A stretch of DNA of 25,299 nt, from positions 1 to 25,299 of IMG/VR virus record IMGVR_UViG_3300031519_003155; one strand, 5' to 3'. The notes beneath the pieces are model-generated. The model was not told the origin of the DNA. It did no database searches and was given only the letters and a program-made list of their open reading frames with translations. A program made the translations under genes and the position numbers. Shown piece by piece: positions 1-25,299 of the stretch; within the stretch, counting starts at the first letter, position 1, and every line of letters starts with the position of its first letter. Source of the DNA: a virus (lineage: Duplodnaviria; Caudoviricetes).

Positions 1-445
1 ACTCACTTGGGCGAATACATATGTCATTATGTGACATTTCACATCTACCAATAAAGTCCTGTTTGCGGCTTATCCAAAAATTAAAATACATGTTAGGTGG
101 TGCGGTTTGAGTGACTTGAGATATGTTGTTGCATATTCCTGCATCAAAATACATATCTATGTCGGTGATTATAGCCCATTCAGTATCTACATGTTTCATA
201 CCCAGATTACGGGCTCCATGTGAATTGAACCCCAGGTCTTCTTTAATCCGTAGCAATGTTATTGGTAGATCAGAAAACATCCTAACAATAGGTTCTGCTG
301 GTTGTATTTTTGAGCCATCATCTACAATAACAATCTTTGAAAATGTATCATTGTCAAAACTCTCTAGTAACTCCCATAACAATTTTGGTTCATTGTAATA
401 GGTAGTTACATAGGTAATTTCAGACCTTCCAGTCGGTGCCTTCAT
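1..445 (-). CDS. Glycosyltransferase family 2 (GT-A fold), 3' end truncated by the window edge; absent from the ORF track
   Basis: Manual translation from ATG at 445: MKAPTGRSEITYVTTYYNEPKLLWELLESF...KIVIVDDGSK...FNSHGARNLGMKHVDTEWAIITDIDMYF..., open to position 1. Shows the GT2 motifs xYNE, VDDGS, ARNxG and DxD. Confidence 0.85.
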   Translation of the reverse strand, partial: MKAPTGRSEITYVTTYYNEPKLLWELLESFDNDTFSKIVIVDDGSKIQPAEPIVRMFSDLPITLLRIKEDLGFNSHGARNLGMKHVDTEWAIITDIDMYFDAGICNNISQVTQTAPPNMYFNFWISRKQDFIGRCEMSHNDICIRPSE

Positions 446-626
446 CTATTGCATCCTGTGCCATGTGCAAATAATCACGATCTTCCTCAGAAAGTATATT
501 CCAAAACCTAGAAATATGCTGAACTAATTCACCTATTTTTGCAGGATGGGCGATGTGCTTATTAGACTCCATCTGTGCCTGCAGGTTATCCATTCGTATA
601 TTAATAGTACCTCTAAGATTACTCAT
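420..626 (-). CDS. Hypothetical phage protein (68 aa)
   Basis: Co-oriented ORF with ATGA overlap to the upstream gene; no recognisable motif. Confidence 0.7.
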   Translation of the reverse strand: MSNLRGTINIRMDNLQAQMESNKHIAHPAKIGELVQHISRFWNILSEEDRDYLHMAQDAIDEGTDWKV

Positions 627-937
627 TCTGAAATAGGACCGACTTTTCGTTTAACTTCTTTAACTACCTCGCGCAACTTAACTGACTTCGCATCCTTCTT
701 CCCGTAATCATCAGCAAGTTTGGAGTAGGGATTTTGTTCTGCAACTCTACCTAGCATGTCTTTCCAACCACCATCAAGTTTTGTACGGTCACCGACAGAG
801 GGTACAAGCATAGGTGCATGTTTCAGCCACCTTTCAATATTTGGATTCTCTTTCAAATAATCTTCCGCATGCTGAATACCCATGAACCTATCAAATTCTT
901 CACCGGTCAATTTGTTCCTAAACGAGTAGGTTGGCAT
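623..937 (-). CDS. FmdB-like small regulatory protein of T4-like phages (Cys-less variant)
   Basis: N-terminus MPTYSFRNKLTGEEFD resembles the MPxYxY/F start of FmdB zinc-ribbon-like proteins; TAATG coupling with the upstream gene; no cysteines. Confidence 0.5.
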   Translation of the reverse strand: MPTYSFRNKLTGEEFDRFMGIQHAEDYLKENPNIERWLKHAPMLVPSVGDRTKLDGGWKDMLGRVAEQNPYSKLADDYGKKDAKSVKLREVVKEVKRKVGPISE

Positions 938-1119
938 TATTTACCTCGGCGCACAAGTTCATTTCTGATCTTCTGCTTTTGTTTGGGAGATGTATTGCTG
1001 GCATTAAGGGATGACATCAATTGCTCTAAGGGAGTTGACCTCATATAAAAACCTTGATACCCAATCGTTTTTCTGTCTGCATTCCTAACAGGAACACTTG
1101 GCTTAAATTTCACTGGCAT
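937..1119 (-). CDS. Small basic hypothetical protein (60 aa), probably late-expressed
   Basis: AGGA RBS upstream of the ATG; lies downstream of TATAAATA at 1171-1178. Confidence 0.7.
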   Translation of the reverse strand: MPVKFKPSVPVRNADRKTIGYQGFYMRSTPLEQLMSSLNASNTSPKQKQKIRNELVRRGK

Positions 1120-1144
1120 AATTTTATCCTACATCAAGTAATGT

Positions 1145-1161
1145 AGCCCGCAGTGCGGGCT
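1145..1161. other. GC-rich stem-loop between the late promoter and the 60-aa gene
   Basis: Perfect inverted repeat AGCCCGCA-G-TGCGGGCT; no U-tract follows on the minus strand, so a leader or stability hairpin is as likely as a terminator. Confidence 0.6.
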
Positions 1162-1170
1162 CTCAAAAGT

Positions 1171-1178
1171 TATTTATA
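1171..1178 (-). promoter_or_regulatory. T4-type late promoter (gp55-dependent consensus TATAAATA)
   Basis: Exact TATAAATA on the minus strand, overlapping the upstream stop codon, about 50 nt before the next start. Confidence 0.7.
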
Positions 1179-1482
1179 CTACAACCGCCGCCTCAATATT
1201 CACCGGGGTATTAGTCACCGTAGCCACCTTTCGCTTAGGTACATTGCGGAACACAACTTTAGATAACGCCTCACGATCCACTACCGAACTGAATGCATCT
1301 AGATCCAGTAGATATGTTGCCGCGGCCTGTTTGGTCATTGCACTAGGCAGGGATACGAGATTCATGTTAGTGTTATCATTTAACTTCTTAACACGACCAA
1401 CTAAGTCGTTTCCGAAACGCGCCTTGTGAATACCCTTTGCGTTTGTTGAAGTACCTGCACATATAAAAGTTTGAATAGTCAT
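1174..1482 (-). CDS. Hypothetical early phage protein (102 aa)
   Basis: ORF directly downstream of the sigma70-type promoter at 1526-1554, with a purine-rich RBS. Confidence 0.75.
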   Translation of the reverse strand: MTIQTFICAGTSTNAKGIHKARFGNDLVGRVKKLNDNTNMNLVSLPSAMTKQAAATYLLDLDAFSSVVDREALSKVVFRNVPKRKVATVTNTPVNIEAAVVV

Positions 1483-1525
1483 AATTTAGTTCTCTTTTTA
1501 AGTTTAATTTATCAGTTTATAATGT

Positions 1526-1554
1526 ATTATACGCTCTTTATGAGCCAAAGTCAA
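1526..1554 (-). promoter_or_regulatory. Sigma70-type early promoter, copy 1
   Basis: TTGACT (1554-1549), 17-bp spacer, TATAAT (1531-1526). Confidence 0.85.
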
Positions 1555-1570
1555 GGATTATCTTGACCGT

Positions 1571-1804
1571 TTATGAAGAAAGGTATGAATCCGTGTTACT
1601 TTTCAGATAGAAATCAGCTAGGAAATCGAACTGATCAATGTATGTCTGACCCTCTTCTCGGGTATCAAACAGCAGATTACCAGCAGTCATTGCCATATAG
1701 CAGTCAGCATCCACAAAGTTCCAGTTGACCGATCCATTCTCCTTGTTCTCTGGGTTCTGAATCGCCTTGGTGAAAGCAGTCAATAACTCTGGTAAAATCT
1801 GCAT
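1571..1804 (-). CDS. Hypothetical early phage protein (77 aa; start revised to MQILPE)
   Basis: AGGAG RBS 7 nt before the ATG at 1804, just after the stop of the upstream gene. Confidence 0.7.
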   Translation of the reverse strand: MQILPELLTAFTKAIQNPENKENGSVNWNFVDADCYMAMTAGNLLFDTREEGQTYIDQFDFLADFYLKSNTDSYLSS

Positions 1805-1806
1805 GA

Positions 1807-2157
1807 TTACGCTCCTGCCCATCTGACTTGATACTCTTTAAAGATGTTTGCTCTAGGGAAGTTTCTCGCTGGAGCCGCCCACGATGATGCCATCAGTACA
1901 TCACCATCTTGGAACAACTTATCATCCTCGCAGTTGACTATGAAACCCCATACTGATCTGCGCTGGATGATCTTGATGTACTTCTTCCCAACAGTGTAAG
2001 AGATTTGCTCATTGAACTCCTTAATCATCTCTGCTCTGACGTTCTCCTGGATGTCAGTCATGGTGGCTCTGTTAGAACCCCAAGTGCGATAGTCTTCCTT
2101 GATGGCTTCTATTAGGATCTTAATCGCTTCGATCTTCTTCTCGGATAACTGCTTCAT
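1807..2157 (-). CDS. Hypothetical early protein resembling a conserved T4-like phage family (116 aa)
   Basis: GKKYIKII...SVWGFIV...GDVLMASSWAAPARN pattern; directly follows promoter copy 2. Confidence 0.75.
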   Translation of the reverse strand: MKQLSEKKIEAIKILIEAIKEDYRTWGSNRATMTDIQENVRAEMIKEFNEQISYTVGKKYIKIIQRRSVWGFIVNCEDDKLFQDGDVLMASSWAAPARNFPRANIFKEYQVRWAGA

Positions 2158-2185
2158 AATCTCTCTCTTTTTTCAGTTTATACAT

Positions 2186-2223
2186 GTATTATACGCTTAT
2201 TTTAGACCAAAGTCAAGCACTTT
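2186..2223. repeat. 38-bp direct repeat, copy A (whole early promoter)
   Basis: gtattatacgcttattttagaccaaagtcaagcacttt is identical to 2802-2839. Confidence 0.95.
2188..2216 (-). promoter_or_regulatory. Sigma70-type early promoter, copy 2
   Basis: TTGACT (2216-2211), 17 bp, TATAAT (2193-2188). Confidence 0.9.
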
Positions 2224-2234
2224 CACCAAAAGAT

Positions 2235-2474
2235 TCAACTTGTAAGTGCTTGATTCCATTGGCTTTTAGAAATCTTTTGAAACTTTCTTCTTGTTTTACT
2301 GAATTGTTTCATTGGTTTGGCGTATATCTTGAACGGAACATCAGCATTTTGAGCATATGCCACCAGATTACCCGCCTTATTCAGGGCATACAGGCCGTTA
2401 ATTACAGCAGTATCATCCCACTCAGTGACTTCTTGAAGTACTTGGGTAACAACCTTATCAATAGGACCTTGCAT
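2235..2474 (-). CDS. Hypothetical early phage protein (79 aa)
   Basis: GGGAG RBS; start abuts the stop of the upstream gene; basic C-terminus. Confidence 0.7.
   Translation of the reverse strand: MQGPIDKVVTQVLQEVTEWDDTAVINGLYALNKAGNLVAYAQNADVPFKIYAKPMKQFSKTRRKFQKISKSQWNQALTS
2243..2255 (-). promoter_or_regulatory. Putative IHF-binding site upstream of promoter 2
   Basis: AATCAAGCACTTA is an exact match to WATCAANNNNTTR. Confidence 0.5.
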
Positions 2475-2759
2475 CTATACATACTCCCTTTGTGATTTAG
2501 TGTACCACTTCTCGACAACTGGGAGTCCGAACTCGTCCTCATCCACGCAGATGTACGTTACAGTCTTCTTGACCAGCCCATAGCGATACTGTTGATGCAA
2601 CCCACCAACCCAAATCTTGTGGGGGAAGTCCTCACAAACCGAGATTGGATCATCATTTACACTATATTCAAACAAGTTACCGTGATCCTTCTCCACAAAC
2701 ATACCGAGAATTGAACCATCTCCTGAGTCAAAATAAGTACTACTTGGGGCAAATGCCAT
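2475..2759 (-). CDS. Hypothetical early phage protein (94 aa; start revised to MAFAPS)
   Basis: GAGGT RBS before the ATG at 2759; the track start (2801) falls between the -10 box and the expected +1, so it is unlikely. Confidence 0.7.
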   Translation of the reverse strand: MAFAPSSTYFDSGDGSILGMFVEKDHGNLFEYSVNDDPISVCEDFPHKIWVGGLHQQYRYGLVKKTVTYICVDEDEFGLPVVEKWYTKSQREYV

Positions 2760-2801
2760 ATTAAACAACCTCGTTTCAGTGTGTTTCTTCATTCTATACA
2801 A

Positions 2802-2839
2802 GTATTATACGCTTATTTTAGACCAAAGTCAAGCACTTT
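2802..2839. repeat. 38-bp direct repeat, copy B (whole early promoter)
   Basis: Identical to 2186-2223. Confidence 0.95.
2804..2832 (-). promoter_or_regulatory. Sigma70-type early promoter, copy 3
   Basis: TTGACT (2832-2827), 17 bp, TATAAT (2809-2804). Confidence 0.9.
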
Positions 2840-2872
2840 ATGGTGTTTTAACCAAATCTTTTTATCTAAGGA

Positions 2873-2885
2873 AATCAAGAGGTTA
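2873..2885 (+). promoter_or_regulatory. Putative IHF-binding site upstream of promoter 3
   Basis: AATCAAGAGGTTA is an exact match to WATCAANNNNTTR, about 40 bp upstream of the -35 box. Confidence 0.5.
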
Positions 2886-2952
2886 CAAAACCCCACAATA
2901 GCCCTCTAAGGGGCAGTATAAATGGGTGTATGTTGATGTGTTCTAGTGAAAT

Positions 2953-2971
2953 GAGGGCTCTGAGGGCCCTC
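2953..2971. other. GC-rich hairpin after the spanin cassette (possible terminator)
   Basis: GAGGGCTC-TGA-GGGCCCTC, 8 nt past the stop of the EF-hand gene; only a weak U-tract. Confidence 0.45.
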
Positions 2972-2979
2972 TTAGAGCG

Positions 2980-3297
2980 TCACTTCTTAGCGATTGCCTG
3001 TGATGTATAGAATGCGGCTACTATAGCGGCTACTGATACAAAGTACGTGGGTGCCATATCGCCCAATGTTTTGGATGCGTTTGACAGCCCTACCAACTCA
3101 GCCAATACAACTGCAAAGGGGTATAGCAACATGCCAAATAATGCGAACCAAGCCATGTTTCGTTGGGCATCCTGTTTTTTGTCTTCATTCTCAATCTTAA
3201 TCATCTGTTCATGTCTCGCAAGTTCCTCATCAGTGACAATACCATCACCATCAATATCAGCCATCTCATACATACTACCCTCCTGCAATTTCTTCAT
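2980..3297 (-). CDS. EF-hand-containing two-TM membrane protein (holin or lysis-regulator candidate)
   Basis: Canonical EF-hand loop DIDGDGIVTDEE (aa 14-25); two hydrophobic segments; basic C-terminus; GAGGAG RBS; overlaps the o-spanin gene end. Confidence 0.6.
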   Translation of the reverse strand: MKKLQEGSMYEMADIDGDGIVTDEELARHEQMIKIENEDKKQDAQRNMAWFALFGMLLYPFAVVLAELVGLSNASKTLGDMAPTYFVSVAAIVAAFYTSQAIAKK

Positions 3298-3691
3298 TCT
3301 TTTTCTCCTCGACTTCTACTTCATCGGTATCGTTGATGGTTCTATAATAGACAACCACTTCTTTTAATTGATTTATATATCTACGGATTTCCTGCATATT
3401 ATAAGCCATCAGTTCATAGTCATCTATGGACATAGCAGTAAACACTAAAGTGCCGCCACTCTGCTTCTCCATATCGGCTAAGAACACATCAATGTTTTTA
3501 TCTGATACAACATAAAAATAGGGTTCTTTTAAATCTATCGCCCTGGGCAATATTGGGTGAGTAATCGGAATCTTAATTTCAATAGTCCGAATCTCTACTG
3601 GAATAATATCAGGTTTACCTATACCGAAAGTACTACATGCACTAATCGGTATTAAGATTGTCAATAAAAGAACTGTCTTCTTCAATAGCAT
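3275..3691 (-). CDS. Outer-membrane spanin lipoprotein (Rz1 / T4 PseT.2-like); start revised to MLLKKT
   Basis: Signal peptide MLLKKTVLLLTILIPISA-C with lipobox Cys, followed by a Pro-rich stretch; overlaps the 3' end of the i-spanin gene. Confidence 0.75.
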   Translation of the reverse strand: MLLKKTVLLLTILIPISACSTFGIGKPDIIPVEIRTIEIKIPITHPILPRAIDLKEPYFYVVSDKNIDVFLADMEKQSGGTLVFTAMSIDDYELMAYNMQEIRRYINQLKEVVVYYRTINDTDEVEVEEKKNEEIAGG

Positions 3692-4040
3692 CGAAAACAT
3701 TTTTTGTGCCTCTGTTAATACGCGGTTCAATTAGTCCAGGCTTTGCCGCGGCAAGTTTACCCAAATTGTGTCTGCGGAATATTCCTAGATATCGAGTCAT
3801 CTCACCCTCAATCTCCGCATTCCTTTCACTCTGTGCCGTAAGTGCTTCTGTTGTCTTAATCAGATTATTCTGTATAGCCTCAATCGTCTTTATCTGTTCT
3901 TGCTGGCGTATCTCTTGTGTCGCCAGAATTAGTTGCTGTTGCTCAACCTTCCCTAATAGGGGTAGGTGAATAAACTGGTAGAAAAGGTATCCACCGATAG
4001 TCATGCTCAGAATAACCCCTAATAATATTTTACTAATCAT
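3642..4040 (-). CDS. Inner-membrane spanin (Rz / T4 PseT.3-like)
   Basis: N-terminal TM helix, long Q/E-rich coiled coil, and AKPGLIEPRIN motif typical of T4-type i-spanins. Confidence 0.8.
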   Translation of the reverse strand: MISKILLGVILSMTIGGYLFYQFIHLPLLGKVEQQQLILATQEIRQQEQIKTIEAIQNNLIKTTEALTAQSERNAEIEGEMTRYLGIFRRHNLGKLAAAKPGLIEPRINRGTKNVFDAIEEDSSFIDNLNTD

Positions 4041-4255
4041 AATAGACCTGCTAGTACCTTCAGACCTTCAACAATCTTTTGTGCATTTATCATGTCTTGC
4101 TCAGTGCGAATCTCTTCAAGTATATGCCCAATGTCAATTACATCTTGGCACAATTCGTTGTATTCATCTAGGGCAAGTTCCCCATTATCCAATAGAATCT
4201 TCAACTCTTGTATTTTGTGTGTCTGGTCTCTATGCCAGTCGTTTAGATCAACCAT
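4037..4255 (-). CDS. Small acidic helical hypothetical protein (72 aa)
   Basis: GAGG RBS; translationally coupled on both sides (TAATG and ATGA overlaps). Confidence 0.7.
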   Translation of the reverse strand: MVDLNDWHRDQTHKIQELKILLDNGELALDEYNELCQDVIDIGHILEEIRTEQDMINAQKIVEGLKVLAGLL

Positions 4256-4614
4256 TATTTTATCCTCGTTCCGAATACGGACATTGCTTCATTGGATACT
4301 TCGGCTATACTTTTACGTTTCATATTACAATATGTGTTACTGGGTTCAGTGCGATTCACTAACTCAGATGTGAGACTATTAATCTTAGCATAAATGCTAC
4401 TGGTATTGGCATTCATCGTATGTTCACTATACTTAGAGAGGATGGAAGACAACTTATTAATCTCCATTAATTCGTCAGTGGCACACGGAGAGACTGTGAT
4501 GGATGCGGCAACATTCAATTCTGCAAGATAACCAAATTCTTGGTTGTCAAAATTATCGGGAATAAAACTACATCCACTAGATAATAAAAATATTACTAAC
4601 ATAATTGTTCGCAT
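4255..4614 (-). CDS. Putative lipoprotein (119 aa)
   Basis: Signal peptide MRTIMLVIFLLSSG-C with lipobox; two further Cys; first gene after the late promoter at 4649-4656. Confidence 0.7.
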   Translation of the reverse strand: MRTIMLVIFLLSSGCSFIPDNFDNQEFGYLAELNVAASITVSPCATDELMEINKLSSILSKYSEHTMNANTSSIYAKINSLTSELVNRTEPSNTYCNMKRKSIAEVSNEAMSVFGTRIK

Positions 4615-4618
4615 AATG

Positions 4619-4660
4619 TGTACTCAAAAAAAATATGTTTTAAAGTATTATTTATACATT
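4619..4660. repeat. Late promoter/leader direct repeat, copy A
   Basis: 4629-4660 (aaaaatatgttttaaagtattatttatacatt, 32 bp) is identical to 5042-5073; tgtactca is also shared. Confidence 0.95.
4649..4656 (-). promoter_or_regulatory. T4-type late promoter driving the lipoprotein-spanin cassette
   Basis: Exact TATAAATA in an intergenic region. Confidence 0.8.
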
Positions 4661-4683
4661 CAATGGCTTAGTGCCGCGATGGG

Positions 4684-5028
4684 CTAAATTGAGAAGGATG
4701 CACCGCAACCACAGGTGGTCGTAGCGAGTGGATTATCTATTAGGAATCGTGAGCCCATCAGTCCAACTTCATAGTCAACCGTTGAACCCATGAGATACAT
4801 GATGCTGAGTGAATCTACTACGAGTGTCACACCATTCTTGGTGATTACTGTATCATCTTCATTTATATCCCACAATAATTCATAGGCAAAACCATATTCA
4901 AATCCAGAACAGCCACCACCCGTCACATGGACACGGAGACAATTGCCATCCACTAGGCTTTGTATTTTCTCTACCGCAAAATCAGTGAGATTTAGAGCCT
5001 GGGGTGTATATGACTCTACTGCCGACAT
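4684..5028 (-). CDS. erpA: A-type Fe-S carrier protein (ErpA/IscA, HesB family)
   Basis: [11 protein letters not shown] and [10 protein letters not shown] motifs supply the three conserved Cys. Confidence 0.92.
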
Positions 5029-5032
5029 AGAA

Positions 5033-5073
5033 TGTACTCATAAAAATATGTTTTAAAGTATTATTTATACATT
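5033..5073. repeat. Late promoter/leader direct repeat, copy B
   Basis: Matches 4619-4660. Confidence 0.95.
5062..5069 (-). promoter_or_regulatory. T4-type late promoter upstream of erpA
   Basis: Exact TATAAATA. Confidence 0.8.
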
Positions 5074-6653
5074 TATTTCGTTATTGACTCAATGAGAGGT
5101 TCGATATAGGATTCGCGGAGGCGTTCAATAAATTGCTCAGTATCCCCATGTGTGGGTAAAGTGCCCAACATGGTTTTATAGTCAGTGGGTGACATATTAC
5201 GGACTTTATCAAAGTCTGCAAATTCCTTGTAATCTCTAGCAGTATCAAATATAGACGGCTTCAGTGGGTACAGGGGTTTTTTATGATAGGTATATTTACC
5301 CAAGTCTACACATAATGCTTTCGCCTGATTGAAGGAAGTAATATCTGACCCGTCAATTTTCTCCCAATTCATGGCTTTCTGATGGTCGGGATTGTTTCCA
5401 TCGGGGAAACTATAACCATGTTTCTGATATTCCCTGTCAAACTCAGACGTATAGGAAATAATATATTTGTCCTGCAATTCTTTTGGAACAATATGTAGGG
5501 GTACAAATGTTGTTTGATCCACCGGAGATTCATCTGACAGCAACCACTTTGCATGGTGCTTAATAGATTCAACACTCTCATAGGGTAACCCCACGATGTA
5601 TCCTTGCTCTATTAATACGTCACCCTTCCAAACTTCCTTTGCCTTGTATAACATCTCCTTAATCTTATCAGGGTCACCGCCCTTACCTACAGCCCTGCCT
5701 GATGCGCGATTAAAAGTTTCAATTCCAAACCAAGTTTGCACCAGCCCCATTTGATGTAACAACTCAATCTGTTCGGGGTACTTTACAACCAAGTCTGCCC
5801 GCAAGTAACACCAGAAGTAAATATTGAATGGGAGTGAATCTACTACCTCTGCAAACATTCTAACTTTTTCGATGCTATCATTAAACGTATCATCCTGGAT
5901 TGAATATTTCTGTATGCCGAAAGTTTCATAATTATAAACTAGTGTGTCCCTAAAAGTTTGTTTTGTCTTTGTATATCCCGCAACATCTTTCATGCCTATT
6001 AACGGGAAGGAACAAAACTTACATTTAAATCTACACCCACGGGAACATTCAATCGGCATAATTTCCTGTGGTGAAAGAAAGGTGTTGGGAGTAAATATTG
6101 CCCTACTCTTTGCAAAGTCAAAACAGGTATGGGTTGCATGTGCTTTGGTATCGTGGTTGATGACCCTCGGAAAAGTTTCAGGTGCCTTTAAGTAATCGAC
6201 AAATTGAGTTTCACTATAGCCACAGAAAACATTATCAACAAGATCACCCAGGCGTTGTTCCAACTCAGGGGCTTTACTACCACCAACAATAATTTTTACA
6301 TTAGAATTTCTAGATTTTATTCTATCAGTCATCCATGACAATCTACCATTTGTTATATAGTCGCCTAGGTAAACATCATTAGTGAAGTTATTTGAGTATA
6401 CATGTTTTACTACTTTCTCCGCACCCGAACCTATAATTGTCCATGTCAGTGAAAATCCTACGAGTTTAGTATTGGGACCAATTACCGCATCAACAACCCT
6501 ACCAAATTCATATATGTTCCAATGCTCAATATAATCCAAAACAATAACACTGTAACCATGCTTACGCAATTCTTCTGCTAAAAGGTGTGGACCCAGCCCC
6601 CGTACTTTGGTAGTTGGGATTGCCGAACTGTTTATTAGGACAACATCATACAT
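5073..6653 (-). CDS. Cobalamin-binding-domain radical SAM protein
   Basis: SRGCRFKCKFC (CX3CX2C), DDTF and GIET motifs; N-terminal GLGPHLLAEELRKHGYSV...LVGFS...IIVGG pattern of the B12-binding domain. Confidence 0.85.
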   Translation of the reverse strand: MYDVVLINSSAIPTTKVRGLGPHLLAEELRKHGYSVIVLDYIEHWNIYEFGRVVDAVIGPNTKLVGFSLTWTIIGSGAEKVVKHVYSNNFTNDVYLGDYITNGRLSWMTDRIKSRNSNVKIIVGGSKAPELEQRLGDLVDNVFCGYSETQFVDYLKAPETFPRVINHDTKAHATHTCFDFAKSRAIFTPNTFLSPQEIMPIECSRGCRFKCKFCSFPLIGMKDVAGYTKTKQTFRDTLVYNYETFGIQKYSIQDDTFNDSIEKVRMFAEVVDSLPFNIYFWCYLRADLVVKYPEQIELLHQMGLVQTWFGIETFNRASGRAVGKGGDPDKIKEMLYKAKEVWKGDVLIEQGYIVGLPYESVESIKHHAKWLLSDESPVDQTTFVPLHIVPKELQDKYIISYTSEFDREYQKHGYSFPDGNNPDHQKAMNWEKIDGSDITSFNQAKALCVDLGKYTYHKKPLYPLKPSIFDTARDYKEFADFDKVRNMSPTDYKTMLGTLPTHGDTEQFIERLRESYIEPLIESITK

Positions 6654-8077
6654 TAAAAATTGATCTTTGCGTAATCAACACCACTACTGTTTCCCTGTTT
6701 GCCCCAAGCCCCAGATGAAGTATTATCAAATACGGGACCTGAATCCGTTTGCTTAGATTGAGTTTGTCCAGAATCACAAATGCCTTGTTGTGCCGATTCA
6801 TCGAGATCATACAATCGCATTTTACTACGGTCTACCCCAATCATAAATCGCTTATTATGTCCAACATCTGAATATCTATTCTTCAATTGCTTTACCATCA
6901 TTTGCCCCGCTTGCTCTAGTTCTTCTGTACTTATAAGAGCAAACATTATGTCAGCAGTAGCAGGCAACCCAAATGATTCTGAGGTGTCTGTAAGCTCTAC
7001 GTCACTGCTACCATAACCAGTCCGTGTAGTCTGTGTTGCAGTGACAATAGGTACGTTAAACTCCTGTGCAAGTGATCTAAGTTCTTCTGCAATACTTTTA
7101 ACTATAGTGTATGAATTAACATTGCTACCGCCCTTGAAACGAGAGCTCGCACAAATATTTAGATAATCAATAAAGATAATATCGGGAACAATGTTGCGTT
7201 TCAATTTCAGTTCGCCTAGCAATGTCTTAAAATGTCCTGCATGTGCTGAGGCTGTAGGGTATTCCTTAATAATAAGTTTGCCGGTTATTTTACTGTTTAT
7301 TTTATCAATCCTATCAGTGAACATTTTCTTACTCAGGTCACCCAACTCCTGAATAGCAACATTCATCATATTTGCATCTATCCGTTCAGCAATGCGCTCC
7401 TCTGCCATTTCACAAGTAATATATAATACATTCTTACCTTGTGTGATAGCACCCGCCGCCATGTGACACATGAAGAGGGACTTACCAACACCAGTGCCAG
7501 CAAGTGCAACATTCAATGTTTTGTTAGACAATCCACCCTGTGTAATGCGATTAAAGTAATCGAGATCAAACGGAACCTTTTCTTCAAGTCGATGATAAAA
7601 TTCATAACGTTCAGTTGCGTTCTCAATATAATCATGTCCAATACTATTGTCGAATCCAACTGACAATGCATCTGATAATATGCTAGGCAACGAATCCTTA
7701 CTTAATTCACTATCCGACCCATCAATAATAGATATTGACTGCATAATAGCATTGTACACTGCCCTGTCCTTACAAAACTTTTCTGTCTCATCTACTAACC
7801 ATTGCTTATCAGTTTTCTCATCCACTTGGAGACTGTTAATAACGGATTCACATTTTAGATATAAATCCTCTGAAACCGTACGATCATCCTGCAGTCCAAT
7901 AAGTAATGCACCCTTATTAGGAGGTCCATTATACTTGTCAACAAACTCCTTAATACCCAAAAAGATCTTACGATCTTCAGGGTCTGAAAAATATTCTTCT
8001 TTCAGAAAAGGAATAGTCTTTCGTACATATTCGTCATCATTAATTAGATTCGATAAAATTTGTGTCTCTATTCTCAT
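6653..8077 (-). CDS. gp41: Replicative DnaB-like helicase (T4 gp41)
   Basis: Walker A AGTGVGKS; IIKEYPT, IFIDYLNI, TSESFGLPATAD and KQLKNRY motifs. Confidence 0.97.
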   Translation of the reverse strand: MRIETQILSNLINDDEYVRKTIPFLKEEYFSDPEDRKIFLGIKEFVDKYNGPPNKGALLIGLQDDRTVSEDLYLKCESVINSLQVDEKTDKQWLVDETEKFCKDRAVYNAIMQSISIIDGSDSELSKDSLPSILSDALSVGFDNSIGHDYIENATERYEFYHRLEEKVPFDLDYFNRITQGGLSNKTLNVALAGTGVGKSLFMCHMAAGAITQGKNVLYITCEMAEERIAERIDANMMNVAIQELGDLSKKMFTDRIDKINSKITGKLIIKEYPTASAHAGHFKTLLGELKLKRNIVPDIIFIDYLNICASSRFKGGSNVNSYTIVKSIAEELRSLAQEFNVPIVTATQTTRTGYGSSDVELTDTSESFGLPATADIMFALISTEELEQAGQMMVKQLKNRYSDVGHNKRFMIGVDRSKMRLYDLDESAQQGICDSGQTQSKQTDSGPVFDNTSSGAWGKQGNSSGVDYAKINF

Positions 8078-8216
8078 AAATAAATTCCTGCTTTATGGCT
8101 TCAATGCATGGTTCGCATAAATATAGTTTACTATTTTCAACTGTGTCATTAAAACACATTGCAGGATCATCTTCAAGCATTTCCTTATCGCAACGGTCAC
8201 ATACAAGTTTAGACAT
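8040..8216 (-). CDS. Small zinc-finger protein (58 aa; start revised to MSKLVC)
   Basis: CDRC...CEPC (two CxxC pairs); GAGG RBS; overlaps uvsX and gp41. Confidence 0.6.
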   Translation of the reverse strand: MSKLVCDRCDKEMLEDDPAMCFNDTVENSKLYLCEPCIEAIKQEFIYENRDTNFIESN

Positions 8217-9267
8217 TGTATGCCTCTGCAATATCCTCTGATGAAACCTCATCCTGCATAATTGCACCATTTGATATTAAATAACGATTCTCGACCCAAG
8301 TAGAGAATGTTTGATCAGCTAATACAGGCATCCAAAATTCCTTTGTATATGTATCCTTTGTGCGATACTTTTTACTTTCAGGGCCTGCTGATGCTACTTG
8401 ATACCACCCATTAGAGGGTTTAACTACGTGACCCGATTCCTGTGCCATATCTAGTAATCCTGACCACTTACTAATACCACCATCAAATTTTACCTCAACA
8501 GGGATTTTAGACTTCTCCCTTACGAAACGAGATTTCTCAACATTAATGATGAAGTTATACCCTACAAGATCAGATCCAGTTTTCTCCTGTTGGCGTCCGA
8601 TAATATAAACATTATCCGCACTATACATTATCCCAGTTCCACCTGAAACAATTGCCTTTGGGAACATACCAATTTCCATGTAAGTATGATTGACTACGAC
8701 ACACGGAATGTCTTTAATAGACAGGTGGGGAGTAATCATTCTAAACAGAGACTTCATCTGCTTGGCGCGGGTCATATCGGCAACAGACTTACCCTCTAGC
8801 GCATCATCAACTTCTTTCTTAGATGCTAAGTTACCAATCGAATCGACAATAATCATAACATGATCACCTCGTTCAAATCCGTTAATCTGTGACATCACAT
8901 CATGCTTCAATTGTTCTATGTCAGTAATCGGTGTATGTACAACCTTATCCGTGTCAATACCAAAACTTGTAAAGTAGGATTGAGGTGCACCGAACTCTGA
9001 ATCGTAAAACAAAATAATAGCATCGTCATACTTTTCAAGATATGATTTTGCTAACATCATAGCGAATGCAGTTTTAAAGTGTTTAGAGGGCCCAGCGAAT
9101 ACTGTTAGACCGGGCGTTAAACCACCATCTAGTTTACCACTTAATGCAACATTCAATGCGGGTACTGAGGTTTGAATTAAATCCTTAGTACTAAAGAATT
9201 TAGAATCTGTTAGTATAGAGGATTCCTTTATAGTTGAATTCTTTTTTATTCTATCCATCAACGACAT
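8209..9267 (-). CDS. uvsX: RecA-like recombinase UvsX
   Basis: GPSKHFKT Walker A; YDSEFG, DSIGNLAS and SGGTGIMYSAD motifs. Confidence 0.97.
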   Translation of the reverse strand: MSLMDRIKKNSTIKESSILTDSKFFSTKDLIQTSVPALNVALSGKLDGGLTPGLTVFAGPSKHFKTAFAMMLAKSYLEKYDDAIILFYDSEFGAPQSYFTSFGIDTDKVVHTPITDIEQLKHDVMSQINGFERGDHVMIIVDSIGNLASKKEVDDALEGKSVADMTRAKQMKSLFRMITPHLSIKDIPCVVVNHTYMEIGMFPKAIVSGGTGIMYSADNVYIIGRQQEKTGSDLVGYNFIINVEKSRFVREKSKIPVEVKFDGGISKWSGLLDMAQESGHVVKPSNGWYQVASAGPESKKYRTKDTYTKEFWMPVLADQTFSTWVENRYLISNGAIMQDEVSSEDIAEAYNV

Positions 9268-9997
9268 TTTTATTTCTCCAAGTCAGGTTTTGTTTTAAAG
9301 TTGTCTCAAAAACATTGTGTGTATTATAACACATACTAGCCATGTGAGTCAAGTCCTTAGGCAGACATTTTCCACCGAAACCGAACTTTTTATCAGGGCC
9401 GGGTGCATCCCAATGTGACCCACCGATAATTGGGTCTGCACATAATATCTCCTGCAAGTCATTATATTGTGCGCCATAACGTTCACAAACAGCATGCAAC
9501 TCATTGGCTACCCCAACACGAATAGCGAGTGCGGAGTTCCTGGCTAATTTGTACATCATAGCATTGAAAGGGGAGGTTAAGATTAACTCTTTTTCTGTTT
9601 GTCCGATTAACTCATATAGTTTGGGGGCTGAATGATTATCGCCCAGTACAATAGGCAAATACAAATCATCAACATCCTCTTTCCAATGTTGCTCCCTCAA
9701 AAACTCTGGCATCATTATGGCATGTGGGAACTGAGTTACTTGATCGGGACCAATTGTACTCCTTACCACTGGAACGACTCCAGGTGGCAATGCAACATAC
9801 ACCTCAGTTAAAATTGACATATCTAATATGTTATCATTTAGAGGTGTGGGTACACATAGGAACGCATACTTACATTCACTAATGTCTCCCTCGTAACCCA
9901 GTGCCGGGTCACTTATTACTATTTCAGCATCGGTCCGCTGTAATAGATACTCAGTCGCCTTACCAACAAAGCCATATCCAATAATTCCTATTTTCAT
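9251..9997 (-). CDS. UDP-glucose/GDP-mannose dehydrogenase-family protein (short, two-domain form)
   Basis: GYGFVG Rossmann motif, CVPTP, PEFLRE, catalytic K..N (YKLARN) and GFGGKCLPKD; 248 aa with no C-terminal domain. Confidence 0.88.
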   Translation of the reverse strand: MKIGIIGYGFVGKATEYLLQRTDAEIVISDPALGYEGDISECKYAFLCVPTPLNDNILDMSILTEVYVALPPGVVPVVRSTIGPDQVTQFPHAIMMPEFLREQHWKEDVDDLYLPIVLGDNHSAPKLYELIGQTEKELILTSPFNAMMYKLARNSALAIRVGVANELHAVCERYGAQYNDLQEILCADPIIGGSHWDAPGPDKKFGFGGKCLPKDLTHMASMCYNTHNVFETTLKQNLTWRNKNVVDG

Positions 9998-10674
9998 ACA
10001 TTAAAATCCTTATTCACATCAGTAAAATATACATAATTATCAAACTTCTTCATTTCAGTAGGATCAGTCCAGTAGTCTATAAGTAACACTACTCGCTCTT
10101 CATCGGTATTATTTTCTACCCAATGCCAATATTCTGCATCATCAAAATAGAAAGAAGTGTTTTCCTCATAATCCATACTATCAAAGGTTGAATCATCTAA
10201 ATATTTAGATGCAGAAATTGCACATCCTTTCTTCTTAGGGGAAATAAAACACCATTGTGATCTAAGAATATTCCCCTTTGATTGTCCACGGTGTGCATTA
10301 ATGGATGCGCGGGGTTCTAGTATACTGAAATGTGCGTAGAAAACATTACCGAACCCCGACAATATCTTATGGGTTATCGGAAAGAATTTTTCTACTGGAT
10401 CATAAAATTCATTATTATATGCAATCCAAGAACTAGTCCAGCCTTCTGCATACATTGGAAGAGGATGTATAGTTTTCATCGGTTGGACAGGTGATAAGTA
10501 TCTCATATTAGCCATCACTGCACCGGTTGGAGTAATACTGTCTGCAAGAGCATCCATATGTTCCTGATACTCAAGGATGTTTTCTCGGTATTCTTTTTCA
10601 ATTGCTTCTCTATTTTGTTCAAGCAATGAAACGTCATAATGTTCTTTAGGTATAGGATTAAATACTGCCATCAC
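9994..10674 (-). CDS. Aspartyl/asparaginyl beta-hydroxylase-like Fe(II)/2-oxoglutarate dioxygenase
   Basis: FSILEP..INAHRG, FDD..YWHWVEN and ERVVLLID motifs of the AspH/LpxO family. Confidence 0.82.
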   Translation of the reverse strand: MMAVFNPIPKEHYDVSLLEQNREAIEKEYRENILEYQEHMDALADSITPTGAVMANMRYLSPVQPMKTIHPLPMYAEGWTSSWIAYNNEFYDPVEKFFPITHKILSGFGNVFYAHFSILEPRASINAHRGQSKGNILRSQWCFISPKKKGCAISASKYLDDSTFDSMDYEENTSFYFDDAEYWHWVENNTDEERVVLLIDYWTDPTEMKKFDNYVYFTDVNKDFNV

Positions 10675-11024
10675 AACACACTTGCAATATCAGGTCGGAA
10701 GTAACCTTCTGGCTTCATTACTTTACCATCCTCATTCTTCATTACTTTACCGTCAGTACATTTGCTCATATTAGATGCTTTAACTTCATTCCACACATCT
10801 TCAAAAGGAATGTTTAACGTATTAGCCATGCCCATTATAACCCATACCATGTCAGCCAAGCCATCGGCAACTTCAACCTTATCCCTTAAGGCAAATGCCT
10901 GTACAGTTTCAAGATATTCCTCAGTAATTAAATCCATATACAATCCAGCCTGCTCAGACTCAATACCTTGATCTGAAGGTTGATCACATATATCCATAAA
11001 TTTTTTAACATCAATTTGATACAT
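10671..11024 (-). CDS. MazG-like / PRA-PH-like nucleoside triphosphate pyrophosphohydrolase
   Basis: LITEEYLE...EVADGLAD metal-binding pattern plus EVKASNMSK...DGKVMKPEG. Confidence 0.85.
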   Translation of the reverse strand: MYQIDVKKFMDICDQPSDQGIESEQAGLYMDLITEEYLETVQAFALRDKVEVADGLADMVWVIMGMANTLNIPFEDVWNEVKASNMSKCTDGKVMKNEDGKVMKPEGYFRPDIASVL

Positions 11025-11039
11025 TTTGGTTTCCTTTTG

Positions 11040-13535
11040 TTACGAAAATAGATCCTCAAGTGTAGCCACTGGTCGGGTATTCCATCCCAAGCCGTTGGCA
11101 ATAGTTTTCAGTGGCTCAACAAATGCCTTTTCAAATATTATTTCATAGTCAACATAACGATGTACATTAAACTCAGTAGGTAACTTACCAATAAACCCTA
11201 TAACATTCTCACCAGTAGTATTCGGCTCCTTAAGATACACAAACTTAATCTTGTCACCGTCTTTAATTGTTTCGTATTTCTTACCCACTTTATGTTTTTT
11301 GATTAAGTGGTTGTACATCAGCGCACCCCTAACTTGCATAGGAGTACCCTTTTCATAAATATGTGATACCGAAGAATATTTATTTAGGTTATTGCATCCT
11401 CTAGGGAAGGCGATTTGTTCAGGAGTCAATGCTCTAAATGCTTCCCAGTTCTCAGCAACATATGCCTGCAAGGTCGCTTCATCATTCTCCAAACATAGTT
11501 TAACTGCCTTACGTAAACTCTCTCGGACAGGAGCAGGAGTTGAGGATCTGACAATCTCTAGTCCCATGACCTTTAACTTGGGTTCCTTGTAACGCACACC
11601 TTCATTGTCAGATACGTTTAGAGCATACCGCTTCTTAGCAACCCATAACCCCCTGTCAGCAATCGCCTCACGCTTAAATATAATTTTATGCTGAAAAGCA
11701 TGCGTATCATTTGCAAGTCTTTCCATTGCCTTGTTAATTACAGGCTCAATTTTGTCATTGCCAATCTGATCTAACATATCGACAATTTGATCTTTACTTT
11801 TACCTTTAAAAAACTTCTGTACAAGATTGTTCATTGTGATATAACAGGAATCTGTGTCTGAATAAAAAGAATACATCTCATCCTCAGTATCACATACTTT
11901 GTTCAAATAATCATCAAGAGCAATTGCAGTTTCCCGGATAATAAGTTGCCCAGACATAGTAATACCTTCAGCAATGCGGGTATCATAATATCTAAAATAT
12001 TCATTGCCCATTGCACCGAACAAACTGTTCAACTGAATCTTTCTTGCCATCTGGAAATTGTTGTATTTTGAAATGTCACTCAACAGCGCAGGATTCTTTG
12101 TCTCCTCATACTCACTCTGAGCCGCGATCATAAGTTTTTTGTATTTTTGTCTATCATCAAAAAACTTAGAAATTATCTCAGGAAACAGTCCCTGTTTATC
12201 TCTGCTGAAGGTTTGCCCATTAGCTGCCATTGCATATTCAGTATTGACAGGGCCTTCCCGCGTTAACAATTTCTCAACATTGGTGTTAACCTGACGCTCA
12301 ACTAAAGTCTCGGGAGACATATTGTATTGCATAATTATTGAAGGGTATAGTGAGGTTGCATCGAATGACATAACCCAATCATATGCACCTGGCTTAGGTT
12401 CCTGTACAAATGCACCTTCAATGCGGCGACCCTCAGCAAACTTCTTTTGAGGGATCATAATATTCTTACTGAGCAAGTGATTATATAACAGACAGTCCCA
12501 GGTACGTACCTGAGAAAATACATCTTTAAAGTTACATTTTGCATCGTAAGCCATTGTTGCAATAAGTTCAATAAGTTTCATCTTATCTTCTAGTTCGTCA
12601 ACAAGTACCGTATCTATAATGTTATAGTCGATAAAACGATTCCAATCCTTTTCGTAAAATTCTTGGAAAGTATCGAAGCCACTCTCCAACTTATTCTTAC
12701 CAAGTTCAACTTCAGCAATAAAGTCTAGCTTGTAGGATTCGCGTACAGTGTATGTAAACTTCTTGTACAAATCCAAGTAGTCTAATTGCGCTACACCTTT
12801 AATGTCGTAGGTAGTCATCTCCTTATTATGCTTAGTGATAGTTTTACGGCGGGTCATATTGAATGGGCTAAGTGAATTACCTGCACCATTACCGAATAGT
12901 TTTTCCATCCTAGCAATTAGATATGGGATATCAAACAGTTCTAAGTTCCAGCCTGTAATAATATCTGGAAATTCATTACACCACCAAGTACCAAACTTAG
13001 TTAGTAGGTCATGTTCGTCATCACAAACCGTATAGTTAACCTCCAAGTGTTTAACTGCCTCACTTGGCTCCCATTCCCCTGCACCCCATGTCAGTATTTC
13101 CTTAGTGTAATTATTTACAACCGTGATAAGAAGAATTTCGTCAGTGGGATTATCTACATCAGGGAATCCATTGTCGGCACGGGTCTCAATATCAATTGAC
13201 CATATTGAAAGCATGGACAAATCAAAGTCAATTGCGTCAGGGTATTGTGCAGTAATGAACTGATAGGTTAGATCAGTCTGTCCGTATATCGGATAATTTT
13301 CTATCTTAGAATATTTGTCTTGGAACTCTTTGCAGTCTCGATTGTCTCCGAATGTAATCGGTTTGACATTCTCACCATACAATCCCTTATAGGGTGATGG
13401 TAAATCAGATCTGACATAAAGTGTCGGACTGAAAGGATGTTTTTCGTGGAATCTTACACCATCACGCACACCGCGTAATAATACATTGTTACCGTACTGC
13501 CAAGCCCAGCTATAAAAGTTATTATTCATACGCAC
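11040..13535 (-). CDS. gp43: Family B DNA polymerase (T4 gp43)
   Basis: Exonuclease DIET, GWN..FD and YNIID; polymerase DATSLYPSII, KIQLNSLFG, YSDTDS and KKRY. Start may be the ATG at 13529. No intron or intein is evident. Confidence 0.98.
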   Translation of the reverse strand: MRMNNNFYSWAWQYGNNVLLRGVRDGVRFHEKHPFSPTLYVRSDLPSPYKGLYGENVKPITFGDNRDCKEFQDKYSKIENYPIYGQTDLTYQFITAQYPDAIDFDLSMLSIWSIDIETRADNGFPDVDNPTDEILLITVVNNYTKEILTWGAGEWEPSEAVKHLEVNYTVCDDEHDLLTKFGTWWCNEFPDIITGWNLELFDIPYLIARMEKLFGNGAGNSLSPFNMTRRKTITKHNKEMTTYDIKGVAQLDYLDLYKKFTYTVRESYKLDFIAEVELGKNKLESGFDTFQEFYEKDWNRFIDYNIIDTVLVDELEDKMKLIELIATMAYDAKCNFKDVFSQVRTWDCLLYNHLLSKNIMIPQKKFAEGRRIEGAFVQEPKPGAYDWVMSFDATSLYPSIIMQYNMSPETLVERQVNTNVEKLLTREGPVNTEYAMAANGQTFSRDKQGLFPEIISKFFDDRQKYKKLMIAAQSEYEETKNPALLSDISKYNNFQMARKIQLNSLFGAMGNEYFRYYDTRIAEGITMSGQLIIRETAIALDDYLNKVCDTEDEMYSFYSDTDSCYITMNNLVQKFFKGKSKDQIVDMLDQIGNDKIEPVINKAMERLANDTHAFQHKIIFKREAIADRGLWVAKKRYALNVSDNEGVRYKEPKLKVMGLEIVRSSTPAPVRESLRKAVKLCLENDEATLQAYVAENWEAFRALTPEQIAFPRGCNNLNKYSSVSHIYEKGTPMQVRGALMYNHLIKKHKVGKKYETIKDGDKIKFVYLKEPNTTGENVIGFIGKLPTEFNVHRYVDYEIIFEKAFVEPLKTIANGLGWNTRPVATLEDLFS

Positions 13536-13559
13536 CTAAAGTTTCTGATTCATGCGTGT

Positions 13560-13588
13560 ATTATACAACAAACTCCCACCTAAGTCAA
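13560..13588 (-). promoter_or_regulatory. Sigma70-type promoter for gp43, copy 4
   Basis: TTGACT (13588-13583), 17 bp, TATAAT (13565-13560). Confidence 0.88.
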
Positions 13589-13599
13589 GTGGAAGTTTG
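13569..13599 (-). terminator. Stem-loop (possible terminator of the upstream gene) with the -35 box in its loop
   Basis: CAAACUUCCAC / GUGGGAGUUUG 11-bp stem with one G-U pair; 9-nt loop UUGACUUAG; weak U-tract. Confidence 0.55.
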
Positions 13600-13611
13600 C
13601 CCTTAATACAA

Positions 13612-13935
13612 TTAAACTTGAATTTTGGACTCCGGCATTATGATTTTAGAACCATAATGTTTGTTGTATTCATCCAATAAAGCCTTTGCAGGATTGAAGA
13701 TTGAGATTATGTGATTGGGGAAAATAGGAATAAAATCACCATCCGCATATGGCGCATATGGTGCAAGCCCTACACCAAATTTACCTTCTTCCTTTTGATC
13801 TGGGATTAGCATTACAACAGCAGGTTTTTCAATCTGCACTAGAACACTTCCTCCCACTTCGACTTCACCAACTTTGCCAATCAGCTCTTCACCTGAAGTA
13901 AGTTTTACAATTTGAATCGTGCCTTCAGCACTCAT
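13612..13935 (-). CDS. Hypothetical protein typical of the hsp20-gp43 interval (possible Sm/SH3-like beta-barrel)
   Basis: IQIVKLTSGEELIGKV N-terminus; beta-rich composition; position matches marine T4-like phages as recalled. Confidence 0.6.
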   Translation of the reverse strand: MSAEGTIQIVKLTSGEELIGKVGEVEVGGSVLVQIEKPAVVMLIPDQKEEGKFGVGLAPYAPYADGDFIPIFPNHIISIFNPAKALLDEYNKHYGSKIIMPESKIQV

Positions 13936-14108
13936 AATGAATTCTTCCTATCTTGAATTTCGGCACGCCGCGTTTTAGAAAGTTTAGCAATCTCACCCAA
14001 TGCCTTGCGGGCGCGGGTTGCGGCGGCTTTAACCCCCTTGACTTCAAATGCTTCTTGTTCTACTAGGTAAGTGGCGTATAATTCCGTGATTTGTTCATGT
14101 GTGGTCAT
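13932..14108 (-). CDS. Histone H1-like (Hc1-family) small basic protein (58 aa; start revised to MTTHEQ)
   Basis: KGVKAAATRARKALGEIAKL motif; GGAG RBS before the ATG at 14108; the track start lies inside a terminator. Confidence 0.65.
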   Translation of the reverse strand: MTTHEQITELYATYLVEQEAFEVKGVKAAATRARKALGEIAKLSKTRRAEIQDRKNSL

Positions 14109-14127
14109 AATATATTTCTCCATAATT

Positions 14128-14156
14128 AAAAAAGTAGGGGGATGTAGCATCCCCCT
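14128..14156 (-). terminator. Intrinsic terminator after hsp20
   Basis: AGGGGGAUG-CUA-CAUCCCCCU followed by ACUUUUUU. Confidence 0.85.
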
Positions 14157-14166
14157 CAGTAGTTAT

Positions 14167-14631
14167 TTATTCCTGTAAAAGAATCTTCTTAGAGATGTCT
14201 ATCTTTCGGGCTTTCTTTTCTTCCGGAATAATATGTTGCAGTTTGATGGTCAGCATTCCATTAGTAAACTCAGCACTAAGTACCTCAATGTCACTATTTA
14301 ATGCAAAAGTTTTTGTAAAGTTCCTAGCACCAATACCTCGATGATAGTATTCTGTGGTGTCTTCACCCCTATCTTGTATACCCTGTACAACTAACTTCTT
14401 ACCTTCAGGTACTACATGAATATTGAATTCTTCCTCAGCAAATCCAGCCGCCGCAAATTCAATCATAAAGGATTCATCATCAATCTTTACAATGTTATAG
14501 GGGGGATAATTATTTGAAAGGTCAGCGACGGAAGAGATGTTGTCAAACATCTTGTCAAACCCGATGCTGAAAGGTGAGATACTATTAATAATATCCTCGA
14601 CGGACGAGGCATTAAACTTACGAACAACCAT
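14167..14631 (-). CDS. hsp20: Small heat-shock protein (Hsp20/IbpA family)
   Basis: NYPPYNI, AAGF, YYHRGIGARNF and NGMLTI alpha-crystallin motifs; C-terminal IDI (IxI). Confidence 0.95.
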   Translation of the reverse strand: MVVRKFNASSVEDIINSISPFSIGFDKMFDNISSVADLSNNYPPYNIVKIDDESFMIEFAAAGFAEEEFNIHVVPEGKKLVVQGIQDRGEDTTEYYHRGIGARNFTKTFALNSDIEVLSAEFTNGMLTIKLQHIIPEEKKARKIDISKKILLQE

Positions 14632-14637
14632 ATTGTT

Positions 14638-14684
14638 CTCCTTATATTAAGCGAGTTAAATTTTAGTGACCCTTACGGCGTCAC
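14638..14684 (-). promoter_or_regulatory. Putative ROSE-like RNA thermometer in the hsp20 5' UTR
   Basis: CUC(G)CUUA-AUA-UAAGGAG hairpin pairs the SD with a UCGCU motif and a bulged G; preceded by GUGAC(G)CC-GUAA-GGGUCAC, a GNRA hairpin. Confidence 0.65.
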
Positions 14685-14723
14685 ATACTATATATAATGA
14701 TTACCCAATCTATAGAGTAATTA

Positions 14724-15152
14724 TTATTTTTTCTTGCCGATACTATATTTTGTTACAAGTTCCCACTCAGATTTTTCTTTGAATGCAAGAATTTTAATCT
14801 GACTTAGTGGTGCTTGTTCTTCATGCTTATTGGATTCTAAAATTTCTAGCAATCCCCAATCCGACAATAGTTTAGCAATTGTATTTCTTCTCTGAATATC
14901 AGTATCATCGAAGTTTGCTTCTTTACCATCTAAGGCAAAGAGCTCTTTAAAATGGGTAATGAAGTATCTACCTTGCTTATGTAATATATGGCAAGATTGA
15001 TACAATATTTTATCCTTACGAGATGCAACACCTATGCGAGATAAAGTTTCTCTTATTTTTAAAAAATCATCAGCATATTCAAGTTTGATTTCTAGTGGAT
15101 CGTAGCCAGCGTAATCAATTTCAAAGAAATCTTCGCTCATTATTGTTCTCAT
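14724..15152 (-). CDS. regA: Translational repressor RegA
   Basis: DDFLKIRETLSRIGVAS...LYQSCHILHKQGRYFITHFKELFALDG. Confidence 0.97.
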   Translation of the reverse strand: MRTIMSEDFFEIDYAGYDPLEIKLEYADDFLKIRETLSRIGVASRKDKILYQSCHILHKQGRYFITHFKELFALDGKEANFDDTDIQRRNTIAKLLSDWGLLEILESNKHEEQAPLSQIKILAFKEKSEWELVTKYSIGKKK

Positions 15153-15175
15153 ATAAGGTTAAAGTAGTTATACTT

Positions 15176-15183
15176 TATTTATA
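15176..15183 (-). promoter_or_regulatory. T4-type late promoter upstream of regA
   Basis: Exact TATAAATA in the gp62-regA gap. Confidence 0.7.
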
Positions 15184-15186
15184 CGT

Positions 15187-15669
15187 TTACCGACTTTTAC
15201 CACCCTTATTCAACTTTTGACGGATGCCTTCCAGATCACTCTTTGTCAGGACACGCAATGCTTCTTGTGCCCTAGTATTATTATATCCAAAATATTCTTT
15301 AATAATCTCTAAGGTTTCTTCTCTCTCAGGCTTTAGCCATTTGTTATAACGCTTTTTACTACGAACAATATTCAATAGAAAATCATACTGCATCTTACGA
15401 GCGAGATGTGGGCGGGCGTTCATTTCATTTGCCGCGATGACTGTGTCCGGCCCGTAACTCATAGCCTTATTGACTATGAAGGGATTGTACTGCTTCTCGG
15501 ACCAGTCATCAACAATAAGCTGTTCTTTTGTTGAATTAATACTGTTAGCAAAATCAAAAGGACTTATTGCGGTTTTCTTTACATTGTATTCCGCTGGATC
15601 AATAACCTTTGCAGGTGCACCTAAGTCAGAAAGAAAAGCAACTTCTATTGGCTTTGTAGACTTCTTCAT
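15187..15669 (-). CDS. gp62: Clamp loader small subunit (T4 gp62)
   Basis: YNPFIVNKAMS...ANEMN...QYDFL...KWLK...YFGYN pattern; located between gp44 and regA. Confidence 0.9.
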   Translation of the reverse strand: MKKSTKPIEVAFLSDLGAPAKVIDPAEYNVKKTAISPFDFANSINSTKEQLIVDDWSEKQYNPFIVNKAMSYGPDTVIAANEMNARPHLARKMQYDFLLNIVRSKKRYNKWLKPEREETLEIIKEYFGYNNTRAQEALRVLTKSDLEGIRQKLNKGGKSR

Positions 15670-16601
15670 TTAAAATCACAATTTGCCATTATTTCAGTGA
15701 GACAAGCAGTAAGATTTATCTCTTGGTCAGCTACGAATGCGGCTTTATATTGATAATCTGCAATCAACAATACTACCTGAGGGACCTGTTTAACTTTATC
15801 CAATAATGTATCATATACCTTACGATACACTGCCTGAGGATCACTGTCTACATTGTTAGCAACCCATTGCCGCATCTTCTTCCAATCCTTGTCTTTAAGA
15901 GCATCTACGAGGGCTTTAGTGCTAATCTCAGCTAAGTTACTGAGTATTCCCTCATCTATTACACCGCCGGCGCTGTAACGTTGCATCTCATTCAGTACCC
16001 TGCGATAGTCAGGGAAATGTTTCATCAGCAATTCAGCCAGTACCTTTTCACTGTATTTAATATTCTCAGCCTCGAGAATCATAACCATACGTTTAAGGAA
16101 TCGACCTGCCATCTTCTGCTTTTGCCCGTTTTCTAATTTAAACTCAATTACAGTAGTCCGACTATGCAGGGGAGCAATAATACGATTCTTAAAGTTACAT
16201 GTAAAAATGAATCTACAGTTGCTAGAAAATTCCTCAATAAAAGCCCGCAATGCAGGTTGTGTTGAATTGGGATTGAGATAGTCTGCCTCATCTAAAATAA
16301 CAACCTTAGGCTTACCCTCAAAACTAACGGTACTCGCAAATGATTTAATCTTTGTACGCAATACATCAATGCCAGATTCCTCCGACCCATTAATTACAAT
16401 ATAATCACATCCCAATTCATTGCACAGGGCACGGGCTACAGTAGTCTTGCCCGTGCCCGCCGTCCCACATAGAAGCATGTTAGAGATTTGACCTGCCGCA
16501 ACAAACTCACTGAACACCTTGCGTTGCGCGTCAGGGAGAATACACTCATCTAATGTTTTAGGCCTATATCTTTCTGTCCACAAAAACTCTTTGTTATCCA
16601 C
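15666..16601 (-). CDS. gp44: Clamp loader AAA+ subunit (T4 gp44)
   Basis: WTERYRP, GTAGTGKTT, ILDEAD and HSRT (SRC-equivalent); GTG start with GAGGTG RBS. Confidence 0.97.
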   Translation of the reverse strand: MDNKEFLWTERYRPKTLDECILPDAQRKVFSEFVAAGQISNMLLCGTAGTGKTTVARALCNELGCDYIVINGSEESGIDVLRTKIKSFASTVSFEGKPKVVILDEADYLNPNSTQPALRAFIEEFSSNCRFIFTCNFKNRIIAPLHSRTTVIEFKLENGQKQKMAGRFLKRMVMILEAENIKYSEKVLAELLMKHFPDYRRVLNEMQRYSAGGVIDEGILSNLAEISTKALVDALKDKDWKKMRQWVANNVDSDPQAVYRKVYDTLLDKVKQVPQVVLLIADYQYKAAFVADQEINLTACLTEIMANCDFK

Positions 16602-16634
16602 ACTTCACCTCATAATAAAAATAATACAACTATT

Positions 16635-17228
16635 CTACGTCATTTTTGCTTTACTGTCAACACCATCTGTCAAGTTTAGGGTAAGTGCCCTGCCGCCCTC
16701 TGCAGGTATAGCTAAGTAATCTAAAATTGCCCATGGATTAGTTGCCTCATATGGGTCAAGGTCTGCATTATCTTCTTTACCCTGCTCAATAAAAGACTTC
16801 TCAATCCTCATATCATTTACAATTAAAGCATAACGCCATGAGCGAATACCGAAACCTAAATTATCTTTCTGTACATCCATATCCATAAAGGTGGTAAAGA
16901 TAGCCGAGCCATCGGGAATAACCTTTACATGTTTTAGTTCTAGATTCTTTGCCCATGCATTCATAACAAAAGTATCATTTACCGACATACAATAAATTTC
17001 ATCTATGCCATGTTGTTTAAACAAAGGAAACATTGCCTCAAAGTCAGGAACCTGTCGTTCCGTACAAGTAGGAGTAAATGCACCCGGTAGAGAAAACAGA
17101 ATGCACCGCTTACCAGCAAATAGTTTCTGTGTAGTTACATCATCCCAGACATAACCTTTATCTAACGCATCCCGAACCCGGGTTCTGAAAATTACATTGG
17201 GGATTCTAAACGGAGAATCAACAGCCAT
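16635..17228 (-). CDS. Peroxiredoxin (Prx5/type II family)
   Basis: FSLPGAFTPTC peroxidatic motif; SVNDTFVMNAW and GFGIRSWRY. Confidence 0.92.
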   Translation of the reverse strand: MAVDSPFRIPNVIFRTRVRDALDKGYVWDDVTTQKLFAGKRCILFSLPGAFTPTCTERQVPDFEAMFPLFKQHGIDEIYCMSVNDTFVMNAWAKNLELKHVKVIPDGSAIFTTFMDMDVQKDNLGFGIRSWRYALIVNDMRIEKSFIEQGKEDNADLDPYEATNPWAILDYLAIPAEGGRALTLNLTDGVDSKAKMT

Positions 17229-17238
17229 AAAAAGCTCC

Positions 17239-17898
17239 TTATATTACAGAGCTAGGTTCGAGGGCAAGCCAATACTGCAAATCGGTTGCATTATTTGACA
17301 AGTGCATGAACTTCTTCTTGGAGAGAGTTACGGCATAGTCACCTGAAATGACCTTGAAGTTTTCAATCGCCAAGCGACAATCAAACTCTTTATCCGATTC
17401 ACCAATTACATGCCTGAATGTATTACTCCGGGGGGTTGAAGGGTCACCGACGGACATGATAACTGTACCACCTTTAGCGACTACACTAAGCATGGGGGCG
17501 GCAGTTACAGAAGCTGCCTTCATAACCATTTGTACTTCGGCTGCCGTTAGGTCGAAGGTAAAATGCTGATCTACTTCAATACTCTTATCAGGTGCAGAAA
17601 CAATAATACTAGGGTCAGCGTAGAAGTATTCAAACTCCGTGCGGTCTTTACTAATAGTAATTGAGTCATCACCAAACTCTACATCAGTATCTTCCATAAG
17701 AGTGAGTAGGGCAAGTAGACTATTCAAATCGTAAATAGCAAACTCTTGGTCAAAGGTTTCCTTGACCGTTGTACGTGAGAAAATATTCTTACCCGTGCTA
17801 ATAGTGGCTAATGTACTGCCTTCACGGACAAGAATATTTGTGTTAATACTTGCGTAGTTCTTTAAAACGTCTAGTGTTTCTTTTGATATTTTCATCAT
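17239..17898 (-). CDS. gp45: Sliding clamp (T4 gp45)
   Basis: MKISKETLDVLKNYASIN...FAIYDLNSLL...YWLALE. Confidence 0.95.
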   Translation of the reverse strand: MMKISKETLDVLKNYASINTNILVREGSTLATISTGKNIFSRTTVKETFDQEFAIYDLNSLLALLTLMEDTDVEFGDDSITISKDRTEFEYFYADPSIIVSAPDKSIEVDQHFTFDLTAAEVQMVMKAASVTAAPMLSVVAKGGTVIMSVGDPSTPRSNTFRHVIGESDKEFDCRLAIENFKVISGDYAVTLSKKKFMHLSNNATDLQYWLALEPSSVI

Positions 17899-17933
17899 AT
17901 AAATCCTTCACGGTTATCATAAATTAAGTATGT

Positions 17934-17962
17934 ATTATACTACAACAATCTAGGTAAGTCAA
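17934..17962 (-). promoter_or_regulatory. Sigma70-type promoter for the gp45 operon, copy 5
   Basis: TTGACT (17962-17957), 17 bp, TATAAT (17939-17934). Confidence 0.88.
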
Positions 17963-17978
17963 TTTGTTTAGTGACCAA

Positions 17979-18311
17979 TTAGCCAGGATAATCTTCAGCC
18001 CAACCCCGCCACCAATGGGATGACATCGCAGTTTCAACATCACTCCATCCAGTGACAGCCTCTTCTGACGCTTTCCAGTCTGCGCGTGATTGCTCAGTAG
18101 GGAATGCAATAGTTAGCACTCGTTGCAACCCATTTTCCGATACATTGTTTTGCAACACAATATCTTCAAGGCCCTCTAACGCAGGGCTGTTAGCGAATGC
18201 ATCAAGTCTAGTACCAAAATTCAATTGAAAGTCAATAACGGCCTGGATGCTATCCCCTGGCCAAGCGTCAGATGCACTCGCTCGGTCAACTACAAGTTTA
18301 AAAGTAAACAT
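17979..18311 (-). CDS. Hypothetical acidic protein (110 aa), probably late-expressed
   Basis: GGAG-containing RBS; own TATAAATA promoter at 18343-18350. Confidence 0.7.
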   Translation of the reverse strand: MFTFKLVVDRASASDAWPGDSIQAVIDFQLNFGTRLDAFANSPALEGLEDIVLQNNVSENGLQRVLTIAFPTEQSRADWKASEEAVTGWSDVETAMSSHWWRGWAEDYPG

Positions 18312-18342
18312 TTCTCTCTCCAGTAAATTTTATATTTCTAAC

Positions 18343-18350
18343 TATTTATA
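18343..18350 (-). promoter_or_regulatory. T4-type late promoter
   Basis: Exact TATAAATA directly after the terminator U-tract. Confidence 0.75.
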
Positions 18351-18352
18351 AT

Positions 18353-18408
18353 AAAAAGGGGGCTAGGTCGCACTTGTGAGGAGAGATTGTATTTCCAACC
18401 TAGCCCCC
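18353..18408 (-). terminator. Large-loop intrinsic terminator of the cobS operon with an anti-RBS loop (possible cis-regulatory RNA or sRNA)
   Basis: 13-bp stem GGGGGCUAGGUUG / CGACCUAGCCCCC, 25-nt loop and UUUUU tail; the loop contains UCUCCUCACAAGU. Confidence 0.8.
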
Positions 18409-18415
18409 ATAAACT

Positions 18416-18763
18416 TTAACTAACTTTTTGTGCCTCACGCCTATCATGCTCGTACAATGCGAGAAATCCGTAGTGGATAATCTTGACAATATCTTTCCTG
18501 TGGTCTGAGGGTTGACCCTTCTTACCATATCGTCCATTGTACTTGTCAACATTGCCAAGAAAGAAACCAATACCATGACCACGATCAACGATTACCTCGC
18601 TCGACTGTAATCCACCCTGTCCATAATGACCACCATAAGTATGATCAATATACTTTGTGAACTCAGCAATCAGTTCGTCTTCTCTAAATTTATAATCTAT
18701 AGTCATCTCAGACTCATCCTTTGATCTCATCTTCGTCAGGCTCTCTTGGACAATAGTAGTCAT
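18416..18763 (-). CDS. DUF3310-like protein (family related to T7 gp1.7 nucleotide kinase)
   Basis: TYGGHY...GFFLGNVDKYNGRYGKKG...DIVKIIHY pattern; TAATG-coupled to cobS. Confidence 0.7.
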   Translation of the reverse strand: MTTIVQESLTKMRSKDESEMTIDYKFREDELIAEFTKYIDHTYGGHYGQGGLQSSEVIVDRGHGIGFFLGNVDKYNGRYGKKGQPSDHRKDIVKIIHYGFLALYEHDRREAQKVS

Positions 18764-19926
18764 TATGAATAGTCCTCATCAATGACGAGATTTGTATGTT
18801 CAACATTAACCTCTTCGGTTAAGTCTGCATCACCAGTAGTACCATCTACCTTATTGTAAAGCTCTAAGAAGGCGCCCCGTGTGTCAGTATCGAAACGATT
18901 AATACATAAGGTAATTGCCTTTACTCGGTCATTAAACATGGCATAAGCATTAACAATGTGTTCTAAGCGGCGCGTACTAACTAGTTCTTCGATAGCACCC
19001 TCATAGAAAGTCTTGCGGATAATATCCGCCCATGTAACAAGTTTATCAGCAAAGTCCTCATCGACCTTACCTACCTTATCCATCTTACCCATAATGATAC
19101 GTTTCTCAACTGCCATTGATGGGTATTCCTGCTCTACAGTAATTGCAAATCTTTCTAAAAATGCCTCATCTAAAATCTGTGCCGACATAAACTTGCCGTC
19201 ATCTGATCCGCGACCCTTTGTATTAGCCGTTGCGATAATGTTAAACCCTGGAGCAGGTGTAATAACTTCACCTGTCTTTTTATTGAAGTAGGGTTTACCC
19301 TCTAGGATAGCCTGTAAGCACATTAGCTTGTTAGAGCCACGATCGATCTCATCAAGGATGAGTACTGCGCCGCGTTTCATTGCAGTAAGGACAGGACCCT
19401 CACGGTAAACCACGTTACCATCAACTAGCGTATTACCGCCAATCAAATCATCCTCATCAGTCTCAATTGAAATATTGACTCGGATTGCCTCACGCTTTAA
19501 TTTCGCACAAGTCTGCTCAACCATAGTGGTCTTGCCATTACCTGACAGACCAGAAATAAATGTAGTGTAAAAAATACCAGACTTTAAGATCTGAGTAATA
19601 TCTTTACTGAAACCAAACGGAATGTAAGTGGGATCCTTTGCAGGGACTAAGTTGTCAACCTCAACAATCATCTTAGCCTGAGTAACCACTTTAGCCACCG
19701 GAGCAAGTACTGGTTCAGGTAACTTAATAGGTGCAGTCATTGGGATGACAACTCCCTGCATATCTATTGAATACTGATTGCGCCCAATTTTGTTCTCGTC
19801 AAAGAACCATTTAGGTGCCGACAGTCCAGCAGACTTGGCAATGTCTAAAATTTGAACTCTAGTAAAAACACCAGAGCCATTGTCAACCTGACTAAGCGCA
19901 TTTAAAAGCATATTTCTATCTGACAT
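18763..19926 (-). CDS. cobS: CobS/MoxR-like AAA+ ATPase (start revised to MSDRN)
   Basis: GLSGNGKT, LILDEID, ATANTKG, LDEAFLERF and STRRL; GAGGAG RBS before the ATG at 19926. Confidence 0.92.
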   Translation of the reverse strand: MSDRNMLLNALSQVDNGSGVFTRVQILDIAKSAGLSAPKWFFDENKIGRNQYSIDMQGVVIPMTAPIKLPEPVLAPVAKVVTQAKMIVEVDNLVPAKDPTYIPFGFSKDITQILKSGIFYTTFISGLSGNGKTTMVEQTCAKLKREAIRVNISIETDEDDLIGGNTLVDGNVVYREGPVLTAMKRGAVLILDEIDRGSNKLMCLQAILEGKPYFNKKTGEVITPAPGFNIIATANTKGRGSDDGKFMSAQILDEAFLERFAITVEQEYPSMAVEKRIIMGKMDKVGKVDEDFADKLVTWADIIRKTFYEGAIEELVSTRRLEHIVNAYAMFNDRVKAITLCINRFDTDTRGAFLELYNKVDGTTGDADLTEEVNVEHTNLVIDEDYS

Positions 19927-19977
19927 AATATATCTCCTCACAAGTAAATAATGTCTATTTTTTCATTCTATACAAGT

Positions 19978-20006
19978 ATTATACGTTATATTACCACCAA
20001 AGTCAA
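19978..20006 (-). promoter_or_regulatory. Sigma70-type promoter for cobS, copy 6
   Basis: TTGACT (20006-20001), 17 bp, TATAAT (19983-19978). Confidence 0.9.
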
Positions 20007-20055
20007 GCACTTTAACACCAAATAATGAAGTCTTTTCCTCAATGTTTTCAACAAC

Positions 20056-22245
20056 TTACGCTACCTTGTCGATAAATCTGTTCAAAAACACCTTTGAGGT
20101 GCTCTTTTTATTCTGATATTTGCGGAATCCTCGCAATAAATCACCTTTTGCCTGGGATTTTACCTCAAACTCGTTCTCGTCTACTGCTAAATTGTCACCA
20201 TCCTGTATTGCGTAAAATACATCAAACTGTTTAAAGTTCTCAATTTCAAAAAACTTGTTAGCAGTCCATTCCTTTTTGTACTTAGTATCAAAGTCTTCGG
20301 TTGATTCCGATACATACAAATAATTCTGTAAATCCCTTTTCTTAAAGTTTCCAATGTGAAAGTTGATAAGGTTAGTATCGACAGTTGCTTTAAGATGCTT
20401 TAGTAATCCACGAAACCAAAGGTCAGGGGATCTCGGCTGGAATGTAGGGTTCGTAATAACCACAGTACTGATTGAACCCTCAGTGATAACTAACTTTTCC
20501 ACATTACGTAGCGGCCCAGGAGAACCGACAATTGCCAAGTTACCTGTTGCATCACCATCAGTCAGAAATATGGTGTTCATAATTTCAACATTATGCTGTA
20601 ATCTAAATTCTTTGATCAAGTCACGCGCAACTAAAACACATTCTGCAAGGGGAGTCGCACCCATTTGCAAATGTCTAGGCAGTTGGCTACGCATTGCGTA
20701 AATACCATTATTATGGTTTTTGAAAGCCGCCGCAAATGTTAGCAACTTACGAAAAACTGTTTTATATTGGGTTGCACCGAGTGAAGATGAGATTAAGTGA
20801 AGCATCTGGAAATCATCATCTTTTATTACAATCTTACCATCTGTCAATCCATTGTTTAACATCCCAATTCCAATATCGTAATCTTCCTGATTTATTTGGC
20901 TGTTGCCTGAGTTGGTGAATGAATAAACATCAAACGGTATATTGACCTTCTTACAAAAACTAATTTGAATCAGCAATTGCTCAATGGTAGAAGCCATATT
21001 TTGATACATTGAACCCGAAAAGTCAACAAACATAAGCATACCGTGATTCTTGCCGTTCGGCACAACCGTATTTGAAAGGAACACATCTTCAGTTAACTTA
21101 GTAGCCCAAAGTTTATCAACATTCAACTTTCCAGTTTTATTTTGACGAGCCTTAGCAAACTCAGTCGCCGTGCGGCGCATCTCGAATTGCTGAACTAATG
21201 AATTAATATATGTAGTGTTTTTTCGATTGAAATCAGAATACATCCTATCAGCAACCTCGGTGGTTGCAAACTCGTCAGATGTGCCTGAGACTCTAAAGAC
21301 TCCTTCGAAGTCAGTATCCCAAGTATTTTTAATATCCAGTATAACTTTTTTGAGATTAATCTTTGGAAACGCACCATAGACAATATTACCGGCTTGTTCA
21401 TTTAACAACCTGCTCTCATTTGAACGAAAAGCCTCATCAGTGAATGATTTGGGTTCTTGCTTTTCATCGGAATCGGTTGAATTACTACCAGCATCATCAG
21501 TAGGTGTTGAATCCTGCTCTTCATCCTCATCCGAATCACCTGAACTGGATCCCTCAGATGCATCTTCTGATTCCTCAGTTTCACCATCATTGTCACCCTC
21601 AGACGGCGCCATATCATCTTCCTCACCTTCTGTCATATCATCAGGGTCATACTCAGATGATTGCAAGTCATCAAACATATCCTGCATTTCGGTTTCATCT
21701 TCTGAGTAAGCATAGAGGTCATTTGCAATCAACTCAACATCTTGCCAAGTCTTAGCGGCATCTATACGTGTAATATAATCTTGTTCTGCATCAGAAAAAG
21801 TAACACCGAGCATATTGCCAATCTTGTAGTGAAGATTGATTCGGTCGATTAAGGGGAGGGTAGCAACATCTTTATCCGCTACACCGAAGAAGTCTTCAGC
21901 AAACAGTTTTTGATAACCCTTGTAGAAATTTTTGACTAAGCCAGGAAACTTCTCCTTTATTTTGCGCTCAATACGTGCATCCTCAATAACATTAAGGAAT
22001 GACTTGAATCCCTGGCTTTTGTTAGTAACTTGATCGTGCCAGCCTTCTAATGGAGTAAACAATGCGTGACCAACCTCGTGACCAATAAGCAGGTCATATA
22101 GATCATTGTCCATTGACTTCCATATGGGTAATACAATCTTACGAGATTTCAAATCAAAATGGGCTGTAGGGACTTTTTGGTGCTCAACTGATATATTCTC
22201 AGCCGCAAGCAACTTAGCTAGAGTACTTTTCCCCGTAATATCCAT
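20056..22245 (-). CDS. Metallopeptidase-like plus VWA domain protein (CobT-like partner of CobS); start revised to MDITGK
   Basis: HEVGH (HExxH) and NVIEDARIE in the N-domain; long D/E/S-rich linker; MIDAS DFSGS...GATP...FLTDG; AAGGTG RBS. Confidence 0.88.
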   Translation of the reverse strand: MDITGKSTLAKLLAAENISVEHQKVPTAHFDLKSRKIVLPIWKSMDNDLYDLLIGHEVGHALFTPLEGWHDQVTNKSQGFKSFLNVIEDARIERKIKEKFPGLVKNFYKGYQKLFAEDFFGVADKDVATLPLIDRINLHYKIGNMLGVTFSDAEQDYITRIDAAKTWQDVELIANDLYAYSEDETEMQDMFDDLQSSEYDPDDMTEGEEDDMAPSEGDNDGETEESEDASEGSSSGDSDEDEEQDSTPTDDAGSNSTDSDEKQEPKSFTDEAFRSNESRLLNEQAGNIVYGAFPKINLKKVILDIKNTWDTDFEGVFRVSGTSDEFATTEVADRMYSDFNRKNTTYINSLVQQFEMRRTATEFAKARQNKTGKLNVDKLWATKLTEDVFLSNTVVPNGKNHGMLMFVDFSGSMYQNMASTIEQLLIQISFCKKVNIPFDVYSFTNSGNSQINQEDYDIGIGMLNNGLTDGKIVIKDDDFQMLHLISSSLGATQYKTVFRKLLTFAAAFKNHNNGIYAMRSQLPRHLQMGATPLAECVLVARDLIKEFRLQHNVEIMNTIFLTDGDATGNLAIVGSPGPLRNVEKLVITEGSISTVVITNPTFQPRSPDLWFRGLLKHLKATVDTNLINFHIGNFKKRDLQNYLYVSESTEDFDTKYKKEWTANKFFEIENFKQFDVFYAIQDGDNLAVDENEFEVKSQAKGDLLRGFRKYQNKKSTSKVFLNRFIDKVA

Positions 22246-22278
22246 GCATTTCACCTTGTTTTTTCAGTTTATACATGT

Positions 22279-22307
22279 ATTATACGCTCTAGCCAAGTCA
22301 AAGTCAA
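22279..22307 (-). promoter_or_regulatory. Sigma70-type promoter for the peptidase-VWA gene, copy 7
   Basis: TTGACT (22307-22302), 17 bp, TATAAT (22284-22279). Confidence 0.9.
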
Positions 22308-22310
22308 GCA

Positions 22311-22919
22311 CTATTTCGCTTTATTTGGGCTCTTTTTGCGTTTTTTCGGTGATATAGGTGCTTGATTTACTTCCTCTTTTTTATTTTTAAGCCTCTCTAA
22401 GACCTCATCTGCCTCCATCCAGTGATCTCGACCGTCTAAAATCGCCAAAATCTCCACTTCTGTGAGGAATCCATCGTATATTTGACGTACCAAATTTGCA
22501 CCCCAAGATGCTTCTAATTTGACTTGAGCTTGCATCTCACTTGATTTACCATATGAGAATGAGGAAAAGGTATGAAACATAAACATGGAGTGATCTGAGA
22601 TCTCACATTGGTCACCACACAAGAACAACATAGTAGCCGCAGATGCAACTAACCCCTCAGCAGATGAAATAACTTTTGCTTCAGATTCGTTTAGGGCTCG
22701 CATAAGTTGAATTGTCGTCATTACATCACCACCCTCAGAATTGAGGTGCAAATAAATCACATCCATTGGACCCGCTGACCGTATAGTCTGAATCCATTCA
22801 GAATAGTCTTGTGGTTGCCCTATTTCACCTGATACATAAAAATGATGTATATAGCCTAGAGGTTGTTGTATGTAACCCGAAGACATAGTTGTTACTTCTT
22901 CATTATTAGAGTTGCTCAT
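22311..22919 (-). CDS. clpP: ClpP-like serine protease (peptidase S14)
   Basis: LNSEGGDV, VASAAT (Ser), FMFH (His) and RDHWM (Asp) triad pattern. Confidence 0.85.
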   Translation of the reverse strand: MSNSNNEEVTTMSSGYIQQPLGYIHHFYVSGEIGQPQDYSEWIQTIRSAGPMDVIYLHLNSEGGDVMTTIQLMRALNESEAKVISSAEGLVASAATMLFLCGDQCEISDHSMFMFHTFSSFSYGKSSEMQAQVKLEASWGANLVRQIYDGFLTEVEILAILDGRDHWMEADEVLERLKNKKEEVNQAPISPKKRKKSPNKAK

Positions 22920-23268
22920 AATATCTGGTAACCGCCTTTATTTTTTCAATTTGTTTATCAATTATGGCTGTTCTATTAGGCCAATGTATCATTTCTTTTT
23001 CGGGGTTTTTCTTCAAGTTTAACAATAGTGGTAATATTAAGTCTTCTACATCTCGTAGTTTAGTTGCAACATCAGATTCAACCAATGTTCGGTGTTCGTT
23101 AATGACCCCACTATTATCAGCAGACAAGATTCTATTTTCAATCTCGTACAACTTTTTCATTATCTCATCTTTAAAATCATCATTCACCTCTGCCTGTTGT
23201 TGAGTGTTTGCCGGTTCCATATCATCATTGTCAACTATCGTAAAACCGAAATCAAAATCGTCTGTCAT
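22906..23268 (-). CDS. Hypothetical phage protein (120 aa)
   Basis: DFDFGF N-terminus and PLLLNLKKNPEKEMIHWPNR motif; coupled to def and overlapping clpP. Confidence 0.75.
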   Translation of the reverse strand: MTDDFDFGFTIVDNDDMEPANTQQQAEVNDDFKDEIMKKLYEIENRILSADNSGVINEHRTLVESDVATKLRDVEDLILPLLLNLKKNPEKEMIHWPNRTAIIDKQIEKIKAVTRYYEQL

Positions 23269-23813
23269 TAGATTACTCCATGCCGCTGTTGATGGCGAAC
23301 TTTTTTCTTTATTGATTTAACAGCTCGGTCTAATTTTAACTTTGATACGCGCTGTGTGAAATTCTGCCCTATCATGTGGTCATACTCATGTAAGAATACC
23401 CTAGCTGAAATACCGGTAAACGTTTCTGTTACGTTATCACCCGTCACATCCTGATAACTAGCAGTGACTGAGGTTGGGCGCCGTACTACCAGTGATACTC
23501 CAGGCAAACTTAAACACCCTTCTTTAAGTGCCTCAGTTTCCATACCGACATCAATAACTTCTGGATTGATAACATACCGGACAAGTCCCTTCGTAGCCTT
23601 GCCGGGGCTGTGTGTGTTGTCACCAAATACAAATACTCGCATATCAAGTCCTACTTGATTCGCAGATAGCCCTATACCACCAAGTGACTTCTGTTTTGCA
23701 AATAATGCATCACACACTTCTTTGGCATCATGCTCAGTTGCATCGAAAAACTTAGGTGGACGTTGCAACAATTCATCACCAAAATCCAACAGGTCTAATT
23801 TTTTTAAATCCAT
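23268..23813 (-). CDS. def: Peptide deformylase
   Basis: GIGLSANQ, EGCLS and HEYDH motifs; GGAG RBS. Confidence 0.96.
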   Translation of the reverse strand: MDLKKLDLLDFGDELLQRPPKFFDATEHDAKEVCDALFAKQKSLGGIGLSANQVGLDMRVFVFGDNTHSPGKATKGLVRYVINPEVIDVGMETEALKEGCLSLPGVSLVVRRPTSVTASYQDVTGDNVTETFTGISARVFLHEYDHMIGQNFTQRVSKLKLDRAVKSIKKKVRHQQRHGVI

Positions 23814-23831
23814 AATATAACTCCAATATAA

Positions 23832-24608
23832 TTAACAACATTCCCAACTATGTATATATTTATGCTTGCTTATTTCATCTAACACTTCATCCCTATCATT
23901 TAGCATATCACCAATTGGAAGATAACCTATTGCTAGTTTATCATCACCCCACTCATACGGAAGTTTGTGTTTTATTTTTTCATAAAATGTTTTCAAGTGA
24001 TCTTCAAGGTCGTTGAAAGTGTATTCAACATTTACAAAAAACTGGGTTATGCTTGCATTATAATTTTGTGTTAACAATATCTGTTCATCCGGACAGTCCA
24101 CATCCTTATCAATAAACAGCTCTAAAAAGTGTTTACCTACATGAGGATAGTTCATATACAATTTATCGCCATTTGGTATTTCAAATAATGAATAACTTTC
24201 CTCTAACAATGGCTCACCAATATCCAATCCATGTAATGCCCAGTTACGGCTGTTCTTCCTCTGGGTCGATTCAAGTTCGTGGATTAAATTATTAAACAAT
24301 GACAGCGTATGTCTGATCTGTTCGTCGTGGTAATATTGGTGTAAGTATGTAGGGAAATTAATGTGGAGGCGGTTTAATTCTTCGGGAGTATATTCAATAG
24401 GAAATCCGAACCGATTTAACTTACTGACAATATTTTCTAAATCAGTCTCAATGTCAGTTTCACTTCTAAAGCCATTCGTCTGAGTATTACTCACAACACG
24501 ATTGACTTGTTGCAGTCTGGTATAAATCAAATGTACTGTCGGATTGTCATGCAGAGTATATTCAATTTTATAATCTTTGTTTTCACCGACATACACATTT
24601 AACTTCAT
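23832..24608 (-). CDS. Hypothetical protein (258 aa)
   Basis: Long co-oriented ORF filling the iscU-def gap; His-containing motifs but no family recognised. Confidence 0.75.
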   Translation of the reverse strand: MKLNVYVGENKDYKIEYTLHDNPTVHLIYTRLQQVNRVVSNTQTNGFRSETDIETDLENIVSKLNRFGFPIEYTPEELNRLHINFPTYLHQYYHDEQIRHTLSLFNNLIHELESTQRKNSRNWALHGLDIGEPLLEESYSLFEIPNGDKLYMNYPHVGKHFLELFIDKDVDCPDEQILLTQNYNASITQFFVNVEYTFNDLEDHLKTFYEKIKHKLPYEWGDDKLAIGYLPIGDMLNDRDEVLDEISKHKYIHSWECC

Positions 24609-24615
24609 AATATAA

Positions 24616-24996
24616 TCACATATGGTTTTTTAGTTTATAATCCTTAACTGCGGCTTTGATAGCATCTTCTGCTAATACCGAGCAGTGTATCTTTACTGGT
24701 GGCAGGGCAAGTTCTGTAGCTATCTCTGTGTTTTTAATCTGCGATGCTTTATCTATAGTAACACCTTTTACCCACTCTGTCAATAGGCTAGATGAAGCAA
24801 TTGCGCTTCCACATCCATAGGTCTTGAACTTTGCATCGACAATAATGTCATTCTCAACCTGTATCTGTAAACGCATAACATCACCACATGCTGGAGCTCC
24901 AACCATTCCAGTTCCAATGTTACTTTTGCTATCGTCCAATTTACCTACGTTACGCGGGTTCTCATAATGATCTAATACTTTATCTGAATAAGCCAT
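24616..24996 (-). CDS. iscU: Fe-S cluster scaffold IscU
   Basis: MAYSDKVLDHYENPRNVG, APACGD, YGCGSAIASSS and LPPVKIHCS (three Cys plus the HscA-binding LPPVK). Confidence 0.97.
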   Translation of the reverse strand: MAYSDKVLDHYENPRNVGKLDDSKSNIGTGMVGAPACGDVMRLQIQVENDIIVDAKFKTYGCGSAIASSSLLTEWVKGVTIDKASQIKNTEIATELALPPVKIHCSVLAEDAIKAAVKDYKLKNHM

Positions 24997-25004
24997 ATGT
25001 TTCT

Positions 25005-25299
25005 CTAGTTATAAAGTGAATGATTATTAATGACAACACCAGTAAGAAGGAAATTCAAATGCCGGTAATCACTTTGTGTAAATTCAAAATAACGGTCGTA
25101 GAAGGAGAACATCACTACCTTGTGTAAAATCAACTGTGACAAACTAGGTCTGTCTGGTAGTGCTGGATTTGCTTCATACAAATTTCCATTTTGTCTCAGC
25201 CCATTATAGGTAGTGTACACATCTAGAGCGTTGATAGCATACCAATACATCTTAACCTTACGATTATCATCATGGTGTTTGAGCCGAAGCGTAGTGTTG
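25005..25299 (-). CDS. Hypothetical protein with LDxxTT...EANP motif (DUF5658-like), probably 5'-truncated by the window
   Basis: The frame has no stop upstream of the ATG at 25250 through to the window edge (NTTLRLKHHDDNRKVK-MYWY...). Confidence 0.6.
   Translation of the reverse strand, partial: NTTLRLKHHDDNRKVKMYWYAINALDVYTTYNGLRQNGNLYEANPALPDRPSLSQLILHKVVMFSFYDRYFEFTQSDYRHLNFLLTGVVINNHSLYN

Follow-up and report, generated by a model that had tools for sequence, protein, structure and literature searches.

A conserved large-loop hairpin at the 3′ end of a phage cobS operon, complementary to the operon's own ribosome-binding site: a possible trans-acting small RNA

The window analysed here is the whole 25,299-nt stretch of IMGVR_UViG_3300031519_003155, and both the element described and its operon lie on the minus strand. 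The element is a conserved RNA hairpin with a loop that complements the ribosome-binding site of cobS, a gene of the same operon, and the two sequences co-vary. It may well be released as an RNA of ~60 nt that blocks translation in trans, a reading to which we assign a probability of about 0.5. The features concerned are listed in the order of transcription.

22279..22307, minus strand: sigma70-type promoter of the peptidase-VWA gene (11/12 consensus match; one of five copies of an early-promoter repeat)
20056..22245, minus strand: metallopeptidase-VWA gene, whose product probably partners the MoxR ATPase (PHROG 459, E=2e-186)
19978..20006, minus strand: sigma70-type cobS promoter, TTGACT-17-TATAAT (promoter scan)
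19922..19946, minus strand: target, the cobS translation-initiation region (complement 19945-19933, SD GAGGAG 19939-19934, ATG 19926-19924)
18763..19926, minus strand: 'cobS', a MoxR-type AAA+ ATPase of 387 aa (Pfam AAA_5, E=5e-17; PHROG 249, E=9e-107; CbbQ_C weak)
18416..18763, minus strand: DUF3310 gene, the last before the hairpin (Pfam PF11753, E=7e-07)
18409..18415, minus strand: predicted single-stranded 5′ foot AGUUUAU, candidate RNase E-like cleavage word (conserved RGUU; motif as in PMC5222698)
18396..18408, minus strand: 5′ stem strand (sequence, fold prediction)
18371..18395, minus strand: open CU-rich loop of 25 nt, the antisense segment (sequence, duplex energies, fold prediction)
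18358..18370, minus strand: 3′ stem strand (sequence, fold prediction)
18350..18357, minus strand: U-rich, terminator-like tail (7 U in 8 nt; U5 = 18357-18353)
18343..18350, minus strand: T4-type late promoter TATAAATA of the next gene (sequence; consensus as in section 29 of PMC3014915)
17979..18321, minus strand: downstream unnamed late gene of 110 aa with the SD at 18321-18315; possibly also a target of the loop, though a weaker one (−13.5 kcal/mol, rank 5 of 42)

The stem (18408-18396 paired with 18370-18358) has 13 bp, nine of them G-C and one G-U, and the loop (18395-18371) is fully open in the predicted fold. The stability of the hairpin, −26.2 kcal/mol (z=−4.3), was matched by none of 200 shuffled sequences. 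It starts 7 nt past the DUF3310 stop codon, at the 3′ end of the operon and on the same strand, as it does in most homologues. A GC-rich stem followed by a U tract is the mark of an intrinsic terminator, but the loop measures 25 nt as against 3–8 nt in the terminator-scan definition, and the hairpin is absent from that scan's list. The 13-bp stem, 25-nt loop and U5 tail had been described in an earlier note on this DNA, and all coordinates were re-verified. Rfam 15 gave no match at the gathering threshold in the window, and eight homologous loci gave merely two sub-threshold chance matches.

Loop positions 18384-18372 are complementary without mismatch to the 13 nt at 19945-19933, which cover the cobS Shine–Dalgarno (SD) region, and U19946 and G18371 form a 14th pair; both the exact complement and the adjoining G-U pair had been pointed out earlier and were confirmed. 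The 14-bp helix yields −23.2 kcal/mol and the entire loop against the cobS start region −24.1 kcal/mol, with an opening cost for that region of ~3.2 kcal/mol. A repeat search lengthens the match to 24 nt (83%) across the AUG, for a gain of only ~1 kcal/mol. Among the 42 same-strand start regions of the window, cobS is the best for the loop and the only one with an exact 13-mer complement. Conversely, of 25,274 windows of 25 nt, none pairs better with the cobS start region than the loop does, although duplex energy alone is not unique, because a coding-sequence window at 6954 reaches −23.5 kcal/mol. With the anti-SD hexamer fixed, the observed energy was reached in 88 of 20,000 flank shuffles. 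Nested folding of the full cobS transcript keeps the loop open, and intramolecular 5′–3′ pairing with the SD would form a pseudoknot. A 10-nt loop match inside the VWA coding sequence (22139) was treated as chance.

The predicted cobS RNA starts near 19971 and extends ~1,620 nt to the U tail, and cobS actually begins with the ATG at 19926 rather than with the GTG at 19941. The TAATG overlap of cobS and DUF3310 reported earlier is present at 18763; the accompanying claim that DUF3310 would be silenced along with cobS found no support, since SD-like words precede two possible DUF3310 starts. In several relatives (e.g. L007), DUF3310 has no stop-start coupling to cobS. The VWA gene lies upstream of cobS with its own promoter, and no terminator is predicted between the two genes. 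The pairing of VWA with MoxR is taken from PMC7824862, the available part of which reads the pair as a MoxR-vWA chaperone; because of this reading, and because no cob genes occur among the proteins scanned, a role of 'cobS' in cobalamin synthesis was set aside. The VWA gene with its promoter had been overlooked in the earlier note, as had the late promoter right behind the U tail. A RegA gene is encoded nearby, at 15152-14724.

Large-loop hairpins were present 3′ of cobS in 40 of 107 distinct relatives, with stems that are wholly different yet paired. At least 12 of the 14 loop-adjoining positions were paired in 26 of 28 homologues, the remaining two pairing after a bulge. The loop ranges from 19 to 32 nt, a small extra 5′ hairpin occurs in some lineages, and a U-rich tail (5 or more U in 8 nt) follows in 25 of 31 homologues. 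By eye, the RGUU foot was seen in 10 of 13 lineages, compared with 126 of 1,386 stop-codon flanks for what is a short word, and it is retained even with 1.1 kb between hairpin and DUF3310; 8 of the 13 lineages have, also by eye, an RNWUU word of low information at this foot. The element is missing near cobS in 46 of the 107 relatives, including L488, whose leader nearly equals that of the window. HTVC008M and P-SSM2 have cobS with no such hairpin nearby and no long CU repeat.

Stems could not be aligned between lineages by MAFFT, so the model used for searching (R1) has no base pairs. R1 gave nine matches in 67 sources, one per contig and all at the known place. It gave none in the hairpin-less relatives, which is weak evidence of absence because neither the copy in the window nor the one in G012 was recovered by R1. 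When large loops were scanned for directly, G002, G003 and G012 showed no second copy and G005 and G011 no CU-repeat loop, and the known copy in G001 was missed. Scanning viral contigs (10 and 17 of 64 parts) with a loose pattern returned 238 loci, of which six were in a cobS region, all within lineages already known; beside ten further GC-rich hairpins, none of the five region proteins had a homologue. With VWA as the search query no viral locus was retrieved, and blastn of two hairpins against cultured phages gave short chance matches only.

The fit between loop and leader was measured by double-centred duplex energies, each loop being compared with its own and with foreign leaders. For cobS, loops favoured their own leader by −4.3 kcal/mol (median p=0.0005) across 13 lineages, which were defined by hand and are not independent. 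The preference was −3.7 (p=0.0005) with the window omitted and −3.0 (p=0.008) in the window's own clade minus the window; a sliding-clamp gene, used as control, gave +0.1 (p=0.60). The cobS test gave p=0.013, up to 0.09, in seven GA-repeat lineages and was null among four of the GA-repeat lineages (p=0.33). In flank shuffles with the core fixed, 21 of 30 homologues beat the shuffles and 9 of 30 did not at p=0.05. In most relatives the cobS match is imperfect and 8–12 nt long, the window being among the strongest cases. Judged on sequence, the match between loop and cobS is not chance, because the hairpin recurs in relatives and the loop fits its own cobS leader over foreign ones. This co-variation across lineages, the test put forward in the earlier note, bears out the core of its proposal, selection on the loop for pairing with the cobS ribosome-binding site; that the match goes beyond a generic anti-SD also held, as the loop flanks track non-SD letters of their own leader.

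When all start regions of a contig were ranked against its loop, cobS came 1st to 6th in all 13 contigs (1/42, 3/227, 6/176, 5/61, 2/25, 1/115, 3/192, 2/55, 2/41, 2/91 and 3/73 in eleven contigs, 2/227 and 1/64 in two added afterwards). Against start regions of equal SD strength, cobS was in the top tenth in 10 of 12 cases and VWA in 9 of 11. VWA is a second loop match in many relatives; in the window its start region reaches −7.9 kcal/mol (rank 25 of 42). Distant promoter-proximal genes were in the top tenth in 15 of 38 cases if small (Wilcoxon p=5e-4; own-loop test −1.2, p=0.023) and in 0 of 24 if large, the 150-aa cut between the two having been chosen after a first look at these matches. 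These distant matches may simply follow from selection acting on cobS, because early leaders within one genome resemble each other. The window's other four members of the early-promoter family match the loop weakly (−5.9 to −12.0), so that its own sequence needs no trans mode; there the loop is a specialised fit to cobS.

A sister clade carries this loop within the reading frame of a GT2 glycosyltransferase, with no terminator. Synonymous identity across this copy was 0.85 compared with 0.53 elsewhere, in a final test that excludes L153, and the comparison indicates that the embedded loop is under synonymous constraint.

Two metatranscriptome runs of one sample contained scattered contigs of the phage at low depth. 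A 158-nt contig (18252-18407), present in both runs at depth 2–3, spans the hairpin, the U tail and the next gene and ends at 18407. Contigs reveal neither ends nor strand, and as this one possibly derives from one molecule or from DNA, it was not counted as support.

In the mechanism that we favour, host RNA polymerase would transcribe VWA, cobS and DUF3310 from the sigma70-type promoters, with the 3′ end formed at, or trimmed to, the GC-rich stem. Cleavage at the single-stranded foot, suggested by its conserved word, would liberate the hairpin. The stem is predicted to keep the 19–32-nt loop open, and in the cell the loop could pair with start regions lying 25–50 nt from a free mRNA 5′ end; a free end near the target is required because a loop-to-linear duplex of this kind exceeds one turn. 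Through negative feedback, the accumulating RNA would repress the MoxR-VWA pair after a delay and perhaps also, in lineages with GA-repeat early leaders, other small early genes.

The headline of the earlier note was different: a cis fold-back timer, in which each mRNA, once its 3′ end is made, folds back to pair loop with leader, so that it is translated only while nascent. For this reading it counts that cobS alone is a target in every lineage and is predicted to share a transcript with the loop, that VWA, the second-best target, is possibly on that transcript too, and that most tails are U-rich. Long-distance 5′–3′ SD sequestration is known from hok and aapA (available part of PMC6733600), and the co-variation is as compatible with cis as with trans. 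In those cases the mRNA measures ~225 nt and the helices are nested, whereas here a translated gap of 1.5 kb would have to be bridged by a pseudoknot via a closed loop. The GT2 coding copy is neither a 3′ end nor a terminator, and fold-back gives no role to the distant early-gene matches or the conserved foot. A small RNA acting in trans, which the earlier note gave as its alternative, fits better because of the VWA and distant early-gene matches, the RNase E-like foot and the GT2 copy, and we consider the cis timer unlikely. That the inverted repeat matters at the DNA level, as a recombination scar around the cobS-DUF3310 cassette, or that this is an ordinary terminator with an accidental loop, is highly improbable. 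The two genes do lie between arms of 24 nt, a coding window comes close to the same energy by chance, and the sense strand is the better fold in only 20 of 31 homologues; but the match is confined to the open loop, uses G-U pairs, shifts register and always covers a start region. G-U accounts for 53 of 504 stem pairs across homologues, the coding copy appears synonymously constrained, and gene order was never inverted in the loci examined; the co-variation already largely refutes this reading.

A general anti-SD or protein-binding surface, directed at host mRNAs or at a host or phage RNA-binding protein such as RegA, would make the cobS match secondary. The only invariant loop core in the alignment is CUC inside a CU run, cuckoo RNAs share the build of variable stem and fixed anti-SD loop (available part of PMC4615179), the RegA gene is close by, and nine homologues fail the shuffle test. 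Yet the flanks follow lineage-specific, non-SD letters of their own cobS leader or coding start, as the other 21 homologues and the own-versus-foreign test indicate, which makes the general surface improbable. We regard as quite improbable a gate of the T4 e/soc type, in which the loop silences the leader of the downstream late gene in early read-through RNA until hairpin-free RNA is made from the late promoter. This arrangement has a precedent in section 29 of PMC3014915, TATAAATA stands 3′ of the hairpin in nearly all homologues, and in the window (18350-18343) it falls between the 5′ part of the structure and the late SD, to which the loop offers a 7-bp match (−13.5 kcal/mol, rank 5 of 42). 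The downstream start region gave an own-loop signal over 13 lineages (−1.6, p=0.003), strong in lineage J (about −20), and the RNA-library contig joins hairpin, U tail and next gene. Against the gate, the window's clade gave no signal (+0.07, p=0.53) and the duplex is just −4 to −8 in L001, L020, L175, L447, L457 and L469; a conserved helix sequestering the late SD was not found in the window's clade and only partly in lineages G-J. In addition, L020 keeps the hairpin despite a different next gene and no late promoter, and L488 and L193 have the late promoter and a similar-looking small gene directly after DUF3310 with no hairpin. Such a gate may be a second role in GA-repeat lineages.

The preferred trans-acting RNA was compared with known systems as described in the available parts of the papers cited. 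It most resembles CarZ and OppZ, autoregulatory 3′-UTR small RNAs of Vibrio cholerae (PMC7398697): an RNA from the operon's 3′ end, on the same strand, has conserved complementarity to the initiation region of the first gene of that operon, and the negative feedback without a transcription factor found there is proposed here. The phage element differs in belonging to a lytic phage, in having as antisense segment the loop (19–32 nt) of the terminator-like hairpin itself, and in being re-fitted per lineage and once placed inside a coding sequence; RNase E release and Hfq binding are only candidates here. Like IS10 RNA-OUT/RNA-IN (PMC4737173), it would set a stable hairpin with a large open loop against an unstructured mRNA 5′ end to block the ribosome-binding site, but RNA-OUT comes from the opposite strand with full complementarity, whereas the phage element lies on the same strand, 1.5 kb downstream, with 8–14 bp. 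Variable stems and a CU-rich anti-SD loop recall cuckoo/CcsR RNAs and the C-rich loops of the S. aureus RNAIII type (PMC4615179). Cuckoo RNAs, from Alphaproteobacteria, have 2–4 hairpins of 24–50 nt with a fixed CCUCCUCCC loop; the phage element is one long hairpin lacking CCUCCUCCC in the alignment, its loop varies with the target, and it has no Rfam match. As in hok and aapA (PMC6733600), an anti-SD at the transcript's 3′ end could mask an SD at the 5′ end. Both of these encode toxins on short mRNAs that are silent at full length, activated by 3′ trimming and paired with an antisense antitoxin; here the product is a 387-aa AAA+ ATPase on a 1.6-kb transcript, no toxin or antitoxin was seen, and the distance is ~7 times longer. 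With the inhibitory leaders of T4 e, soc, 49 and I-TevI (PMC3014915, section 29) it shares a structure at the early/late boundary and a late promoter that leaves late RNA without it; T4 leaders are local helices holding the late gene's own SD, and here the best, co-varying match is to an upstream early gene. A stand-alone CU-loop hairpin with its own promoter and a separate terminator was found in the cultured Methylophilales phage Melnitz EXVC044M (MZ577097, 38545-38640), also a marine T4-like phage, with a large CU-repeat loop on a stem and a terminator end. It is a look-alike, with kinship to the cobS hairpin not shown: the Melnitz genome has no cobS, the model score is not significant (E=0.34), the loop has no enriched targets (2/21, p=0.29), and the available part of PMC9004378 contains no description of it. 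The earlier note knew of no description of such an element for phage cobS operons, and our literature search found none.

The element is a short RNA specified in full, with predicted targets and naturally occurring compensatory variants, and so reduces the question to a two-plasmid reporter test; its loop-on-stem build and natural orthogonal pairs would be useful for synthetic translational repressors. It would carry CarZ-type feedback over to lytic phages, provide a case of movement of a regulatory RNA between coding sequence and an intergenic terminator, and suggest that phages require the widespread 'cobS' MoxR-VWA pair just for a pulse. A more speculative and rather doubtful extension is that marine T4-like phages end their immediate-early programme by an RNA clock, a 3′-end small RNA cut from the MoxR-VWA operon with its loop re-programmed per lineage for the early-leader class genome-wide, and so needed that one clade keeps a copy in a glycosyltransferase frame. 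If this is true, the T4 superfamily would have its first trans-acting regulatory RNA controlling a phage regulon.

The window phage is T4-like, its full contig is 25.3 kb, and every long gene lies on the minus strand, in the order NifU, peptide deformylase, Clp-like protease, peptidase-VWA, 'cobS', DUF3310, an unnamed 110-aa gene, sliding clamp, peroxiredoxin and RegA. The genes next to the hairpin are:

22245-20056, minus strand, peptidase-VWA gene (VWA)
19926-18763, minus strand, 'cobS', a MoxR-type AAA+ ATPase gene
18763-18416, minus strand, DUF3310 gene

The nearest cultured cobS genes, from Pelagibacter phage HTVC008M and cyanophages, are ~50-64% identical to this one, and those of uncultured relatives up to 79%. 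Pairs of MoxR and peptidase-vWA genes are known in T4-like jumbo phages, where a chaperone role is proposed in a passage of PMC7824862. Here NifU, peptide deformylase and the Clp-protease-like gene stand consecutively (24996-22311) ahead of the VWA-MoxR pair, with peroxiredoxin and Hsp20 further down, forming a protein-handling cluster. VWA, cobS and three small genes share a 56-nt early-promoter repeat in five copies, 64-93% alike (1506-1561, 2168-2223, 2784-2839, 19958-20013 and 22259-22314), and two copies of a 53-nt late-promoter leader, 83% alike (4629-4681 and 5042-5094), precede neighbouring small genes.

The stem, large loop, U tail and 13-nt complement to the cobS ribosome-binding site described in the earlier note were all found again in the sequence. 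Loop and cobS form a 14-bp duplex including a G-U pair (-23.2), or -24.1 kcal/mol with an imperfect extension across the AUG. Among the window's 42 start regions cobS is the loop's top match (runner-up, -14.8), and no other exact 13-mer complement to any of these regions occurs on the same strand. When the flanks were shuffled with the anti-SD hexamer fixed, 88 of 20,000 shuffles equalled the observed energy. A coding segment at 6930-6954 would pair with the start region of cobS at -23.5 kcal/mol, a strong match but one at chance level. An ordinary short-loop terminator hairpin (14136-14156) overlaps the first called ATG of ORF 14150-13932, which probably starts further downstream, where the leader resembles that of cobS.

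Relatives were collected in three overlapping homologue searches of 80 loci each, leaving out L126, the window's own contig. The 107 distinct CobS proteins comprised 40 with the intergenic hairpin, 16 with a coding copy of the loop, 46 without the element and 5 on sequences too short, after five script labels had been corrected (L447 to hairpin; L038, L040, L042 and L045 to coding copy). Hairpin presence is clustered on the tree. Stems are 10-20 bp and wholly different in sequence between lineages with pairing kept, and compensatory changes occur inside lineages (e.g. L450/L452, L004/L005/L016, L023/L026/L029); loops are 19-32 nt, rich in pyrimidines and open by prediction. The hairpin mostly starts 4-36 nt past the DUF3310 stop, in lineage K 1.1 kb further on. 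An extra small GC-rich hairpin adjoins the main stem on its 5' side in lineages whose early leaders share a GA-repeat (L023-L078, L175, L447, L457-L469) and is absent from the window's clade. Scans also found other pyrimidine-rich hairpins with large loops, in L530 (~5187, minus strand) and L301; one belongs to the hairpin-less relative G011, and one, built like a terminator, to a viral contig that is not related.

Co-variation of loop and leader was measured as the duplex energy of each loop with each start region (-35 to +20), with row and column means removed and the diagonal tested by permutation, using one member per hand-defined lineage and leaving shared descent uncorrected. For cobS, own pairs were stronger, as the earlier note's proposal would have it: by -4.3 over 13 lineages (p=0.0005), by -4.1 over 11 lineages (median p=0.001), and by -3.4 with the window left out (p=0.0005). 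Inside the window's clade, window left out, the value was -3.0 (5 lineages, p=0.008, the lowest attainable). Four GA-repeat lineages gave a null result (-0.4, p=0.33), and seven gave -1.8 (median p=0.013, maximum 0.09). VWA gave -1.5 (p=0.028); the sliding clamp control was null (+0.1, p=0.60). The fit takes several forms: SD plus 5' flank in the window, SD plus coding start in L007, the 5' leader in L004, and, for L175 and L469, an exact match of ten letters. In the flank-shuffle test 21 of 30 homologues were better at p=0.05 and 9 were not.

A late promoter lies immediately 3' of the U tail, so placed that the hairpin could be read as a T4 e/soc-type gate on the late gene downstream. That gene gave an own-versus-foreign value of -1.6 over all 13 lineages (p=0.003) but +0.07 inside the window's clade (p=0.53), where the hairpin did not classify as a T4 e/soc leader. 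In GA-repeat lineages L023, L026, L029, L059 and L063-L078, just after TATAAATA, the first letters of the late transcript would be a GA run that complements the loop (up to about -20 kcal/mol) and precedes the SD of the late gene by 20-25 nt. Read-through RNA might form a pseudoknot locally at this run, or the late transcript might act as a sponge that takes up the hairpin RNA.

Start regions were also ranked over 13 contigs, with ORFs from a crude caller. In the first 11, cobS ranked 1/42, 3/227, 6/176, 5/61, 2/25, 1/115, 3/192, 2/55, 2/41, 2/91 and 3/73, and in two added once the hypothesis was fixed, 2/227 and 1/64; in G012 it would drop to third if a mis-called early gene (-24.5) were counted. 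Genes directly after a sigma70-type promoter were set against those start regions in the same contig whose SD is about as strong. The top tenth held cobS in 10 of 12 cases, VWA in 9 of 11, and 15 of 38 small promoter-proximal genes elsewhere (<=150 aa, a cut not set blind; median percentile 0.15, Wilcoxon p=5e-4), against 0 of 24 larger ones. The small distant genes gave -1.2 in the own-loop test (p=0.023). In G002, G003 and G012 several of them are tens of kb distant and would be reachable in trans only; their match may be a by-product of the likeness of early leaders within one genome. The window's remaining early-promoter copies match the loop at -5.9 to -12.0.

In a sister clade (tree support 92) a GT2 glycosyltransferase gene follows DUF3310, and the loop sequence stands ~25-35 codons into it, with a 7-9-bp stem and no U tail:

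L035:4700-4790, coding copy of the loop; homologues in L033, L036, L037, L040, L041, L047, L048, L051, L052 and L058

The copy has 20 letters the same as the intergenic loop of L015 and is translated as a conserved NSNSSPHER-like peptide. Over 13 codons in 11 genes, synonymous identity is 0.85 versus 0.53 elsewhere (<=0.68 in 200 other windows), and cobS ranks 3/192 and 2/41 in contigs with the copy. A small conserved hairpin also lies near the start of the sister-clade GT2 gene. The earlier note had proposed a timer in which the finished 3' end folds back on cobS. The pairing site of that proposal stands; a timer at the 3' end would not predict the coding copy, which keeps the antisense segment without a terminator. 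Repression of cobS in cis is unlikely in our estimate, and we give even odds to repression by pairing in trans.

By eye, 10 of 13 lineages carry an RGUU word directly before the first stem, compared with 126 of 1,386 flanks of stop codons; the word is there even when no stop codon is near the hairpin. The foot matches the RNase E core RNWUU, as given in a passage of PMC5222698, in 8 of 13 lineages; as a candidate release site it is suggestive only. In 25 of 31 homologues at least 5 of the 8 nt of the tail are U. Among RNA-library contigs of one sample, one spans 18252-18407, and is not taken as support for RNA ends or expression; if RNA, it indicates read-through past the hairpin.

Rfam held no match to the hairpin, which also did not classify with hok/aapA, cuckoo or cis-antisense RNAs. 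Full-text literature searches at listing and abstract level, with parts of PMC12197685, PMC9964418, PMC2864571 and PMC9004378, gave no description of the element, which may nevertheless stand unannotated in an earlier listing. The text of PMC10690425 contains no cobS, MoxR or DUF3310; in six of its supplement files, among the matches listed, candidates lie upstream of DUF3310 only. New here are the co-variation of own versus foreign loops with cobS, the coding copy, and the evidence against late-gene control in the window's clade. One look-alike was found:

L531:38510-38640 (MZ577097), Melnitz EXVC044M: large-loop CU-repeat hairpin with a sigma70 promoter and a separate terminator

It has the build of a stand-alone RNA gene, is annotated as a 59-aa hypothetical protein and occurs in a phage without cobS; the comparisons made established no tie to the cobS hairpin family.

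Contact between loop and leader makes a pseudoknot in cis, and in cis or trans it requires a close free end. The targets lie 25-50 nt from predicted mRNA 5' ends. RNA-OUT, in a passage of PMC4737173, likewise has its target near an mRNA 5' end. By analogy the hairpin would work like CarZ/OppZ (PMC7398697), its release and Hfq dependence being putative.

No element was found within ~3-4 kb of cobS in 46 relatives, including HTVC008M and P-SSM2, so there the regulation is dispensable or achieved otherwise. L488 has a leader nearly identical to the window's, yet no CTCCTCAC on the coding strand over 41 kb. From these absences, the cobS leader is likely the older part, with loops fitted to it afterwards. 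The hairpin is a real, conserved, target-tracking antisense element and likely a 3'-end regulatory RNA. The analysis shows its predicted structure, conservation, complementarity and co-variation; we infer that it would be transcribed and released, that its loop would pair with the cobS leader, and that cobS would be repressed. To repression of cobS by pairing, trans and cis together, we assign a probability of about 0.7.
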